Assembly: GCA_964493385.1 (NCBI GenBank)
Contig: CAZBNW010000005.1
Coordinates: 1-60,963 of the forward strand
Origin: an uncultured archaeon
GTDB lineage: Archaea; Asgardarchaeota; Lokiarchaeia; Sigyniarchaeales; SOKP01
Reading direction: 5' to 3'
Length of the DNA: 60,963 nucleotides
In this document: piece by piece, positions 1 to 60,963 of the stretch
Layout: each line of letters begins with the position of its first letter
Numbering within the stretch: position 1 is the first letter of the stretch
The notes under the pieces: generated by a model
Database searches by the model: none
Seen by the model: only the letters and a program-made list of their open reading frames with translations
Told to the model about the DNA's origin: nothing
Made by a program: the position numbers and the translations under genes

Positions 1-1573
1 TACAAAAATCATTCATACCCTCAACAGCTTTAGAAAAATACCAAAAAGATTCGGGGATTTCAGGATTTCCAAAATTACAGCAGTTTACCATGGCCATGGG
101 TCTTGCTCCATTTGCTATTAAATTCCCACCAACTTCAACTAATCCACCTTTAGCCCCTTCGTATGGATCTAAAAAGCAGTGTTTTGAATTAACACCAACA
201 CTAGCAGCTATAAATTTATCCGTACCAATGATTCTTAGAACACCAGAATCTCCTTCTCCACATTTCACAATTGATCGAACACCGACTTCATGATCATATT
301 GTCGGTAAACCCACTCTTTACTACATATATTTTCTGATGCTATTAATTTATAGACAATTTCATCTAATCCTAAAGATGGTTTTGGAGTTTTTTGAACTAA
401 TAATTCATCTAAATAGGAAGGTCGTTTTTCTTGCCGTTTAAAAGCAGGAGATTCAGATAAAGCTTTTGAAGGGATATTTACAACAAGGTCATCACCATTA
501 AATACCTTAAGAACTTTTGAGTCATCAGTTCTACCAATTACAGCAAAATTCATTTCAAATTTTCTAAATACATCAAGAACTGTCTCTAATCCCTCTGGTT
601 TAACGATGAAAGCCATTCTCTCTTGTGATTCAGAGAGCATAATTTCATAAGAATTCATTCCGGGTTCTCTAGTAAAAACTTTTCTTAAATATACCTTTGC
701 TCCAGTATTCCCGTCACCAGTTAATTCACTTGTTGCACAAGTTAAACCCCCTCCACCAAGATCTTTCAACCCCCTTATAAAACCAGTTTTTATTGCTTCT
801 AAAGTAGCTTCAATAATCATTTTTTTAGTAAATGGATCACCAATTTGAACAGCTGGGCGATCTGCTTCAGACATTTCAGTTAAAGTACGAGACGCAAATG
901 TTACTCCATGAATCCCATCTCGCCCAGTGGATCCCCCCATTAGGATTACATAATCACCAGGATTATAAGCTCTACTAGGAGCATGTTCAAAATCTTCTAT
1001 TGTCCCTAATCCTATACAAGCAACGTTTACTAAACAATTACTTTCAAAACTGTCATCAAATTCAACTTCTCCTCCTATTGTTGGTATTCCTGTACAATTG
1101 CCATAATCAGCTATACCTTTTACAACATATTTAAACAACCATTGAGAATGTGGATTATCTTTTAAGTGCCCAAACCTTAATGGATCTAATAGAGCAATTG
1201 GTCGAACACCCATACATAAAATATCTCTTATTATTCCACCAATTCCAGTAGCAGCCCCATGATAAGGTTCAATTGCTGATGGATGATTATGTGATTCAAT
1301 TCGAAATGCTAAGGCATATCCATCTCCGATATCAATTACTCCAGCATCTTGTCCGGGACCAGCCAATACATAGTCATAATTTGCCTCAGCATCCTCAAAT
1401 ATCTTTAATTTCGGTCGTGATGACTTATAAGAACAATGTTCTGACCACATGACATCAAATGCACCTAGTTCAGTAATACTAGGTTCCCTACCCAGTAAAT
1501 CCTTTACTCTTTCAAACTCTACTTCAGTCATCTCTACGTTTGCTTCTTCTCCATTTAATTTTACCTTAGTCAT
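1..1573 (-). CDS. purL: phosphoribosylformylglycinamidine synthase subunit PurL (FGAM synthase II), N-terminal part; C-terminus lies beyond the left window edge
   Basis: Absent from the ORF track because it runs off the window. My minus-strand translation from ATG 1573-1571 gives MTKVKLNGEEANVEMTEVEFERVKDLLGREPSITELGAFDVMWSEHCSYKSSRP...ESHNHPSAIEPYHGAATGIGGIIRD..., typical PurL. The start overlaps the purQ stop (TAATG). GGAGG lies 8 nt upstream. Confidence 0.9.
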   Translation of the reverse strand, partial: MTKVKLNGEEANVEMTEVEFERVKDLLGREPSITELGAFDVMWSEHCSYKSSRPKLKIFEDAEANYDYVLAGPGQDAGVIDIGDGYALAFRIESHNHPSAIEPYHGAATGIGGIIRDILCMGVRPIALLDPLRFGHLKDNPHSQWLFKYVVKGIADYGNCTGIPTIGGEVEFDDSFESNCLVNVACIGLGTIEDFEHAPSRAYNPGDYVILMGGSTGRDGIHGVTFASRTLTEMSEADRPAVQIGDPFTKKMIIEATLEAIKTGFIRGLKDLGGGGLTCATSELTGDGNTGAKVYLRKVFTREPGMNSYEIMLSESQERMAFIVKPEGLETVLDVFRKFEMNFAVIGRTDDSKVLKVFNGDDLVVNIPSKALSESPAFKRQEKRPSYLDELLVQKTPKPSLGLDEIVYKLIASENICSKEWVYRQYDHEVGVRSIVKCGEGDSGVLRIIGTDKFIAASVGVNSKHCFLDPYEGAKGGLVEVGGNLIANGARPMAMVNCCNFGNPEIPESFWYFSKAVEGMNDFC

Positions 1574-2283
1574 TAGGAGGTCCTCCGAGTTATAAATTCG
1601 ATTATAGATTCAAAAAACAATTTTCCATGATTAGTTCTTTTTGGGCTTAAGATTGCTTCTGAGGCACGTTCAGGGTGAGGCATTAATCCAACGCAATTTT
1701 GTTCTAAATTACAAACTCCTGCAATATTTTCTAATGAACCATTGGGATTAGCATCATCAGTAAATTCACCTTTCTCCGTAGAATATCTAAAGACAATTTG
1801 GTTATTTTCTTCTAATTCCTTCAAGATATCAGTAAAATATCGACCTTCTGAATGAGCTATAGGTAAAGCAAGAACATCACCCAAATTCATTTTATTTGAA
1901 AATGCAGTATTATTATTTTCTACTTTAAGATTTACCCATTTGCATATAAATTTGAGAGAATCATTTTTTAATAATGCACCTGGAAGGAATTGGGCTTCAG
2001 CTAAAATTTGAAAACCATTACAAATACCTATAACAGGTTTTCCGTCTTTAAGCATTATTTTTGCTTCATCTATTGCCGGACTATGGGCAGCAATAATTCC
2101 ACCTCTTAAATAATCCCCAAATGAAAATCCTCCGGGTAAAATAACACCGTCATATTTAGATTCTTTAAAATAATTATGCCAGACTAAATCAACATCAACA
2201 TGAATAATATTTTTTAAAACATGTATAGTATCCAAATCACAATTAGCTCCCGGAAATTGGATTACTGCTATTTTTATACTCAT
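1573..2283 (-). CDS. purQ: phosphoribosylformylglycinamidine synthase glutaminase subunit PurQ
   Basis: 236 aa. Class I glutamine amidotransferase motifs GICNGFQIL and MPHPER. Lies between purS and purL. Confidence 0.95.
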   Translation of the reverse strand: MSIKIAVIQFPGANCDLDTIHVLKNIIHVDVDLVWHNYFKESKYDGVILPGGFSFGDYLRGGIIAAHSPAIDEAKIMLKDGKPVIGICNGFQILAEAQFLPGALLKNDSLKFICKWVNLKVENNNTAFSNKMNLGDVLALPIAHSEGRYFTDILKELEENNQIVFRYSTEKGEFTDDANPNGSLENIAGVCNLEQNCVGLMPHPERASEAILSPKRTNHGKLFFESIIEFITRRTS

Positions 2284-2289
2284 AATTTC

Positions 2290-2562
2290 TTAAGATTCTC
2301 TTTTTAATTTTAAGATTCTGAAATTTTGAGTTACCGGGTTGTATATTCTCAACTTATTTAATAAGTCTTCGACAATATCTTTAGCTCGCTCTTCACTTTC
2401 ACTATTAAGATTAAATCTCAGATATTGTCCACTTCGAACGTTTGAAACCATATCATAACCTTTTTTTGCAAGTAGATCACGTTTTATTGTTTCACCTACA
2501 GGATCACGAGCTTTTTCTTTATTAGTTATAATAACTTCTACAACAAATTCTTGACGATTCAT
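2290..2562 (-). CDS. purS: phosphoribosylformylglycinamidine synthase subunit PurS
   Basis: 90 aa, PurS size. Sits directly upstream of purQ-purL; contains the DPVGETI segment. Confidence 0.85.
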   Translation of the reverse strand: MNRQEFVVEVIITNKEKARDPVGETIKRDLLAKKGYDMVSNVRSGQYLRFNLNSESEERAKDIVEDLLNKLRIYNPVTQNFRILKLKRES

Positions 2563-2788
2563 TTATAAAAAAAGAGTTTGTATATATTTTTATTAATTCT
2601 TATTAACTTAAAAATAATGCTCATCGACAAAAACGACAAGAGTTAGTTTTTCTTCAATTTTGTTTAAGTAATTACTCTAAGCTAAACCCCAAATTTCTAA
2701 GAGAAAAAATTATCGTTGAAAGTAAAATTAATATAATAAAAATTTGCACACACCAAGGAGTATAAGTTCTTTGAGTATGAGAAATAAA

Positions 2789-2992
2789 TTATATATACCC
2801 TAAGCTTATAATTATTGCGAGTATTAGAGCTAACAGACCGAATATTAAAGCAAATTTACTTCGTTTGGGTATAACAGTTGCTTTAAAATCTTCATTTTTT
2901 TCTTGTTTATAGCTTTTGAGATCTAGTATAAGATATACAAAGCTAAGCACGAATAATGTAAAATTAATGAATAAGAGAATTAAATTAAACAT
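2789..2992 (-). CDS. small hypothetical membrane protein (two hydrophobic helices)
   Basis: 67-aa ORF with two hydrophobic stretches separated by a lysine-rich loop. No family recognised. Confidence 0.35.
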   Translation of the reverse strand: MFNLILLFINFTLFVLSFVYLILDLKSYKQEKNEDFKATVIPKRSKFALIFGLLALILAIIISLGYI

Positions 2993-3038
2993 AATACGAT
3001 AAAATACTGCGAATTATTATTTAAACTTTTCTTAAATG

Positions 3039-4016
3039 CTATAAATAATTGGCTTCCTTTAAACTTTCATAAATCCTTTTTTTTACATCTGATACATCTG
3101 CTTTAAATTCTAATCCCGTAATTTTCTTATAACTTCTCATATACCTTTTTGCTAATTTTATTTTGATATCTTCGGAAATTGGAGGAATTTCTTCATCTTG
3201 TTTGATATCAGGAAAAATATCGGGGTAAGTTTCCATAAGCCATCCTCTAAAGATTTCTTTATCTAAAATTTCGGGGGTGTCTCCTTTTTCAAATTTTTCG
3301 TCATAGGTATCGAGGATCCAGAATCGAGATGAATCTTGGGTGTGTATTTCATCAATAACCATTAATTCACCTTCTTTTAATCCAAATTCATATTTTGTGT
3401 CTACTAAGATAAGACCATTCTTTTCACAAAAATCTTGTCCAAATTTAAATAATTTAAGCGCAGCTTCTTCCATCTCTTCATAAACGTCCTTTTCAACCAT
3501 TCCTTTTTTTAATATCTCTTTTTTTGAGAGATATATATCATGTCCTGACTCTGCTTTTGTAGAGGGTGTTATGATAATATCATCAAATTTCTGATTTTTT
3601 TTCATTCCTTTAGGAGGCATTATACCTGAAGTGGATTTCCCTTTGTTATAATCGCGCCACATACTTCCAGTTAGATATCCCCTTATAACTACTTCAACTG
3701 GGACTGTCTTACATTGATGAACAACAGCTACATTAGGATCCGGAATATTAATAATGTGATTTTTAACAATATCTTTAGTTTTTTCAAACCAGAAAGATGA
3801 AACCTGGTTTAGCATTTGTCCTTTAAATGGAATTGTAGTTATTACCCTATCGAAAGCACTCAAACGGTCTGTTGCGACAATTATTCTTATATCTTTTTTT
3901 ATATAATTGTCTCTAACTTTTCCTCGATATAATTCCCCTAAATTAGAGAAATCTGTTTCCTTTAAGGTGTAGTTTAATTGCTCCTTAATTATATTATCAA
4001 TATTCTTAGCAACCAT
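3039..4016 (-). CDS. purC: phosphoribosylaminoimidazole-succinocarboxamide synthase (SAICAR synthetase), long form
   Basis: 325 aa. LYRGKVRDNY near the N-terminus and LILVDTKYEFG, both typical of PurC. Confidence 0.9.
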   Translation of the reverse strand: MVAKNIDNIIKEQLNYTLKETDFSNLGELYRGKVRDNYIKKDIRIIVATDRLSAFDRVITTIPFKGQMLNQVSSFWFEKTKDIVKNHIINIPDPNVAVVHQCKTVPVEVVIRGYLTGSMWRDYNKGKSTSGIMPPKGMKKNQKFDDIIITPSTKAESGHDIYLSKKEILKKGMVEKDVYEEMEEAALKLFKFGQDFCEKNGLILVDTKYEFGLKEGELMVIDEIHTQDSSRFWILDTYDEKFEKGDTPEILDKEIFRGWLMETYPDIFPDIKQDEEIPPISEDIKIKLAKRYMRSYKKITGLEFKADVSDVKKRIYESLKEANYL

Positions 4017-4078
4017 GGTAATTATTAATTGAGAAATCCATAAAAATCCTTATTATTAATAAAGAAATAAAAATTAGG

Positions 4079-4543
4079 TCAATCTACATTGACAGAAATT
4101 CCACATTTATTACATCTTTTTGTACCACGGAATAATGGATTGCTACATTCAGGACAATGATATCTCATTTCCTCCCGTTCTACCCATTTTTCGGTACCTA
4201 ATTCTCTCCATTGTGGAATCGCTCTCATTATAACTTTTTTTCCAACAGGGATAGGGAATCTTTTAATATTCTTACATGGCCATTCATCACACTGATAACA
4301 TCCTTCTAATTCTTTGTCTTTTACGCAACTCTTGATAGGGCAAGTTTGGCAGTATCCAAAGACAATTTCCTCAGAAAGACAACCCAGACATTGAATATCA
4401 TCTACAGTTTCTGCGAAAGGTTTATAAACTTTAACCAACCTTTCTTTAAATTTTAAAATATTATCTCTATGAGCAATATATATTGCACATACACCACAAT
4501 ATAATCCACAGGGAGCTAAGAGAGCTTTATTCATATTAGTCAT
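4079..4543 (-). CDS. cysteine-rich protein, DUF3795-like
   Basis: 154 aa. N-terminal APCGLYCGVC and several CxxC pairs (CPECSNP...CNKCG). Family assignment is from memory. Confidence 0.5.
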   Translation of the reverse strand: MTNMNKALLAPCGLYCGVCAIYIAHRDNILKFKERLVKVYKPFAETVDDIQCLGCLSEEIVFGYCQTCPIKSCVKDKELEGCYQCDEWPCKNIKRFPIPVGKKVIMRAIPQWRELGTEKWVEREEMRYHCPECSNPLFRGTKRCNKCGISVNVD

Positions 4544-4560
4544 TTTAGATTCTCATCTTT

Positions 4561-4935
4561 TTATTTTTTGTAATAAATTCCATTATTAAATTCTTTACTT
4601 GAATATTTTCTTTTATTTTTTTCCATTTTTCTTATAAATAATTGACTTAAATCCAAGTCTAAAATATTAATAAGACTTATAAGATAAATAAAAACATCAG
4701 CAATTTCATCAGAAATATCTGTAAGGAGTTTCTCATCATTCCTAATTTCTTCTTTTTTGTAATCTTTAAAAAGTAGCAGTTGAGATAATTCTCCTGCTTC
4801 ACAATTTATAGCTTGGACTAAATTCTTGGGAGTGTGATATTTACTCCAATTACGGTCTTCTACAAATTTTTTCACTTCTTTTTTAAAAAATGAAATTGAT
4901 GTATGAAGATCCTTACAATTATTATTTTCATTCAT
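4561..4935 (-). CDS. MazG-like nucleotide pyrophosphohydrolase (dCTP pyrophosphatase-like)
   Basis: 124 aa. EAGELSQLL and DEIADVFIYL match the MazG EExE/DE metal-binding helices. Confidence 0.7.
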   Translation of the reverse strand: MNENNNCKDLHTSISFFKKEVKKFVEDRNWSKYHTPKNLVQAINCEAGELSQLLLFKDYKKEEIRNDEKLLTDISDEIADVFIYLISLINILDLDLSQLFIRKMEKNKRKYSSKEFNNGIYYKK

Positions 4936-4977
4936 AATAAATCAAGTGAAACGGATTAAGTGAAATATATGTATTAT

Positions 4978-5877
4978 TCACTTAAGTTTTCTAATAAATT
5001 CCATTATTAAATCATTAATTATGTCTTTTCTCTGAGCAGGAGCAAAATGCCCAGCCATATCAATAATATTTAATACAGAATTTGGAATCATTCTATGTAA
5101 TTCTTCTGACATCTGCTCTGGAACAAAATTATCAAGCCTTCCCCCAATTATTAGAGTAGGGCAACTAATACCTGATGGGTCATATTCCTTTATTTCATGT
5201 ATCATTCGAAAAATTTGGTCTTCAATTTGCATATATAATTGATCTTTAGTTAAATTTAATCCTGCTAATGAATCAGATAAAGCAGTTATTATATAAGGGA
5301 CTGTTTTATCTAATATTTTTTCAACAGAATTAGCTAAAACTTCTAAAAAATTCATTCGGATAAAATAGGGAAGCAAATTGTAAAAAATGTTTCTGACAAC
5401 ATTATCAATCATGATATATCCTGAATTTAAAAGGATAAGAAATTTGATATCATCAGGGTGCTTCATTGCAAATAGCTGACCAATCATGCCACCAACAAGA
5501 GAATGTCCTATTATTCCAAATTTTTCATTTATTCCTAAATACTTTAGAAGATCTTCTAAATCTCGAATGATATCATATCTCAGATTTTTAGAAAGATTTA
5601 ATTCTGTAGGGTGATCACTCCTCCCATGCCCTAGTGCGTCAAAAGCTATGATTTTATAATTTTCTTTCAATATTTTTATTTGAGCTTTGAAAAAAGAAGC
5701 AGATGATGCGAAACCATGAAGTAAAATAATGGTACAATCCTTTGAATGTGGGTTAATATTCTCATAATATAGATTGTAACCCTCTTGGTTCTTGAAATAA
5801 GGCATGTGAGATAGATACCTATAATATTCTATAATTTCTGAAATAAAAGATTCCAAAAATACTTTTCTAAATTTCAA
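4978..5877 (-). CDS. alpha/beta-fold hydrolase
   Basis: 299 aa. HGF oxyanion motif (ILLHGFASS), nucleophile elbow GHSLVGG, C-terminal AGHF histidine. Confidence 0.8.
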   Translation of the reverse strand: MKFRKVFLESFISEIIEYYRYLSHMPYFKNQEGYNLYYENINPHSKDCTIILLHGFASSASFFKAQIKILKENYKIIAFDALGHGRSDHPTELNLSKNLRYDIIRDLEDLLKYLGINEKFGIIGHSLVGGMIGQLFAMKHPDDIKFLILLNSGYIMIDNVVRNIFYNLLPYFIRMNFLEVLANSVEKILDKTVPYIITALSDSLAGLNLTKDQLYMQIEDQIFRMIHEIKEYDPSGISCPTLIIGGRLDNFVPEQMSEELHRMIPNSVLNIIDMAGHFAPAQRKDIINDLIMEFIRKLK

Positions 5878-5994
5878 AAATAATAAGAAATATGGGGTTT
5901 ACAATAAAATTTTTACACAGTTCAAAGTTCATTGGAAATGAATTAATGAATATTTTTCACATTTAAGAATTAAAAAAAAATAATGTAAGAAAGT

Positions 5995-7452
5995 CTAAAG
6001 ATCTTTAGTTACTCGCTTCTTTCCATAAATGTCTAGAAGAGCTGGCATGAAAATCCTATTTAATTTTTTATATATTTTTAAATTTTCTTTAATTGGATTT
6101 TTAATTGTTGGAAATCTAACCATATTTTCAATAGCTTTCTCAATTGTATCAAATCTCTTACATCCAAAAAATCCTAAAATTGCAGCACCCATAGCGGCAC
6201 CATCTTTAGTCTCTGGAACTAATATTCGTCTTGATGTCACATCAGCAAAAATTTGAGCTAATAAATCACTATTCATTGCTCCTCCGTCAACTCTCAATTC
6301 AGTGGTTTTTGCTCCACCCATTCCTTCTGTCAATTGGAGATACATTCGAGCTCCTAGAGCCGCAGTTTCCATTATTGACCTTATCATATGTGCTCTAGTA
6401 TGATTCCAACCTAAACCGTGAAAAGTTCCTTTTCGGAATATGAATAAGGGAAGAAATAGCAATCCTTCACTTCCGGGGGGTACTGTAGCTGCTTCTTTAG
6501 CCAGCATATCATAAACATTGATATTCTTCTCTTGACTCTCTTTAATTTGTAATTGCGAAAAATTCTCTGCAAACCATTTTAATGCAGTACCTGTTCCTGG
6601 AGTTATTCCCTCAATATTCCATTTTCCCTTAATAACAGAAGGTAATGAAAAAATAGGAAAATCTCCAGCAGAATCAATGGGCTTATCTACAACATAATCC
6701 ACAAACACACCCGATCCAGCAGTAGCTTTAGCTTGACCATTATCAATCACACCTAAACCTAATGCTGAACATTGTTGATCCCCACCACCTAATATAACTG
6801 GAATATTTTTCTTTAAACCTAAAGCATCCGCAGCAGTATTAGTCAACTCACCAATGATTTCACCAGGTGTATGTACTTCTGGCCATAATTCTATTGGTAA
6901 ATCAAATGACTCTGCTAACTTCTCATCCCATTTAAGTGTATTTTTATTTAAAATCCCGAAAATTCCATTTGTGGGGTCAGTAACACATTTTTTACATAAT
7001 TTCATATATATATAGGTATCTGGTTGGATAATTTTAACTGCTTTACTAAATAAATCTGGTTTATTATTCTTAAGCCATAGAATTTTCGGAATACATCTTC
7101 TAAGATCTACCTCTCTTTTCCACTCTATTGCTGTAGTTTCTTGTCTTTCATCCATCCAAGTTAAAGCAGGATGAAGTATTTCTCCTTGTTTATCAATAAT
7201 AGTAACTGTATCTCGAAGAAATGTTGCTGATATTCCAATAATATTTTCAGGACTAATTGATTTTAATACTTTATTACATGTATTTCTAAGAGCATTCCAC
7301 CAAATTATCGGATCTTGTTCTGAAATACCAATGGGCTGTTTCACAACGGGATATTCCTCATAAGCGTATGCAATTACTTTTCCATTAATATCAAAAATAA
7401 TAGTTCTTGCTCCAGTAGTCCCAACATCAAAAACACATATCAAATCGCTCAT
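5995..7452 (-). CDS. FGGY-family carbohydrate kinase (glycerol/xylulose kinase-like)
   Basis: 485 aa. N-terminal FDVGTTGARTIIFD and C-terminal VDGGAMNS, as in FGGY kinases. Confidence 0.85.
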   Translation of the reverse strand: MSDLICVFDVGTTGARTIIFDINGKVIAYAYEEYPVVKQPIGISEQDPIIWWNALRNTCNKVLKSISPENIIGISATFLRDTVTIIDKQGEILHPALTWMDERQETTAIEWKREVDLRRCIPKILWLKNNKPDLFSKAVKIIQPDTYIYMKLCKKCVTDPTNGIFGILNKNTLKWDEKLAESFDLPIELWPEVHTPGEIIGELTNTAADALGLKKNIPVILGGGDQQCSALGLGVIDNGQAKATAGSGVFVDYVVDKPIDSAGDFPIFSLPSVIKGKWNIEGITPGTGTALKWFAENFSQLQIKESQEKNINVYDMLAKEAATVPPGSEGLLFLPLFIFRKGTFHGLGWNHTRAHMIRSIMETAALGARMYLQLTEGMGGAKTTELRVDGGAMNSDLLAQIFADVTSRRILVPETKDGAAMGAAILGFFGCKRFDTIEKAIENMVRFPTIKNPIKENLKIYKKLNRIFMPALLDIYGKKRVTKDL

Positions 7453-7488
7453 ATAATCACTCTATACAAATTTAATACTTATAATTTT

Positions 7489-8757
7489 TTATAATACTTT
7501 TATTAATAATTCAGATATATCCAATATATTATATTTTTCTTTTTCTGTTTCATATATTCCATATGCTAAGCCTAATTCACAGAGAGGACATGCAGATATG
7601 AAAATATGTGCTTCTGTTTCCTTTAATTCATTAACTCTATTCCGTGCTTCTCTAACAGCCAAATCCTTATCTGCCCAATGAGCAGTACCACTCCAACCAC
7701 AACAATGGCTATACTCTTTGTTATAGATTGGTTCAATAACTTCTATATCCGGGATTTTGTTAATTATCCCTCTGATTGATTCTGTATCTTTCAGATTCCT
7801 AGCAATAAGACAAGGATCATGGATGGTAATCTTTTTATATTCTTCTGGAATATTATTCTGGAGTCGTAATTTTCCATCGTCTATTAATTTCTTAAAATAT
7901 TGAGCAGTATGCAGTATTTCTTTTTCAATTTTGATTCCCGCTTTTTCATATCTATTGGTTAGAGTTAAAACGCAGCCAGGACAGTCTGAAATAATGATTT
8001 CAGCACCAGTTGATTCAATGAGTTCTTTATTTTTATTAGCAAACTCTTTAGCAGTTATTAGATCTCTAATATTAAAAGCTGGACCACCACAACATACTTT
8101 TTTATCAAGATTGGTTGAAAATTTAATTCCAGCTTTTTTCAATATTTCCATATTTGCTTTTATTACTTCAGGGAATTTCATTGATTCACATCCTATATAA
8201 TAAAAGACTTCATCATTACCATCGGTCTCTATGTTTTCTATCCCTTTTTCTTTATAAGTTTCATAAATATTGTATTCTTCTATAGTATTGGTTTTTTTTA
8301 ATTTATTTATCTGCTGTTTACAGTAATCTGGCATCAATCCTTTGTCATTTAAATCATCTCTCACAGTCTCTAAAAGTGATACAACAGAAAATTCAAAAGG
8401 ACACCAGACTTTGCAGTTTTCCTCATTAGAACATTTATACATAAGGTCAATAAAATCCTTATTTTCTTTTTTCGTTGGATCTATTTTTCCTGTTGTTAAA
8501 TAATAACCAATTCGAGCCTTATAAGCAGGGCTCATGGTTTCGGTTAAAGAAGTTTGTAGCGTTCCACAATCAAATTTACACACATTTGGACAAAGCATAC
8601 AGTTCACTAAGTTCTTTATATCAGCTTTATAATCCCCTTCTGGGAAATAGTTCTTATCGCGCATTCGGAAATTTTTCATAAATATCTTTTTAATGTCGCG
8701 ATCCATTTTTTGAATAAATGGACCCACCCATTTATATTTCTTTAAGATTTCACTCAT
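7489..8757 (-). CDS. (Fe-S)-binding oxidoreductase with CCG domains (GlcF/GlpC/HdrD-like)
   Basis: 422 aa. Ferredoxin-like Cys cluster (CPNVCKFDC) plus two CCG-type motifs (VCCGGPA...CPGC; HCCGWSG...CPLC). Confidence 0.75.
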   Translation of the reverse strand: MSEILKKYKWVGPFIQKMDRDIKKIFMKNFRMRDKNYFPEGDYKADIKNLVNCMLCPNVCKFDCGTLQTSLTETMSPAYKARIGYYLTTGKIDPTKKENKDFIDLMYKCSNEENCKVWCPFEFSVVSLLETVRDDLNDKGLMPDYCKQQINKLKKTNTIEEYNIYETYKEKGIENIETDGNDEVFYYIGCESMKFPEVIKANMEILKKAGIKFSTNLDKKVCCGGPAFNIRDLITAKEFANKNKELIESTGAEIIISDCPGCVLTLTNRYEKAGIKIEKEILHTAQYFKKLIDDGKLRLQNNIPEEYKKITIHDPCLIARNLKDTESIRGIINKIPDIEVIEPIYNKEYSHCCGWSGTAHWADKDLAVREARNRVNELKETEAHIFISACPLCELGLAYGIYETEKEKYNILDISELLIKVL

Positions 8758-8769
8758 TTAATTCTCACC

Positions 8770-10239
8770 TCATTCTTTCCATAGACTCTCGTAAATTTTC
8801 CCTGGATTTAAAATAGTATTAGGATCAAGCAATTGTTTTATTTTTTTTAAAGAATCAAAAGCTAATCCCCATTCTACTGACATCCATTTTGCTCTATTGA
8901 TTCCAATACCGTGATGGTGTCCAATTGATCCACCACAATCTTCTACCGTTTTAATAACTGTATTCCATACGTCTTGATAAAATTCAAGATCGGTTTTTTC
9001 TCTTGGAGGTATTCCCGCAAAAGAAAAATAAAATCCTACTCCATTAGAATAGAAATGGGAAACATGTGCTGTTATAAATAATAACCCTTTTACTTTATTT
9101 GCTGCATCTAGTACAGAGTGATACATTTCTGCCGCTTTATCCCATAAAAATCCAATTTCGATGGTATCAATAACCACCCCAATTGTTGGCCCTGATGATA
9201 AATCAGTTACGTTAAATCTAGTTTCAAACCAATATTCAACTGGGTTTTTTCCACAATTAATACCACTGTTCTCTTCACATACTTCTTTAGTAATTTCTTC
9301 TTCAAGATTGACCAGTCTTTTAATCCCTTCACAGACAAATACGACCATAACTTTATCCTTAGCCTTATCTATATGACCAAAGTGTCTAACTGTTTCAACT
9401 GCATCGTAAATCCGGATAACCGCAGGATATATTTGTTGTCTTAATATCTGTCTTGTAGCTTCTAAAGAATCCTCGATAGTAGGAAAAACATAAGAAATAA
9501 GTGTTCTCGATTCAGGATAAGGCCAAATTTTTAGTGTGACTTTTGTTATAATCCCCAGTGTACCTCCACCTCCAATAAACAGCTTCTCAAATTGAGGACC
9601 GGTTGATGTTCGAGCAATAGTCTTAAATTTTAGGATATCTCCTTGTGGTAAAATTACTTCCATACCCATTACCATATCCTCAATTTTACCATATTTAGTT
9701 GAGAATTGTCCTGCGGACCTATGAGCAATCCATCCGCCTACAGAAGAATAATTGAGAGATTGAGGGATATGTCCATGAGTATAACCTTGTGCATTTAAAT
9801 ATCGTTCTAAATTCATTCCATTTATTCCAGATTCAACTGTAACTGTCAGATCCTTATCATTTATATTAAGAATTTTATTAAATTTTTTCATATCAATAAT
9901 GATTCCCCCATAAACTGGTATAGCGCCCCCAACAACTCCAGATCCTTCTCCATAAGGTATTACTGGAATTTTCTCTTGATTAACAAACTTTAAAATTTCT
10001 GTTAGTTGTTCTACAGTTTCTGGCCATGTTATAAAATCCGGCAATCCCGCAATCTTTCCTTGGAGTGTCCAATTGAATCCAATAAGCGTTGTATCTTTAG
10101 TATAAGCTAATATATCAATCTCTTTTGTTGAAACATTCTCAGTTCCTACAATTTCTCTTAGTTTAGCTTCTACTTTTTGTTTATCTTTAATTTCACAGCG
10201 ATTTTCTTTATAGATTAATTCAAATTCTTTTAAGTCCAT
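8770..10239 (-). CDS. FAD-linked oxidase (GlcD / D-lactate dehydrogenase family)
   Basis: 489 aa. FAD_binding_4-type motif PVIPYGEGSGVVGGAIP and C-terminal HHHGIG, typical of the family. Confidence 0.85.
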   Translation of the reverse strand: MDLKEFELIYKENRCEIKDKQKVEAKLREIVGTENVSTKEIDILAYTKDTTLIGFNWTLQGKIAGLPDFITWPETVEQLTEILKFVNQEKIPVIPYGEGSGVVGGAIPVYGGIIIDMKKFNKILNINDKDLTVTVESGINGMNLERYLNAQGYTHGHIPQSLNYSSVGGWIAHRSAGQFSTKYGKIEDMVMGMEVILPQGDILKFKTIARTSTGPQFEKLFIGGGGTLGIITKVTLKIWPYPESRTLISYVFPTIEDSLEATRQILRQQIYPAVIRIYDAVETVRHFGHIDKAKDKVMVVFVCEGIKRLVNLEEEITKEVCEENSGINCGKNPVEYWFETRFNVTDLSSGPTIGVVIDTIEIGFLWDKAAEMYHSVLDAANKVKGLLFITAHVSHFYSNGVGFYFSFAGIPPREKTDLEFYQDVWNTVIKTVEDCGGSIGHHHGIGINRAKWMSVEWGLAFDSLKKIKQLLDPNTILNPGKIYESLWKE

Positions 10240-10363
10240 TAATAATCCCCATACATTATAATATAATTATCATACTAAAATGATTAGAATTAATTTAAAA
10301 TTTTGATTTATCAAACGAATTTATTATTACTCAAAACCCAACAATAAAAAAAGTAAATTTCAT

Positions 10364-11842
10364 CTAGTAAATAGTTTCTCCAGTTATTCGATTCACTTTT
10401 AAATGTCTGAATCTTGCTTTTTCTCTAATAATTTCTTTGCTAGTTGAGATTGTGTCAACAATCTCTTCCGGAAATAAATATTTTGCTAAATGAATTATCA
10501 TTTCCTTCGTTTCAATACAATTAAATAACTTTAGGCTTTCAACGGAGTAAAATAATTCACTTACTAAATCATAGTTCGTATCTACTGAAAAATCAAGAAG
10601 TTCTAAATTCCTATAAATTCGAGTTACAATATTTTTTAAGAGATCATACTCTTTTAACTTGGCAAGAGTATTGCTCATATAATGACTAAATAATACATAA
10701 TATGTAGCTTCTGATGAAACAAAACCATCTCGGAATTGTTTTATTCCTTCTGGAGTTATTCTTAACTCAATTTCTTCTAAGATTGCTGATATTTCACGTT
10801 CTAGTTTTTTAACTCCTAATTGGCGATACATTTTTAAAATTACTACTAATTGAGAAGTTTCTAGATTTTTCAAATAATTAGATTCAAAAAATTTTGGATC
10901 TGCTTTAATCAAGTTATTCACATGTTCAAAATCTAGCCACAGTTTCATCAACTCAGTTGATTTAATAAAATAATATGCTCCATCTGTAGCTTCAATAAGG
11001 GGTGATTCATATCTATCTGTAGCTTCTTCGTATAAATCTAGCAAAAAACTAACAATTTTTTTCTCTTCAAGATTAATATTCAGATGTTTAGCTAGATAAA
11101 TTCCACAAAAATAAAGATCAGGATTCTTTAGTGTGACCATTGGAACATCGATCAGCCACTCATCAATATTTTCTTCTAAATATAGTTTTATGTGAGAAAA
11201 ATCAAACATATTCTGAAGATGGAAGAAGTGAATGATTCTATGAATTAAATATAATAATTGAAGCTTAAATTGAGGTTCTACTAAATCTTCTAGACTTTCA
11301 ATTTTTTCTCGATTAGTCATGAATTTATCAATTATTTTTTCTTGGATTTGAACATATTTTCTTAAATTTTCTTTCTTTTCTGGAGAATTTTCGATCAAAT
11401 TTTTCAAATTTCGAAGTTCCATAATGAATTCAATATTTAATAAACCCTCAGATTTTAATTTTAGCATTAAAGGCACAACTTGAATATCAACAAGATAATC
11501 GACTATTTTTTCTAGAAAAATTTCATATATTATTGGAGCGACTTTTTTTTCAAAAAGTTCTATTAGTGAAGTTATTTCTTCTCGATCCTTTTCGTGTATT
11601 TCTAAAAAAGGGTCTAAAAATTTACTTTCGATTTCTGATTTTTCAAATCCCAATTCTTCAAAGAATTGCGTAAGATAAAAAACTAGATTTTCAAGCTTTT
11701 GATCTATATTAGTCTTATTAATTGGAGAATTTCCGAGAGTTTTATTAATATTATCATGGAAAAACTGATCTAAATTATTATAAAACAAGTCAATTTCTTT
11801 AAAATATAAATCTAAAATGTTAAATAATCCTTGAAAAATCAT
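10364..11842 (-). CDS. hypothetical all-helical protein
   Basis: 492-aa uninterrupted ORF with the same codon style as its neighbours. No motif recognised. Confidence 0.55.
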   Translation of the reverse strand: MIFQGLFNILDLYFKEIDLFYNNLDQFFHDNINKTLGNSPINKTNIDQKLENLVFYLTQFFEELGFEKSEIESKFLDPFLEIHEKDREEITSLIELFEKKVAPIIYEIFLEKIVDYLVDIQVVPLMLKLKSEGLLNIEFIMELRNLKNLIENSPEKKENLRKYVQIQEKIIDKFMTNREKIESLEDLVEPQFKLQLLYLIHRIIHFFHLQNMFDFSHIKLYLEENIDEWLIDVPMVTLKNPDLYFCGIYLAKHLNINLEEKKIVSFLLDLYEEATDRYESPLIEATDGAYYFIKSTELMKLWLDFEHVNNLIKADPKFFESNYLKNLETSQLVVILKMYRQLGVKKLEREISAILEEIELRITPEGIKQFRDGFVSSEATYYVLFSHYMSNTLAKLKEYDLLKNIVTRIYRNLELLDFSVDTNYDLVSELFYSVESLKLFNCIETKEMIIHLAKYLFPEEIVDTISTSKEIIREKARFRHLKVNRITGETIY

Positions 11843-12213
11843 TTTACGAGAATTATAAACCTTGTAAACCTTTTTTTATTGCTATTTAAAGTAAAATATT
11901 GAAAAAATTAATACTTTATCTTTTCTGATTGAATTTCAATATCATAAAGCATAATTTAATTGTCCTAATGGTTCTCATAATCAAATCTTAACTAAATAAT
12001 GAAGAAAATCAGGAAATAAATTATTTCTCATTTCTAGAAATTACAATAAAATTTCAGATTATAATGGTAAATTCTATTTTTTATAAAAAATCTCAGAAAG
12101 TAATTTCAAAAGATTCGCAAAATATATTTAAAAATCTTCATTACTTCAATCTATCGGATATTAAGAGCATAGTTTAATAAAAAAATAATCATTTAACCAA
12201 AAGTGAAAATTTA

Positions 12214-13644
12214 ATGACAAGTATTATGTTTGGTACATCTGGTATTCGTAGAGTTTTTCAAAATTATAGCGAATCAGACCTTAAGTTTACTCCACAAATG
12301 GCTTTAGATGTCGGTCTTGCTTTAGGAACCTATCTAAATGGTAAAGGTAACGTTATAATAGGTAAAGATATTAGAACTTCTGCTTTACCAATAGAATATG
12401 CATTAATTTCTGGACTCGTGAGTACTGGATGTACTGTAAAGACTCTAGGGATTGTAACTACTCCCACTTTAGCTATGTCATTGCGTTTTTTAAATGCAGA
12501 AGCGGGGGTTATGATTACGGCCAGTCATAATACTCCTGAATATATTGGACTAAAAATCTGGAACCGTTCGGGTATGGGATATACACCAGAACAAGAGATA
12601 GAAATTGAAAGGATATACAATGAAAAAGCTTTTATAAACATTGAGTGGGATGAGGTTGGTAAAGTTACGCATATTGATGACATAAATGAGACACACATTT
12701 TAGATATTACAAATCGTATTACTTTTGATGGAAATAATTTAAATGTTATTTTTGATCCTGGAAACGGAGCTGGTTGTGATATTGTTCCGCGTTTATTAAG
12801 TGCTTATGATATTAACATAATAACTTTAAATGCACAAATGGATGGGAAATTTCCAGGTCGTCATTCAGAACCGAGTAAAGAAAACTTAATCCAAGTTTCA
12901 AAATTTATTAAAACTTCAGATAGAGAGACCATTGGAATTGCTCTTGATGGTGATGCTGATAGAGTAATATTTTTAGACGAAGACGGGGAAATTGTAGATC
13001 CTATTCGTCTTTTAACTCTTATGGCTAAAGATTACTTAGAAAGATATAGAGGAACTAAGATTCCAGAAGAGAATTTGAGGGTTGTCACGGCAATTAACTC
13101 GTCAAGTTTGATTGAAGATGTATTAAAACCTCTTGGCTGCGAAGTAGTTAGAACAGAAGTAGGGGATATTAAAGTGGCTATTGCCATTAAAGAACATGGT
13201 GGATTTGTAGGTGGAGAGACCTCAGGTACATATATATGGCCTAGTACTCATCTTGGACCCGATTCGATAGTTACAATCGCTAAAGTCTTAAGAATGATTG
13301 CTGAGAGGGAAAAACCATTACGTGATTTATTAAAAGAAATTCCAGAATACCCATTTTGTGAAACTAAATACCAATTGAAGAAAGATATCCCATTCAATGA
13401 AGATATTAATAAAAAAATCATTGAAGAAATGAAAGAGACTCTTGATAGTTTAGGAAAGAAAATAACAAACATCAACAAGATGGATGGAGTTAGATTTGAT
13501 TACAATGATGGTTGGATTTTAATAAGACGCTCAGGGACAAGTCCATATTTAAGACTCACAGGTGAATCAAGCGTTAATTTAGAAGCTTCAGAGGAAATGA
13601 ACAAGCTTGCAAAGGAAAAAATGGAGAAATTGAATTTAATATAG
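12214..13644 (+). CDS. glmM: phosphoglucosamine mutase / phosphomannomutase (alpha-D-phosphohexomutase)
   Basis: 476 aa with all four family motifs: ITASHNTPE, LDGDADR, GGETSG, RRSGTSPYLR. Confidence 0.85.
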   Translation: MTSIMFGTSGIRRVFQNYSESDLKFTPQMALDVGLALGTYLNGKGNVIIGKDIRTSALPIEYALISGLVSTGCTVKTLGIVTTPTLAMSLRFLNAEAGVMITASHNTPEYIGLKIWNRSGMGYTPEQEIEIERIYNEKAFINIEWDEVGKVTHIDDINETHILDITNRITFDGNNLNVIFDPGNGAGCDIVPRLLSAYDINIITLNAQMDGKFPGRHSEPSKENLIQVSKFIKTSDRETIGIALDGDADRVIFLDEDGEIVDPIRLLTLMAKDYLERYRGTKIPEENLRVVTAINSSSLIEDVLKPLGCEVVRTEVGDIKVAIAIKEHGGFVGGETSGTYIWPSTHLGPDSIVTIAKVLRMIAEREKPLRDLLKEIPEYPFCETKYQLKKDIPFNEDINKKIIEEMKETLDSLGKKITNINKMDGVRFDYNDGWILIRRSGTSPYLRLTGESSVNLEASEEMNKLAKEKMEKLNLI

Positions 13645-13758
13645 TAGTTGTGGTCTCAGTTCTAATTTTTAGAGTTTAATATTTTATTTTTATTATACTA
13701 ATTTAATCCATATAATTGATTTAACAGAATTAGTAATAAAAAAACCAATTTTAATTGA

Positions 13759-14715
13759 TCATAATTTTTTAATTTCAATTCCTTTTTGACTGAGCACATT
13801 TTTATTAGCGAGAAGTTCTCGACCGGCGATTTTGTCTAATACATAAATCAGATTACCCCCATTATTTGAATATATCTGACCGTATGAAATTGGAATATCT
13901 GGGGTTGGATCGTTTAATAACGATTTGGTGACCGATTCTACTTTACGTTCGCCATTAGCTAATAAAACTACGTTTTTTGCTTTATATATTAATTCAGCAC
14001 CCATACTGATGGCATACTGAGGGGACTCTTCTTTTGAAGAGAAATGTCCATCAATTACAGCATTTTCTACAGTATTATCATCAAGTTTTACTAATAAAAC
14101 ACTACTGCCTTCAAATGGAATTCCCGATTCATGGAATGCTATATGACCATGACCTCCAACACCTATAATTTGTAAATCAATACCACCAGCATCCTCAATT
14201 TTTTGAGCATACCCTTCTAATATTGTTTTACGAATCCAATTTAAATACTCTGAAGTTGGATTTTCTTTAATAATAATTGATTTACCAGCATCAGTACCTA
14301 ATTCACTCCAATCTTCAGGATGGGCTTCGAATTCATTTAATAGTTGTTTTTGATCAATTAAACATCCATAAGGCACAGTAGTTTCGATAAATTTTTTCTT
14401 AAGGAGCCCAAATAACTCTTGAATCATGAAATAACAGTAACTCTCTGGATGTAATGCGCGTTGTTGAGAATTTTCACCTGGAAGACCGACATATTCATCG
14501 AGGTTGAAACTGCGAATACAACTGCTATCAAATTCACCTGAGTTAACCATTTTAGCCAAATATTTATAAAGACCTGTTGGTGAATTTCCTGTAGCTAATC
14601 CCAATACAAATTCCTCTTGATTTTGTAATCCTTGAATGATCTTCTCTTTAACAATTCCAGCTGCTACTTCACTCATGTGATCAAAATTCTGTGTCACTAT
14701 AACATTGATAGGCAT
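13759..14715 (-). CDS. glucosamine-6-phosphate deaminase/isomerase family protein (NagB-like)
   Basis: 318 aa. LGLATGNSP, FNLDEY and GVGGHGHIAFHE match NagB family motifs. Longer than classical NagB. Confidence 0.75.
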   Translation of the reverse strand: MPINVIVTQNFDHMSEVAAGIVKEKIIQGLQNQEEFVLGLATGNSPTGLYKYLAKMVNSGEFDSSCIRSFNLDEYVGLPGENSQQRALHPESYCYFMIQELFGLLKKKFIETTVPYGCLIDQKQLLNEFEAHPEDWSELGTDAGKSIIIKENPTSEYLNWIRKTILEGYAQKIEDAGGIDLQIIGVGGHGHIAFHESGIPFEGSSVLLVKLDDNTVENAVIDGHFSSKEESPQYAISMGAELIYKAKNVVLLANGERKVESVTKSLLNDPTPDIPISYGQIYSNNGGNLIYVLDKIAGRELLANKNVLSQKGIEIKKL

Positions 14716-14912
14716 ATTACATGCGCCTTTTTAAAGTGTTTTGAATCAATTTTGTTCTAAAAAGATTGTTTCCATAAAAAATTAATGGAAGCTTTTTGAA
14801 ATGGTATTAATTCATTCAAAATGATATTACATTAAGAGTTTACTTTATGAATCCTATGTCTTAGAAAACAATAAAATAACTTTAAAATATTTTTCATTCC
14901 TTTCTATTATTA

Positions 14913-16763
14913 ATGTGTGGTATATTTGGTGTAATAACTAATCAAAATAACATACCTTTAGGAAAAATTGTCCTTGAAGGAATTAAGCGTTTAGAATATC
15001 GGGGATATGATTCATGTGGAATAGTTACTCTAGCTAATTCTAATTTATATGTTAAAAAAGATTCTGGAAAAATCGATGAAATTCAAAAAAAAATAAACTT
15101 AGCAGAATTTCCAAATAACTCCAAACTTGCCCTTGCACATACAAGATGGGCAACTCATGGAGCACCTACTAAATACAATAGTCATCCGCATTTAGATTGC
15201 TCTGGTAAAATTGCAGTTGTCCATAATGGAATCTTAGAAAATTTTATAGAATTACGGAAAGAACTTGCTATAAAAGGACATACTTTTAAATCTGACACGG
15301 ATACAGAAATTATTCCTCATTTAATCGAAGATAAAATGAAAGAAGGTCTAAATTTTAAGGATTCTATAATTGAAGCATTAAAGTTATGTAAAGGAGCATA
15401 TGGTTTGGCTATTTGTCATGCTAATTATCCAGACTCAATTATAGTTGTTAGAAAAGAATCACCTTTAGTAATTGGAATAGAAGAGGGGAAAACAACGTAT
15501 TGTGCCTCAGATATTCCTGCATTTTTACCCTTAACGAGAAAATGTTATATCATGGATGATGACGAACTTGCCGTTTTAAAAGCAGGAGGAGTTGAATTCT
15601 TTGATCTCAAAACTGATAAGAAAATTGAAAAAGAATTACGATTAATCGAATGGAATATCGATGCGGCAGAAAAGGGAGGTTATAAACATTTTATGCTAAA
15701 AGAAATTTACGAAGAACCAACTGCGATAAGGCGTACATTGAAAATATCTAAAGATCTTTTACGTGTTTTTGCTAACATATTATGGTCAGCAGAAAATATT
15801 TATATTACAGCGGCAGGTACATCCTTTTACGCGTCATTAGCCGGAAAATTTATAATTTCAAAATTTTTAGGTAAGTATATTCAAGCAATAGAATGCTCTG
15901 AATTCCAAACACAATTATCTAATTCATTAAAAAATGATTCTGTAATAATTGCTGTTTCTCAATCAGGTGAAACAATAGATACTGTTGAGGCGATTAGATG
16001 GGCGAAAAGTGAAAGAAAAGTAAAAGTATTAACAATTACGAATGTAGTGGGGTCTTCTCTTACCAGATATTCTGATCATGTGATTGTAACTCAAGCAGGA
16101 CCAGAGATTGGTGTTGCAGCAACCAAAACTTATTGCACTCAAGTGCTTACTTTAGCTTTAATTGCAATCGAAATAGCAAAATTAAGAAAGGTTGAATCAG
16201 AATCAGAAATAGAAAAGTATCAAAAAGCTTTAGAATCAACCCCTCAAATTATTGAAAATTTTTTAAAAAGTAATGTAGAGCTAATCAAAGATATAGTAAA
16301 AACTTTACAAAAAAGTGCAAATTTTTTCTTTTTAGCAAGAGGTATCTCAATCGCCACTGCTAAAGAAGGAGGTCTAAAGCTAAAGGAGGTTGCTTGCCGT
16401 TTTATTGAAGGTTATTCAGCAGCACATGCCAAACACGGACCAATTTCTTTAGTTAGAGAGGGATTTCCTATTATATTTATAGCTCCCCCAGATGAGACAT
16501 ATCAACGGTTAATTGGAAATGTTATGGAATTTAAGGCGAGAGGGGGCAAAATTATTTCTCTCGTTGTTGAAAGTGATAAAACTATTTCTGAATTGAGTGA
16601 TATATCAATTCGAATACCACAACCTGGAGATAAATATTATAATATCTTCAGTCCAATCACATTTACTCCTGCATTACAATTATTAGCATATTATACCTCT
16701 CTACATCACGGATTAGACCCAGATAAACCACTCAATCTATCTAAAACAGTTACAGTGCATTAA
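14913..16763 (+). CDS. glmS: glutamine--fructose-6-phosphate aminotransferase
   Basis: 616 aa. Starts MCGIFG (Ntn Cys1), has two SIS domains, and ends with the NLSKTVTVH-type tail. Confidence 0.95.
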   Translation: MCGIFGVITNQNNIPLGKIVLEGIKRLEYRGYDSCGIVTLANSNLYVKKDSGKIDEIQKKINLAEFPNNSKLALAHTRWATHGAPTKYNSHPHLDCSGKIAVVHNGILENFIELRKELAIKGHTFKSDTDTEIIPHLIEDKMKEGLNFKDSIIEALKLCKGAYGLAICHANYPDSIIVVRKESPLVIGIEEGKTTYCASDIPAFLPLTRKCYIMDDDELAVLKAGGVEFFDLKTDKKIEKELRLIEWNIDAAEKGGYKHFMLKEIYEEPTAIRRTLKISKDLLRVFANILWSAENIYITAAGTSFYASLAGKFIISKFLGKYIQAIECSEFQTQLSNSLKNDSVIIAVSQSGETIDTVEAIRWAKSERKVKVLTITNVVGSSLTRYSDHVIVTQAGPEIGVAATKTYCTQVLTLALIAIEIAKLRKVESESEIEKYQKALESTPQIIENFLKSNVELIKDIVKTLQKSANFFFLARGISIATAKEGGLKLKEVACRFIEGYSAAHAKHGPISLVREGFPIIFIAPPDETYQRLIGNVMEFKARGGKIISLVVESDKTISELSDISIRIPQPGDKYYNIFSPITFTPALQLLAYYTSLHHGLDPDKPLNLSKTVTVH

Positions 16764-16766
16764 ATT

Positions 16767-18062
16767 TTAATAAAATGGATTATCCTTCTTTATAATACCC
16801 TCAAATGGGTCATGATAATAAAGCGTATTGGGAGGTACATCTTCGACGACTAGTGTATGTGCCCCTATTACTGAATTTTCACCGATTTTTTTCCCACACA
16901 TAATGCTAGCATTAATACCTGTTTGCACATTCGGACCAATAAAGGATCCTAATTTTCTTCGTCCTGAATCTATTCGCTCTCCTTTTATAGTTACCCATAC
17001 ACTTTTATTATCAAAACGTAAGTTTGATGTTTTTGAGCCTGCACCAAGGTTTACTTTTTCACATACAATGGAATCTCCCACATAATTAAAATGGGGAATA
17101 TTTGAATTAGAAAAAATTATTGAATTCTTAACTTCACTTATACCAACATGACACTTATCTCCTACAGAAGTATAGGGTCTTATAAATGCATTAGGTCCAA
17201 TTAATGTATTTTCCCCTATATAACAGGGTCCTTGGATATAACTGCCTGATTTAACATTTGTGTTTTTTCCAATATAGACGTTTCCGAAGATGTGTACATT
17301 CTCTTCAATATCACCCAATATTTTACTTTCTATTCGATCTAAAACAAAGGAATTTGCCTCAAATAGTTGCCAGGGTAAGCCAATATCGCTCCAAAAATGA
17401 TCTTTTATAATATATCCTAAAATATTTCCACTTAATTGATTTATCAAAATTTGCATTGAATCTGTTAATTCATATTCTCCCCTTAATGACTTTTCTGTTT
17501 TCTCAATCGCTTTAAATATCAATGGATCAAAAATATAAATTCCAGCATTTGCTAAATTACCTAAATTTAATTCTGGAACAGGTTTTTCAGTAATATTTTC
17601 TACAAAGCCATCAGATTTTAGCGAAACTATTCCATAATCTTGAGGGTTGTTTACTTCCAATAAGGACATTAATCCTTCAATTTTAGTTTCGTTAAAATTC
17701 TCTAAAACTTCTTTAAAGATTTTTGGATCTATCATTAAATCGCCATATGTCAATAAAAATGGCTCATCCTCAACAAAATCTTTAGCATAATTAACGGCAT
17801 TTGCCGTTCCTAATTGCTCTTCTTGAGTAATATGCTCAATTTTAACATTAAATTTACCTTGCCCATTACCAAAATATTCTCTAATAACTTCTTCTTTATC
17901 CCCAACTATTAATAAAATCTCATTTACTCCTGCGTCTTTTAATCCTAAGATTGTATATTCCAGTATTGGTTTACCAGCAAGAGGGATCATTGGTTTAGGG
18001 CGAGAAGAAGTTATAGGCATTAATCTCTTTCCTTTGCCTGCCGCTAATATAACAGCTTTCAT
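16767..18062 (-). CDS. bifunctional sugar-1-phosphate nucleotidylyltransferase/acetyltransferase (archaeal GlmU-like)
   Basis: 431 aa. N-terminal MKAVILAAGKGKRLMP nucleotidyltransferase motif plus C-terminal left-handed beta-helix hexapeptide repeats. Confidence 0.85.
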   Translation of the reverse strand: MKAVILAAGKGKRLMPITSSRPKPMIPLAGKPILEYTILGLKDAGVNEILLIVGDKEEVIREYFGNGQGKFNVKIEHITQEEQLGTANAVNYAKDFVEDEPFLLTYGDLMIDPKIFKEVLENFNETKIEGLMSLLEVNNPQDYGIVSLKSDGFVENITEKPVPELNLGNLANAGIYIFDPLIFKAIEKTEKSLRGEYELTDSMQILINQLSGNILGYIIKDHFWSDIGLPWQLFEANSFVLDRIESKILGDIEENVHIFGNVYIGKNTNVKSGSYIQGPCYIGENTLIGPNAFIRPYTSVGDKCHVGISEVKNSIIFSNSNIPHFNYVGDSIVCEKVNLGAGSKTSNLRFDNKSVWVTIKGERIDSGRRKLGSFIGPNVQTGINASIMCGKKIGENSVIGAHTLVVEDVPPNTLYYHDPFEGIIKKDNPFY

Positions 18063-18139
18063 AAAAGAAATTAATTGATTATTCTATTAAAAACTTCTTA
18101 CTTATCTCTCAAAGGCGATTACAGTTCATTAGCTCATTA

Positions 18140-19630
18140 TTAACTAGATTTCTTTATATCAAAAATATGACCATTCCACGCTTCTAGTTCAATATACAAA
18201 CCGTATTTATACAAATCCTCTCCATTGTATGTATAAGACTTCTGAATAAGTAAATCTGTGAAAAACCATTTATGAGTATCAAAATGGAATGGACTTATCC
18301 TTACATGAGCTTTTGAAGGATTTGGACTGTAATTAACAACAATAAGCCGATAGTTATCATTAATCCACCATAAATAAGAAATAATGTTTGAGAATGAAGA
18401 ATCATCTGAACTTACAGATTCTGTTTTACAAAGAGACCAACTAGCATTCTCAAATTCTCGTCCGGGTATTGATTTTAATAAATCTTGATAAAACTCAAGA
18501 ATATTTTTATTAACCTCTTCAAAAGGTCTTCTTCTTAATTGAACTGGTAATTTTATTTTATAACCATAAGTCTGACCCTCATATATTAATCTTGCTCCTG
18601 GTAAAGTAAAAGCTATAATCGCCGCTGCTTTTGATTTTTTTTCTCCAAATTTCTCAACAGCCCTTAATTCATCATGATTTTCAACAAATCTTATAAGCTT
18701 GCTTTGATATATCCATTCTGCTTTGAGGTGATCTCTAATTATATTAGCATTTTCATGAGCTAATCGTTCATACAATCTTTTATCATAACAGAAATCAAAT
18801 CCTTGTTGTTGAAGTTCCCATTCCATATCCCAATAGACTTCTGCTATAAATAAAAAATTTGGATATTTTTCTTTAACAGCTGGAATGATTTCTTCCCAAA
18901 ACTCTTTATCTGGAGGAGAACCCGCTCTTTCACCCCAAGTTCTACTAAATACATTATTTGTCATTAACATTGCCATATCACATCGAATTCCATCACAGAG
19001 TTCAGCAATGCTAAGCAGAGTATTTATCGTTTTTAAACGAGATCTTTCTGAAAATGCGTTAATCTGTATAGTGTCTGTCCAGCTAGGGAAATTAGGGTCG
19101 CGACCGTACGCGAATACCTTTTCTCCAATACTAAAAAAATCATATGGACGAGACATTAAATCATCTAAATTTCCCTCAATAAATAGATCTGAATCAAATG
19201 TCCATAATGAATCAACAGAAACATGATTGGGGACGTAATCTAATATTAATCTGATATTTCGTTCAGATAATCTTTTTCGTATGGCCTTTAAACCATCTAT
19301 CCCACCAATATTTTTATCTACATGATAGTAATACACAGAATATGGTGATCCTACTACATCTTCATCCCTAAAATCATATAGAGCATTGTGATATTCTTTT
19401 TGTAAATCAGGATGCTCAAGAGCTATTTTTTTACTAGCAGGACTTCTTTCCCACACTCCCATAAACCATATAGCATCGAAGAATCTTATCTCTTGATTAA
19501 AAACTTCATCAGGAATATTCTTTAAAGTAATAGAATTATTAACAGTCTCAGAAAGAAAGTGAAGCCAAGGCCATGTATTAATTTCAAGAATTTTTGGATT
19601 TCTAACCCATTCTGTATGTTTTATTAACAT
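18140..19630 (-). CDS. GH13 alpha-amylase-family glycoside hydrolase
   Basis: 496 aa with the four GH13 regions: DYVPNHVS, GIRCDMA, IAEVYWD, FVENHD. Confidence 0.85.
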   Translation of the reverse strand: MLIKHTEWVRNPKILEINTWPWLHFLSETVNNSITLKNIPDEVFNQEIRFFDAIWFMGVWERSPASKKIALEHPDLQKEYHNALYDFRDEDVVGSPYSVYYYHVDKNIGGIDGLKAIRKRLSERNIRLILDYVPNHVSVDSLWTFDSDLFIEGNLDDLMSRPYDFFSIGEKVFAYGRDPNFPSWTDTIQINAFSERSRLKTINTLLSIAELCDGIRCDMAMLMTNNVFSRTWGERAGSPPDKEFWEEIIPAVKEKYPNFLFIAEVYWDMEWELQQQGFDFCYDKRLYERLAHENANIIRDHLKAEWIYQSKLIRFVENHDELRAVEKFGEKKSKAAAIIAFTLPGARLIYEGQTYGYKIKLPVQLRRRPFEEVNKNILEFYQDLLKSIPGREFENASWSLCKTESVSSDDSSFSNIISYLWWINDNYRLIVVNYSPNPSKAHVRISPFHFDTHKWFFTDLLIQKSYTYNGEDLYKYGLYIELEAWNGHIFDIKKSS

Positions 19631-19891
19631 CTTGATTTCTAGCTTAATTTTTATTAATTAAAATGATGAATTTAAATTAGATTTCTTTATATATAAAATA
19701 AATACATATAAATTTCTTTGTTATCATATTTATTAATAGAAAAAAAAAAAATAAAACACATAAAAATGAGTGAGGAAAAAGAAGCTTTACGGAAGCTGAT
19801 AATGTTGATATCAGACTTACGTGCAAAGGATGAGGAGAGATACGAAGCGCACGTTAATTTCATGAAATGAAAACAGATTTCCTAAGTTCAC

Positions 19892-20362
19892 ATGATTGAG
19901 ACAATCAAAATGATTGGTGCGATTGAATCTCAGATGAATAAACATTGGAGTACTGTGTTGGAATCATTAAAAGAGTTAAATGAAAATATAAGTGCCAATT
20001 TAGATTCATTACTTACAGGGATTAATCCAAAAGGGTTAAGAGAAACATCAAAATCCTTAAAAGAAATAATGGATACAATGAATAAAAGTGTTCAATCAAT
20101 GAATCTCGAAAAAGTCTTAAGTGAATTAAAAGTCTTGAAAGCAGGAGGATTTTACGTACCAGCAGCACCAGTGCCAATAGGACAACAACCAGAACCTATT
20201 TCTGCCGATATCAGTTTAAAACCACCAGTATTAAAAGCCCCTGAAGGAGGAACAAAAACTAAAGCAAGTGGTGAACCTGAATGGGTAGATCCCCATGAAA
20301 AAGCAAAAAAGGAGAAAGAAGATCAACATCTACTAAAGCCATCAGACTTTTTTGGCTCATAA
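19892..20362 (+). CDS. hypothetical protein (helical N-terminus, Pro-rich acidic/basic tail)
   Basis: 156-aa ORF. No family recognised. Confidence 0.45.
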   Translation: MIETIKMIGAIESQMNKHWSTVLESLKELNENISANLDSLLTGINPKGLRETSKSLKEIMDTMNKSVQSMNLEKVLSELKVLKAGGFYVPAAPVPIGQQPEPISADISLKPPVLKAPEGGTKTKASGEPEWVDPHEKAKKEKEDQHLLKPSDFFGS

Positions 20363-20366
20363 ATCT

Positions 20367-21722
20367 CTAACTGAATAATCCCATAAAGGATCCTAATTTA
20401 GCTTTTACTTGTTCGACATTCTCACCTATCTTCTTAAAATTTATTCCAATTGATGGTATTCTGAGTTCAGTTCTGATTTTATTTTTCAATAAATCATAAC
20501 AATTAGAATTTATATGACAATCAGCAAGTTGGTTAATAATAAGACCATTAACTCGTGTGTTTTTAACATACTTTTGGTAAGAATTGATTAATGTTTCGCA
20601 ATTGCTTAAACATAGTAATCCTTTATTTGAGGCATTCAAAAGAAAGCGAGCATACTCTTCGATTGGATCAGAATCCTTCGAAACGGGAATTTCTTCTAAT
20701 AATCCTAGTAAATCCCAATCTGAATAAATTACTTTCCCTCCTAATTCATATATAATTTCTTGAGTTTCGGGTTCCCAACCATTGAATATTGGAGTTAATA
20801 AAATTCTAGGTCTGTCAGAGACATTCATCCCTATACCTCTCTCTATACGTTCCCTCATCTCTTTCACTAATTGACTAATATTTTCTAAATATCTCTGGGC
20901 ATTGGAATTGTAATCTTGGAAAGATATTGTTAATAATGCTAAGATTTCTGCAAAGGTTGCAGGGTTACAAGGATAGAAATCTGAAGTGCTTATATCATAA
21001 ATAATTGTTTTATAATATCTTTTTACTTGGTTTCCGATTCGGAATTGTTTTTTTAAGCTATTATCAGTAACAACATTCCCAGTAATGTTTTCTAATTCTG
21101 TTATGGTATTTTGGATATTATTTACCATGATTTCTAAACTCTTATCCTCACTTTCTTTAGTTATTAAAGGAATTTCTAACCAAACTTGATTTGGTATTAT
21201 TGCTCTTAATGATTTTAAATATTGATTATATTTATCACATCTTATGGAAAAATTAAGAGTGTAATCGCAATTATTTACTTCTGAAACATGCATTCCGTAA
21301 ATAGATTTAAGACCAAAACAAAAATCTGAAGTTACATTCTTTTCAACAGCTAAATCATATAATGAATTATATTTTTCATTGATAGAATTAATCACATCAT
21401 TTAAAACATTATCTACTATTTTTAAAAAATCAATTTGCCTTACTATTCCTAGTAATTTAGTTGTAAGATTCCAACCGAAAAGACTCGTTGCTGAATTTAA
21501 AGCAAGTAAATATAAATTAATTTTAAACTTTTCCATACGAATTGGAAAAACAGGGATCGAATCAGCAGCAAATACTAAATCTGGGAAACCAGAAGCAACA
21601 GAAATTAATTTCTTTCTTTCTTTTGTTTTCTTTTTTTGTAAATAATCTCTACCCGTTAAGAAATTATAAGCAATCTTTAAGACAGATGTAAAGTTTACAA
21701 CATCATCAGCATAGATACTCAT
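20367..21722 (-). CDS. 2-hydroxyacyl-CoA dehydratase family protein, large (HgdA/BcrC-like) subunit, paralog 2
   Basis: 451 aa. Roughly 55-60% identical by eye to the 453-aa neighbour. Sits in a cluster with an HgdC-type activase. Confidence 0.65.
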   Translation of the reverse strand: MSIYADDVVNFTSVLKIAYNFLTGRDYLQKKKTKERKKLISVASGFPDLVFAADSIPVFPIRMEKFKINLYLLALNSATSLFGWNLTTKLLGIVRQIDFLKIVDNVLNDVINSINEKYNSLYDLAVEKNVTSDFCFGLKSIYGMHVSEVNNCDYTLNFSIRCDKYNQYLKSLRAIIPNQVWLEIPLITKESEDKSLEIMVNNIQNTITELENITGNVVTDNSLKKQFRIGNQVKRYYKTIIYDISTSDFYPCNPATFAEILALLTISFQDYNSNAQRYLENISQLVKEMRERIERGIGMNVSDRPRILLTPIFNGWEPETQEIIYELGGKVIYSDWDLLGLLEEIPVSKDSDPIEEYARFLLNASNKGLLCLSNCETLINSYQKYVKNTRVNGLIINQLADCHINSNCYDLLKNKIRTELRIPSIGINFKKIGENVEQVKAKLGSFMGLFS

Positions 21723-21881
21723 TTCTAAATAATCTCCAAAACGGGGTCAATATTATAGTTTATAGTTTTCACATTTTAAATTTAATCAAATTTTAATAAT
21801 AAAACTTTTGAGTTGAATAATAGATATTTAATATTTCTTACAAGATTTTATGTTAATGTATGTAAACATTGATAGTATAAA

Positions 21882-23243
21882 TTAACATCTAAACATTTCC
21901 ATAAATGCTCCGAGACGAGTATTAACCTGTTCTACATTCTCGCCAATCTTATTAAAATTTAATGCAATACTCGGAATTTCAAGTTCTCGGCGTAATTTCT
22001 CCTTTAGCATTGCATAGCAATTTGAAATAGAATGACAACCAAACACCTGAACAAATACGAGGCCATCAGCATTTAATTTTTTTGCCAATCTTAAGTAAGA
22101 ATCTGTTAATGTATCATTATCGCACCCAATTCCATTTGTTGTGGCATTTAATAAAAAATGAGCATATGCTTCTATTGGATCAGTTCTACTTGATATTGGG
22201 ATTTCTTCTAGGAGGAGTAAAATATCCCAATCAGCATACATGACTCTGCCTCCTAATTCATAAATTATTTCATGACTTTTAGGTTCCCAACCTCCAAACA
22301 TAGGAGTAACTAAAATTCGTGGCCTTCCAGACACATTCATCCCAATACCCCTTTTTACTCGTTCTCTCATTTCATTTACTAGTGAGGATAAATTATCTCG
22401 ATAACGAGTAGCATTAGAATTATAATCTTGGAAAGTTATACTTAGAAGAGATAGTATTTCAGCAAAAGTCGCGGGATTACAAGGCAGAAAGTCTGAAGTG
22501 CTAATTTCATGTATTATAGTTTTATAAGATTGTCTAATTTGATTTGCTATTTGAAAATGATTCCGTAAAACGTTATCACTATAACTATAATCACTAATTT
22601 CCTCTAACTCATTAATTGCATTAGAAACATTCTCAGTTAGAATTTCTAGAGCATTTCCAATATTTCTAGGCGGAATATCAATCCATATTTGTTTTGAAGG
22701 ATTACCAATTGCTTTTATAGATTCTAAGTATTTGTTCCATGCACTGCATCTTATAGTAAAATTGAGATTTGCATCACAATTCTTTCCTTTTGAAACGTGC
22801 ATTCCATAAAGTGATTTAATTCCATAACAAAAATCACTTGAGATGCCGCTTTCCATTCCAAGGTCATACATCTCATTGTATTTTTCATTAATTGTCTCAA
22901 TAACGTCTTCAATAATGTTATCGACAGTCTGGTTTATTTCTTTTATACCTAGATTTTGAATAAAACCTAAAAAATTAGTCACACTTTTCCATCCAAAAAT
23001 ATTTGAAGCCGAACCTAAATAAGTTAGATATTTATGAATTTTAAAAATCTGCATCCGTATTGGAAATACAGGGATTAAATCTGAAAATCCATAAGTTATA
23101 TCTGAAAATGGAAGCGCAACTGATATTAATTTCTTTTTCTCTCTAAATTTCTTTCGTTTTAAATAATCTCTACCAGTTAAAAGATTAAAAGCAATTCTTA
23201 ATACTGAAGAAAAACTGATAATTTCATCTGCGATTAAACTCAC
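21882..23243 (-). CDS. 2-hydroxyacyl-CoA dehydratase family protein, large (HgdA/BcrC-like) subunit, paralog 1
   Basis: 453 aa. Its start lies 3 nt after the stop of the 378-aa subunit gene. Cys-containing segments are conserved with the paralog. Confidence 0.65.
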   Translation of the reverse strand: MSLIADEIISFSSVLRIAFNLLTGRDYLKRKKFREKKKLISVALPFSDITYGFSDLIPVFPIRMQIFKIHKYLTYLGSASNIFGWKSVTNFLGFIQNLGIKEINQTVDNIIEDVIETINEKYNEMYDLGMESGISSDFCYGIKSLYGMHVSKGKNCDANLNFTIRCSAWNKYLESIKAIGNPSKQIWIDIPPRNIGNALEILTENVSNAINELEEISDYSYSDNVLRNHFQIANQIRQSYKTIIHEISTSDFLPCNPATFAEILSLLSITFQDYNSNATRYRDNLSSLVNEMRERVKRGIGMNVSGRPRILVTPMFGGWEPKSHEIIYELGGRVMYADWDILLLLEEIPISSRTDPIEAYAHFLLNATTNGIGCDNDTLTDSYLRLAKKLNADGLVFVQVFGCHSISNCYAMLKEKLRRELEIPSIALNFNKIGENVEQVNTRLGAFMEMFRC

Positions 23244-23245
23244 TT

Positions 23246-24382
23246 TTACATCATCTCCAAAAAAGCTTCTATCCTTGTAGTAAGCTGACCACGATTAGCT
23301 CGTGAATAATCTCTCTCTAAATTCAATACTTGAATACCTATTTCTTGTAATCGATTTTTTAAATGAGAGGACATAATAGACATATGATCACAGAATTTAA
23401 TGATTTGATTAATAACTCCCAGTTTTTTTCTGTTTTTATTCTTATATTCATTATAAAACTTTATAATTAGTGAAATTTTGTTTTCTAAAAAGTTTGGAAC
23501 AGAATGATCTCCATAAATATTGTTTTTAAATCGTTGAATAAGTAAATCAATTGGCTCTTTTGATGAATTTAAAATCTCATCATTGAATATTTGAGAATAA
23601 TAATTAAAACCTATCCATGTATCAAAAAAAACAACATTTCCCCCTCCTTCTTCGATTAAATCAATTAAATAGTCATTTATAAAGATGGAACATCCTGTAA
23701 ATAAAATATCCTTTGAATTGTTAACCGGTACATTTGAATATTGTTGATGATTTCGTAAAAAGTTTCCTAATTCCGGTTGAATTTCAGGGCCGTATAATAT
23801 AGCTTTTTGTATAAGTTTCAGTTTTTGAGATCCTTTTATTGATAACTCGTCAAGTTTTATTAAGGTTTTTTTAAAAGCATTATATTTTTTAATACTTGCT
23901 ATTAAATCTTCATTCTTAATTTCGGTACCTTGAATATTTTCAAGCTGTGTCTTCAAATTATTTAACTCTAATCCGAAATAAAGCAAACTACTCTTATTTT
24001 TAGTATACGACACGTAGAAATTCAATCGTGGAATATTAAAATATTTGCTTATTATTTCTGATGCACAAATATCTGAAACACAATGATTAGATACAATGAA
24101 ATAATCAATTAAATCTAAAAATCTATATTGATTGGGTTTCATAGAAAATAAGCCAATACAAGACTGTGCAAAAGCACAAGTAGAAGGAGGTAAATAATCA
24201 TGGCTAGCATCCATTAATTCATCATTTCCTGCGAATATCAACCTTAAAGGGATGAAACCGCCAGCATCTAATAGTTCTTCTGGGATATTATCATGGGAAA
24301 TAAAGGCTATAATTTTTTTTCCTTCTTCTTTTTTTTCTCTCAGGAATGTCGTGTAATCAGATAAAAGCTCTAAATTATCCAT
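23246..24382 (-). CDS. 2-hydroxyacyl-CoA dehydratase family protein, small (HgdB/BadD-like) subunit
   Basis: 378 aa, HgdB size. KKIIAFISHDNIPEELLDAGGFIPLRL N-terminus is typical of the family. Adjacent to the activase. Confidence 0.6.
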   Translation of the reverse strand: MDNLELLSDYTTFLREKKEEGKKIIAFISHDNIPEELLDAGGFIPLRLIFAGNDELMDASHDYLPPSTCAFAQSCIGLFSMKPNQYRFLDLIDYFIVSNHCVSDICASEIISKYFNIPRLNFYVSYTKNKSSLLYFGLELNNLKTQLENIQGTEIKNEDLIASIKKYNAFKKTLIKLDELSIKGSQKLKLIQKAILYGPEIQPELGNFLRNHQQYSNVPVNNSKDILFTGCSIFINDYLIDLIEEGGGNVVFFDTWIGFNYYSQIFNDEILNSSKEPIDLLIQRFKNNIYGDHSVPNFLENKISLIIKFYNEYKNKNRKKLGVINQIIKFCDHMSIMSSHLKNRLQEIGIQVLNLERDYSRANRGQLTTRIEAFLEMM

Positions 24383-24488
24383 TTTTATTTTTTATAACTA
24401 TGAATTATTAATCAAAAAAGAGTTAATTATTCATAAAATTTATTATAATTAACAAAAAGCTAAATTTTCAAAAAAATTTAAATTAAAT

Positions 24489-25280
24489 CTAACCATTATT
24501 CTGGTCTTGAGCAATTAATGCTGCTCCAATTGCTCCAGTAAGTTGAGCACTGCTCTTTCCATTAAGTACAGGTATGACTATCTCAAATCCTAACTCTTGT
24601 TCTAAATATTTCTTAACAGCAATATTTTTAGCAACTCCACCACAAAAAACTAATAGAGGCGCAACTCCTATGCGTTTAGCCATTCCAGCAACCCTTCTTG
24701 CGATCGATTTATGAATTCCAGCAGCAATATCTTCTTTTTTTGTCCCTTTAGCAAAAAGAGATATAACTTCAGATTCAGCAAAAACTGTGCATGTGGAACT
24801 AATTGATGCTGGATTTTTAGAATTAAGAGCTAATTCTCCAATTCGTTGGATGGGAACTTCAAGAGCTCCAGCCATCACTTCAATAAAACGACCTGTTCCT
24901 GCAGCACACTTATCATTCATATTAAAATCAATTACACTCCCAGTCTTCTTAGAAATCACAATAGCCTTAGAATCTTGACCACCAATATCTATAACAGAAT
25001 GTGCTTCCGGAAAAAAATATTGTACTCCACGTGCATGTGCCGTGATTTCTGTAATACGGTCATCAGCAAATGATACAGTATTCCTTCCGTATCCCGTACT
25101 CATAACATAAACATCATTCTTTTTCAGGTCATGTTGTTCTAAAATATCATTGAATAAATTGTTACCAACACGTTTAAAATCAAAAGTAGATCGCCCTATT
25201 CGATAATCCACAATCTTCTTATCGTCAAGTAGCACTACTTTTGTCTCAAGACTACCAATGTCAACTCCACATGTCCTCAA
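24489..25280 (-). CDS. acyl-CoA dehydratase activase (BcrA/BadF/HgdC-type ATPase)
   Basis: 263 aa. GVDIGSLETK and IDIGGQDSK ASKHA motifs, plus DKCAAGTG and STCTVFAESE, which contain the two cluster-bridging Cys. TTG start. Confidence 0.9.
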   Translation of the reverse strand: MRTCGVDIGSLETKVVLLDDKKIVDYRIGRSTFDFKRVGNNLFNDILEQHDLKKNDVYVMSTGYGRNTVSFADDRITEITAHARGVQYFFPEAHSVIDIGGQDSKAIVISKKTGSVIDFNMNDKCAAGTGRFIEVMAGALEVPIQRIGELALNSKNPASISSTCTVFAESEVISLFAKGTKKEDIAAGIHKSIARRVAGMAKRIGVAPLLVFCGGVAKNIAVKKYLEQELGFEIVIPVLNGKSSAQLTGAIGAALIAQDQNNG

Positions 25281-25359
25281 TTTTCACTACATCCACTAAT
25301 GTATAAACTTGATAATTTTGAAAATGAAAATCAGAAATTAAAATTTATCATATCATTTT

Positions 25360-26091
25360 CTAATTTCCTAATACAAATATAATGATTGAAAGGGTTATTA
25401 AAAATGCCAAAGCCATCTGAAGTATATTTTTGATAATGGATTCTCTTGAAATTACTCCTAAAAAGACTCCAAGTAAAATTATACAAACAAGAATTATTAA
25501 AAATGATATAATAAAAATTGAAAAACCCGCCGATGATACCCAGAAAAAGGGAATTAATGGTACTAATCCTCCTAAAAGTGGAGAACCGCCATTAATAATT
25601 GAGACAACTACACTAGCAAAGCTTTCAGCTTTTTCTTGGAGGGTTTTACTTTTTTTATTCTTTTTTTTTAATTTACTTTTTATTTTTAGACTTACCTTAT
25701 GGTTTATTTTAATCAGCATTGCTCTTTCAATCTCTTTAATATCTAAATCTCGCTGAACTGCTTGATCTTCACCTTCACTTATTAACATTGCTTTATTTAA
25801 TTCGTCCTTTATTTTTTTTTGTTCAGCCCTTTCTGAAAGATATGATCCAGTTAAACCAGAAATAAACATAGATATAGAACTACCTAATCCTGGTAAAATG
25901 ACAAAACTACTATCTACTGAGGGCTGTCCTCCCTTAAGAATTACAACAAAAAAGCCTAATAATATACCTGAAACTGTTAACATACCATCGTAAAAGTTAT
26001 TTACAAAATATCGTCGAGCAATTGCCCATAAATTTGTAATTTTTGCGTACGTTTTGATTTTTTCTAACATTATCCTTAATATATTTATCAT
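25360..26091 (-). CDS. VIT1/CCC1-like membrane transporter family protein
   Basis: 243 aa. N-terminal FYDGMLTVSGIL segment, a Glu/Lys-rich cytoplasmic helix after TM2, and C-terminal TMs. Paralog of the next gene. Confidence 0.5.
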   Translation of the reverse strand: MINILRIMLEKIKTYAKITNLWAIARRYFVNNFYDGMLTVSGILLGFFVVILKGGQPSVDSSFVILPGLGSSISMFISGLTGSYLSERAEQKKIKDELNKAMLISEGEDQAVQRDLDIKEIERAMLIKINHKVSLKIKSKLKKKNKKSKTLQEKAESFASVVVSIINGGSPLLGGLVPLIPFFWVSSAGFSIFIISFLIILVCIILLGVFLGVISRESIIKNILQMALAFLITLSIIIFVLGN

Positions 26092-26194
26092 TTATTTGAG
26101 AGAAAATAAAAGTCTTTTTGCTTCTCAAATTAATTCTAATATTTTTATTCCTTCACTTCCTTGAATTATATTAAAAATTGTTAAACCTCAAACT

Positions 26195-26833
26195 TTAGAT
26201 ACCAAGTAATATAGAAACAATTAGGGTGAAAATTCCTGCAGTTACTAAGTGTATGGCATATTTAGCACGTCCACCGCCTGATATTTTTCCTAAAAAGATT
26301 CCTAAATAGATGAGTAAGGCGATAAGTATAATATAAGAGAAAATAAAATGAATATGCGATAATGCTAATCCAAAGAAAAAAGGAATTAAGGGTAGTGAAC
26401 TTCCAAGTACAGGAGCACCACCATCTACTAATGAAGCTACAATAGTAGCAAAGTATTCGGCTTTTTCCAGTAATGATTTTTCTTTATTATTATTAGATTT
26501 ATCAGTGTTTAGCTCTTCTTTTTCTTCCATAATACCCATATCTCTTTTCATATCTGACATTTTTTTCTTTCTTTCAGCCTCTTCAGAAAGAAAAGCACCC
26601 CATAAACCACTTATACCAATAGCAAGTGCTGTTGCAAAACCAGTAATAAGGACATCTTTTGGGGAAAAGCTGGAAGAACCTGCCAGAAAAATAATAAAAA
26701 TTCCACTTATAATACCCGCACATGTTAGTGCTCCATCAAAACAATTATTAAAAAATTTACGTCGAGCGATTTCTCCCAAATCAGACATTTTTGAATATTG
26801 GTTCCATTGCTGAAGAGTCTTTTTAATTTTCAT
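26195..26833 (-). CDS. VIT1/CCC1-like membrane transporter family protein
   Basis: 212 aa. Same architecture (FDGALTCAGII, LSEEAERKKKMSDMKRDM helix). Confidence 0.5.
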   Translation of the reverse strand: MKIKKTLQQWNQYSKMSDLGEIARRKFFNNCFDGALTCAGIISGIFIIFLAGSSSFSPKDVLITGFATALAIGISGLWGAFLSEEAERKKKMSDMKRDMGIMEEKEELNTDKSNNNKEKSLLEKAEYFATIVASLVDGGAPVLGSSLPLIPFFFGLALSHIHFIFSYIILIALLIYLGIFLGKISGGGRAKYAIHLVTAGIFTLIVSILLGI

Positions 26834-27042
26834 TGAGGAAATTTTTCACCTTTTTTTTATTTATAAACTGAAATTGTATACTTATCAATAAAATTATTAT
26901 TTTAATAAGATCTACTCAATTCTTTTAGATTTTATTTGTAATTTAAATTAGGAATATATTAAAATTTCTCTAAATACTATATTTTTATTGATCTAATCAT
27001 TTATATTTATAAGAGTTAATTAAATATTTAAATAGAATTCTC

Positions 27043-27681
27043 ATGAATAAAATTAAAGAAGAAATCATATCAATGCTTATAGAGCATTCTAGAATAATTT
27101 ATTCTGTTCTCAGTGATATGGCTGTTTTTTATAATAGATGGGCAGAAGATTATGAGAAGAATAAAGCATCTCTTGATAAGAAAAAAAGTAAAATGCAATT
27201 ATATGAAGAAGATGCAGATGCTATTAAAATTCAGTTGATTCAAAATTATGCCGAGGTAGGAACTCAAGGTTTGGGCGATTTTATAGCCTTAATTTTAAGA
27301 ATGGATAATGTTATCAATTATCCGCTTGAATTTGTTGATATGCTCCCAAAAATTAATTTAGATATTAAAAATAACGAAGAAATAAAGAAAAGATATGAAA
27401 AATTGATTAATAAAACAATTGAGATGGCTGATGTTCTTAAATCAACAATTAAAAGCCTTAGAGATAAACCAGAGGTAGTGTTTAATAATACAACAAGGAT
27501 TCATGAGATTGAAAATGAGGTTGATTCGATATATAGAGGATTTCTAGAATTTTTATACTCTAATGAGGAGTTGGATATAAGAGTACTTTTGCGATTAAGG
27601 GATAGTATTGTATTATTAGAGCAAATGGCCGACCGGATTCATGATATTGCTGACCTCATAAGAGTTTTGCTTTATCAATAA
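27043..27681 (+). CDS. DUF47 / PhoU-like helical protein
   Basis: 212 aa. The EDADAIK...ENEVDSIYRG...LEQMADRIHDIAD pattern matches the DUF47 (TIGR00153-like) family from memory. Confidence 0.55.
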   Translation: MNKIKEEIISMLIEHSRIIYSVLSDMAVFYNRWAEDYEKNKASLDKKKSKMQLYEEDADAIKIQLIQNYAEVGTQGLGDFIALILRMDNVINYPLEFVDMLPKINLDIKNNEEIKKRYEKLINKTIEMADVLKSTIKSLRDKPEVVFNNTTRIHEIENEVDSIYRGFLEFLYSNEELDIRVLLRLRDSIVLLEQMADRIHDIADLIRVLLYQ

Positions 27682-27880
27682 ACTTCTTCTTTATTGAAAA
27701 CAGAGTAAAATAGTTACTAAGAAATTCTCTAAACTTTAGTGGTTTTTCTACTGATAACCTTTCATATAGTTGATAAAATAAATTACTCTATCGTTTATAA
27801 TGAGAAAGTTTATACACAAAATTTAATTCTTCTGATCTAAAATAATAATTTTTTTAAAAATAAACTAAGATGTATATTAC

Positions 27881-28246
27881 ATGAATGGCAAACAAAAATT
27901 TTATTTGTACCTTGGATTATTTCAAGTCGTATTGATTTTCTTGGTAATTTTTACTTCAAATGGAATCATATCTTTCGTCACTGCTCAAGTCCCTGATAAT
28001 TTTGATTACTATAATTCACCAACGACTATGGTTTTAGCAATCTCTGTAGCAATCTCAGTAAGTGCTTCAGTACTCGGGAGTGCTTGGGCTATGAAAACTG
28101 TGGGCACTGCTGCGATCTCAGCCCTTTCAGAGCGTGAAGAAGCTTTTTTTAAAGCTTTTCTTGTTGTTGCTTTATGTGAAGCCTTAGCAGTTTATGGATT
28201 GATAGTGGCAATTTTACTGTGGACAAACATACCATCACCTGCCTAA
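27881..28246 (+). CDS. atpK: A-type ATP synthase proteolipid subunit K (c subunit) with N-terminal extra hydrophobic segment
   Basis: 121 aa. C-terminal hairpin with the ion-binding Glu in VVALCEALAVYGLIVAILL. First gene of the ATPase operon. Confidence 0.85.
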   Translation: MNGKQKFYLYLGLFQVVLIFLVIFTSNGIISFVTAQVPDNFDYYNSPTTMVLAISVAISVSASVLGSAWAMKTVGTAAISALSEREEAFFKAFLVVALCEALAVYGLIVAILLWTNIPSPA

Positions 28247-28351
28247 AAATATTTTTTTTATTATTAGAACTAAAAAAATTTTGTTTTTGGTGATATACTA
28301 ACGAGTGTTGTTGTTCCTTCTTATGCGTATACTGTTATAAAAATTGGATTT

Positions 28352-29350
28352 TTGAAACAATTAATAATGGATGAAGTAACTCTACAAAAATTGGATGAAA
28401 TTACAGACATCACAGAATTTGTAGAATTTATAAGCCGTTATTACCCTGGACTTAGTTTTAACACATATATTATTGAAGATATAGAGAAAGCTCTCTTTCA
28501 TAACTATATCAAATTAATTGGGAAGGTATTATTACACACTCCATTAAATATGAGAATTTTTTTAAGAAATTATTTAATGAAATACGAGATAACGAATATT
28601 AAACGAATAATTCTAGGGACTATTCTTGGACTGAGTACTACCGATAAATCATTGATGGTCAACAAATTAGTTGAAAAATATTTAAATCATACTGACTTCA
28701 TTAATGAATTAATTGAAATTTCATCGTTAGATGAGATTCAACTATTCTTGAGACCTACTAAGTATAATAAAGTGATAAGAGAAGGAATTCTTTACTATAA
28801 AAATACCAATGAAATTTTTGTATTAGAAGCCTTTTTGGATCAATTATATTATAATAATTTGAAAAACGACTTAAAAAACTTAAACAAAAAAGAAAAAATA
28901 TTGATCTCATTGTACGTAGAATATATATCTGAAATTTACAATTTGAATTTAATTTACCGAGGTATAATTAATAATATTGATAGAAATCTTATATTGCAAT
29001 TATTGGTTGATGGTTATCTCTTTTTGGACAAGAAGATACTTGGGAAATTGATAAAATTAACAAATGTAAATGATTTTATAAAAACACTTAATCATTATTT
29101 AAGCAATAATAAAGAAATAAAATCTTATTTATCAAGATCACCACTTAATCCAGAACATTTAATATGGTCAATTGAAGAATTGTATCTTGATTATTATTTT
29201 AAAAGATTTGAAATGAAGTTAGATGATATTGAATATCAAGCAATTTTCAAAATCTTAGAGGTGTTAATAAAAAAAGATAAGGAGATTCGATTATATATCA
29301 TACCTAAATTAATAAAAATTCTTCATAAGAAATATCAATTATTAAAATAA
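28352..29350 (+). CDS. atpC: A-type ATP synthase subunit C (V0 d-like); true start probably upstream of the TTG given here
   Basis: 332 aa from TTG. Operon position and size fit AtpC. The conserved YAY...lk motif lies in frame just upstream (see findings). Confidence 0.8.
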   Translation: MKQLIMDEVTLQKLDEITDITEFVEFISRYYPGLSFNTYIIEDIEKALFHNYIKLIGKVLLHTPLNMRIFLRNYLMKYEITNIKRIILGTILGLSTTDKSLMVNKLVEKYLNHTDFINELIEISSLDEIQLFLRPTKYNKVIREGILYYKNTNEIFVLEAFLDQLYYNNLKNDLKNLNKKEKILISLYVEYISEIYNLNLIYRGIINNIDRNLILQLLVDGYLFLDKKILGKLIKLTNVNDFIKTLNHYLSNNKEIKSYLSRSPLNPEHLIWSIEELYLDYYFKRFEMKLDDIEYQAIFKILEVLIKKDKEIRLYIIPKLIKILHKKYQLLK

Positions 29351-29375
29351 GGAATAAAATTAGAAAAAAGAAAGA

Positions 29376-29693
29376 ATGCCAATGAATCTTTTCGAATGGA
29401 TAAAAGATATTGAAAAACTATATGAAAACTTAATAAATAATGCTAAGGATATCAATTTAAAAGATATCGAAGCATTCAGAGATCAACAAAGAAAGAAATT
29501 TGAAGACTTTCTTGAGAAAAAAAATGAATTAGTCAACAATGCTTTAATTAAACTAACAATTGACAGTGATGCAAAATCAAAAGAATTTGAAGATCAAATG
29601 GATGATGCTCTCAAAAAGATCGAAGTACAATTTCAAAAAGAAATTGGAAATCTCCATAAATTAATTATTGATGAAGTTGGATTAGATTTTTAA
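29376..29693 (+). CDS. atpH: A-type ATP synthase peripheral-stalk subunit H (G-like), putative
   Basis: 105-aa charged all-helical protein between atpC and atpF. Assignment rests on size, composition and position only. Confidence 0.5.
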   Translation: MPMNLFEWIKDIEKLYENLINNAKDINLKDIEAFRDQQRKKFEDFLEKKNELVNNALIKLTIDSDAKSKEFEDQMDDALKKIEVQFQKEIGNLHKLIIDEVGLDF

Positions 29694-30010
29694 TGTTGGA
29701 TCAAAAAGTCCATATTTTAGGAGAAGATGATATTGTTTTAATGTTTAGCCTTTTAGGTTTAGAAGGTACAATAGTTGGAACTGATGATTCATTTCTAGAA
29801 AAATTTAACGAGTCAATAAAAGATCCTTCAATTGGCATGATTATAATCGGTTTACGGTTGTCTACTCCGGATTATGATTTCTTAATAGATTTTAAGCTAA
29901 ATAATAAGCTACCATTAATATTTATCCTGCCAGATATGTTTCAACCAGATATTGACAGAGTAGATGTAATGAAAAACAAAATATTCGAAGCTATTGGAGA
30001 TATTATATAA
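29693..30010 (+). CDS. atpF: A-type ATP synthase subunit F
   Basis: 105 aa. The KVHILGEDDIVLMFSLLGLEG N-terminus is typical of AtpF. Start overlaps the previous stop (TAATG). Confidence 0.75.
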   Translation: MLDQKVHILGEDDIVLMFSLLGLEGTIVGTDDSFLEKFNESIKDPSIGMIIIGLRLSTPDYDFLIDFKLNNKLPLIFILPDMFQPDIDRVDVMKNKIFEAIGDII

Positions 30011-30228
30011 TATTAATGAGTTGAGTAAAAATTTCCGAGGAAAAAGAATTAAAGAAAACCTTTGGTAAACTAGGACTGTATTTAATCGAGAAAGCCCAAA
30101 ATGAAATTAAAGAATTCAATCAACAAACATTATTTCAAAAAGCTGAAATAAAGAAAAGATTTTTTGAAAGAAGTAATGAAAGATCTTTAAAATTAAGAGA
30201 TCATTTCATAGAAAACTATGATCATTTT

Positions 30229-30759
30229 TTGAATCAATCTCTTTCATTAACTCTTTTGAAAGGTAAAGAAAAATTTTTGAATATAAAAAATAGATTAATT
30301 AAAGAATTAAAAAGAAGTTTATCTGAATTGGTAGAAGAAAAAATAGAAAAAAATTACTCAAAGTATATAGAATTCTTAATTAAAAATATTCGAGAGATTA
30401 AGAAAACCATAGATAAGCTACAAGATATAGAATTAATTTTTAACTCCAAAGATTATAATTATCTATTGAAAAATTATGATAAAATTCAAGGCTTATTCAA
30501 AAATCCTGTTGAAATTAATAAAGATAGAATTGATTTTATTGGAGGTTTTAAAATCTCATTGGTTGGAGGGACAATCTCTTATGATTACACCATAGATAAT
30601 TTAATAAATATTAAATCTTCATTTATTCAGATGGAAATTTCTAAGATTGTTAATGATTCAGAAATTAAGCAAATCGAAAATAATTTTAATAATTTTATTC
30701 AAAATCAAAAAACAAAAATAACAGAATATCTCACACAGTATGATCAAATCCAATTCTAA
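30229..30759 (+). CDS. atpE: A-type ATP synthase subunit E; ORF-track TTG start is almost certainly too far downstream (frame is open from 30025)
   Basis: C-terminal globular part with IGGFKISLVGGTISYDYTIDNL matches the AtpE tail. The N-terminal stalk helix is encoded upstream in the same frame. Confidence 0.75.
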   Translation: MNQSLSLTLLKGKEKFLNIKNRLIKELKRSLSELVEEKIEKNYSKYIEFLIKNIREIKKTIDKLQDIELIFNSKDYNYLLKNYDKIQGLFKNPVEINKDRIDFIGGFKISLVGGTISYDYTIDNLINIKSSFIQMEISKIVNDSEIKQIENNFNNFIQNQKTKITEYLTQYDQIQF

Positions 30760-32584
30760 AATCAATATCCAATATGGGCACATTTCAGCAATTATTGGTT
30801 CTTTAATCAAAATAAAAGGATTAGAAAGTTCTATTCGGCTCCGCGATTTAATTAAAGTATCTAAGTATAATATCTTAGGAGAAGTGATTCATATTTATTC
30901 TGATCATATTGTAGCCCAGTGTTTTGAAAATACAGTGAATTTGAGAATTAATGATAAAGTAATAAGCCTAAATGAACCTCTTTCTATGGAATTAGGACCC
31001 GGATTATTAGGAAATACTTTTGATGGGATCCAAAGACCTTTACAAAACGCATTTGAACTTTTTAAGGAAGGAGGATTACATAGAGGATTGGAGATACCTT
31101 CTTTATCAAGAACAAAAAAATGGCATTTTTTTCCACGAACAAAGATTAATGATGAATTGAAAAGTGGAGATATTGTAGGAATAGTCCAAGAAACTCCTTT
31201 AATAGAACATAAAATAATGATTCCCCCAAATGTCAATGGAAAATTATCATTTATCGCATCTGAGGATGATTATACAATTACTGACGAAGTTTTTAGATTG
31301 ATAATAGATAACAAAGAGAAATCTTTTACCATGTTACAAAAATGGCCTGTAAATAAAGCTAGACCCTTTAAAGAGAGAGATCAACCAAAAGAACCTTTGA
31401 TTACGGGTATTAGAATTATAGATTTATTGTTCCCAATAAGTAAAGGAGGCACAATTGGTGTTCCAGGAGGTTTTGGAACCGGAAAAACAGTGATCCAACA
31501 ATCTTTAGCTAAATGGTGCAATGCGGATGTAATTGTCTTTGTAGGATGTGGTGAAAGAGGGAATGAAATAGCAGACGTTTTAAAACAATTTTCTGAGCTA
31601 ATTGATCCTAATAGTGAACGTCCTTTACTAGAACGGATCATATTAATTGCTAATACCTCTAATATGCCGGTATCGGCACGTGAAGCGAGTATCTTTTCGG
31701 GGGTCACTATAGCAGAATATTATCGGGATATGGGATATGATGTTGCTGTTCTTGCTGATAGCACGTCAAGATGGGCAGAATCTTTACGAGAAATTTCTGG
31801 ATTATTAGAAGAAATGCCTGCTGAAGAAGGTTATCCTGCATATTTACCATCGAAACTTTCTAGCTTTTATGAGCGAGCTGGTTTTGTTAAATTATTCGGG
31901 AAAGAAGAATCTGGAACGGAGCGATTCGGATCTTTAACTATAATAGGTTCAATATCTCCTCCCGCTGGAGATTTTAGTGAACCTGTGACTGCAACCACAA
32001 AAAATTTCGTACAAGGAATTTGGTCGTTAGACGCTGCTTTAGCATATTCAAAGCATTATCCTGCGATCAATTGGCTAAACTCTTATTCAAATTATCCGGA
32101 TTATCTCTCTAGATGGTGGTATGAAAGAGATATAGATTGGTCAGAAATAGATCTCGACTGGTTTGATTGTCGTAAGCAAGTAAATGATATCTTATCTCAA
32201 GATAATGAGTTGAAGTATGTTACACAATTAATTGGAGAAGAGAATTTACCTGAAGAACAACAATTAATTATATTTATAGCGAAACTAATTAAGGAAGGTT
32301 TTTTAATTCAGAACGCATTTGATGAGATTGATAATTATACAAGTACTAGAAAACTGCTGGGAATGATTAAGCTCATTCTTTTAATTTATAAAGAAGGCAT
32401 AGAGCTCATGAAACAGGGTTTCTACATAGAAGACATAAAAACTCTCAGTACAATAAATGAAGTCTTGAGAATAAGCCGAGCTGTACATAATGATAAATTC
32501 CATAAGGTAGAAGCTTTGAAAAAAAAATTGCTTAATGATATAGAATACTTAAAATTAACAACTAAAGTGTTAAAAAAAAAATGA
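30740..32584 (+). CDS. atpA: A-type ATP synthase catalytic subunit A
   Basis: 614 aa. Walker [18 protein letters not shown] catalytic loop, [10 protein letters not shown] Walker B region. Confidence 0.95.
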
Positions 32585-33972
32585 GTGTAATTTATAAAAA
32601 GATACAAAGAATAATCGGACCATTAATATTTTTGAAAAATGAACATGATGCTCAGTATGGTGAGATTGTGAAAATTAAAACTGAAGATAACATCATTCGA
32701 ACTGGACAAATTGTAAAAATGAATGAAGATATAATTGTTATTGAGGTTTTTGAAGATACTTCGGGGATATCTTCAGAAAACGCAGAGATTACTTTTACAG
32801 AAGATATTTTTAACGTAAAAATCTCAAAAGACATGTTTGGGCAAACATTCAATTCTTTGGGAAATCCGATTGATATAAAAACAAAAACTGTGATAAATTC
32901 TGATATATTAACTGATGTTCAAAGAGATATAAATGGAATCCCTGTAAATCCTTTTGCTAGAGAATATCCAGTAGATGTCGTCCAAACAGGAATATCTGTA
33001 ATTGATGGGTTATTTACATTAATTAGAGGTCAAAAACTTCCAATTTTTAGTGGGCAAGGATTACCCCATAATAAAATTGCAGCACAAATAGCAACCCAAG
33101 CTAAAGTTACTTCAGAAGAACCCTTTGCTATTATCTTTTGTGGAATTGGTATAATTCAAGATGAAGCAATATACTTCCTAAACCGATTTAATGAAAGTGG
33201 AACCCTTCAAAATATCATCTCCTTCATTAATTTTGCAGATGATCCCATAATTGAACGGTTAATCATCCCAAGGGTAGCTTTAACTACAGCTGAATATTTA
33301 GCTTTTGAAAGAGATATGCACGTACTTGTCATCTTAATTGATATGACTAACTATGCAGAAGCTTTGAGAGAATTAAGCTCTGCTAAAGAAGAGATACCTA
33401 GTAGAAAAGGATATCCTGGTTATATATATTCAGATTTTGCTTCTATTTATGAGAGGACGGGAAAAATTAAAGGGAAGAAGGGTTCAATAACTCAAATACC
33501 TATTCTAACGATGCCAAATGATGATATTTCTCATCCCATTCCTGACACTACAGGCTACATCACAGAAGGGCAGTTAGTTCTTAGTCGTAACATACATAAA
33601 AAAGGGATTTACCCTCCTTTTGAAGTATTGGCTTCTATTTCACGTTTAATGAAAGATGCAATCGGGAAAGAGAGAACCAGAGAAGATCATGCTGATGTTA
33701 GCTCTCAATTATTAGCATCATATTCGAATTATCTTGAAGTTAAAGATCTTATTTCAATAATTGGAGAGGATGGTTTAAATTATGATCAAAAAAACATTTT
33801 AAAATTTGGAAGAGAATTTGAGGAAGTATTTTTAAACCAAAAATCAAATGAGAATCGAGATATCGATAAAACCTTAACAATTGCTTGGGACATAATTTCC
33901 AACTTAACCAAAAACCAATTAATTAGAATTCATGAAAAATATATTAATAAATATTATCAACCAAAGGTGTAA
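32581..33972 (+). CDS. atpB: A-type ATP synthase subunit B
   Basis: 463 aa. Non-catalytic B-type sequence ([13 protein letters not shown] in place of a P-loop, [18 protein letters not shown]). ATGA overlap with atpA. Confidence 0.95.
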
Positions 33973-34011
33973 CTTATTAGTTTTAGGGAAGTAAAACCCA
34001 CAAAAACCAAT

Positions 34012-34623
34012 TTGATTTCAATGCAAAAAAGGTTATCTTTTGCCGTAAAGGGAGAAAATTTTTTAGAATTTAGAAGAGAACAATTAATTTTTCAAATCAA
34101 CCATTTATGGAATGATTATATAACTAGTAGGAAAGAATTTTTAACAGTATTAAGGAAATCTCTAAGATATTTAAATCAAACTTACGAAGAAATGGGTAAG
34201 AATGGGTTAAATTTAATTAGTAAATTGAGTAGAATCCAATATAAACCTAGAATAAATATACAAAACATTAAAAAAATGGGAATTATAGTATCTCAAGTAG
34301 AATATGAAATATTTGAAGAAGAAAAATTACCAGCGTATACTTTCGAAAATACAAGTCATTATATTGAAGATTTAATTAATACTTTAAAAGAATTACTTGA
34401 ATGTATTAGGAAATTTTCAGAAATAGAAGATTTGATATTGAAGGTTTCGATTAATTTTAAAAGGATAAATCGTAGGATAAATGGTTTGAAAAATGTAATA
34501 ATCCCTAAGTTAAAATTAGATATTAAACAGATAAAAGAAATTTTAGAAGAAATTGAAAGAGAAAATTATGTGAGATTGAAAAAAACGAAGGATCTTATAA
34601 TAAAACAGCAAGAAATTTTTTGA
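34012..34623 (+). CDS. atpD: A-type ATP synthase central-stalk subunit D; true start probably ATT at 33976
   Basis: 203 aa from TTG. Coiled-coil protein in the D position. The conserved V-x-P-T-K N-terminal motif is in frame 7 codons upstream of the TTG. Confidence 0.85.
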   Translation: MISMQKRLSFAVKGENFLEFRREQLIFQINHLWNDYITSRKEFLTVLRKSLRYLNQTYEEMGKNGLNLISKLSRIQYKPRINIQNIKKMGIIVSQVEYEIFEEEKLPAYTFENTSHYIEDLINTLKELLECIRKFSEIEDLILKVSINFKRINRRINGLKNVIIPKLKLDIKQIKEILEEIERENYVRLKKTKDLIIKQQEIF

Positions 34624-34632
34624 GTGGTATAA

Positions 34633-36960
34633 ATGACAAGAAATAAGGAAGTTAAACTTCCAAAGACTAAAGGAAAAAAAGATAAATTTACTTTAATAAG
34701 GGCAGAATTAAATCACAGTTATAAGGATCATTTTCTAATAATACTCTCTAATTTAAATGCTGTCCATATCAAACAAAAAGAGAAATCAAAAATTGAAGAA
34801 GAATTAGTAGAAAAAGAACCTGTTTTGGAAAAGATTAAAGATCTAAGAAAAAATTTAAATACATTGCTTAAAAGATTGAATCTCAATGAAAATGATCTTT
34901 TAGAATTAAAAGTTAATAAATCTGATAGGATAGAATTTACAGCAAAAAATTTATCTGAATTAATTAATCATATCCTTGAAGAAATAGATTTTTTTAACAA
35001 CCGGGTTATTGAATTACGAAGTTATATAAATAACGGCACAATTGAATTGGAAAATCTAAAAGTATTAAAAGTTTGTTATAAAAATCTCGAAAGCTTGAAT
35101 TTAACTAAAGGGGATATTGAGAGTTTAAAACAATTTAAATTTAGAGTTTTTACCACATTTTCTAAAAATTTGAATAATTTGAAAAATCTATTTGACTTTA
35201 CTGAATTTCCCAATTTTTACAAAACATTTCAAATATCAGATGATAGGATAGGGTTTTTTATTTTTTATCCAAGAGATAAAGAAGATGAGTTTAATGGCAG
35301 AATTCGCTTAATTCACTCAGAAGAAGTTCTTATATTAAAAAAATATTTAACAGATGAAGGAACAAATTTTAAAAGAATTGATAAAGAGATTGATTTTATA
35401 GAAAATTTATTATCGAGATATAATAAAGAACAGCACCGATTAACTAATGAAAACTTATTAAAATTCGCTGCTATTAATGAAATTGTTCAAAACATTGAGG
35501 AATACAGTTGGGCTGAGCAACAATTCGAAAAATTATCCAATAACAATGTATCTATAAAATTTTTTGTGCCACTATCCAAAAAGAAAGAATTCCTAGACAT
35601 TTTATTTAAAATTTTTAAAGATGAGATCATACTTCAAACAATAGATATATCTAAAAAACACCCTATTTATGAAACTCCCGCTTTAAAAACAGGTATTGAT
35701 AAATCTAAAATAAAAAAATCACGAGAAGTAAAAAATAGAGACTATATTAAAGAAACTGGAGAACATGAAGAGGAAGAAGATTTAAGAGAAATAACTCCAA
35801 CAGTAATGAAAAATTTCTTTCTAGTAAGACCATTCGAAACAATAACAAGAATGTATGGTACACCAACTTATTCTGAAATTGATCCTACGCCTATTATCGC
35901 ATTTACTTTCCCAATTTTATTTGGATTGATGTTCGGCGACATTGGACATGGGCTTGTTCTTATTATTGCTGGATTAATTGGTGCGATTAAATTTAGAAAA
36001 CGAGGTGGTGATGTTTACAATTTTTCATGGATTATCTTTTATTGTGGATGGGCTGCTTTTTTTATCGGGTTTTTATACGGAGAATATTTTGGACATCATG
36101 AGATAGAAGTATTTGGAAACGTACTTTGGCATCTTAACCCGATCAAAATTCCGATTTTAAATGTCACTTTATATAATCCATTGCATAATATAATGAGTGT
36201 CTTTTCTTTTGCGGTATTAATTGGTGTATTTCACATTAATTTAGGCTGGTTTATTCAATTTTTGAATTATTGGAAACAAAAGAGAAAATATTTGGCTTTG
36301 ACTGATTCTTTGATCAAAATTCTTTTGCTAACGGGGGGATATATTTTAATTTTTGGATATGGTTTTGATATTTTTGTATGGTTGTCGTTTCCATATCCAA
36401 TTTTATTAACTATAATTCCAGGACTTTTATTGTTACTTTTAAAACCGTTAGGAAGGGTTTTTAAAATTTCCTATTTACAAGAAGAATCTTTCGGGGGTTT
36501 ACTGGGCGAAGGCTCAATTGAGGCATTTGATACAGTATTATCAGTTATGAGTAATGTTGCTTCATATATCAGATTATTAGCTTTAGCACTTGCTCATATT
36601 GCTTTATTAACATCAATCAACGCAATGATGGGACTAATTGAGGGAGAGGGAATGGGAGTAGAGATTATAAATTTGATTGGCGCGATTTTTGGAAATATGA
36701 TTATCATCTTACTCGAAGGTCTGTTAGTTTTCATTAATACTATTAGGCTCCATTTCTATGAGTTCTTTTTTAAATTTTACCAAGGATCCGGTATAGAATA
36801 CCTTCCATTCTATTTAGACGATTATTTTTCAGTCTTGAACTTTAGGATAGGTATTGAAAAAGATATTTTTTCCGATGAGATTGAAAAAGAGATTGATATA
36901 AAGTTAATAAAGGAAGAGGTTGATAAAGCGATAAGTTATATTACGAAAAAATTTCAATAA
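34633..36960 (+). CDS. atpI: A-type ATP synthase membrane subunit I (a subunit)
   Basis: 775 aa. Long soluble helical N-domain, then multiple TMs with the essential Arg in SYIRLLALALAH. Confidence 0.9.
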   Translation: MTRNKEVKLPKTKGKKDKFTLIRAELNHSYKDHFLIILSNLNAVHIKQKEKSKIEEELVEKEPVLEKIKDLRKNLNTLLKRLNLNENDLLELKVNKSDRIEFTAKNLSELINHILEEIDFFNNRVIELRSYINNGTIELENLKVLKVCYKNLESLNLTKGDIESLKQFKFRVFTTFSKNLNNLKNLFDFTEFPNFYKTFQISDDRIGFFIFYPRDKEDEFNGRIRLIHSEEVLILKKYLTDEGTNFKRIDKEIDFIENLLSRYNKEQHRLTNENLLKFAAINEIVQNIEEYSWAEQQFEKLSNNNVSIKFFVPLSKKKEFLDILFKIFKDEIILQTIDISKKHPIYETPALKTGIDKSKIKKSREVKNRDYIKETGEHEEEEDLREITPTVMKNFFLVRPFETITRMYGTPTYSEIDPTPIIAFTFPILFGLMFGDIGHGLVLIIAGLIGAIKFRKRGGDVYNFSWIIFYCGWAAFFIGFLYGEYFGHHEIEVFGNVLWHLNPIKIPILNVTLYNPLHNIMSVFSFAVLIGVFHINLGWFIQFLNYWKQKRKYLALTDSLIKILLLTGGYILIFGYGFDIFVWLSFPYPILLTIIPGLLLLLLKPLGRVFKISYLQEESFGGLLGEGSIEAFDTVLSVMSNVASYIRLLALALAHIALLTSINAMMGLIEGEGMGVEIINLIGAIFGNMIIILLEGLLVFINTIRLHFYEFFFKFYQGSGIEYLPFYLDDYFSVLNFRIGIEKDIFSDEIEKEIDIKLIKEEVDKAISYITKKFQ

Positions 36961-36987
36961 AAACTAAAAGTTTTTTAAGAAATCTCA

Positions 36988-37425
36988 ATGTCAAACGGAA
37001 ATAAAAAAAAAGAAATATCTCGTAAAGGATTTATTCTGAGATTAATTGTATTAATATCATATCTGCTGGTTCTCCTATATTTATATTATCTCTTTGTAGA
37101 ATTCGGATCCAACCCTTTCATTGTGATTATATTATTATCATTTGTATTTCTAATTACGATAGGTCCATTTTTAGGAAAAAAAAGAAGGTCACTTTACTCT
37201 AGAATGTTTCCGGAGAGAAAGAAGCGACCAGTGCAGAGTAAAGAGAGACGTAAGAGAAGACCTATTATAGAAAAAGAACTTAAGCAAATTCAACCGAAAA
37301 TATTCCAAGCAATTGATCTTGAATTTGAATATCGTGAACCATTAATCAGTAATTGTGAAAATTGTGGAAATATTTTACCAAATTTTGTAAAAAAAAAATG
37401 TCCTTTTTGTGGAGAACAAGTATAA
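36988..37425 (+). CDS. membrane protein with C-terminal zinc ribbon
   Basis: 145 aa. Two hydrophobic helices, a very basic linker (KKRPVQSKERRKRRP), and a CENCG...CPFCG zinc ribbon. Confidence 0.55.
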   Translation: MSNGNKKKEISRKGFILRLIVLISYLLVLLYLYYLFVEFGSNPFIVIILLSFVFLITIGPFLGKKRRSLYSRMFPERKKRPVQSKERRKRRPIIEKELKQIQPKIFQAIDLEFEYREPLISNCENCGNILPNFVKKKCPFCGEQV

Positions 37426-37444
37426 TATAAAGGGATGAGAAAAA

Positions 37445-39271
37445 ATGAAGTCTATAAAAAATTCTGACAAAGAATCTAAAAATGGTTATATTTCGGCAAT
37501 CACAGGATCACTGATTAAAATAAAAGGAATAGAAAATAATGTTCACCTTTATGATTTAATTAAAATTTCAAAATATAATATCTTAGGTGAAGTAATACAG
37601 ATTTATACAGACCATGTGATTGTTCAATGTTTCGAAAACACAATAAAAGTGAAGTTAAATGATGAAGTCATTGGTTTAAATGAAACGTTATCAATGGAGT
37701 TAGCTCCAGGTCTCCTTTCAAATGTTTTTGATGGAATACAGAGACCTTTAGAAATAGTTTTTAACAATGCTAGTTCCGGAGAGCTAGACCGAGGTGTAAA
37801 ATTTCCTCCTTTGTCAAGATCTAAAAAATGGCATTTTACACCGTTAAGAACAATTGATGAAGCTGTAGAAAGTGGAGATATAATAGGCATTGTTCAAGAA
37901 ACTCAATTTTTAGAGCATAAAATAATGGTTCCTCCAAATGTCACTGGAAAATTATCTTTTATCACAAGAGAGGGTGATTACACAATTATAGATGAGATAT
38001 ATAGAATACATATAGATGGGGAAGATAAATCCTTTACAATGCTACAAAAGTGGCCAATTACGAAAAGTCGTCCTTATAAAAAGAAAGAAAATCCAAAAGA
38101 ACCTCTAATTACTGGAATTCGAATGATAGATTTATTATTTCCACTCGCAAAGGGGGGAACTACTGCTATTCCTGGAGGTTTTGGAACAGGAAAAACTGTA
38201 ATTCAACACTCACTAGCTAAGTGGTGTAACGCTGATGTGATTGTATATATTGGTTGCGGTGAACCTGGAAATGAAATTGCCAATGTTTTGAAACAATTTT
38301 CAGAAACAAAAAATCCTAAAAGCGGGTCTCCTTTATTAGAAAGGGTAGTTCTTATAGCAAATACCTCTAATATGTCGGTTTCAGCTCGAGAAGCAAGTCT
38401 ATTCTCTGGAGTTACAATAGCAGAATACTATCGTGATATGGGATATGATGTTGCTGTTCTTGCAGATAGTACATCAAGGTGGGCAGAGTCATTACGAGAA
38501 ATCTCTGGATTATTGGAAGAAATGCCAGCAGAAGAAGGGTATCCCGCCTACTTGCCTTCTAAACTATCTAGCTTTTATGAAAGAGCAGGTGTAGTTAAAA
38601 CTTTAGGAAAAGACCATCTTGGAAATGAAAGAATTGGTACTTTAACGATTGTTGGAACTCTTTCTCCTCCCGCAGGGGATTTCAGTGAACCTGTCACTGC
38701 CACAACAAAGCGGTTAGTTCAAGTCTTTTGGGCATTAGATCCTAGTCTAGCATATTTAAAACATTATCCCGCTATCAATTGGCTTAACTCCTATTCCAAT
38801 TATCCTACGCCCCTTGCAGATTGGTGGTATGAAAGAGATATTGATTGGGTTGAGATAGATATTGATTGGTTAGAATGCCGAAAACAAGTAAATGACATAC
38901 TTTCTGAAGAGCAAGATTTAAAACATGTTATTCAATTAATAGGGGAAAAAAACTTGCCACAAGATTCTCAGCTAATCCTCTTCATAGCAAGAATAGTTAG
39001 GAACGGTTTTTTAATCCAAAGCGCATTTGATGATATCGATAACTTTACTGATGTTAAAAAAATGTTAGGCATCATTAAACTCATTCTCTTAATTTATAAA
39101 GAAGGTAAAAACTTTCTAAATAGAGGATTACTAATTGAATATCTAATAGATCCTGAGCTTATAACCTCAATATTAAGAATAAATCAAACTATACGAAATA
39201 GCGATTTTCAACAAATAGAAAACTTAAAAAATAAGCTTCTACAAACGTTTAGGAGTCTAACATTAGAATAA
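37445..39271 (+). CDS. second, diverged A-type ATP synthase A-subunit paralog (GER loop changed to GEP)
   Basis: 608 aa, roughly 70% identical by eye to atpA at 30740. Walker [10 protein letters not shown] is intact. GCGEPGNE replaces GCGERGNE (CCT at 38264-38266 versus AGA at 31556-31558). Confidence 0.9.
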
Positions 39272-39294
39272 AATTCTTAACTTTTATCTTTCTT

Positions 39295-39364
39295 TTAAGG
39301 CTTGAACCACTCAAAAAAATAATAGCTACAAGTAAGAGGATTTGCGATAACAAACTTTTTCCTC
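39295..39364 (-). pseudogene. orphan 3'-terminal fragment of tRNA-splicing endonuclease gene (last ~22 codons plus stop)
   Basis: Minus-strand translation RKKFVIANPLTCSYYFFEWFKP-TAA is identical in amino acids to the C-terminus of endA at 42647-42715. There is no upstream coding continuation. Confidence 0.75.
39297..39364. repeat. direct repeat copy 1 (68 bp; att-like)
   Basis: 39297-39345 is identical (49/49) to 42649-42697. The next 19 bp match 15/19. Confidence 0.9.
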
Positions 39365-39505
39365 CTATTACATAATGTTCGAAAAGTGCACCTTAAAGTT
39401 TTAAAATCTCTTTGAATAGTAATATATTAAAGAAATATTTTTATTGACAATTATAATAAAAAAGTATATAGCATAATTCTATGTTTAAGAGGTGAAATTT
39501 ACAAC

Positions 39506-39757
39506 TTGTATAAAGAATTAACTCAATTTTATAAAATTGGAAAAGAGTTAGGATTAAAAAGAAGTGAAATTAACCGAACATTTATATTTTCAGGAAATCG
39601 TTCTTTGTTATTTAAGTTTTTATTAATATTTGTTTTAGCTTTAATAGCTGTCGTTGTAGTTGTTGTTATAGTGGGTTGGGTTGGATCCAGATCTGTTTAT
39701 GCAAGCGGAACCTTCTATTCATCTGTTAAGTTAAATGATTTTAAGAATAAAAAATGA
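39506..39757 (+). CDS. small single-pass membrane peptide, paralog A (candidate precursor/substrate peptide)
   Basis: 83 aa. TTG start 10 nt after AGAGGTGA. Shares YKIGKELGL, EINR, a TM helix and a GT-x-YS-x-VK-x-x-DF tail with the ORF at 42366. Stop overlaps the next gene's start (ATGA). Confidence 0.6.
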   Translation: MYKELTQFYKIGKELGLKRSEINRTFIFSGNRSLLFKFLLIFVLALIAVVVVVVIVGWVGSRSVYASGTFYSSVKLNDFKNKK

Positions 39758-41088
39758 AGTTAAACGTTGGTTCTGGAAGAAGATATGACCCAGATTATTG
39801 CAATATTGATTTATATGAAGACATATTAGCAGATCAACAAATGTCTGCGATAAACCTATCATTTCTCGATAACTCTTGTGAAGAGGTTAAAGCAATTCAG
39901 TTAATTGAACATATAGGTTTTTTCAAATCTCTCTATGTATTAAGCGAATTTTTTAGAGTCTTACAGTTTAATGGAGTTCTAATTATAGAAACACCTGACA
40001 TTGAAAAGGCTTTTCAATCCTATTTAAATGGAAACTATGAACAGCAAAAGGAAATTTTAGGATGGATATTTGGTATTCCCCATGAAGGTCTTCAGCATAA
40101 GTTATGCTATCCCTCAAAATTGTTAGCGGAAATGCTTAGAAAAATAGGATTTATTGATATAAAAGAAAGAAAATATTATAATACAGAATCAATACCCACT
40201 TTAAGAATTGAATGTAAAAAGCCTTCAAAAGAGAATTTCTTACAAGTTATTACACATATTCGAAAACAAATGTTATTAGAGAACATAGTAGATTTTAAAA
40301 ACTCATTTCTAGCAAAAGAGCAGGAGGATTTATTAACGTTTATTTTATTAAAGTTAAAAGAATTTGAAGGAAAAAAAGAAAAAAAATTTATCTTTGAAAT
40401 TATTAAGACTATTCTAATAAGATTTCCTCAAGTAGCTAAAATTTTTCTTAAAGCGATTGAGGATATTAATTATCTTTCAAGTTTTGAGATAAAATACATT
40501 TATGAAATAATTGAATATATAATAAAATACAACCTTCCTAATATTTTATTTAATTCTCTTAAAAAACTGCCAACAATTCCAGGAACTCAAATGTTTGCAT
40601 TTTCATCAATAGAAGCATTTGGTGAAAGAATAATAGAGAAATTAATGTTTTTTAAAAATGAAAAGCAGCAACAATTAACTCGTTTAAAGAAACTATCAAC
40701 AACTAATAAACCGAATGAGTTATTCTTTTTCTCTTCCGAGATGGTTCAAAGAAAATCTCAAGAATATTTCTATCAAGGAATAAAGGAATTTTACAATCAA
40801 AATTATGACATTGCCAAAGAGAAATTGTTAAGCTCAATTCAATTATTTAGGGATGATTTAACTTATTACTGGAATTTAGCAAAAGTGTTCGTTAAATTGA
40901 ATTTAAAATCAAATGCACTAAAAACTTATAGGAGAACATTAAGATTGCTAAGAATTAGTAAAATAAAGAATAAAAAGATGATTAAAAAGGATATCACTTC
41001 AGAAATAAGTTGCGTAAAGAAGTCAACAGAATCATTAGCGAACTTTAATCCCATCATAACTCTCGATAAGTACTATTCCGTAAATTAA
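39754..41088 (+). CDS. class I SAM-dependent methyltransferase with C-terminal helical-repeat (TPR-like) domain
   Basis: 444 aa. N-terminal LNVGSG...NIDL...AIQLIEHI...NGVLIIETPD matches the Methyltransf_11/23-type fold. The C-terminal approximately 270 aa are helical, with a TPR-like YYWNLAKVFVKLNLKSNALKTYRRTL. Confidence 0.7.
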   Translation: MKLNVGSGRRYDPDYCNIDLYEDILADQQMSAINLSFLDNSCEEVKAIQLIEHIGFFKSLYVLSEFFRVLQFNGVLIIETPDIEKAFQSYLNGNYEQQKEILGWIFGIPHEGLQHKLCYPSKLLAEMLRKIGFIDIKERKYYNTESIPTLRIECKKPSKENFLQVITHIRKQMLLENIVDFKNSFLAKEQEDLLTFILLKLKEFEGKKEKKFIFEIIKTILIRFPQVAKIFLKAIEDINYLSSFEIKYIYEIIEYIIKYNLPNILFNSLKKLPTIPGTQMFAFSSIEAFGERIIEKLMFFKNEKQQQLTRLKKLSTTNKPNELFFFSSEMVQRKSQEYFYQGIKEFYNQNYDIAKEKLLSSIQLFRDDLTYYWNLAKVFVKLNLKSNALKTYRRTLRLLRISKIKNKKMIKKDITSEISCVKKSTESLANFNPIITLDKYYSVN

Positions 41089-41205
41089 AAAGCAATTATA
41101 TTATTTTCCATAACGATTATATCATGAAATATTCAATTTTAATAACAAAAGTTTTAAAAGAAATTTAATCAATTTATATTTCAGAAAAAGAATCAAATAA
41201 TTACA

Positions 41206-42330
41206 ATGCCAAGTTTAATATCACTTTTAACCCGTAGAATAAAAAATTCTTGTGCAGTTTGGGAAATTACTTTAAAATGTAATAGCAAATGCATTCATTG
41301 TGGGTCCAGAGCGGGTAGCGCGCGTTCAGATGAGTTAAATACTGAGGAAGCGTTAAAGTTAGTAAAAGAGTTCCATTCATGTGGCTATAAAGGTGTCGCA
41401 TTAATGGGTGGAGAACCTCTAATTAGAGAAGACTGGTTTGAAATTGCGAAAGAAGTTAAGAAATATAAAATGGACTTATCAATCGTTACTAACGGATTAA
41501 ATGTTGTTAACCATATTCAAAAATTGAAAAAGTTAGATGTAGATTGCGTATCTTTAAGCTTAGACGGGGGGATTCCAGAAACACATGATTATCTTAGAGG
41601 AATTAAAGGAGCATATGATAAAACTATAAATGCTATGAAGACATTAAAAAAAGAAAAACTTCCTGTCTCAATAATTACAGCTATTAGTAAAAGAAACTTA
41701 AATGAAGTAGATTTAATTAAAAATTTGATTTTAGATCATAATGTTTCTTGGCAAATTCAATTAGCAGTCCCTATTGGACGTTTTCCTAAAGATTTAACTA
41801 TTTCAAGAGAAGAATATTATGTATTAGCAATGTTTATTTCAATCAGTGTTAAAAAATACTCCTATCGAAGACTCCCTGTAATAGGAGCACATTGCATTGG
41901 TCACTTTTCAAGGTTCATCCCAAATTTAGGGTTAGCGCCCTGGGTAGGATGTCAAGCAGGATATTCGGTGTTAGGTATTCAAAGCAATGGAAATATAAAA
42001 GGATGTTTAACTCTTCCAGATGAATTTATCGAAGGAAATGTAAGAACTCAAAGTTTAAAGGAAATTGTATCAAATCCTCACGCTTTTGCATATAATCGAA
42101 GCTTTAAAAAAGAGAATCTAATTGGTTATTGCAGAAATTGTGATATGGCAAACGAATGTAGAGGAGGATGTCTAGGTACTGGTTATGCAATTAATTCCCA
42201 TGATTCCCCCTATTGCTTACGAGCAATAGAAAATACGCGCTTTAATTCACAAATATTTAATATTAAAGGAAAAATGGACTCAATTTTATCAAAATATAAA
42301 AATCTTTATTCTAAAATTCTAAATATTTAA
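41206..42330 (+). CDS. radical SAM enzyme with SPASM domain (peptide-maturase-like)
   Basis: 374 aa. CNSKCIHC (CxxxCxxC, nt 41278-41301), GGEPL, then SPASM cysteines GCQAG...NGNIKGC...CRNCDMANECRGGC. Confidence 0.9.
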   Translation: MPSLISLLTRRIKNSCAVWEITLKCNSKCIHCGSRAGSARSDELNTEEALKLVKEFHSCGYKGVALMGGEPLIREDWFEIAKEVKKYKMDLSIVTNGLNVVNHIQKLKKLDVDCVSLSLDGGIPETHDYLRGIKGAYDKTINAMKTLKKEKLPVSIITAISKRNLNEVDLIKNLILDHNVSWQIQLAVPIGRFPKDLTISREEYYVLAMFISISVKKYSYRRLPVIGAHCIGHFSRFIPNLGLAPWVGCQAGYSVLGIQSNGNIKGCLTLPDEFIEGNVRTQSLKEIVSNPHAFAYNRSFKKENLIGYCRNCDMANECRGGCLGTGYAINSHDSPYCLRAIENTRFNSQIFNIKGKMDSILSKYKNLYSKILNI

Positions 42331-42365
42331 AATTTTAAATCAAAAATTTGGAGGAAATTTGTTAA

Positions 42366-42626
42366 ATGATCAGCAATATACTAAATATATATAAAATTGG
42401 AAAGGAACTAGGATTAAACAAAAAAGAGATAAATAGATTAGTATTTTTTAAAAATCACAAATATAGTCTATTACTTATAATCCTTACAATCATTACCTTC
42501 ACTTTTTTAGCATTAATTATAGCATTTTCTTATGTTCAAATTGATAGCAATACTTATCCGATAGGTACAAAATATTCAACAGTTAAAATAAAAGATTTTC
42601 GATTAAAAAGGAATAAAAGAGTATAA
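42366..42626 (+). CDS. small single-pass membrane peptide, paralog B (candidate precursor/substrate peptide)
   Basis: 86 aa. ATG preceded by GGAGG. Same N-terminal motif, TM helix and tail as the ORF at 39506. Confidence 0.6.
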   Translation: MISNILNIYKIGKELGLNKKEINRLVFFKNHKYSLLLIILTIITFTFLALIIAFSYVQIDSNTYPIGTKYSTVKIKDFRLKRNKRV

Positions 42627-42646
42627 TAATACTGTGAATTTACTTT

Positions 42647-43243
42647 TCAAGGCTTGAACCACTCAAAAAAATAATAGCTACAAGTAAGAGGATTTGCTAT
42701 TACGAATTTTTTCCTCACAGATGTAGCTAAACGACCGGCTCTTACCATATCGATAGCCGTAATTTCAGAATCATGAGGTAGAACATGAACCATAAAAAGG
42801 GAATGTTCGAGTCCGGGACCTTTTTTATAAACCACGAAATCTGCTCCAAATTTAAGCCCAGGTCTCGGAATGTACCCTTTCTTCCTTAAATCTTTATATA
42901 TAATATATTTTTCTTCAAATTTATGATGAATTTTTTTTGCTATCCCATGAAATTTCTTAGGATTTAAATTTATGTTCTCTTTTACGTCAAAAATAGTTAT
43001 ATCATCCCTTTCCAATAAGTAATAAGCTTCTATTAAAGATAATTCGCTTGGTTTGGAAAAATATTCTAAGCGTGGTTTACTAATTCCAAGTGGACTCCCG
43101 AAAAAGTTTTTTTTTACATAAAGGTAAGATGCATATAATGGATTGAAAACAATTACTCGATTATTTATAAATTTCGTAGGAATTTTATCCGGGACTTCGA
43201 TATCGTCAAGAGAGATTTGCTCATCCTTTACTTGATTCATCAT
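42647..43243 (-). CDS. endA: tRNA-splicing (intron) endonuclease
   Basis: 198 aa. YKDLRKKGYIPRPGLKFGADFVVYKKGP...H...RLATSVRKK matches the EndA catalytic domain (Tyr/His/Lys triad context). Confidence 0.85.
   Translation of the reverse strand: MMNQVKDEQISLDDIEVPDKIPTKFINNRVIVFNPLYASYLYVKKNFFGSPLGISKPRLEYFSKPSELSLIEAYYLLERDDITIFDVKENINLNPKKFHGIAKKIHHKFEEKYIIYKDLRKKGYIPRPGLKFGADFVVYKKGPGLEHSLFMVHVLPHDSEITAIDMVRAGRLATSVRKKFVIANPLTCSYYFFEWFKP
42649..42716. repeat. direct repeat copy 2 (68 bp; forms the real 3' end of endA)
   Basis: See copy 1. The two copies are offset by 3352 bp. Confidence 0.9.
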
Positions 43244-43363
43244 TAAAGAGTTATTAAAAATAACTTAATAAATCTTTCAATTTTACAGTGATTAGATGAA
43301 ATTATATAATTTTCAATATTAATAATTTTAATTATATAACTAAAAAATACTCGTGTAAAAAAA

Positions 43364-44248
43364 ATGGTCACTAGAAGGGCTGCTGTGGCTGGTAGCTTTT
43401 ATCCACGCTATAAACCAGATTTACTTAACATATTAAAGGAATCTTTTACCAATGATGAGTTCGGTCCTGGCGAAGAACCAAAAACTTTAAACCAAGAACA
43501 AAGATCAATTATTGGAGGTGTGTCTCCTCATGCGGGATATGTGTATTCTGGTTGCGCCGCAGCATTTACTTTTTTGAATTTATTTAAAGAAAAAATACCC
43601 GATACTGTTATAGTGTTAGGTACCGATCACATTGGTTATAGAAAAGTAGCTTTAATGGATGAGGGAGAATGGGAAACTCCTCTTGGAAATATAAGTATTG
43701 ATGAGGAATTATCTAAAAAGATATTAAATAACAGTGATATAATTATAAAAGATGAGTCCGCATTTATGGGTTTTCCTTTTGGAAGAGAACATAATATCGA
43801 AGTACAATTACCATTTATTAAATACTGCGCTCAAGAACAAAACGTTAAATTTATACCAATAAAAATCTCTATTAAAGATTATAATGTTATGAATGGATTA
43901 GCAAGTGATATCGCTCAAGCAATTGAATCATACGATAAAGATGTGGTTTTAGTTGCCTCTTCTGATATGACTCATAAAGAGGTGTATGATTCCAAGCAAT
44001 TAGAAAAATTCAAGGAAAGAGATCAACAAGTAATTGATGCTTTTGTAGAGCTTAATCCCGAAAAAACACTTGAAGCAGCTTCAAAAACAACTGTATGTGG
44101 CCCTCAAACTATAACTTCTTTAATGATGATATGTAATAATTTAAATGCAAATAAAGGGAAATTATTGAAATATTATACAAGTTCTGAAAAAACTGGAAGT
44201 ATTAGTGGATATTGTGTAGGATATTTTTCTGGAGTTTTAATGAAATAA
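43364..44248 (+). CDS. MEMO1-family protein (AmmeMemoRadiSam system protein B-like)
   Basis: 294 aa. RRAAVAGSFYP N-terminus, SPHAGYVYSG, GTDH and SSDMTH motifs of the Memo family. Confidence 0.85.
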   Translation: MVTRRAAVAGSFYPRYKPDLLNILKESFTNDEFGPGEEPKTLNQEQRSIIGGVSPHAGYVYSGCAAAFTFLNLFKEKIPDTVIVLGTDHIGYRKVALMDEGEWETPLGNISIDEELSKKILNNSDIIIKDESAFMGFPFGREHNIEVQLPFIKYCAQEQNVKFIPIKISIKDYNVMNGLASDIAQAIESYDKDVVLVASSDMTHKEVYDSKQLEKFKERDQQVIDAFVELNPEKTLEAASKTTVCGPQTITSLMMICNNLNANKGKLLKYYTSSEKTGSISGYCVGYFSGVLMK

Positions 44249-44298
44249 ATCAAGTTAAATATACAATAATTAGGATAGAAAAAAAGTTTTGAAGTAAA

Positions 44299-45423
44299 AT
44301 GCCGGAAGATAATGAAAAAGTTGAGGATTTCATTAGTTTATGGAGAAAAAAGATGGAAACTGAAATTACAAGACCAAGTGCCATTGGAGAGACTTTAGAA
44401 AGAATTCAAGAGGTAGAAAAAGAGAACGAAGAATTGAGAAAGAAAATTAAAGAGAATATAGAATTGTTTAGTAAAACAGAAGAAATCGTCAAGAACACTA
44501 TTGAAGAAAAGGAGAGATTAAAAGAACAACTAAAGCAAGCGGGAATGACTGGTGGGGTTGTAAGCGATGTTCAACAAGAAAATATGGAGCTTAATACTAA
44601 GATATTAAGCTTAGAAAAAAATCTAACTGAGAAAGAAATAGAATTAAGAGCAAGAAATAATGAAATAACTGATTTGAAGACAAAATTAGACATCGTTTCA
44701 AGAAATCAACAATCAGTAGATAAATTTGTCCCTGAAACAGATTCTACTGTAACAACAGCATTGATTGATAATTTACAATCTGAGTTATCCAAAAAAAAGA
44801 CTCAAATCGATGAGTTAGAAAATAGGATTAATGCTTTAACTGAGGAAAATGAAGCTTTAAATGAACAATTGGTAGAAAAGCTGAAAAAACTACCAATAGA
44901 TTATGTGGTACCTGTGGAGCAACCAAAATCATCAGTGATAAGACCTATACCAGTAAGACCCTCATCAGAAACACTAGAAATATTATGCCAAGATCTTCAA
45001 TCAGATTTAAACAAATATAAACGAATTGTGGAAAAGTTGAATAAAGAAAAATCTGAACTCCAGCAAGCTGTTGAAAAGGGAGGTTTCAAATTAGAACCCG
45101 ATGAGATAAAAGAGCTTAAAAGAGAAAATGAAGAACTTAAAACTGAATTATCAAAAATACAAGAATCTCTCATAATGAGAAAAGAGGAAGTTGTGCCTAC
45201 TACTCAAGTTGACGATTCAGAACAATTAATAACTGATCTTCAGGAACAATTAAAAGAAAAAGATCGTTTGATAATAGAATTAAAAACATTGCAAGAATCT
45301 CAACCAATAGTTCATGAAGGCCCAATGTCCGGTTTAATCCAAGATTTGCAGAGTAAAATACGTAAGTTAAAAATAACATTAGAGGAAAAGAATAAAATTA
45401 TTGAAGAATTAAAATCATCATAA
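44299..45423 (+). CDS. long coiled-coil protein
   Basis: 374 aa, E/K/L/Q-rich with heptad character throughout. No enzymatic motif. Confidence 0.55.
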   Translation: MPEDNEKVEDFISLWRKKMETEITRPSAIGETLERIQEVEKENEELRKKIKENIELFSKTEEIVKNTIEEKERLKEQLKQAGMTGGVVSDVQQENMELNTKILSLEKNLTEKEIELRARNNEITDLKTKLDIVSRNQQSVDKFVPETDSTVTTALIDNLQSELSKKKTQIDELENRINALTEENEALNEQLVEKLKKLPIDYVVPVEQPKSSVIRPIPVRPSSETLEILCQDLQSDLNKYKRIVEKLNKEKSELQQAVEKGGFKLEPDEIKELKRENEELKTELSKIQESLIMRKEEVVPTTQVDDSEQLITDLQEQLKEKDRLIIELKTLQESQPIVHEGPMSGLIQDLQSKIRKLKITLEEKNKIIEELKSS

Positions 45424-46407
45424 ATGAGTAGTCAAAACAAAAATCATACTTCCATTTTTTTTGCTGGACATTTTGCTATTGATACTATTATAAGATTTAA
45501 GCGAAAGAATAAGCCTAGTTTGGGTGGAAGTGTTTCATATTGTTCTTTAGCTTTAAGAACTTATACTCGAGAAGCTAACATAAGTATAGTTTCACATATA
45601 GGCAAATCAAATTTTGATGATTCTTTATTAAATTTGATAAAGAATAAAAAAATAGATTTGAAAGGTGTTGTATCTTCTGAAGTAAACAATACTAATTTCG
45701 TCTTAGATTATTATGATCATGCGAGAACTTTAACTCTGAAATCAAGAAGTCCTAGTCTTGATTTTAGGGATATCCCACAGGCGTATATAAATAATCCGCC
45801 TGATGTAATTGTATTAGTTCCATTATGTAATGAAATCTCTTATGAGTATGTATCGCAGATATTAAATAAATTTCCCAATGTATATATAGGGATTGATTTA
45901 CAAGGATTTATTAGAAAAATTGATGAGAATGGTAAAGTTTGCTATGTTTATGATGATAATATTATCTCAAATATGACAAAAATAATAGAATTAATCGGAG
46001 ATAAATTAATTCTCAAAGGATCTGAAGAAGAAATGAAGTTACTAGCATGTGAAAATGAAGACCTAACTAAAGTAATGATCCATTTTAATAGTTATAAGAT
46101 TAATGGAATTTTTATTATGACCCTTGGAGATAAGGGCTCAATGATTATTAAAAATGGAGAAGAAATTTTGAAAATTCCTGCATTTAAGCCCAGAAGAGTT
46201 GTTGATGAAACTGGTGCTGGTGATATATATTTTTCTATATTTCTTTATGAATTTATTCGATCTGATAAGTCGTGGCAAGCAGTTAAAAATGCTGCATATA
46301 TAGCATCTGCAGCTGCTTCATTTTTGATAGAAAAAAAAGGTCCAGCTGGTTTTGAAACAAAGAAAAAGGTAATAAAAAGAGTAAAAAGAGAGAGGTATAT
46401 CCTTTAA
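45424..46407 (+). CDS. PfkB-family carbohydrate/nucleoside kinase
   Basis: 327 aa. DETGAGD signature near the C-terminus. Start abuts the previous stop (TAAATG). Confidence 0.8.
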   Translation: MSSQNKNHTSIFFAGHFAIDTIIRFKRKNKPSLGGSVSYCSLALRTYTREANISIVSHIGKSNFDDSLLNLIKNKKIDLKGVVSSEVNNTNFVLDYYDHARTLTLKSRSPSLDFRDIPQAYINNPPDVIVLVPLCNEISYEYVSQILNKFPNVYIGIDLQGFIRKIDENGKVCYVYDDNIISNMTKIIELIGDKLILKGSEEEMKLLACENEDLTKVMIHFNSYKINGIFIMTLGDKGSMIIKNGEEILKIPAFKPRRVVDETGAGDIYFSIFLYEFIRSDKSWQAVKNAAYIASAAASFLIEKKGPAGFETKKKVIKRVKRERYIL

Positions 46408-46426
46408 TCAAAGCAGATTAATAACT

Positions 46427-47035
46427 ATGCACATTAATAGCCATTTAGCAGTTGGAGTAATTTTTACATCATTTCTACATTATTTTTTTAACTTCACATT
46501 GCTGGAATTTGTGCTTATTGTGTGTTTTTCATTTATTTGTGATTTCGACGTATTCTTTTCGAAATATGCTAAAGATAACAATCATAGACTGTTAATTAGC
46601 CACTCAATAATTCCAAGTATAATAGTAATTATCATTGGATATATTTTGAATTGGCCAGCATTAGTTATCGGTGGTTTTAGTTATGCTGTTCATATAACTA
46701 TTGATACTATAGATTGGGGGACAAATTTTTTTTATTTTCAAAAAAAACAAATCGGTTTTAAACTACTAATTTCAAAAGAGGAATATGAAAACTTACCTAA
46801 ATATTTAGCTAGATATAAAATACCAGCATCCTTTTTTGATGAGAAATATTATAACAATAAGGTTTGCTTAGCAACTGAAATTATTCTTTTTATTTTAATG
46901 ATAATATTTATTCTATTATTTGCCGTACAGTATTTATTTATGATTTTACTCTATTTTCTTGGTTTATATTTTCATTTACATCGTCATTTTACCCTAAAAA
47001 AGATTGAAGCAAATAACAAAAAATCTAACTTTTAA
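46427..47035 (+). CDS. integral membrane protein, possibly YdjM/DUF457-type metal-dependent hydrolase
   Basis: 202 aa, several TMs with conserved His positions (NSHLAVG, ISHSIIPS, VHITIDT). Weak assignment. Confidence 0.4.
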   Translation: MHINSHLAVGVIFTSFLHYFFNFTLLEFVLIVCFSFICDFDVFFSKYAKDNNHRLLISHSIIPSIIVIIIGYILNWPALVIGGFSYAVHITIDTIDWGTNFFYFQKKQIGFKLLISKEEYENLPKYLARYKIPASFFDEKYYNNKVCLATEIILFILMIIFILLFAVQYLFMILLYFLGLYFHLHRHFTLKKIEANNKKSNF

Positions 47036-47115
47036 TTAATAGGTAAAAGATTTTTGAAAGGCATTAAATTAGTTACTACAAATACATAAAAAAATCATCT
47101 TTGAATCTGATCTAA

Positions 47116-47634
47116 ATGGATGAAAATGAAATAAGGATATTCAATTGTGATTTAAATGATACTAATTTGTTCAACTGTATTCTTGAGGAACTGGGCGAAA
47201 AAGATCTTAACTCATTATCGATTGCCGCTCCAATAGTACACAATAAAACTTATTTTAATTGTATAAATGCTAGTTTAGTGACATGCTTAAGAAAAAATAG
47301 AGAGGAATTAGATTTTCATCAGGTACAATTACAAATAATAAGAAGTGAAAGTGGAGATTGGCTAATTAAACAAATAAATATTATTGTTGATAAACAAATT
47401 GCTGATGATTTGGTATATGAAAGAATTAATCAATGTCTAAAATTCGTTAAAAAGGGCTGTAGTATTGATGATTCTATCCAATTGTCTCTAGTTCATTCAG
47501 AAGTTAAGGAAGATCTTAAGCAGTATAAAGTTAAATTGCTTGAAATTAATCAATTCATTGAAGAAATTAAAGATGATAAAAGAAAAAAAGAGAAATTATT
47601 CTCGCTATTTAGAGATATGGTTTCTAATAAATAA
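47116..47634 (+). CDS. divergent OsmC-like paralog
   Basis: 172 aa. Collinear similarity to the next two genes (IRIFNCDLND / CINASLVTCLRKN / INQCLKFVKKGC). Confidence 0.45.
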   Translation: MDENEIRIFNCDLNDTNLFNCILEELGEKDLNSLSIAAPIVHNKTYFNCINASLVTCLRKNREELDFHQVQLQIIRSESGDWLIKQINIIVDKQIADDLVYERINQCLKFVKKGCSIDDSIQLSLVHSEVKEDLKQYKVKLLEINQFIEEIKDDKRKKEKLFSLFRDMVSNK

Positions 47635-47666
47635 AATTTTTATTATCCATAATTATTTTTAATTCG

Positions 47667-48143
47667 GTGATTTCTATTTCGAATGAAATAACAACAAAAG
47701 TTGGTATAAAATTGGGTGAATCTGAATCTCAAATGATCTTTAAATGCGATTTAGGAGATATGAAGGTTAAAGATTGTTATATTGATGAGGAACATCACGA
47801 AGAGGTTGATATGTTAGGACCTAATCCTGCCAGGTTGCTTGCCTTAGGTGTATTAGGATGTTTAAGTGCAAGTTTTATTTTCTGTTTAAAAAAAAGAAAT
47901 TTCACACTAGATGATTTTAAAGGTGAAGCGGAGGTTACTATTGCTAGAAATGAGAAGGGATTTTTGAGAATTAAAAAAATTGATGTCAACATTATCCCAA
48001 AAATAGAAGATCCCAATGCCATTAAAAGAGCAAGGCAATGTTTAAAACAAGTAAAAGATGGTAGTAGTTTTTTCGAGCAATATTGTATTGTAACGCAATC
48101 AGTTCGAGCCGGTATTGATGTAAATGTTAATATTAACCTGTAA
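47667..48143 (+). CDS. OsmC/Ohr-family protein
   Basis: 158 aa. GPNPARLLALGVLGCLSASF and FFEQYCIVTQSV resemble the two Cys-bearing OsmC motifs. GTG start. Confidence 0.6.
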   Translation: MISISNEITTKVGIKLGESESQMIFKCDLGDMKVKDCYIDEEHHEEVDMLGPNPARLLALGVLGCLSASFIFCLKKRNFTLDDFKGEAEVTIARNEKGFLRIKKIDVNIIPKIEDPNAIKRARQCLKQVKDGSSFFEQYCIVTQSVRAGIDVNVNINL

Positions 48144-48179
48144 TTTTATACTTTCCATAAAAATAAATAAAATTAATGA

Positions 48180-48623
48180 ATGAAGATGTCAGAACAATTA
48201 AAGACTAAAGTTGGTTTAAAACAAGAAGAAGAAATGATATTCAAATGCGATCTTGGACAGTTGAAGATTCAGAACTTATATATTGACGAAAAACATAAAC
48301 AAGAAACTGAAAGAATAGGTCCCTCCCCTGCAAAATTATTAGCCTTATCTGTTTTAGGTTGTTTAGCTGCAAGTTTTACATTTTGCTTACAAAAGAAGGA
48401 TTTCACATTATCTAATTTAGAAGGAAAAGCAGAAGTTACAATAGCTAGAAATGATAAAGGATTTTGGAGAGTTAAAAAAATAGATATTATTATAATCCCG
48501 AAGGTTGGCGATCCTAAAATGCGTAAAAGAGTAGACCAATGTAGAAAATTCTTCGAACAATATTGTATTATTTCAGAATCTGTGAGAAATGGGATTGATT
48601 TGAATGTTAATCTTGAATATTAA
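48180..48623 (+). CDS. OsmC/Ohr-family protein (tandem paralog)
   Basis: 147 aa. GPSPAKLLALSVLGCLAASF and FFEQYCIISESV. Confidence 0.6.
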   Translation: MKMSEQLKTKVGLKQEEEMIFKCDLGQLKIQNLYIDEKHKQETERIGPSPAKLLALSVLGCLAASFTFCLQKKDFTLSNLEGKAEVTIARNDKGFWRVKKIDIIIIPKVGDPKMRKRVDQCRKFFEQYCIISESVRNGIDLNVNLEY

Positions 48624-48672
48624 ATCTTTTTTTTAGTTTAAAAACTCAAAAGCAAATCCAAATTGCTACTTC

Positions 48673-49671
48673 TTAATCTTTTATACCATCCTCAGTAATA
48701 GAAAAGATTGCATCACTCTCGGGAATATGAGGAGCATCTACAACTTTTGCTATTCTTTGTTCTCCTTTTCCTTTTCTCAAGAAAATTCTAATTGTGGCGC
48801 CATGTGCGACAACGTGTCCTCCTGTATGTATCAAAGGATTACCATAAAATACATCTGGTCTAGCAGATACTTGGTTTGTAAAAACGACTGCCAACTCATC
48901 ATAGGTCTCGGTTAATCTTAATAAATCATGGATATGAGAATTAATAATTTGTTGGCGCGATGCTAGAGTCCCTCTTCCGATATATTCACTGCGAAAGTGT
49001 CCTATAAGGGAATCTACTACAATTAATTTAATATTTTTTTCTTTTATAATTTTTGGAGCTTCTTTAACTAATAAGATTTGATGATTACTGTTGTAAGCCC
49101 TTCCAACAGTAATATTTTTTAATACTATATTATGATCCAAATCTTTTGCAACAGCCATCTGTATTAATCTTTCAGGTCTAAAGGTTCCTTCAGTATCAAT
49201 GTATAACGCTCCACCTTCAAGGCCCCCTACTTCATAAGATAATTGTGCATTAACACACAACTGATGAGCTAATTGTGTTTTTCCGGTTCGATATTCTCCA
49301 AAAAGTTCTGTAACTGCTCCGGGTTCAATTCCCCCAATCAATAAATCATCTAAATTGTTACTACCTGTAGTTAATTTGTTTAAAGTCTTTCTTTTTTCCC
49401 ATATTTTATCAGCAGACTTGAATCCCATTTTTTCTATGTCTTGGGCGACCTTGATTATTTTTTCAGCCGTTTTTTCACCTATACCTGCTTCATCCATTAA
49501 TTTTTTCAATGGATACATAGCAAGAGTTCTAATAGACAAAATTCCTGCATCTATTAATTTTTTTACAGTTGCGTCACCGACACCCGGTAAATCTTTCAAA
49601 CTATAAGACGTTTCTGATTTAGGTACTTCTTTACCACGAGTATCATCAGATTCTGCTTTTTTTTTTGCCAT
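48673..49671 (-). CDS. radA: DNA repair and recombination protein RadA
   Basis: 332 aa. N-terminal helix-hairpin-helix (LPGVGDATVKKL), Walker A GEYRTGKTQ, Walker B LIVVDS. Confidence 0.95.
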   Translation of the reverse strand: MAKKKAESDDTRGKEVPKSETSYSLKDLPGVGDATVKKLIDAGILSIRTLAMYPLKKLMDEAGIGEKTAEKIIKVAQDIEKMGFKSADKIWEKRKTLNKLTTGSNNLDDLLIGGIEPGAVTELFGEYRTGKTQLAHQLCVNAQLSYEVGGLEGGALYIDTEGTFRPERLIQMAVAKDLDHNIVLKNITVGRAYNSNHQILLVKEAPKIIKEKNIKLIVVDSLIGHFRSEYIGRGTLASRQQIINSHIHDLLRLTETYDELAVVFTNQVSARPDVFYGNPLIHTGGHVVAHGATIRIFLRKGKGEQRIAKVVDAPHIPESDAIFSITEDGIKD

Positions 49672-49784
49672 TATATTATATTAAGTATAAATTTTTTAAA
49701 TGAATTCCCTATAAATTTGATCTTTAAATAAATATAAAAATAATAATAAAAAGTTAATAGAAGAATAAAAAAATTTAAGTTATT

Positions 49785-50444
49785 TTATTTTGTCTCTTTT
49801 CCACTTCGAGTTATTAAAAGCATAATTATAAATAAAATCACTGAAAATAGAAATGTTAATACCCCCAATGCTTCCGGAATCCATATGTAACTTAAATACA
49901 GAAAAGGGATAATGAATATAGCAACGAATAGAATTACAATAGGCAATGGGACCTCCTCATCTTTAACATCTAGGATTAAAGGAACGCTAATCAAAGATAT
50001 TAAGATCGTAGCAAGAATTTTGAAGCCTAAAGCCATTGATGGTTCTGCTAAATGTACATTAGGTAGCCAGAAAAACCAAAATTTTTGTGTAGGGAGTACT
50101 TGTAAAGCAAGATTAGTCTCTGGGATAATTGCACTAATAATCAATTGTATTAAAACTCCAAGAGCGAGGTACAATAGTATTTCATTTATTTCTTTTTCTT
50201 TTTTGCGATATACACTAATAGTATCGCGCAAAATTGTAGCAATCCATAATATGAAAAGAATTATAAATGCAAAAACTGGATCCCCTCCCATACCCCAATA
50301 ATAATTAACCGGTACTACAGCAACAATATAAGCTAAATAACCATACTTTTCATTACGACCAAATAAATCAAACACTAAAAAAATCGCAAAAATAATGAAT
50401 AAAGTTATCAAAATTATAATAAAGGGAATGTCATCAAATGCCAT
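49785..50444 (-). CDS. hypothetical polytopic membrane protein
   Basis: 219 aa with about 6 hydrophobic helices. No family recognised. Confidence 0.5.
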   Translation of the reverse strand: MAFDDIPFIIILITLFIIFAIFLVFDLFGRNEKYGYLAYIVAVVPVNYYWGMGGDPVFAFIILFILWIATILRDTISVYRKKEKEINEILLYLALGVLIQLIISAIIPETNLALQVLPTQKFWFFWLPNVHLAEPSMALGFKILATILISLISVPLILDVKDEEVPLPIVILFVAIFIIPFLYLSYIWIPEALGVLTFLFSVILFIIMLLITRSGKETK

Positions 50445-50550
50445 AATTATATCAACTTTTTTTTTTGGTGCTAAAGTTATTTTTATATTATTATATAATT
50501 AATTCTATTTATTTAAAATTATAATTCCATATTATACTTAAAATAATTTA

Positions 50551-51978
50551 TTAGAGTTTAGATATTATCTTTTCTAATTCAAGAATCATTTCTTGAGCTC
50601 TTTCCTTTTCTTCTGATTCAGCAGACAGAAGTATGGCATTTCTATATAATGCTACTTTAATGATAGTATACGTATCGTCGTTTATTATCTTCAATTCATT
50701 TATTATATCGTGATATTTATATCCTTTCTCATCCGCAACTTCTATTAATCGATTATGTATATTATCAATTAATTCTGAGGAAATAGGTATTGTTTTATTA
50801 ATTTTACTTCCTTTAGGAAATCCTCTCGTTAATGAGCTAAGTAGATCTTTTTGAATAGTCATTATTTCTAATATTCTCAATAAAATAAAATTTCCATCAC
50901 TAAAAGGGGCATATTCTGTAAAATAAAATTTTAATGTATCAGCAGCTGCAAAACATGCACGTTCTTCTCTTATTTGCCTTGAGATCTCTCCCGGATAATT
51001 CTCAACCTGCTTTATAGGAAATCCGCCATCTTCAATGAAATCCCTAACAACAGGAGAAATTGAAGGTGTAGTAATAATGGTATTAGCTATAGATTTTTGA
51101 ATTCTGTTGTCAAAAGTTATAAAAAGCATTAATAAATCTTCAAAACTTATTTCTAATCCATTTTCATCTATCACCAATATTCTTGAGCCATCTACATCAA
51201 AACAGACTCCAAGATGGCTATTAGATGCTTTAACAATATCAGCTGTATTTCGTATAGTATTAATACTAGGTACTGGACTTGAAGATCTTTCACGATAATG
51301 TGTATTTAGAGCAATTACTTCAACTCCAATATCATTAATTAAAAGAGGAGTTATTTTCCCAGTAGGTCCATATGAACAATCTACTACTATCTTTAAATTT
51401 GCTTTCCTAATCTTTTTTTTATTTACAAACTGCTGAAGTGATTTAATATAAATATCCGAAGTCTGAGGTATTGCTGTTATTTGACCAATTTCATTAGGAA
51501 CAACTCTTCTTACTTGTTGAGGGTAATTATTGTAAGATTCAATTATTTTCTGAATTTCAATTTGTGATAATTCAATTCCTCCTGCATCTAAGAAACGTAT
51601 TCCTACATCCTCGCTAAATAAATGCCCTCCTGATATGTAAACGCCTCCACTGGCCCCAAATCTTCTAATCGTAAATTGTAATAGTGGGAAAGTACAATCT
51701 GAAAGGTTTAAAAGATTTATTCCAGTAGACATCAACCCCGAAGTGTAGGCTCTCTTTAACATCCGGCTGTCATTATGATAATCCCTACCCATGACAATTG
51801 ATTCATTTTGTTTGAATAAACTACCATGAATTGATCCAATCGAGCTGGAAATCTCAGGTGTAAATACGTAGTTTGCCTTGCCTACTATTCTACCGTTCTT
51901 TTTCAGCTCATTGAGGTTTTTAATTGGATTATGAATCATTAAAGGGGCGACTTTTTTAAAATCTCGATTAAATTTCAA
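50551..51978 (-). CDS. phosphohexomutase (PMM/PGM)-like protein with degenerate catalytic motifs
   Basis: 475 aa, collinear with GlmM. ISGGHLF replaces TASHN, DVDGSR replaces DGDADR, and the GEtSG and RxSxT loops are absent. Confidence 0.7.
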   Translation of the reverse strand: MKFNRDFKKVAPLMIHNPIKNLNELKKNGRIVGKANYVFTPEISSSIGSIHGSLFKQNESIVMGRDYHNDSRMLKRAYTSGLMSTGINLLNLSDCTFPLLQFTIRRFGASGGVYISGGHLFSEDVGIRFLDAGGIELSQIEIQKIIESYNNYPQQVRRVVPNEIGQITAIPQTSDIYIKSLQQFVNKKKIRKANLKIVVDCSYGPTGKITPLLINDIGVEVIALNTHYRERSSSPVPSINTIRNTADIVKASNSHLGVCFDVDGSRILVIDENGLEISFEDLLMLFITFDNRIQKSIANTIITTPSISPVVRDFIEDGGFPIKQVENYPGEISRQIREERACFAAADTLKFYFTEYAPFSDGNFILLRILEIMTIQKDLLSSLTRGFPKGSKINKTIPISSELIDNIHNRLIEVADEKGYKYHDIINELKIINDDTYTIIKVALYRNAILLSAESEEKERAQEMILELEKIISKL

Positions 51979-52134
51979 TTGGAAATTATATATGTTAAAA
52001 AGCTAAATAAACCTATATAACTTTAACGATTTTTGATTATTTGAAGAATTCTCTTTACTATTTAAGAAATGAAAAATTATATAACCTTAACTTAGTTCTT
52101 TTATTTAGATTTATAAATAGAATAGTTAGGAATT

Positions 52135-53850
52135 ATGTCTGAAATATTAGGTTCATTTTCATTTGTTTTACATGCTCATTTGCCATGGGTTTTAGGACAT
52201 GGTGTATGGCCCCATGGAATGGATTGGGTAAATGAAGCTGCAGCTGAAACGTATATCCCATTATTGATGGAATTATACAAGTTAGTTGATGATGGATATC
52301 ACCCAAAACTTACTGTTGGTCTTACACCTGTTTTATGTGAAATGCTACGACATCCAAGGTTCACAGAAGGATTTATAGGTTATTTAGATGAGAAATATAA
52401 TACCGCATTACATGATTTTGAAGATTTTACTGAAAATAAATATGAGGAAGGTAGAATTCGCTTAACCAAATGGTGGCAAGAGTTCTATGGACGCGTTAAA
52501 GATAATTTTTTTCATAGATACAATAAAGACATCGTGGGTGCATTTAAAAAGCTCCAAGATATGGGACTTTTAGATATAATTACTTGTGGCGCAACTCATG
52601 GATATAGTCCGTTGCTATCTAAAGAAACTTCCATCGATGCTCAATTTAAAACTGCTGTTGATAGTTATAAACGACATTTTGGAATGGCTCCTACAGGTGC
52701 TTGGCTACCAGAATGTGCTTATCGTCCAGCATATAAATGGAAAAATCCAATAACAGGTGAAGAATATGAACGACCAGGTGTCGAATATTTCCTTGCTAAA
52801 AACAGTTTGAAGTATTTTTTTATAGATACTGCTTTATTGTTAGGTGGTAAATCACAAGGAGTTTATGCTGCTCGATTCCCCTTACTTGCTGAACTCTGGA
52901 AACAGTTTGAATCCCAATATGAAGAAATTCCTACTTCGTTTGAGAAATCTCAGTATGAACCATATCTAATATCTACTGATCCATCAACAGGAGCCCCGGT
53001 AGGATTCTTTACAAGAGATGAAAAGACTGGAATTGTAGTCTGGAGTGGGGAACATGGATATCCTGGTTGCGCTGAATATTTAGATTTCCATAAAAAGAAT
53101 TGGCCTGGCGGGATGAAATACTGGAAGGTGACGAGCCCAAAACTCGATCTTGGGCAAAAAATGTTATATTGGCCAGATGATGTGCCTGCTAAATTAGATG
53201 AAAATGCTAGTCACTATATAAATTTAACTAAAGATATTTTACGTGATTTCAAGAATAAATTTGGGAGAGATGGCATAGTAGTGGCTCCCTATGATGCAGA
53301 ACTCCTTGGACACTGGTGGTTTGAAGGGAATTGGTGGATCGCACGCGTTCTTCGATGGATGGAAGATGATCCAGAAATAAATCTAACAAATACAAGGATC
53401 TACCTTGAAGAAAATCCTCCAAATAAAGTAGTAAGCGTGATTGAAGGCTCTTGGGGTCAGGCATCTTCACACTGGGTGTGGCTTAACGAGTGGACAACTT
53501 GGACTTGGGAAAGAATTTATGAATGTGAAGCTAAAAGTGAAGAAATTATTGCTAGATATAAAAATTCACATGATCCTAATCTAATTAAAATTCTCAAACA
53601 GATGGCGCGAGAACTATTACTATTAGAAAGTAGTGATTGGCAGTTTTTAATTACTACGTGGTCTGCCAGAGATTATGCAGAAAATCGGATTGCTTTACAT
53701 TATGAAAATTTTAATAGGCTCTATAATATGGCAAATACGTATGCTACTGGACAAAATGTTGACGAGGGTGAATGGCATTTCCTCGGCACTATCGAAGCTA
53801 CTGATGATATATTTGAAGCTTTAGATCTTGAACCATTTGCTAAGAAATAA
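52135..53850 (+). CDS. GH57-family 1,4-alpha-glucan branching enzyme
   Basis: 571 aa. FVLHAHLPWV N-terminus, PECAY and DAELLGHWWFEG motifs of GH57 branching enzymes. Confidence 0.85.
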   Translation: MSEILGSFSFVLHAHLPWVLGHGVWPHGMDWVNEAAAETYIPLLMELYKLVDDGYHPKLTVGLTPVLCEMLRHPRFTEGFIGYLDEKYNTALHDFEDFTENKYEEGRIRLTKWWQEFYGRVKDNFFHRYNKDIVGAFKKLQDMGLLDIITCGATHGYSPLLSKETSIDAQFKTAVDSYKRHFGMAPTGAWLPECAYRPAYKWKNPITGEEYERPGVEYFLAKNSLKYFFIDTALLLGGKSQGVYAARFPLLAELWKQFESQYEEIPTSFEKSQYEPYLISTDPSTGAPVGFFTRDEKTGIVVWSGEHGYPGCAEYLDFHKKNWPGGMKYWKVTSPKLDLGQKMLYWPDDVPAKLDENASHYINLTKDILRDFKNKFGRDGIVVAPYDAELLGHWWFEGNWWIARVLRWMEDDPEINLTNTRIYLEENPPNKVVSVIEGSWGQASSHWVWLNEWTTWTWERIYECEAKSEEIIARYKNSHDPNLIKILKQMARELLLLESSDWQFLITTWSARDYAENRIALHYENFNRLYNMANTYATGQNVDEGEWHFLGTIEATDDIFEALDLEPFAKK

Positions 53851-53854
53851 AAAA

Positions 53855-54925
53855 TCATAGATGGCTTAATATAAATGGATATATCTTTTCTCCACTAAAT
53901 TTATGACCTTTGTTTTGTACATGAATCATTAAATTTTCAGGATGATTAATTTCTTGATAAGCTTCTTTGATTATCGGGATAGAGATTTTAGTCCCTATAT
54001 AGGGAAAGATCTTATCTTTTTTCCCTATCGTAATCGCTAAAGGGCGGGGAGCTAGAGATGAGTAGACATCATGTAATTCAAGATATTTTCTTAAATCTGC
54101 TATATAATTACAGCCACAATGATACATTGCTAGTATTGAATGATCCCAGGTACTAAAGTATCCAGAAGTAGCACACACTTTAATTCTATCATCAAAAACT
54201 GTGGCAAATAAAGAAAGAGTGCCCCCTCCTGAATGTCCAATTATTCCTAATCGTTTAGGATCTACATCATCATGATTTTCTAAAAAATTTATTAATGATC
54301 TTACTTCAGTTATACGAAGACCTAGCATATCTAATCCTATGAAACGAAGCCAATTAGATCTTTGCCCTTCATCTTGGAGGAAAAAAAGAAATTTATTCTT
54401 AAAAGATTCTCGAACCCCACTTCCAATCCAATCAAAAGATAGAGTTATTAGTCCTAACTTTGCTAACTCATATCCAAAGTATTCCTTGTTCTTGGATTTT
54501 TTAATTCCAACAGAATTATAAATACTTTGCCCATGTCCATGAATACAAATACAAGCAGGTGCTTTATATTCAAGTTTTTCAGGAATACACATTACTCCAG
54601 GGACTCTTAATCCAGGAATAGTCATTAAAGAAAATTGAATAAATTTAATTCCATTTGATGTTGTTTCACCATGTATTTTTAACTGCTGTTTGTTAAAAGG
54701 CAGGGGTTCTAAAGTTGGTATCTTATTTAAGATTAATTCTTTAGCTTGATGTTTCCATGTTTCAAAGCTCATTTCTAGTGGTTTTAATACATAAGTTAAT
54801 TCGGGGGGGTGATCTCTTAACCATTTTTTAATGAAAGGTTGTAAAGAAAAATTCAAGTTGTTGTCTTTTCGATTAATTTTTCCTATTTTTTTTTTCACTT
54901 TGGAAGGTATTTTGAATGGAGACAT
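53855..54925 (-). CDS. alpha/beta hydrolase (acetyl-esterase / dienelactone-hydrolase-like)
   Basis: 356 aa. Nucleophile elbow GHSGGG; CIHGHG earlier in the fold. Confidence 0.7.
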   Translation of the reverse strand: MSPFKIPSKVKKKIGKINRKDNNLNFSLQPFIKKWLRDHPPELTYVLKPLEMSFETWKHQAKELILNKIPTLEPLPFNKQQLKIHGETTSNGIKFIQFSLMTIPGLRVPGVMCIPEKLEYKAPACICIHGHGQSIYNSVGIKKSKNKEYFGYELAKLGLITLSFDWIGSGVRESFKNKFLFFLQDEGQRSNWLRFIGLDMLGLRITEVRSLINFLENHDDVDPKRLGIIGHSGGGTLSLFATVFDDRIKVCATSGYFSTWDHSILAMYHCGCNYIADLRKYLELHDVYSSLAPRPLAITIGKKDKIFPYIGTKISIPIIKEAYQEINHPENLMIHVQNKGHKFSGEKIYPFILSHL

Positions 54926-54988
54926 TATAATAAATAAATTAAATTCTAGTATTTATATACCATAATTTTATGATAGATAATTTCGAAT

Positions 54989-56350
54989 CTAATTCTTTAT
55001 ATCAATAATCTTCTCTTCTTTGAGGGATCGATCTGCTGCAAAAGACATTAGATGACTTTGAAGAGACTCTCGAGCAGTTGTTAATGGTTTTTCTTCACCT
55101 CGAATTGCTGCTAGAAAACCTCTAATTAGAGGATAATCCTCATATTCATGTGGATTTTTTGTAAGTTTTATCTTATAATTAATTGATTTCCCAGTTAGAT
55201 GGTCATAGACGGTAACAGCCATTCCCATTAGAGTAAAACTTCCAATTAAACTTGCCTTTGTTCCATCGATACGAATAAATCGCCCCTCTCTATAAGAGTG
55301 GCCATGCATTGTTAGTGTAGCAACAATTTGATTTGAAAACTCAATATTAGTTACTTGAGCTGAAGGTTGATCGTTATCACAATCATATACACATCTCCCA
55401 TAAGGACCCTCTTTTAGTGCTTTTAATATGCCTGCATCAGATAGATCTTCTGAGATCGTATTAATTGGCCAACCACGATATGGTGTATTTTTTCTGAATT
55501 GAGGTATTAATAAATTAGTAATTCTGGGATGATTTTTCCAAAGTTTGATAATCCATCGCATAAATTTTTTTTCTGTTTGGATTAGATCGTTATGAAATTG
55601 AACAGTTTTAAGATATAGATTGATAGCATTATAATGACATACATTTGAGTGGGGACATCCGTCACTACATCTTTTAGTGGCATCTTTAGGACGATTCTTG
55701 CTTGTTAAATAACTTTTTCTAGCAAAAGAAGAAATTTTAACAGGATTAGCACCTGCAAACCAATAAAGAATATCAAAATCATGACACGCTTTAGCTAATA
55801 TCATAGGAGATGTCTCTCTCTGGTCTCTCCAGTTCCCTCGAACAAAACTATGCGCATAAATCCAATGACCAAGGTTTATAGAATAATTTATATTAATAAT
55901 TTCACCTAATTTTCCAGAATCAATAATTTCCTTTAACTTACTAAAAAGTTTAGTATACCTTAGAACATGACAAATTTGTAAAATAATACCCATTTTTTCT
56001 GAAGTCTGTACTAAATTGCGACATTCTTCCTCGGTTGTAGCCATCGGTTTCTCCAGAAGTACATGATACCCTTTTTTCATAGCATTCATAGCAGGTTTGT
56101 AATGCATTTGATCTTGTGTAGTGATAATCGCTAAATCTGCAAATCTAGGTTTCTCTAGAGCACCTTTCCAATCATTAAATTCAAGATTTTTTGGAATATT
56201 ATGATTATTTGCTAATTTTTCTCTTCTTATGGTATTTGGTTCTGCTACGCTCACAATTTTTAATTTATTAGGATGCGTTAAGGCATAGGATGCATATGCA
56301 TCTGCTCCACGGTTACCAGCGCCTATTACTATACCCGTTAATTGTTTCAT
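54989..56350 (-). CDS. Gfo/Idh/MocA-family oxidoreductase
   Basis: 453 aa. N-terminal Rossmann GIVIGAGNRG and VLLEKPMA motif. Confidence 0.85.
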   Translation of the reverse strand: MKQLTGIVIGAGNRGADAYASYALTHPNKLKIVSVAEPNTIRREKLANNHNIPKNLEFNDWKGALEKPRFADLAIITTQDQMHYKPAMNAMKKGYHVLLEKPMATTEEECRNLVQTSEKMGIILQICHVLRYTKLFSKLKEIIDSGKLGEIININYSINLGHWIYAHSFVRGNWRDQRETSPMILAKACHDFDILYWFAGANPVKISSFARKSYLTSKNRPKDATKRCSDGCPHSNVCHYNAINLYLKTVQFHNDLIQTEKKFMRWIIKLWKNHPRITNLLIPQFRKNTPYRGWPINTISEDLSDAGILKALKEGPYGRCVYDCDNDQPSAQVTNIEFSNQIVATLTMHGHSYREGRFIRIDGTKASLIGSFTLMGMAVTVYDHLTGKSINYKIKLTKNPHEYEDYPLIRGFLAAIRGEEKPLTTARESLQSHLMSFAADRSLKEEKIIDIKN

Positions 56351-56516
56351 AACTCTATCACTCTTCTATTTATATTTTCATTGAAGATAAAATCAAGATA
56401 AAAAATATTCATTTAAAGTAAAATAACTTCCTAAATTTATAATAAAATTATTTTTTGCTTACCATAATTTTCAATAACCTATAGAATATATCCAAACTGT
56501 AAAATACCTATAATAA

Positions 56517-58022
56517 TTAAATGCTATAAGGCCACGACTTAACTTTAAGACTCTCATCTGGACGATATTTTTCTTTTCTTGCTAAGTTTCTTGTGTATAA
56601 TTCACCTTTTTCAACATAGTATCTCATCTTTTTTAAATCACTATAATTCGGGATGGATTCAGAGAAATTAGGTAACCAAATCTTTTGATAATATAACATG
56701 TTTCTCATTAAACCTTCTATTTTTTCTTCATCTTCTATAAAATCACACATAGGATCATCTAGTAATGCTTTAATTAAATCGTCAGGATTGCCAGATAATG
56801 CAGCATCTACAACTAATTGCTGATTCTTTGCATGAAACTTAACCCATTCGCTAATTGGGCTAGCAAAACTCCCTATTTTTACTTTATGAATCTCTTTATT
56901 TTTGAAATAACAAGGTATTTCAATTATACAATTATTTGGTAAAGATGGGATAGTTCCATCGTTCAATACATTACATACATGATGTCTTGAAATGTTCCTC
57001 TCTCTATCTTTAGCCATTAATAGGGCTTTTTCTATACCTTCTGTTGGGCGTAAAAATAATTTAATAATCCAATCAAATCTTTTTCTTTTTAAAGCTTTAA
57101 TCAATGAGTACATGAATTTTCTTTCTAATTGAACTCTATGCACGCTTCTTAATTCAGTAATATTAAAAGGTCTATCCCAATGATTAAAATAATTATAATA
57201 TTTTGGTAAAAATTCAGCCACATGCCTATCCTCTACATATGTTAAATATCCTGTCTGCTTTAAGAGATAAAAATTAAATGGCCTACTAAACTTACCTGAT
57301 TTATACATATAATCAGCCATTTCTCGCAATATTGGATAAAGATCTTCTTCGCCATATTCAAACTTAGTTATCCAAGAAAAATGATTTAATCCACCATAGA
57401 GAATTTGAAATTTCTTTTTGGGTGATGTATTTATTCTACAATATTTTAGAACTTTTCCAAATTTCCTTGATTCTAAATAAAACAATTCATGACACAGTCC
57501 TACTGATTGAACTTTCGGCGCTATTTGATAAGTACTAAGCATTGTAGTGCTTTGAGGGTTTGTATAATTTATAACTAACGCATTAGGGCATAATTCTTCA
57601 ATATCTTTTAAAATTTCAACTATAATAGGTATCGTTCTAAGACCACGAAATATCCCTCCTGGACCTACTGTATCTCCTGTGTTTTGGGGTATTCCAAACT
57701 TCAATGGAATATGAATATCAATCCATTCAGATCTTTGGATACCCACTGATATGGAAATTAAAACATAATCTGCGGCCGGAAGTGCCTTTCTTCTATCAAC
57801 TGTGGAAAAAATCATTATCTCTTTTTTATGGAGCTGAGCCATACGCCAAACTACTTCTCTTATCAAAGATAATGAATAAACGTCAATATCTACTAACCAT
57901 AATTCAATAGGATTGAAATCCTTAGCGAAATCTAAAATGTTCATTGTGCATGGAATTGCAAAACGATATGAGCCTGCTCCAATATAAACAATCTTATACT
58001 TACTTTTACTCACTTCTATCAT
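56517..58022 (-). CDS. GH4-family NAD-dependent glycoside hydrolase
   Basis: KIVYIGAGSYRF, NTGDTVGPGGIFRGLRTIP, GLCHE and GGLNHFSW motifs. I chose the ATG at 58022 (MIEVSKSKYKIVYIGAG). The ORF-track start at 58070 would overlap the upstream MFS gene by 44 nt. Confidence 0.85.
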   Translation of the reverse strand: MIEVSKSKYKIVYIGAGSYRFAIPCTMNILDFAKDFNPIELWLVDIDVYSLSLIREVVWRMAQLHKKEIMIFSTVDRRKALPAADYVLISISVGIQRSEWIDIHIPLKFGIPQNTGDTVGPGGIFRGLRTIPIIVEILKDIEELCPNALVINYTNPQSTTMLSTYQIAPKVQSVGLCHELFYLESRKFGKVLKYCRINTSPKKKFQILYGGLNHFSWITKFEYGEEDLYPILREMADYMYKSGKFSRPFNFYLLKQTGYLTYVEDRHVAEFLPKYYNYFNHWDRPFNITELRSVHRVQLERKFMYSLIKALKRKRFDWIIKLFLRPTEGIEKALLMAKDRERNISRHHVCNVLNDGTIPSLPNNCIIEIPCYFKNKEIHKVKIGSFASPISEWVKFHAKNQQLVVDAALSGNPDDLIKALLDDPMCDFIEDEEKIEGLMRNMLYYQKIWLPNFSESIPNYSDLKKMRYYVEKGELYTRNLARKEKYRPDESLKVKSWPYSI

Positions 58023-58026
58023 TTCT

Positions 58027-59297
58027 TTATTTGATTGTTTCGGGAACTCGTAAGAAAAATGGAATTCCAATCCATAAAATAATCCCCGTTATAAAAAATA
58101 CCCATAAAATTCCAAAATTATCTGCTAAATAACCTGCAATGAGAACACCTGGTACTTTTGCTATTGCGTTACCTATGTTTATAATTCCCAAAAATCTTCC
58201 TCGTGATTCTTCAGGAAGTAAATCTAGTGTCCATGCATCTGTTGCTAACCATAATCCAATGTTAAAAGGCATCATTATCCCAAAACCTAATAATAAAAAT
58301 TGATAACTGGATCCCAAAAATGTTATTATAAAACAACCTATTGGAGAAATTATTAAACTTATTAAAGCTACTTTTTTTCTACCGATTGTATCGACGTATT
58401 TTCCTAGAAGAAATATACCTAATCCAATAGCAATTAAAATAAATGGTAGGAATATTAAAATTTCTAAAAAACTTAATGAAATGTCTTGAAGTAATATCAA
58501 TAAAAATGGAGTAAAAGCATATTGACTCATAATTAAAAATAGCATCGCAACAAATAAGCGTAGAAAATCTTTATGTTGGATCATTTCTTTACGATTTAAC
58601 AAATTCTTAAGATCATGAAGCCAGTTTCTTGGAGGTGTATTTACCTTAGGTTCTTTCACTAATATACTTACAAGAATCCCTACAATGACTAATAATAAAG
58701 CTCCCCCTCCAATAAAAATGGAGTGGACTTCTCTAGAAAATGTTTCTGTCCCTTCAGGTAAAAGAATTATTGCAGGAATCCAAACTGTCATGGAACCCAT
58801 ATTTGTAGCTATAAACAAGATTGAATTAATTCTACCTCTTTTTTTTTTGGAATTAAATCCCCAATTAAAGATTTATTTGTAACATGAAACATATTTGAAG
58901 TAATTGCTAATAAAAACCCTCCAATAACTAATAAAAGTAAAAAATAGGTTGTTGAAATATAGAAAATCATTAGCCCTGCCGTTAATACCATACCTATCAA
59001 AATTATGGGAATACGCCGTCCAAGTTTTGTACGTAAATTATCAGAAATTGCTCCCCATATTAAATAAAAAATTGTACCAAATATTCCCATTAATGCAACC
59101 ATAGTGGAAACACCAAAATAACTCACATTTGCTATAACACTAGCGAATGAAGAAAACCATTGCCCTTCGATTTCTGAATAAAGAGTTGTACCAAAAGCTA
59201 AAAAACATAACGCTAAAATCCAAGATTTACGAATTCTTAACTTTTTCTTTTTTTTTGAAGTTTTATCTAAAGAATCAAATTCCAAATTATTTTCCAT
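58027..59297 (-). pseudogene. MFS transporter split by a frameshift in a 10-nt homopolymer
   Basis: ORFs 58809-59297 and 58027-58818 are consecutive halves of one MFS protein. The frames join across the T10 run at 58839-58848 (A10 on the coding strand). One extra A would read ...PKKKRGRINSILFIATNMG..., restoring the MFS R-G-R loop. Confidence 0.7.
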
Positions 59298-59421
59298 AAA
59301 TTTATTTACAATTCTAAATGTTAAAAAGATTACTTTATGGAGACTAATCTATTTTATTGGTAATTGTAAAAACATTATTTAGTTTCAATTTGATGATTAT
59401 TTACTTAAAATAAGTTAATTT

Positions 59422-60963
59422 TCAGAAATGTTTTGCCCATCGAGAAAATCCGATATCAAATCGATATAAATTTTCTTGAACATTTTTTGTTTTAATTGGA
59501 TCATTCCAAATCAATTTTAGCATAACAAATTTTTCATCAGGAATTTTAAAGTTTACTTGACCAATTTCTTTAATACTATCTGGTTCAAGAAAACATAAAT
59601 GGTTACCTTCTTTGATTACCTTCTTTTTTGGTGTTAATAATTTCCAACTAAGGTTAACATTACTTACCAGATTCCAATAATCATTGCATATATAAATATA
59701 AGATTGAAATATTTCACCATGTTTGTATACTTTTTTTGGCCAATCTACCATAGCATAAATTGATTCAAATGCATTTTTAATTACATAATACCCTTTTTTA
59801 GGTGTACGATAAAAATCAATTATAGACCAAGTAATAGAAGGGAAGCAATCAATACCTAAAAATGTAATAAGACCCGCAAGGGGTCTATATTTAATTTGAC
59901 GAAACATTTCAGTTGTGGCTTTTAAGCATTCAGCCTGCCATTCTTGAGTTGTCCTAATATATTCTTCTAGAGATTCACATTGATTTACTTTAATCCATTT
60001 TTTTTGAACTTTTTTTTGAAAACAGTGATTTTTCTCTAATGAAATCCACCAATCTTGAGGAGGTGGCCATAATATGGGATCAGGATAAAATTTTCTAAAA
60101 TTTTCTAAAATTGGGAAGGCTTGTGCTCCGTATTCAGTCACAAAACGAGCTTTATCTCTTAATTTTCCATTAAGCCCCCACCATTTAATATGATATCGAT
60201 AATCTTTCTTATGATTTCCATTATACCAACCAGCATAATAATGAAAATCAGTATAGAATTTTTTAAATTCAAATATTTTCTTGTTTAATTTTGGAGAGCG
60301 AAAAATTGTAAATGGTAATTCACAAATACCGGAATAAGGTAAGATTATATTTTGCCCATTTTCAATTTCCTTTATTAATAGATACAATTCAGGATCAAGT
60401 TTTACACTATTAGAATTAAAAAATAATCCAAACGGATAGAGATCAAAATATTTTCCTGTTATCCATAAAATGAATATGAATAAGCTAATTCCAAGAATAA
60501 AACTAAATAATCCAGAGATAATTGGTAAAGAAATTATTGAAGTTAAGAAATTAAAAAATGAAATTCCTAGCCATAAAGAAAAAAGAACTGATATAATAAA
60601 GAGAAAAGAAGAATATTTAACTATTTTCATATTAGGGGCGAAAAATGGTTCATTATGCGCACACCATATAGCAATAGAAGGATGGGATTGGTATGTTTTT
60701 ATAGCAATTTCTGCCTGTCTTTTTATTTCAAGAAAAACTTTTTTACTGTAAACCCATTGTAACGGTAAGTCTTGCCAAAGAATAAACCCTTCTTCATCAC
60801 ATGCTTCATAAAACTCTGGACGGGAGAGATGTGCATGAACTCGTAAACAATTCATATTTGCATTTTTAAATAGTTTTAGATCTTTCAAAAAGTCGTTTTT
60901 AGTAGCGATTGCTAATCTTTGCCAAGGGGGATAATTTGTGCCCTTTATGAAGAATCTATGTTT
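59422..60963 (-). CDS. GH2-family glycoside hydrolase (beta-mannosidase/galactosidase-like), C-terminal part; N-terminus beyond the right window edge
   Basis: The frame stays open to the window end (KHRFFIKGTNYPPWQRL...NMNCLRVHAH...CDEEGFILWQD...IWCAHNEP...FVTEYGAQAFP). Both catalytic Glu contexts of the GH2 TIM barrel are present. Confidence 0.75.
   Translation of the reverse strand, partial: KHRFFIKGTNYPPWQRLAIATKNDFLKDLKLFKNANMNCLRVHAHLSRPEFYEACDEEGFILWQDLPLQWVYSKKVFLEIKRQAEIAIKTYQSHPSIAIWCAHNEPFFAPNMKIVKYSSFLFIISVLFSLWLGISFFNFLTSIISLPIISGLFSFILGISLFIFILWITGKYFDLYPFGLFFNSNSVKLDPELYLLIKEIENGQNIILPYSGICELPFTIFRSPKLNKKIFEFKKFYTDFHYYAGWYNGNHKKDYRYHIKWWGLNGKLRDKARFVTEYGAQAFPILENFRKFYPDPILWPPPQDWWISLEKNHCFQKKVQKKWIKVNQCESLEEYIRTTQEWQAECLKATTEMFRQIKYRPLAGLITFLGIDCFPSITWSIIDFYRTPKKGYYVIKNAFESIYAMVDWPKKVYKHGEIFQSYIYICNDYWNLVSNVNLSWKLLTPKKKVIKEGNHLCFLEPDSIKEIGQVNFKIPDEKFVMLKLIWNDPIKTKNVQENLYRFDIGFSRWAKHF

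Follow-up and report, generated by a model that had tools for sequence, protein, structure and literature searches.

Organization of the locus

The window, by which we mean the whole analyzed stretch of 60,963 nucleotides, comes from a Lokiarchaeon (Promethearchaeota). Between the ATPase gene atpA2 and the tRNA-splicing endonuclease gene endA it carries a 3.3-kb insert with four genes, for a radical-SAM/SPASM enzyme, a methyltransferase-TPR protein and two paralogous membrane peptides of ~85 aa. The features are as follows.

37445..39271, plus strand: atpA2, second V/A-type ATPase A-subunit paralogue (Pfam ATP-synt_ab and related domains, TIGR01043)
39272..39294, no strand: native atpA2/endA convergent spacer, 23 nt, resident type (21/23 identical to the L120 spacer, 22/23 to that of L123)
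39295..39364, minus strand: orphan endA 3' fragment, repeat copy 1, attL-like (stop TAA, 49-nt core, 19-nt arm)
39365..39505, plus strand: conserved cassette upstream block (aligns with pep83-upstream regions of 7 loci)
39506..39757, plus strand: pep83, 83-aa single-pass membrane peptide, candidate precursor or substrate (paralogue of pep86)
39754..41088, plus strand: p444, predicted methyltransferase fold with TPR-like repeats (Pfam domains of homologues, AF2 model, Foldseek)
41206..42330, plus strand: radical-SAM/SPASM enzyme, peptide-maturase-like (Pfam Radical_SAM 6e-26, SPASM 5e-9)
42366..42626, plus strand: pep86, second membrane peptide paralogue (paralogue of pep83)
42627..42646, no strand: donor-type spacer from the cassette to the endA stop (15/20 identical to the L092 spacer)
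42647..43243, minus strand: intact endA, tRNA-splicing endonuclease, 198 aa (Pfam tRNA_int_endo, TIGR00324)
42647-42716, minus strand: repeat copy 2, attR-like, last 70 nt of endA (stop TGA, 49-nt core, resident-type arm)

The direct repeat

The initial annotation described a 49-bp exact repeat, and 39297-39345 does equal 42649-42697 at 49/49 positions. Its further reading of the repeat also holds: the match reaches 39364/42716 with four mismatches in the extension (39346, 39349, 39352 and 39355), all at third codon positions and synonymous (minus strand AAG/AAA, TTT/TTC, GTT/GTA, ATC/ATA), and the stop codons differ, TAA in copy 1 and TGA in copy 2. The intact endA has its true 3' end in copy 2, and copy 1 is an orphan adjoining atpA2, starting 23 nt past its stop codon. 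Our repeat search aligned 39293-39364 with 42645-42716 (72 nt, 93% identity, spacing 3352).

The 49-nt core is found in two copies only in the 61-kb window, where 100 dinucleotide-preserving shuffles gave an expectation of none. Mismatches are unevenly distributed, with 0/49 in the center and 5/23 at the edges (Fisher p = 0.0024). All other Lokiarchaeal endA genes (~85 compared) have at least 2 mismatches to this core, mostly 7-15, so that simple conservation cannot account for the 49-nt identity. The orphan is a non-expressed gene remnant, since in-frame stops lie directly upstream of it (ATG TAA TAG, minus strand), and its proposed descent from a once-functional endA allele is supported.

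The inserted genes

The enzyme has Radical_SAM (PF04055, 6e-26) and SPASM (PF13186, 5e-9) domains and a cluster motif of the CxxxCxxC type, CNSKCIHC, at residues 25-32. Its top NCBIfam matches are maturases of nif11-class and GDL-motif peptides, although none of the curated cut-offs was reached (best TIGR04103, 226 bits vs 725); among solved structures, SkfB and PqqE are nearest. For p444, an N-terminal fold of the class I SAM-methyltransferases and, C-terminal to it, a domain of helical repeats resembling TPRs are predicted (AF2 model, pLDDT 88). The best Foldseek matches of the model in the PDB are SAM-dependent methyltransferases, over ~190 residues, and several of the 139 homologues have Pfam Methyltransf_11/23 and TPR domains. 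Wherever a homologue has a named source, this is either a sediment metagenome or a MAG of Lokiarchaeal type.

The peptides pep83 and pep86 are 34% identical (E = 2e-11), and their family has the consensus M..IIQLYKIGKELGLsKKEIN-TM-NTYPtGTkYSTVKIKDF..KK. Searches of Pfam, NCBIfam and PHROG with pep83 gave no match. The most divergent part of the cassette is pep86, with 49-55% identity to the peptides of other lineages; related clusters each have 2-5 paralogues of these peptides. The upstream block matches the regions upstream of pep83 in L010, L013, L023, L043, L092, L098 and L118, with homology beginning at ~39367 (TATTACATAATGTTCG), and it probably acts as the cassette promoter, judging from an AT-rich TTATAATAA element. 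Taken together, the genes suggest a putative RiPP-like cassette for peptide modification.

Search for mobility genes and mobile forms

The insert had been annotated as lacking integrase, transposase and replication genes. Pfam searches with its four ORFs and another 48, which together cover nearly all non-overlapped ORFs of 100 aa or longer in the window, bear this out: neither integrase nor resolvase nor transposase was detected, and replication genes are likewise absent from the insert and the 61 kb around it. The window does include a RadA gene (48673-49671). A repeat search found no terminal inverted repeats at the ends of the insert, and neither the insert nor the endA tail had matches in IMG/VR, the INPHARED phages or the PLSDB plasmids.

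Two candidate classes were rejected. An IS element or transposon would have inverted repeats and a transposase, and the duplication here is 70 nt of diverged sequence rather than a target-site duplication. An att-site element encoding its own integrase would explain the repeats, the empty sites and the hybrid composition described below; the recombinase gene inside it is absent.

Insert-free sites and the cassette in other lineages

A search for insert-free alleles in relatives had been proposed, and such alleles are common. At least 38 of 80 Lokiarchaeal genome loci are empty sites, with atpA2 and endA converging across a gap of 26-46 bp in 21/80 loci and of 51-136 bp in 17 more. The left flank of the window belongs to this empty-site (E-type) lineage: atpA2 has 90.6% nucleotide identity to insert-free L120 and L123, its closest left-flank relatives, in which a 23-nt spacer, of the same length as 39272..39294, is followed by an intact endA without insert. 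The initial annotation would have given up the insertion had all relatives shared the orphan arrangement; the insert-free alleles speak against that case. Elsewhere, the endA/atpA2 gap has cargo that differs among lineages (TnpB, Usp-like and FBPase-like genes). Flank identities in atpA2 and Memo are weakly correlated (Spearman 0.27, 1953 pairs, 35 of them strongly discordant).

The cassette occupies the same locus, with no duplication of the endA tail, in about eight other lineages (L010, L013, L042, L043, L091-99, L098, L118). In those whose contigs reach the left junction, that junction is conserved and unlike that of the window. More distant versions of the cassette are found at other chromosomal loci.

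Along the alignment with cassette-bearing L092, nucleotide identity is 0.70-0.80 over atpI and atpA2 and 0.88-0.97 from ~39360 to ~41980; at the upstream block it rises from ~0.65-0.75 to 0.88-0.90. The jump (~0.75 to ~0.92) falls exactly at the end of the orphan, which coincides with the left end of the imported tract. Protein identities to L091 are likewise uneven, at 91% for p444 and 89% for the radical-SAM enzyme vs 75% for atpA2 and 72% for PfkB; in the sole examined pair that is uniformly high across the locus, L010/L013, conservation of atpA2 (91%) is no lower than that of p444 (85%). Because identity to the nearest cassette relative jumps at the orphan end, these comparisons establish a horizontal origin of the cassette. 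The true donor is unsampled: the 3' end of the radical-SAM gene and pep86 are unlike those of any known lineage.

Hybrid structure of the repeats

The two copies combine sequences of different affinity. The stop TAA and the core (39297-39345) of the orphan are of resident type, and its 19-nt arm (39346-39364; AAG TTT GTT ATC) is of donor type, with 1 mismatch to cassette-bearing L092 and 7 to insert-free L120/L123. The arm of copy 2 (AAA TTC GTA ATA) agrees with L120/L123 at 4/4 diagnostic sites, including a rare C, and its A-C-A-A combination is absent from all the other ~77 lineages. The spacers are distributed the other way around: stop codon and spacer at the orphan are L120-like (21-22/23), and the spacer at copy 2 is L092-like (15/20), with similar spacers in L010, L042 and next to the L023 orphan. 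L120 is also the best of ~95 loci for the endA region from -300 to -73, narrowly (87.7% vs 86.4% for the next). With this best match to endA just inward of the repeat, both sides of the insert look resident.

The orphan thus has a donor-type arm with a resident-type stop codon and spacer, and the live endA end has a resident gene body with a donor spacer. By these comparisons, which use four linked synonymous sites and the spacers, with proxies 90-92% related to the true parents, the repeats are shown to be reciprocal hybrids, attL/attR-like and of Campbell (single-crossover) topology. The core is resident-like in both copies (2 mismatches to L120, 11 to L092), so the donor core would have either already matched the resident one or been converted during recombination. 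Of the attL/attR reading in the initial annotation, the real insertion into the endA 3' end, the replacement end and the hybrid repeats stand; a dedicated integrative element is not supported.

Origin of the insertion

Our leading explanation, which we hold with moderate confidence, is that a single reciprocal crossover of Campbell type, most likely made by host homologous recombination, left the 68-72-nt repeat as its scar. In a cassette-bearing Lokiarchaeon, a contiguous chromosomal segment comprising the promoter block, pep83, the methyltransferase-TPR gene, the radical-SAM gene, pep86, the spacer and the last 70 nt of endA would have been joined head to tail, as a circle or in a tandem copy. 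Once transferred, this molecule would have met the endA 3' end in a lineage whose atpA2/endA junction was compact and empty, and crossed over with it within the 49 nt that the two copies now share without mismatch. This would leave endA intact, with the resident body and the donor stop codon and spacer, and a dead 70-nt endA tail next to atpA2. The crossover would have been made by the homologous-recombination machinery of the host on a short identical stretch; a dedicated integrase is the less likely agent. Three parts of this account we infer: the intermediate, whether circle or tandem copy, the direction in which the DNA was transferred, and the enzyme at the crossover. On this reading the insert would be a horizontally exchanged chromosomal RiPP-like cassette rather than a self-mobile element, and the window would document gene exchange between Lokiarchaeon lineages (Asgard archaea), at the tail of an essential tRNA-splicing gene, and not a new kind of mobile element. 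The presumed head-to-tail junction offers no more than a TTTCCT microhomology, which is doubtful and has a discrepancy of 11 nt.

Alternatively, a site-specific recombinase supplied in trans by the host or a helper element could have made the crossover, the cassette with its 19-nt arm being a mobilizable integrase-less element and the endA 3' end its attB. We regard this as unlikely, although it would fit hybrid attL/attR-like repeats with a perfect 49-nt core and imperfect arms, a target at the 3' end of a conserved gene whose function is restored, and the varied cargo in the endA/atpA2 gap. In addition, L023 has a second, independent orphan endA tail that starts at -82 vs -70, 12 nt away in register, which could point to a preferred site and, with it, to a site-specific enzyme. 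However, no such recombinase is encoded in the insert or the surrounding 61 kb, orphan and cassette occur together in this lineage only while the other cassette lineages have no orphan, no endA-tail sequence is found on viral contigs, and known Asgard integrative elements target tRNA genes (PMC8813620). Moreover, the L023 orphan is unlike an att event, its foreign tract extending ~100-200 nt past the repeat into the endA body, and the L023 "insert" is syntenic with genes that ordinarily lie downstream of endA in other Lokiarchaeia. More doubtful still is a broader proposal, in which a recombinase encoded elsewhere moves integrase-less cassettes into and out of the Lokiarchaeal endA 3' end, which would then be a genuine attachment site. 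If this is true, Asgard archaea would have a cassette system akin to satellites or integrons, with two captures at one site: that of the cassette in the window, with its orphan at -70, and that of different cargo in L023, whose orphan is at -82.

Homology-facilitated illegitimate recombination, in which a linear foreign fragment anchored in endA or the ATPase operon had its other end joined 70 nt inside the resident endA, has in our view a low probability. The locus is a recombination patchwork, as the weak atpA2/Memo correlation indicates, with a possible TTTCCT microhomology at the junction and a sharp switch between L023 and L042 inside endA, from 98.6% to ~75% identity, beside an orphan. 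This route predicts an all-resident orphan and an all-foreign copy 2, whereas the opposite was found at 4/4 diagnostic sites with two independent resident proxies, and it leaves the 0/49 vs 5/23 mismatches unexplained. Far less probable is a local event without transfer, either a partial endA duplication or a decaying second endA copy with the cassette always present. The repeat is short and the orphan untranslatable, as such an event would have it, but identity to other lineages shifts abruptly at the orphan boundary, and the junction of atpA2 with the orphan has its orthologue in the empty site of L120/L123. The mismatches, all synonymous and clustered at the edges (p about 0.002-0.003), must therefore have arisen under selection before the event. 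We give the least credence of all to an assembly artefact, which the initial annotation had named as a refuting case and which would consist in a chimeric join at some conserved k-mer. One contig (L007) does end inside copy 2, and Logan unitigs break at both copies, as at any repeat longer than k. Nevertheless, four samples, assembled separately, give the same arrangement with 0 mismatches over 39200-42800, a k=31 unitig from Logan (L008, equal to window 39316-42678) leads from copy 1 over the orphan/cassette junction to copy 2, and the 49-nt repeat is shorter than typical reads.

Comparison with known systems

Integrative elements that target 3' ends, such as pNOB8-type tyrosine-recombinase elements and the Heimdallarchaeal aloposons and HeimV1, which are integrated at tRNA genes (PMC8813620), share with the window the direct repeats of the target end, a restored gene, empty sites and hybrid repeats. 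The insert differs in having no integrase, excisionase, replication or virion gene, in its target, endA instead of a tRNA gene, and in its cargo, which elsewhere is a normal chromosomal resident of the same locus with no known extrachromosomal form. The small size, the short flanking direct repeats and the want of a recombinase of its own also recall IMEX-type elements. These are integrase-less and borrow a host recombinase (Xer/dif); the window site has no dif-like inverted-repeat site, and no evidence for the use of Xer was found.

As for the cargo, clusters of radical-SAM/SPASM RiPP maturases (SkfB, PqqE, nif11-class, GDL-motif) resemble the cassette in the CxxxCxxC and SPASM enzyme, and in the small paralogous peptide genes and tailoring methyltransferase adjoining it. 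In contrast to them, the cassette enzyme scores far under all curated NCBIfam cut-offs, the peptides are ~85-aa bitopic membrane proteins conserved at both ends rather than short leader-core peptides, no protease or exporter gene is present, and the family was found in Lokiarchaeal-type sequences only.

Homology-facilitated illegitimate recombination has been described for natural transformation in Acinetobacter and Streptococcus. Foreign DNA beside a conserved anchor gene in a breakpoint-rich locus is common to both, but the non-hybrid orphan that it predicts was not found in the window, and it fits the L023 event better.

Finally, Campbell-type ("ends-in") integration joins circular or gapped DNA to a chromosome by homologous recombination, as in gene targeting with insertion vectors. 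Compared with these vectors, the window would record a natural event between diverged lineages, over ~49 nt of identity and through a circle or tandem intermediate that we infer. The likeness lies in the outcome: a single crossover leaves the insert between two identical copies of a short shared segment, with the parental differences preserved in the outer arms.

Duplication of the endA 3′ end

The 49 nt at 39297-39345 recur without a mismatch at 42649-42697 (49/49); these are the only two copies within the window, and none would be expected by chance. With its edges included, the repeat pair covers 72 nt, 93% identical (39293-39364 and 42645-42716). Read on the minus strand, the four mismatches of the extension (39346, 39349, 39352, and 39355) all change a third codon position without altering the amino acid, and the two endA tails end in different stop codons (TAA vs TGA). 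The exact match, synonymous mismatches, and differing stops described in the initial annotation were thus all re-observed in the sequence. Copy 2 (42647-42716) is the 3′ end of the intact 198-aa tRNA-splicing endonuclease gene (endA). Copy 1 (39295-39364) starts 23 nt past the stop of atpA2 and is a dead fragment, since in-frame stops precede it on its own strand; it is called the orphan below. The five differences spare the central 49 nt (0/49 vs 5/23, Fisher p = 0.0024). That distribution fits two alleles that had already diverged under purifying selection when the event took place; it does not fit the decay of a local duplicate.

The repeat-plus-insert structure is not an assembly artefact, a possibility raised in the initial annotation: it is the same in separate assemblies of four samples, and a k=31 Logan unitig (corresponding to 39316-42678) crosses it.

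Gene content of the insert

The insert measures 3.3 kb and carries four genes, all on the plus strand:
pep83 and pep86, plus strand, single-pass membrane peptides of 83 and 86 aa, mutual paralogues
p444, plus strand, 444 aa, N-terminal class I SAM-methyltransferase fold, C-terminal helical repeat domain
radical-SAM/SPASM enzyme (rSAM), plus strand, peptide-maturase-like, far under every curated family cut-off

Based on this gene content, the insert is a candidate RiPP-like peptide-modification cassette, so far uncharacterised. The consensus of the peptide family is M..IIQLYKIGKELGLsKKEIN, a transmembrane helix, then NTYPtGTkYSTVKIKDF..KK. The cluster family (window 39506-42626; loci L100-L111, for example L101 3907-8338) was found only in Lokiarchaeal-type sequences. 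Its members combine one radical-SAM/SPASM enzyme and one SAM-methyltransferase-TPR protein with two to five paralogous bitopic membrane peptides of ~85 aa, in which an N-terminal (YKIGKELGL) and a C-terminal (NTYPxGTxYSTVKIKDF) motif are strongly conserved; a multi-pass membrane protein of ~250 aa is also encoded in some versions. The genes of the endA-linked version are ordered differently from those of the version found at another locus. No curated family corresponds to this cluster family, and a literature search gave no match.

Empty and occupied sites in other Lokiarchaeia

Searching with the EndA protein returned 80 genome loci, all from Lokiarchaeia/Promethearchaeota MAGs, at 74-94% identity. 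The endA and atpA2 genes converge across 26-46 bp in 21/80 loci and across an empty gap of 51-136 bp in a further 17. The initial annotation had proposed a search for insert-free alleles and noted that an arrangement common to all relatives would speak against integration; such alleles are in fact the commonest state among the 80 loci. An exact search of JGI metagenome contigs with a 33-mer of the core gave no match, and no strain-level empty site or circle was found in this way. Cassette remnants were sought in the 200-265-bp endA/atpA2 gaps of L009, L018-L020, and L029, and none were found. In L032 (4284-5585) the gap holds a 433-aa gene of the TnpB/IS605 OrfB type, and in other lineages it carries Usp-like (~150 aa), FBPase-like (~335 aa), or hydrolase genes. 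The endA/atpA2 gap is a variable islet.

The cassette itself lies between atpA2 and endA in L010, L013, L023, L042, L043, the L091-L099 lineage, L098, and L118. None of these other cassette-bearing loci has an endA-tail copy beside atpA2, and no decayed orphan tail was detected in them at E <= 1e-3. They share a different left junction, in which ~70-90 bp of unrelated spacer lead into a conserved block ahead of pep83, and the homology of the window to them starts at ~39367, directly past the end of the orphan. In more distantly related versions (46-52% identical), which occupy another chromosomal context, the genes run rSAM, three to five peptides, methyltransferase.

Searches for mobile relatives returned one weak partial match of p444 among viral contigs (31%), no match for the whole insert among plasmids and phages, and no match for the degenerate endA-tail pattern YYFFEWFKP among viral contigs. 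Because the cassette is chromosomal elsewhere and no relative turned up among viral contigs, phages, or plasmids, it is a chromosomal accessory cluster of Lokiarchaeia rather than something carried by a recognisable mobile element. The space between the repeats had been seen to lack integrase, transposase, and replication genes, and the same holds for the whole 61-kb window. The remainder of the window is housekeeping in nature (purine synthesis, sugar metabolism, the A-type ATPase operon, RadA), and tRNA and Rfam scans of the whole window returned nothing.

Horizontal origin of the cassette

Sliding-window nucleotide identity to the cassette-bearing locus L092 is 0.70-0.80 over atpI and atpA2, 0.88-0.97 from ~39360 to ~41980, 0.6-0.8 over the rSAM 3′ end and pep86, and ~0.8-0.9 over endA and Memo. 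At the protein level, identity to L091 is 89-91% for the cassette, 75% for atpA2, and 72% for PfkB. As cassette identity lies far above that of atpA2 and PfkB, with a jump in nucleotide identity at ~39360, the window cassette shares with those of L091, L098, and L118 a common ancestor much more recent than that of the backbone. In L010/L013, the one examined pair with uniformly high identities over the locus, atpA2 is conserved at least as well as p444. The left breakpoint of the imported high-identity tract coincides with the orphan boundary, and nothing closely matches the rightmost 0.65 kb of the insert. Separately, a ~450-nt tract at 40783-41230 (p444 3′ end, intergenic region, and rSAM start) is 93-97% identical to L023, the rest being 73-88% identical, which indicates further recombination tracts inside the cassette.

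The two repeats as reciprocal hybrids

The closest relatives of the left flank, L120 and L123, were obtained by an atpA2 homologue search. They derive from two separate datasets, share 99.7% identity with one another, and have an atpA2 90.6% identical in nucleotides to that of the window. Both are empty sites with a TAA stop and a spacer of equal length, 23 nt, that matches 39272-39294 at 21/23 and 22/23 positions. They were used as proxies for the resident, the insert-free recipient lineage, with L092 as proxy for the cassette-bearing donor; the arm is the 19 nt of the repeat beyond the 49-nt core.

Assignment of repeat segments to resident or donor type
Orphan 19-nt arm (AAG TTT GTT ATC): 7 mismatches to L120/L123, 1 to L092; donor
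Orphan stop and spacer: TAA, 21-22/23 to L120/L123; resident
Copy 2 arm (AAA TTC GTA ATA): 4/4 diagnostic sites as in L120/L123, 5 mismatches to L092; resident
Copy 2 20-nt spacer towards pep86: 15/20 to L092; donor
49-nt core, both copies: 2 mismatches to L120/L123, 11 to L092; resident

The A-C-A-A combination of the copy 2 arm is absent from the other ~77 lineages, and over endA positions -300 to -73 L120 is the best match by a small margin (87.7% vs 86.4%). Since arm and spacer types are assigned crosswise, we infer, from four linked synonymous sites and two short spacers read against proxies 8-10% diverged, that the two repeats are reciprocal hybrids and that both sides of the insert are resident. 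The attL/attR-like signature of the initial annotation is thereby borne out by the comparison with L120/L123 and L092.

Mode of insertion

Such hybrids would arise if the resident endA tail underwent a single reciprocal crossover with a molecule whose donor endA arm was covalently linked to the cassette's left end. The incoming molecule would be a circle or tandem copy of the cassette plus the last 70 nt of endA, derived from a cassette-bearing genome; its core must already have matched that of the resident, or have been converted during the event. A donor may thus be predicted to carry a tandem or circular unit of cassette and 70-nt tail, with the junction ...TTTTTCCTCC/TATTACAT. A TTTCCT microhomology at this head-to-tail junction appears doubtful, as 11 nt do not fit.

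Campbell insertion through host homologous recombination is the reading we prefer, with about an even chance of being correct. In its favor are the lack of a recombinase gene nearby, the uniqueness of the event, and the limitation of perfect identity to the stretch where the crossover must lie. Recombination is also abundant at the locus generally, the endA alleles themselves being mosaics: with the atpA copy nearest endA used for each locus, pairwise flank identities are only weakly correlated (Spearman 0.27, 1953 pairs), and 35 pairs are strongly discordant. The same topology could have been produced by a site-specific recombinase acting in trans, which we consider rather unlikely. In its favor, the architecture is att-like, and a second, independent orphan endA 3′ fragment of ~82 nt occurs in L023 (11754-11836, within 10598-11836, between endA, CDS 10001-10597, and the cassette), starting at -82 vs -70 in the window. 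On inspection, however, the L023 orphan looks different. It stands behind a 1156-bp segment with a 158-aa ORFan, homologues of which immediately follow endA in other Lokiarchaeia (L112-L117). This "insert" shows synteny with the genes that ordinarily follow endA in another Lokiarchaeal lineage. Compared with the near-identical L042, the foreign tract begins ~180-290 nt before the endA stop, well past the repeat, and endA identity falls from 98.6% to ~75% roughly 200 nt before the stop. Because the tract exceeds the repeat and the insert is syntenic with ordinary downstream genes, the L023 orphan is better explained by homology-anchored replacement.

One-sided homologous plus illegitimate recombination was at first favored for the window, given L023 and the flank discordance. 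It predicts the opposite arm assignment to that seen, and this homology-facilitated illegitimate route was dropped with the swapped arms shown by L120 and L123; we now regard it as improbable. The remaining probability falls to a local duplication or an artefact.

Flanking genes

The A-type ATPase operon contains two A-subunit paralogues, atpA1 (614 aa, 30740-32584) and atpA2 (608 aa, 37445-39271), ~70% identical and separated by atpB, atpD, atpI, and a gene for a 145-aa protein with a C-terminal CxxC...CxxC motif. This layout is common to most related loci; ~12 (e.g., L048, L067, L077, L084, and L088) are without atpA2, and there endA is directly followed by the 145-aa gene. Within atpA2, a 21-nt (7-codon) stretch is imperfectly duplicated in tandem (38825-38866, WYERDID/WVEIDID). 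Across L009-L088, flank histories at the endA/atpA2 junction are discordant: atpA2 identity classes (~63-65% and 70-82%) and Memo classes (~59-65% and 80-93%) assort almost independently (Spearman 0.27). EndA stands out as unusually well conserved (median 81% aa vs 62-65% for its neighbours), and chimeric metagenome contigs at this gene may contribute to the discordance. Elsewhere, an MFS transporter (58027-59297) appears split into two overlapping minus-strand ORFs of 263 and 162 aa and may be a frameshift or a pseudogene.

The empty-site loci L120 (ERZ27251113) and L123 (Ga0114921) and the nearest cassette-bearing loci L092 (ERZ27251135) and L091 (Ga0114922) have neighbouring accessions in two submission series. 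Judging from these accession numbers, the two lineages probably co-occur in the same sediments.

Significance and comparison with known systems

Both parents of a horizontal transfer event in uncultured Asgard archaea, an empty-site lineage and a cassette-bearing lineage, can be approximated from public data, and the crossover can be located to within 49 nt. Accessory cassettes move between Lokiarchaeal lineages at a conserved-gene boundary without recognisable mobile-element machinery, and the endA/atpA2 junction divides chromosomal segments of differing history. The cargo is a candidate peptide-modification system that can be tested by heterologous expression.

The Asgard integrative elements known so far target tRNA genes (PMC8813620); in our literature searches, neither endA as an integration target nor this cassette was reported. 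The footprint works like the attL/attR of elements that integrate at gene 3′ ends, and this part of the initial proposal of an att-type integrative element stands. Such elements carry a recombinase, their defining feature, whereas neither the insert nor the 61-kb window has a gene for one, nor is any extrachromosomal form known. The footprint matches textbook Campbell ("ends-in") integration, and it supplies a clearly resolved natural case from Asgard archaea of an already known kind of event, the single-crossover acquisition of a cassette at a conserved gene end.

Follow-up and report, generated by a model that had tools for sequence, protein, structure and literature searches.

The locus described here, from an uncultured Lokiarchaeial genome, is probably a three-component RiPP-like peptide-modification module whose substrates are two small membrane proteins, PepA and PepB. 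Beside them it encodes a 444-aa protein with a predicted methyltransferase fold and a TPR-like domain, and a radical SAM/SPASM enzyme (rSAM) of 374 aa, all within a stretch of 60,963 nucleotides (the window). This interpretation draws on the genes present, on their folds, conserved motifs and co-occurrence, and on the leader-plus-core logic of relatives. A RiPP-like cassette with small ORFs made of a recognition part and a core was already suggested by an earlier, sequence-only reading of this DNA, and it gained support from gene co-occurrence, from peptide copy numbers of one to five and from soluble relatives with tandem cores. Among the features of RiPP systems, a short precursor gene beside the enzyme was found (50+ loci), its product divided into a recognition part and a core (2–7 tandem cores in relatives), and an RRE partner, a leader protease and an exporter were absent from the window cassette.

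Gene layout and the flanking repeat

All four ORFs lie on the same strand (Table 1), as first read from the letters. Inspection of the sequence also confirmed the ATGA overlap and the good SD sequences that had been reported for both peptide genes. The SD of pepA is AGAGGTGA (39488-39495, about 10 nt 5′ of the start codon) and that of pepB is GGAGG, 11 nt 5′ of the start. The pepA stop and the start of the 444-aa ORF share the four nucleotides ATGA, which suggests that both products are made together, and the pepA start position is kept in relatives as ATG, GTG or TTG. Upstream of pepA, an A/T-rich TATA-like stretch seen on direct inspection (approximately 39449-39464) is a candidate promoter element. 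A scan for sigma-70-type promoters returned 25 sites against 20.8 expected, but its model is bacterial and the host archaeal, so it is uninformative here. The promoter/terminator scan gave no terminators, and there was no Rfam match within 38500-43500.

Table 1. Features of the cassette and its borders (window coordinates; residue numbers refer to the encoded protein).
Feature	Position	Strand	Residues	Remarks
Left repeat arm	39293..39364	.		72-nt direct repeat; displaced copy of endA 3′ end (~23 codons)
Cassette upstream region	39365..39505	+		Intergenic sequence kept in L001, L008, L010
pepA	39506-39757	+	83 aa	TTG start; ORF list and translation
PepA leader-like motif	39506-39595	+	1-30	
PepA hydrophobic segment	39617-39685	+	38-60	
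PepA putative core	39698-39742	+	Y65-F79	Lys tail after it
444-aa protein gene	39754-41088	+	444 aa	Methyltransferase-fold and TPR-like domains (predicted)
Predicted class I methyltransferase-fold domain	39754-40233	+	1-160	AF2 and Foldseek
Predicted all-helical TPR-like domain	40240-41085	+	163-444	AF2 model
rSAM gene	41206-42330	+	374 aa	Radical SAM/SPASM; Pfam and NCBIfam
CX3CX2C cluster motif	41278-41301	+	C25/C29/C32	Invariant in 42 homologues
Seven SPASM cysteines	within 41950-42216	+	C249, C267, C309, C312, C318, C322, C337	
pepB	42366-42626	+	86 aa	ORF list and translation
PepB leader-like motif	42366-42455	+	1-30	
PepB hydrophobic segment	42462-42542	+	33-59	
PepB putative core	42555-42599	+	Y64-F78	Lys/Arg tail after it
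Right repeat arm	42645..42716	-		True endA 3′ end; endA gene 42647-43243, tRNA-splicing endonuclease

The cassette is bordered by a 72-nt repeat (39293-39364 and 42645-42716, 93% identical) that duplicates the last ~23 codons of endA. The sequence-only reading took the cassette for an insert with att-like repeats. The repeat is real; however, the case for mobility is weak, because the close relatives compared share the site but lack an intact repeat, and the scanned ORFs of the cassette and its immediate neighbours gave no recombinase-like Pfam domain. It is unlikely that the cassette is the cargo of a small integrative element inserted at the endA 3′ end, with the 72-nt repeats as att sites. 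The geometry does fit: intact endA adjoins the cassette, and a displaced partial copy of its 3′ end lies on the opposite side. Moreover, in L011 another insert, of 1.15 kb, lies between two similar copies of the endA 3′ end, and the cassette is found in several unrelated neighbourhoods. On the other hand, the cassette occupies the same AtpA/endA site with no intact repeat in L001/L006, L008 and L010 (the flanks of L001, L008 and L010, close relatives, were compared and hold no intact left copy), and its GC content is the same as that of its flanks. A viral contig collection also held no full-length homologue of the 444-aa family; generic stand-alone methyltransferase domains matched only residues 1 to ~180, at 24–40% identity. 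No empty AtpA/endA site was found among the relatives compared.

The membrane peptides and their relatives

PepA and PepB are 34% identical (BLASTP, E 2e-11). Everything that had been picked out in them by eye is present in both: the motif YKIGKELGL followed by three residues and EINR, a hydrophobic segment, and a conserved tail (YASGTFYSSVKLNDFKNKK and YPIGTKYSTVKIKDFRLKRNKRV in the comparison of the two). Among 104 distinct peptides, conservation falls on the first 30 aa and on the C-terminal core, and the hydrophobic middle is variable. The leader consensus, within an N-terminal segment of about 30 aa, is Q-x-Y-K-I-G-K-E-L-G-L-x-K-K-E-I-N, and the core consensus, of about 15 aa, is Y-P-x-G-T-x-Y-S-[ST]-[VI]-K-x-K-D-F followed by a Lys/Arg tail. 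The hydrophobic segment has a median Kyte-Doolittle value of 3.1 over 19 residues, with a median net charge of +2 (N) and +1 (C) in its 15-residue flanks. Membrane topology is ambiguous because both termini are positively charged.

None of the 348 peptide homologues carries an informative name, and no Pfam or NCBIfam family exists for the peptides, including their Thermoplasmatota, Thor and bacterial versions; indeed, no curated family covers any of the three components. The first reading had advised a search for peptide homologues co-occurring with the rSAM and methyltransferase genes and had counted a lack of conserved homologues against itself. The search yielded hundreds of conserved homologues, with the trio in all adequately flanked Asgard loci, and at the level of sequence the small ORFs are real genes. 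Each adequately flanked locus among the 52 from Asgard archaea has the 444-aa gene beside the rSAM gene and one to five peptide genes; two gene orders occur, and the genomic neighbourhoods are of several kinds. Atabeyarchaeia have the same trio, and the system is also bacterial, not restricted to archaea, with rSAM/peptide adjacency kept in 50+ loci from two domains and differing neighbourhoods. As far as sequence comparison can tell, the gene set is widely conserved in anaerobic archaea and bacteria. We found no description of the system in full-text literature (Asgard RiPP/rSAM topics and leader/core motif strings), and an archaeal RiPP survey counted rSAM-type clusters generically only. A membrane protein of ~217 aa adjoins the cassette in 12 loci and has no homologue anywhere in the window.

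Soluble precursors, from Thermoplasmatota MAGs and unbinned metagenome contigs, have the same N-terminal motif, no membrane segment and 2–7 tandem copies of the tail motif. They are encoded in metagenome loci L059-L061 and in Thermoplasmatota loci L064 and L068, next to rSAMs 46–53% identical to that of the window, and L061 and most Thermoplasmatota loci also encode a homologue of the 444-aa protein beside the rSAM. One protein (P0415) contains three leader+core modules within a single chain, and many Thermoplasmatota peptides finish with the core, their last residues being ...YGTVSIKDF. The leader motif of the peptides from Elusimicrobia and related bacteria lies inside the n-region of a lipoprotein-type signal peptide, which could be a stand-in for a leader protease and exporter. 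Given this leader-plus-core design in relatives, the peptides are most likely substrates; alternatively, their conserved N- and C-termini could have a structural role.

It is quite unlikely, in our judgement, that the small proteins instead tether or control the two enzymes, as membrane anchors, regulators or immunity proteins, with another molecule as the enzymes' target. Such a function would suit the very hydrophobic segment, the N-terminal motif that looks helix-turn-helix-like by eye and a cassette with neither protease nor exporter, and the translational coupling to the 444-aa gene is also compatible with a stoichiometric complex. However, homologous systems dispense with the membrane segment, a locus may have anything from 1 to 5 copies, and the 2–7 tandem C-terminal motifs of the soluble relatives would be left unexplained.

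The radical SAM enzyme and the predicted methyltransferase-TPR protein

The rSAM scored above the gathering scores of both PF04055 (6e-26, 92 bits against 29.5) and the SPASM family PF13186 (4.9e-9, 36.8 bits against 21.5). Its spacing, C249-x12-G-x4-C267, C309-x2-C312-x5-C318-x3-C322 and C337, fits the pattern Cx9-15Gx4C / Cx2Cx5Cx3C / C, and C25/C29/C32 and all seven SPASM cysteines are invariant across 42 homologues, which bears out the full cysteine set recognized earlier. Model searches for SPASM, rSAM subfamilies and RRE, recommended in the sequence-only reading, gave a passing SPASM match, no subfamily cut-off reached and no RRE. There was no PqqD/RRE match in any of the four cassette proteins (Pfam, NCBIfam, rSAM model), and the rSAM core begins at about residue 16 of the structural model, with no N-terminal RRE domain. 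The best NCBIfam models for this enzyme, aligned over nearly its full length, are both peptide maturases by name: TIGR04103 (nif11-class peptide radical SAM maturase 3) at 226 bits and TIGR03913 (GDL motif peptide-associated radical SAM/SPASM maturase) at 192 bits, far under their curated cut-offs (725 and 592). The relatives tested, of Thermoplasmatota, Thorarchaeota and bacterial type, are likewise far under both. Assignments to WgkB, StsB, SkfB, DynA and other NCBIfam equivalogs were rejected, all scoring far under cut-offs. The nearest solved structures include SkfB, PqqE, SuiB, CteB and anSME.

The N-terminal part of the 444-aa protein is predicted to be a class I methyltransferase fold, with SAM-binding motifs conserved across domains of life. 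We make this assignment because the predicted structure, the motif conservation and weak Pfam matches in homologues agree. The AF2 model (pLDDT 89.8) has 2p8j, 1vlm, Rv2258c and METTL6 as its best Foldseek matches (E 4e-6 to 1e-4, probability 1.0); a PDB sequence search gave nothing meaningful, matches coming from the fold search alone. Residues G6, G8, D19, E52 and H53 are invariant in the family across archaea and bacteria, and G6, G8 and D19, which form the Gly-rich motif I and the acidic end of strand 2, are invariant in Asgard, Thermoplasmatota, Thor and bacterial homologues (the window protein reads GSG, most family members GCG). The SAM methyltransferase with a TPR-like tail proposed at first stands as to predicted fold and motifs, but the window protein itself matched no Pfam methyltransferase model at E<0.1; weak matches to PF13489 or PF08241 were seen in some homologues only. 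There are 139 full-length homologues, and every named one is Asgard.

Could a small peptide-derived redox cofactor, comparable to PQQ or mycofactocin, be made from the peptides as sacrificial precursors and released by an unlinked protease? We regard this as very unlikely. The core is invariant and Tyr-containing and lies at the extreme C-terminus (...YGTVSIKDF) in many Thermoplasmatota peptides, the gene set is conserved across Lokiarchaeial MAGs among housekeeping genes in this clade, and the rSAM partially matches the MftC and PqqE models. However, these matches are far under cut-offs (MftC 126 bits against 265, PqqE 81 against 381), the window cassette has no PqqD/MftB-like RRE or peptidase, and paralogous precursors with a membrane anchor are, as a matter of general knowledge, atypical of known cofactor pathways. 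An identity as PqqE or MftC was rejected on these scores and on the missing RRE partner. AhbD (157 against 500), NirJ2 (138 against 500), NirJ (113 against 515) and AhbC (111 against 650) were rejected likewise, so that the grouping with AhbD, NirJ or PqqE that would have spoken against the sequence-only reading was not observed, the peptide-maturase models scoring best. Gms homologues are by definition above 420 aa in length and carry a six-helix domain at the N-terminus (PMC11186832); the rSAM, at 374 aa and with no such domain in its model, was rejected as a lipid-modifying Gms/Tes enzyme, Tes (7tol) being a weak PDB match (E 1.3e-4). A non-peptide substrate, either a tetrapyrrole (AhbD/NirJ-like) or a membrane lipid (Gms/Tes-like), with incidental adjacency of the small ORFs, is hardly credible: the AhbD and NirJ2 scores, the Tes match and the existence of lipid-modifying archaeal SPASM enzymes (PMC11186832) point to it, but those scores are far under cut-offs of 500–650, the size and domain expected of Gms are missing, and the adjacency persists in 50+ loci of two domains with differing neighbourhoods.

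Proposed mechanism and comparison with known systems

For the peptide-modification module, what we infer about binding partners, chemistry, topology and final role can be laid out in four steps. The TPR-like domain of the 444-aa protein would bind the leader in the cytoplasm. The RRE-less SPASM rSAM would then perform radical chemistry on the core, most likely cross-linking the universally conserved Y-[GS]-[TS]-[VI] stretch or altering a side chain within it, and the class I methyltransferase domain would methylate the peptide, with the invariant Asp, a Tyr or a Lys as candidate sites. Finally, the modified peptide would insert N-in/C-out, anchored in the membrane by its hydrophobic segment. 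We propose that it stays tethered because the cassette encodes no protease or exporter (ORF list, Pfam). Some distant loci carry a peptidase C1 or an alpha/beta hydrolase (Abhydrolase_1, faint Peptidase_S9). We know of no precedent for a core split from its leader by a membrane helix.

A broader idea, which we offer tentatively as possible but doubtful, is that of an unrecognised class of ribosomal peptide/protein modification common to anaerobic archaea (Lokiarchaeia, Atabeyarchaeia, Thorarchaeia, Thermoplasmatota) and bacteria (Elusimicrobiota, Geobacteraceae and others). In such a class, an RRE-less SPASM rSAM and a dedicated methyltransferase would bring new chemistry to Y-[GS]-[TS]-[VI]-x-x-K-D-F, and the leader would also serve as the cytoplasmic n-region of a signal anchor or a lipoprotein signal. 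Membrane insertion and signal-peptidase cleavage would be left to general machinery, in place of a dedicated protease and exporter, and the product, a modified peptide, would be displayed, tethered, at the cell surface.

Radical SAM/SPASM peptide maturases are a main source of new peptide chemistry; to our knowledge, those characterised are almost all bacterial, with secreted, leader-cleaved products. The system described here is set apart by its occurrence in many Lokiarchaeial MAGs and in other archaeal and bacterial phyla, with no curated family and no usual recognition domain, by the pairing of the rSAM with a methyltransferase-TPR fusion and, in the Asgard form, by a membrane helix between leader and core. 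Should the peptides prove to be modified, they would provide a new core motif, probably also a new reaction, insight into how an RRE-less enzyme finds its substrate and, from the archaeal lineage closest to eukaryotes, a small membrane protein with a post-translational modification. A practical route to the chemistry is offered by the soluble Thermoplasmatota precursors, since expression of a membrane peptide is avoided.

The enzymes SuiB/StrB (streptide), CteB, SkfB and PqqE likewise combine a radical SAM core with a seven-cysteine SPASM domain and lie beside short precursor genes whose products combine a conserved recognition region with a short motif that is modified. They are among the nearest sequence and structure neighbours of the window rSAM, yet only 16–22% identical to it. 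Unlike them, the window rSAM has no N-terminal RRE/PqqD, with no separate RRE in the scanned cassette proteins, its precursor has a membrane helix between leader and core, and its cassette has a methyltransferase-TPR partner and no protease or exporter. The anSME enzymes are also RRE-less SPASM proteins of ~370 aa that target a short protein motif (TM 0.61–0.65 to the window rSAM); however, their target (C/S)xPxR is missing from the window peptides, and the best 25 NCBIfam matches include no anSME model.

The cyclopropylglycine synthases TvgB and TigE are SPASM rSAMs whose precursors contain TVGG or TIGSVS repeats, TigE targeting Ile and TvgB Val (PMC9062424, PMC10878394). The soluble precursors likewise repeat a short motif in tandem, with Thr-Val or Thr-Ile in the TvgB/TigE case, and the invariant [ST]-[VI] of our core makes cyclopropyl chemistry a lead. 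As for the enzyme itself, cyclopropyl synthases have a strictly conserved GYW that ligates Aux I and an N-terminal RRE (PMC10878394); the window rSAM was rejected as one of them, with no GYW in its 374 aa and no RRE in its model.

TPR class II type III secretion chaperones (LcrH/SycD) hold proteins with hydrophobic membrane segments in the cytoplasm. They have helical TPR in common with the 444-aa protein, which differs in being fused to a methyltransferase, so that the likeness is an analogy only. A bacterial homologue of the 444-aa protein, rather than the window protein, gave a weak, sub-threshold match to the LcrH/SycD model (E 1.3e-6, 28 bits against a cut-off of 105).

Cassette layout and co-occurrence of its genes

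Direct reading of the window agrees with the sequence-only reading on the layout of the cassette: four ORFs lie on one strand, the pepA stop overlaps the start of the 444-aa ORF (ATGA), and Shine-Dalgarno sequences precede both pepA (AGAGGTGA) and pepB (GGAGG). Relatives retain the position of the pepA start (as ATG, GTG or TTG) with an identical Shine-Dalgarno sequence ahead of it.

Coordinates of the cassette, its neighbours and features at compared loci (L-numbers)
Feature	Sequence	Position	Strand	Remark
pepA, 83 aa	window	39506-39757	+	ORF call
444-aa ORF	window	39754-41088	+	ORF call
Conserved loop, aa 104-120 of 444-aa protein	window	40063-40113		
Radical SAM/SPASM enzyme (rSAM), 374 aa	window	41206-42330	+	ORF call
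pepB, 86 aa	window	42366-42626	+	ORF call
A-type ATPase catalytic-subunit paralogue, first copy, 614 aa	window	30740-32584		
Membrane/zinc-ribbon ORF, 145 aa	window	36988-37425		
A-type ATPase catalytic-subunit paralogue, second copy, 608 aa	window	37445-39271		left neighbour of cassette
endA, tRNA-splicing endonuclease	window	42647-43243	-	convergent right neighbour of cassette
72-nt direct repeat	window	39293-39364; 42645-42716		
~200-217-aa membrane protein	L006	10901-11554		
~200-217-aa membrane protein	L035	5258-5866		
~200-217-aa membrane protein	L038	598-1236		
~200-217-aa membrane protein	L049	4369-5007		
Extra genes, soluble multi-core locus	L059	2917-4212; 7052-8371		
Extra gene, soluble multi-core locus	L060	3917-5281		
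Copies of endA 3′ end	L011	11318-11406; 12557-12645		
Truncated third peptide paralogue	L011	11228-11398		
Lipoprotein-type peptide ORFs	L089, L090, L094, L098, L103, L110, L112, L118, L120, L127			bacterial

Species-representative genomes were scanned with the 444-aa family, ORFs were called and HMMs of the three components were searched. All 52 loci found belong to Asgard MAGs and, wherever the flank is sufficient, the 444-aa gene adjoins rSAM and 1-5 peptide genes. Two gene orders occur, peptide–444-aa–rSAM–peptide in the window's clade and rSAM–peptide(1-3)–444-aa(–peptide), and a 4-nt overlap is usual between the 444-aa gene and a peptide gene immediately upstream; some genomes carry two copies of the cassette. 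Its surroundings vary by clade, with ATPase and endA in that of the window and ferredoxin/molybdopterin or thiolase genes elsewhere. Since the trio is constant amid differing neighbours, it travels as a unit. In 12 loci, which include both gene orders, the cassette also adjoins a gene for a multipass membrane protein of ~200-217 aa with no Pfam match; in several of them this gene comes directly after a peptide gene, overlapping it by 4 nt. The window lacks it.

Peptides A and B share 34% identity (E 2e-11). As had been read from the sequence, YKIGKELGL-xxx-EINR stands near the N-terminus of both; each then has a single hydrophobic stretch and a tail that reads Y-x-x-G-T-x-Y-S-x-V-K-x-x-D-F, with Lys/Arg after it. 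A profile search returned 348 proteins of 81-121 aa, most of them unnamed and the named ones solely "hypothetical", "unnamed" or "uncharacterized", and 1.84 billion cluster representatives, searched exhaustively with HMMER, yielded only 64 clusters. The small ORFs are thus genuine genes, conserved within a compact family. Their middle segment is strongly hydrophobic (median Kyte-Doolittle 3.1 over 19 residues); flank charges of +2 versus +1 favor an N-in orientation only weakly, given also a highly basic distal C-tail. Neither Pfam nor NCBIfam has a model for the peptides of the window or of the Thermoplasmatota, Thor and bacterial relatives tested, and the enzymes of this same set pass no NCBIfam threshold.

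The two enzymes

The 374-aa protein scores above the Pfam thresholds for Radical_SAM and SPASM, and its CX3CX2C motif and seven SPASM cysteines, a full set as first read, are invariant in 42 homologues. More than 1100 homologues exist; among the best 120 (46-100% identical), all named ones come from Asgard MAGs (Lokiarchaeia/Promethearchaeota, Hod-, Hermod-, Thor- and Atabeyarchaeia). The rSAM passes no curated NCBIfam model; the best-scoring ones are peptide maturases, TIGR04103 (226 bits, cut-off 725) and TIGR03913 (192, cut-off 592), which outscore AhbD (157, cut-off 500), NirJ2, MftC and PqqE; a firm grouping with cofactor-biosynthesis enzymes was thus not found. Membership in AhbD/NirJ, PqqE, MftC, WgkB, StsB or SkfB was rejected, as the rSAM fails the curated cut-offs. 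The closest solved structures are SkfB, BlsE and PqqE by sequence and BlsE, PqqE, SkfB, SuiB, CteB and anSME by fold. In the structural model (pLDDT 84.9) the radical SAM barrel begins at about residue 16, and hence no N-terminal RRE domain is predicted.

For the 444-aa protein, 139 full-length homologues were found, and all named ones are Asgard. Some of them show weak Pfam matches to Methyltransf_23, Methyltransf_11 and TPR_2; the window protein itself has no Pfam methyltransferase match and no PDB match by sequence. An AlphaFold2 model built with 42 homologues as input (pLDDT 89.8, pTM 0.86) places a Rossmann-type domain at residues 1-160 and helices throughout residues 163-444. Foldseek matched the N-terminal domain to the class I SAM methyltransferases 2p8j, 1vlm, Rv2258c and METTL6 (E 4e-6 to 1e-4, probability 1.0). 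G6 and G8 of a Gly-rich motif, the acidic D19 after strand 2, and E52-H53 are invariant across homologues from Asgard, Thermoplasmatota, Thorarchaeota and bacteria. Fold model, structural matches and invariant motifs together therefore support a methyltransferase-fold domain fused to a TPR-like domain; this part of the sequence-only reading stands on fold and motifs, and not on a Pfam assignment of the window protein. In the loop W-x-x-G-x-x-x-x-G-x-x-H-x-x-C-x-P, W104, G107, G112 and H115 never vary between Asgard archaea and bacteria, and C and P hardly do. The loop is modeled at pLDDT below 50 and may be a substrate-binding or catalytic element.

On viral contigs (L141-L210), many small stand-alone phage methyltransferases likewise begin MKLN[IV]G[CS]G; they match the N-terminal domain of the 444-aa protein at 24-40% identity and lack the TPR part.

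Leader and core across relatives

More distant rSAM homologues (46-53% identical) led to related loci. Atabeyarchaeial loci run from rSAM through two peptides (116-118 aa) of the same three-part design as in the window to a 432-aa homologue of the 444-aa protein. At three metagenome loci (L059-L061), the precursors share the N-terminal motif of the window (VYKMGESLGLSRKDID, IYKIGKNLGLNREDID, VYKIGKTLGLNKKDID), have no hydrophobic segment and carry 2-7 tandem copies of LYKAGTxYGT[IV]SPKDL, a unit that aligns position by position to the window tails YPxGTxYS[ST]VKxKDF. All three loci have a second SPASM paralogue. B12-binding rSAM genes are found in L059, which also has a peptidase C1, and in L060, which has an alpha/beta hydrolase (Abhydrolase_1, faint Peptidase_S9); L061 has a further 471-aa rSAM and a 442-aa homologue of the 444-aa protein. 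Given the added B12-binding rSAM, second SPASM and peptidase/hydrolase genes, the core at L059 and L060 seems to receive extra modifications.

A genome scan with the distant rSAM clade gave 79 loci, in many of which the rSAM is flanked by 444-aa homologues and peptides of the same family. Thermoplasmatota peptides are mostly soluble (52-77 aa), many ending ...YGTVSI[KN]DF, with multi-core forms at L064 and L068 and TM-containing variants at a few loci; Thorarchaeota peptides are longer and membrane-anchored. The bacterial forms, from Elusimicrobia, Geobacteraceae and related groups, have MKKLYELGAKTGLT..EVNR as their leader motif; it serves as n-region to a hydrophobic signal that closes with a lipobox-like x-x-[AGS]-C, in most cases L-[AT]-[AG]-C. 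Their core is CGPYPGYPCGTRYYTVSRADF, and a conserved CGPYPGYPCG precedes it in the tabulated bacterial loci, which are mainly from Elusimicrobia. One metagenomic protein of 174 aa (P0415) has three leader and core modules in series, suggesting that the pair acts as a unit at any place in a chain. The core consensus over all groups is Y-x-x-G-[TS]-x-Y-[GS]-[TS]-[VI]-[SK]-x-K-D-[FL], and members of the family occur in several phyla of both archaea and bacteria, which broadens the sequence-only reading.

A recognition segment combined with a motif that stands singly, in tandem or beyond a dispensable membrane helix follows leader/core logic. It is probable, in our judgment, that peptides of the pepA/pepB type are substrates of the rSAM and the 444-aa protein, and the soluble multi-core precursors strengthen the RiPP-like reading made from the sequence alone. 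That modular layout would be hard to explain for an anchor, a regulator or an immunity protein, roles that we find rather improbable. We see little chance that the peptides yield a diffusible peptide-derived cofactor in the manner of PQQ or mycofactocin, and a non-peptide rSAM substrate such as a heme or lipid is highly improbable.

We hypothesize, for the peptides as substrates, that the TPR-like domain would bind the leader and recruit the RRE-less rSAM, which would act on the Y-[GS]-[TS]-[VI] part of the core, while the methyltransferase domain would methylate a conserved Asp, Tyr or Lys. Modification would come before membrane insertion, and the inserted peptide may then lie N-in/C-out, with its modified tail outside. 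For any specific chemistry our confidence is much lower than for the substrate role. A cyclopropyl synthase of the TvgB/TigE type was rejected, as the rSAM has neither the GYW motif nor an RRE; the Thr-Val/Ile repeat logic of those systems is shared with these cores, so that chemistry on the core Val/Ile remains a lead.

The cassette has the architecture of rSAM/SPASM RiPP pathways and appears to work like them, but two of their common, though not universal, features are missing: it has no RRE domain, and it encodes neither a protease nor an exporter. Judging from the lipoprotein-type signals of the bacterial forms, general export pathways and signal peptidases could stand in for a dedicated protease or transporter, which would account for the lack of such genes. 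We regard the cassette as a probable case of rSAM/SPASM peptide maturation with unusual features: a membrane helix separates leader from core, a methyltransferase-TPR partner takes the place of the RRE, and the leader can be embedded within signal sequences. Full-text literature searches turned up no account of the system or of its motifs, and surveys of archaeal RiPPs treat rSAM-type clusters only collectively.

Flanking repeat and neighboring genes

The att-like repeats noted from the sequence are present as a 72-nt direct repeat (93% identical) that duplicates the last ~23 codons of endA, the geometry that integration into the endA 3′ end would leave. The further step, from repeat to a mobile cassette, appears unlikely. 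Close relatives compared at the flanks (75-91% protein identity; L001/L006 contigs, L008 and L010) carry the cassette at this ATPase/endA site too and lack an intact left copy, no recombinase-like Pfam domain was found in the cassette ORFs and neighbors scanned, cassette GC content is unremarkable, and the viral collection holds no full-length homologue. In relative L011, a different insert of ~1.15 kb, with 73-aa and 158-aa ORFs of no known function, lies between copies of the endA 3′ end (89 nt, 81% identical) and cuts off part of a third peptide paralogue. In this lineage, recombination or integration thus seems to recur at the endA 3′ end.

The adjacent ATPase cluster has two catalytic A-subunit paralogues. 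The first is followed by B, D and I genes; the second lies downstream of the membrane/zinc-ribbon ORF, and L001 and L002 show the same order (I, a ~147-aa ORF, A-like) immediately upstream of the cassette.
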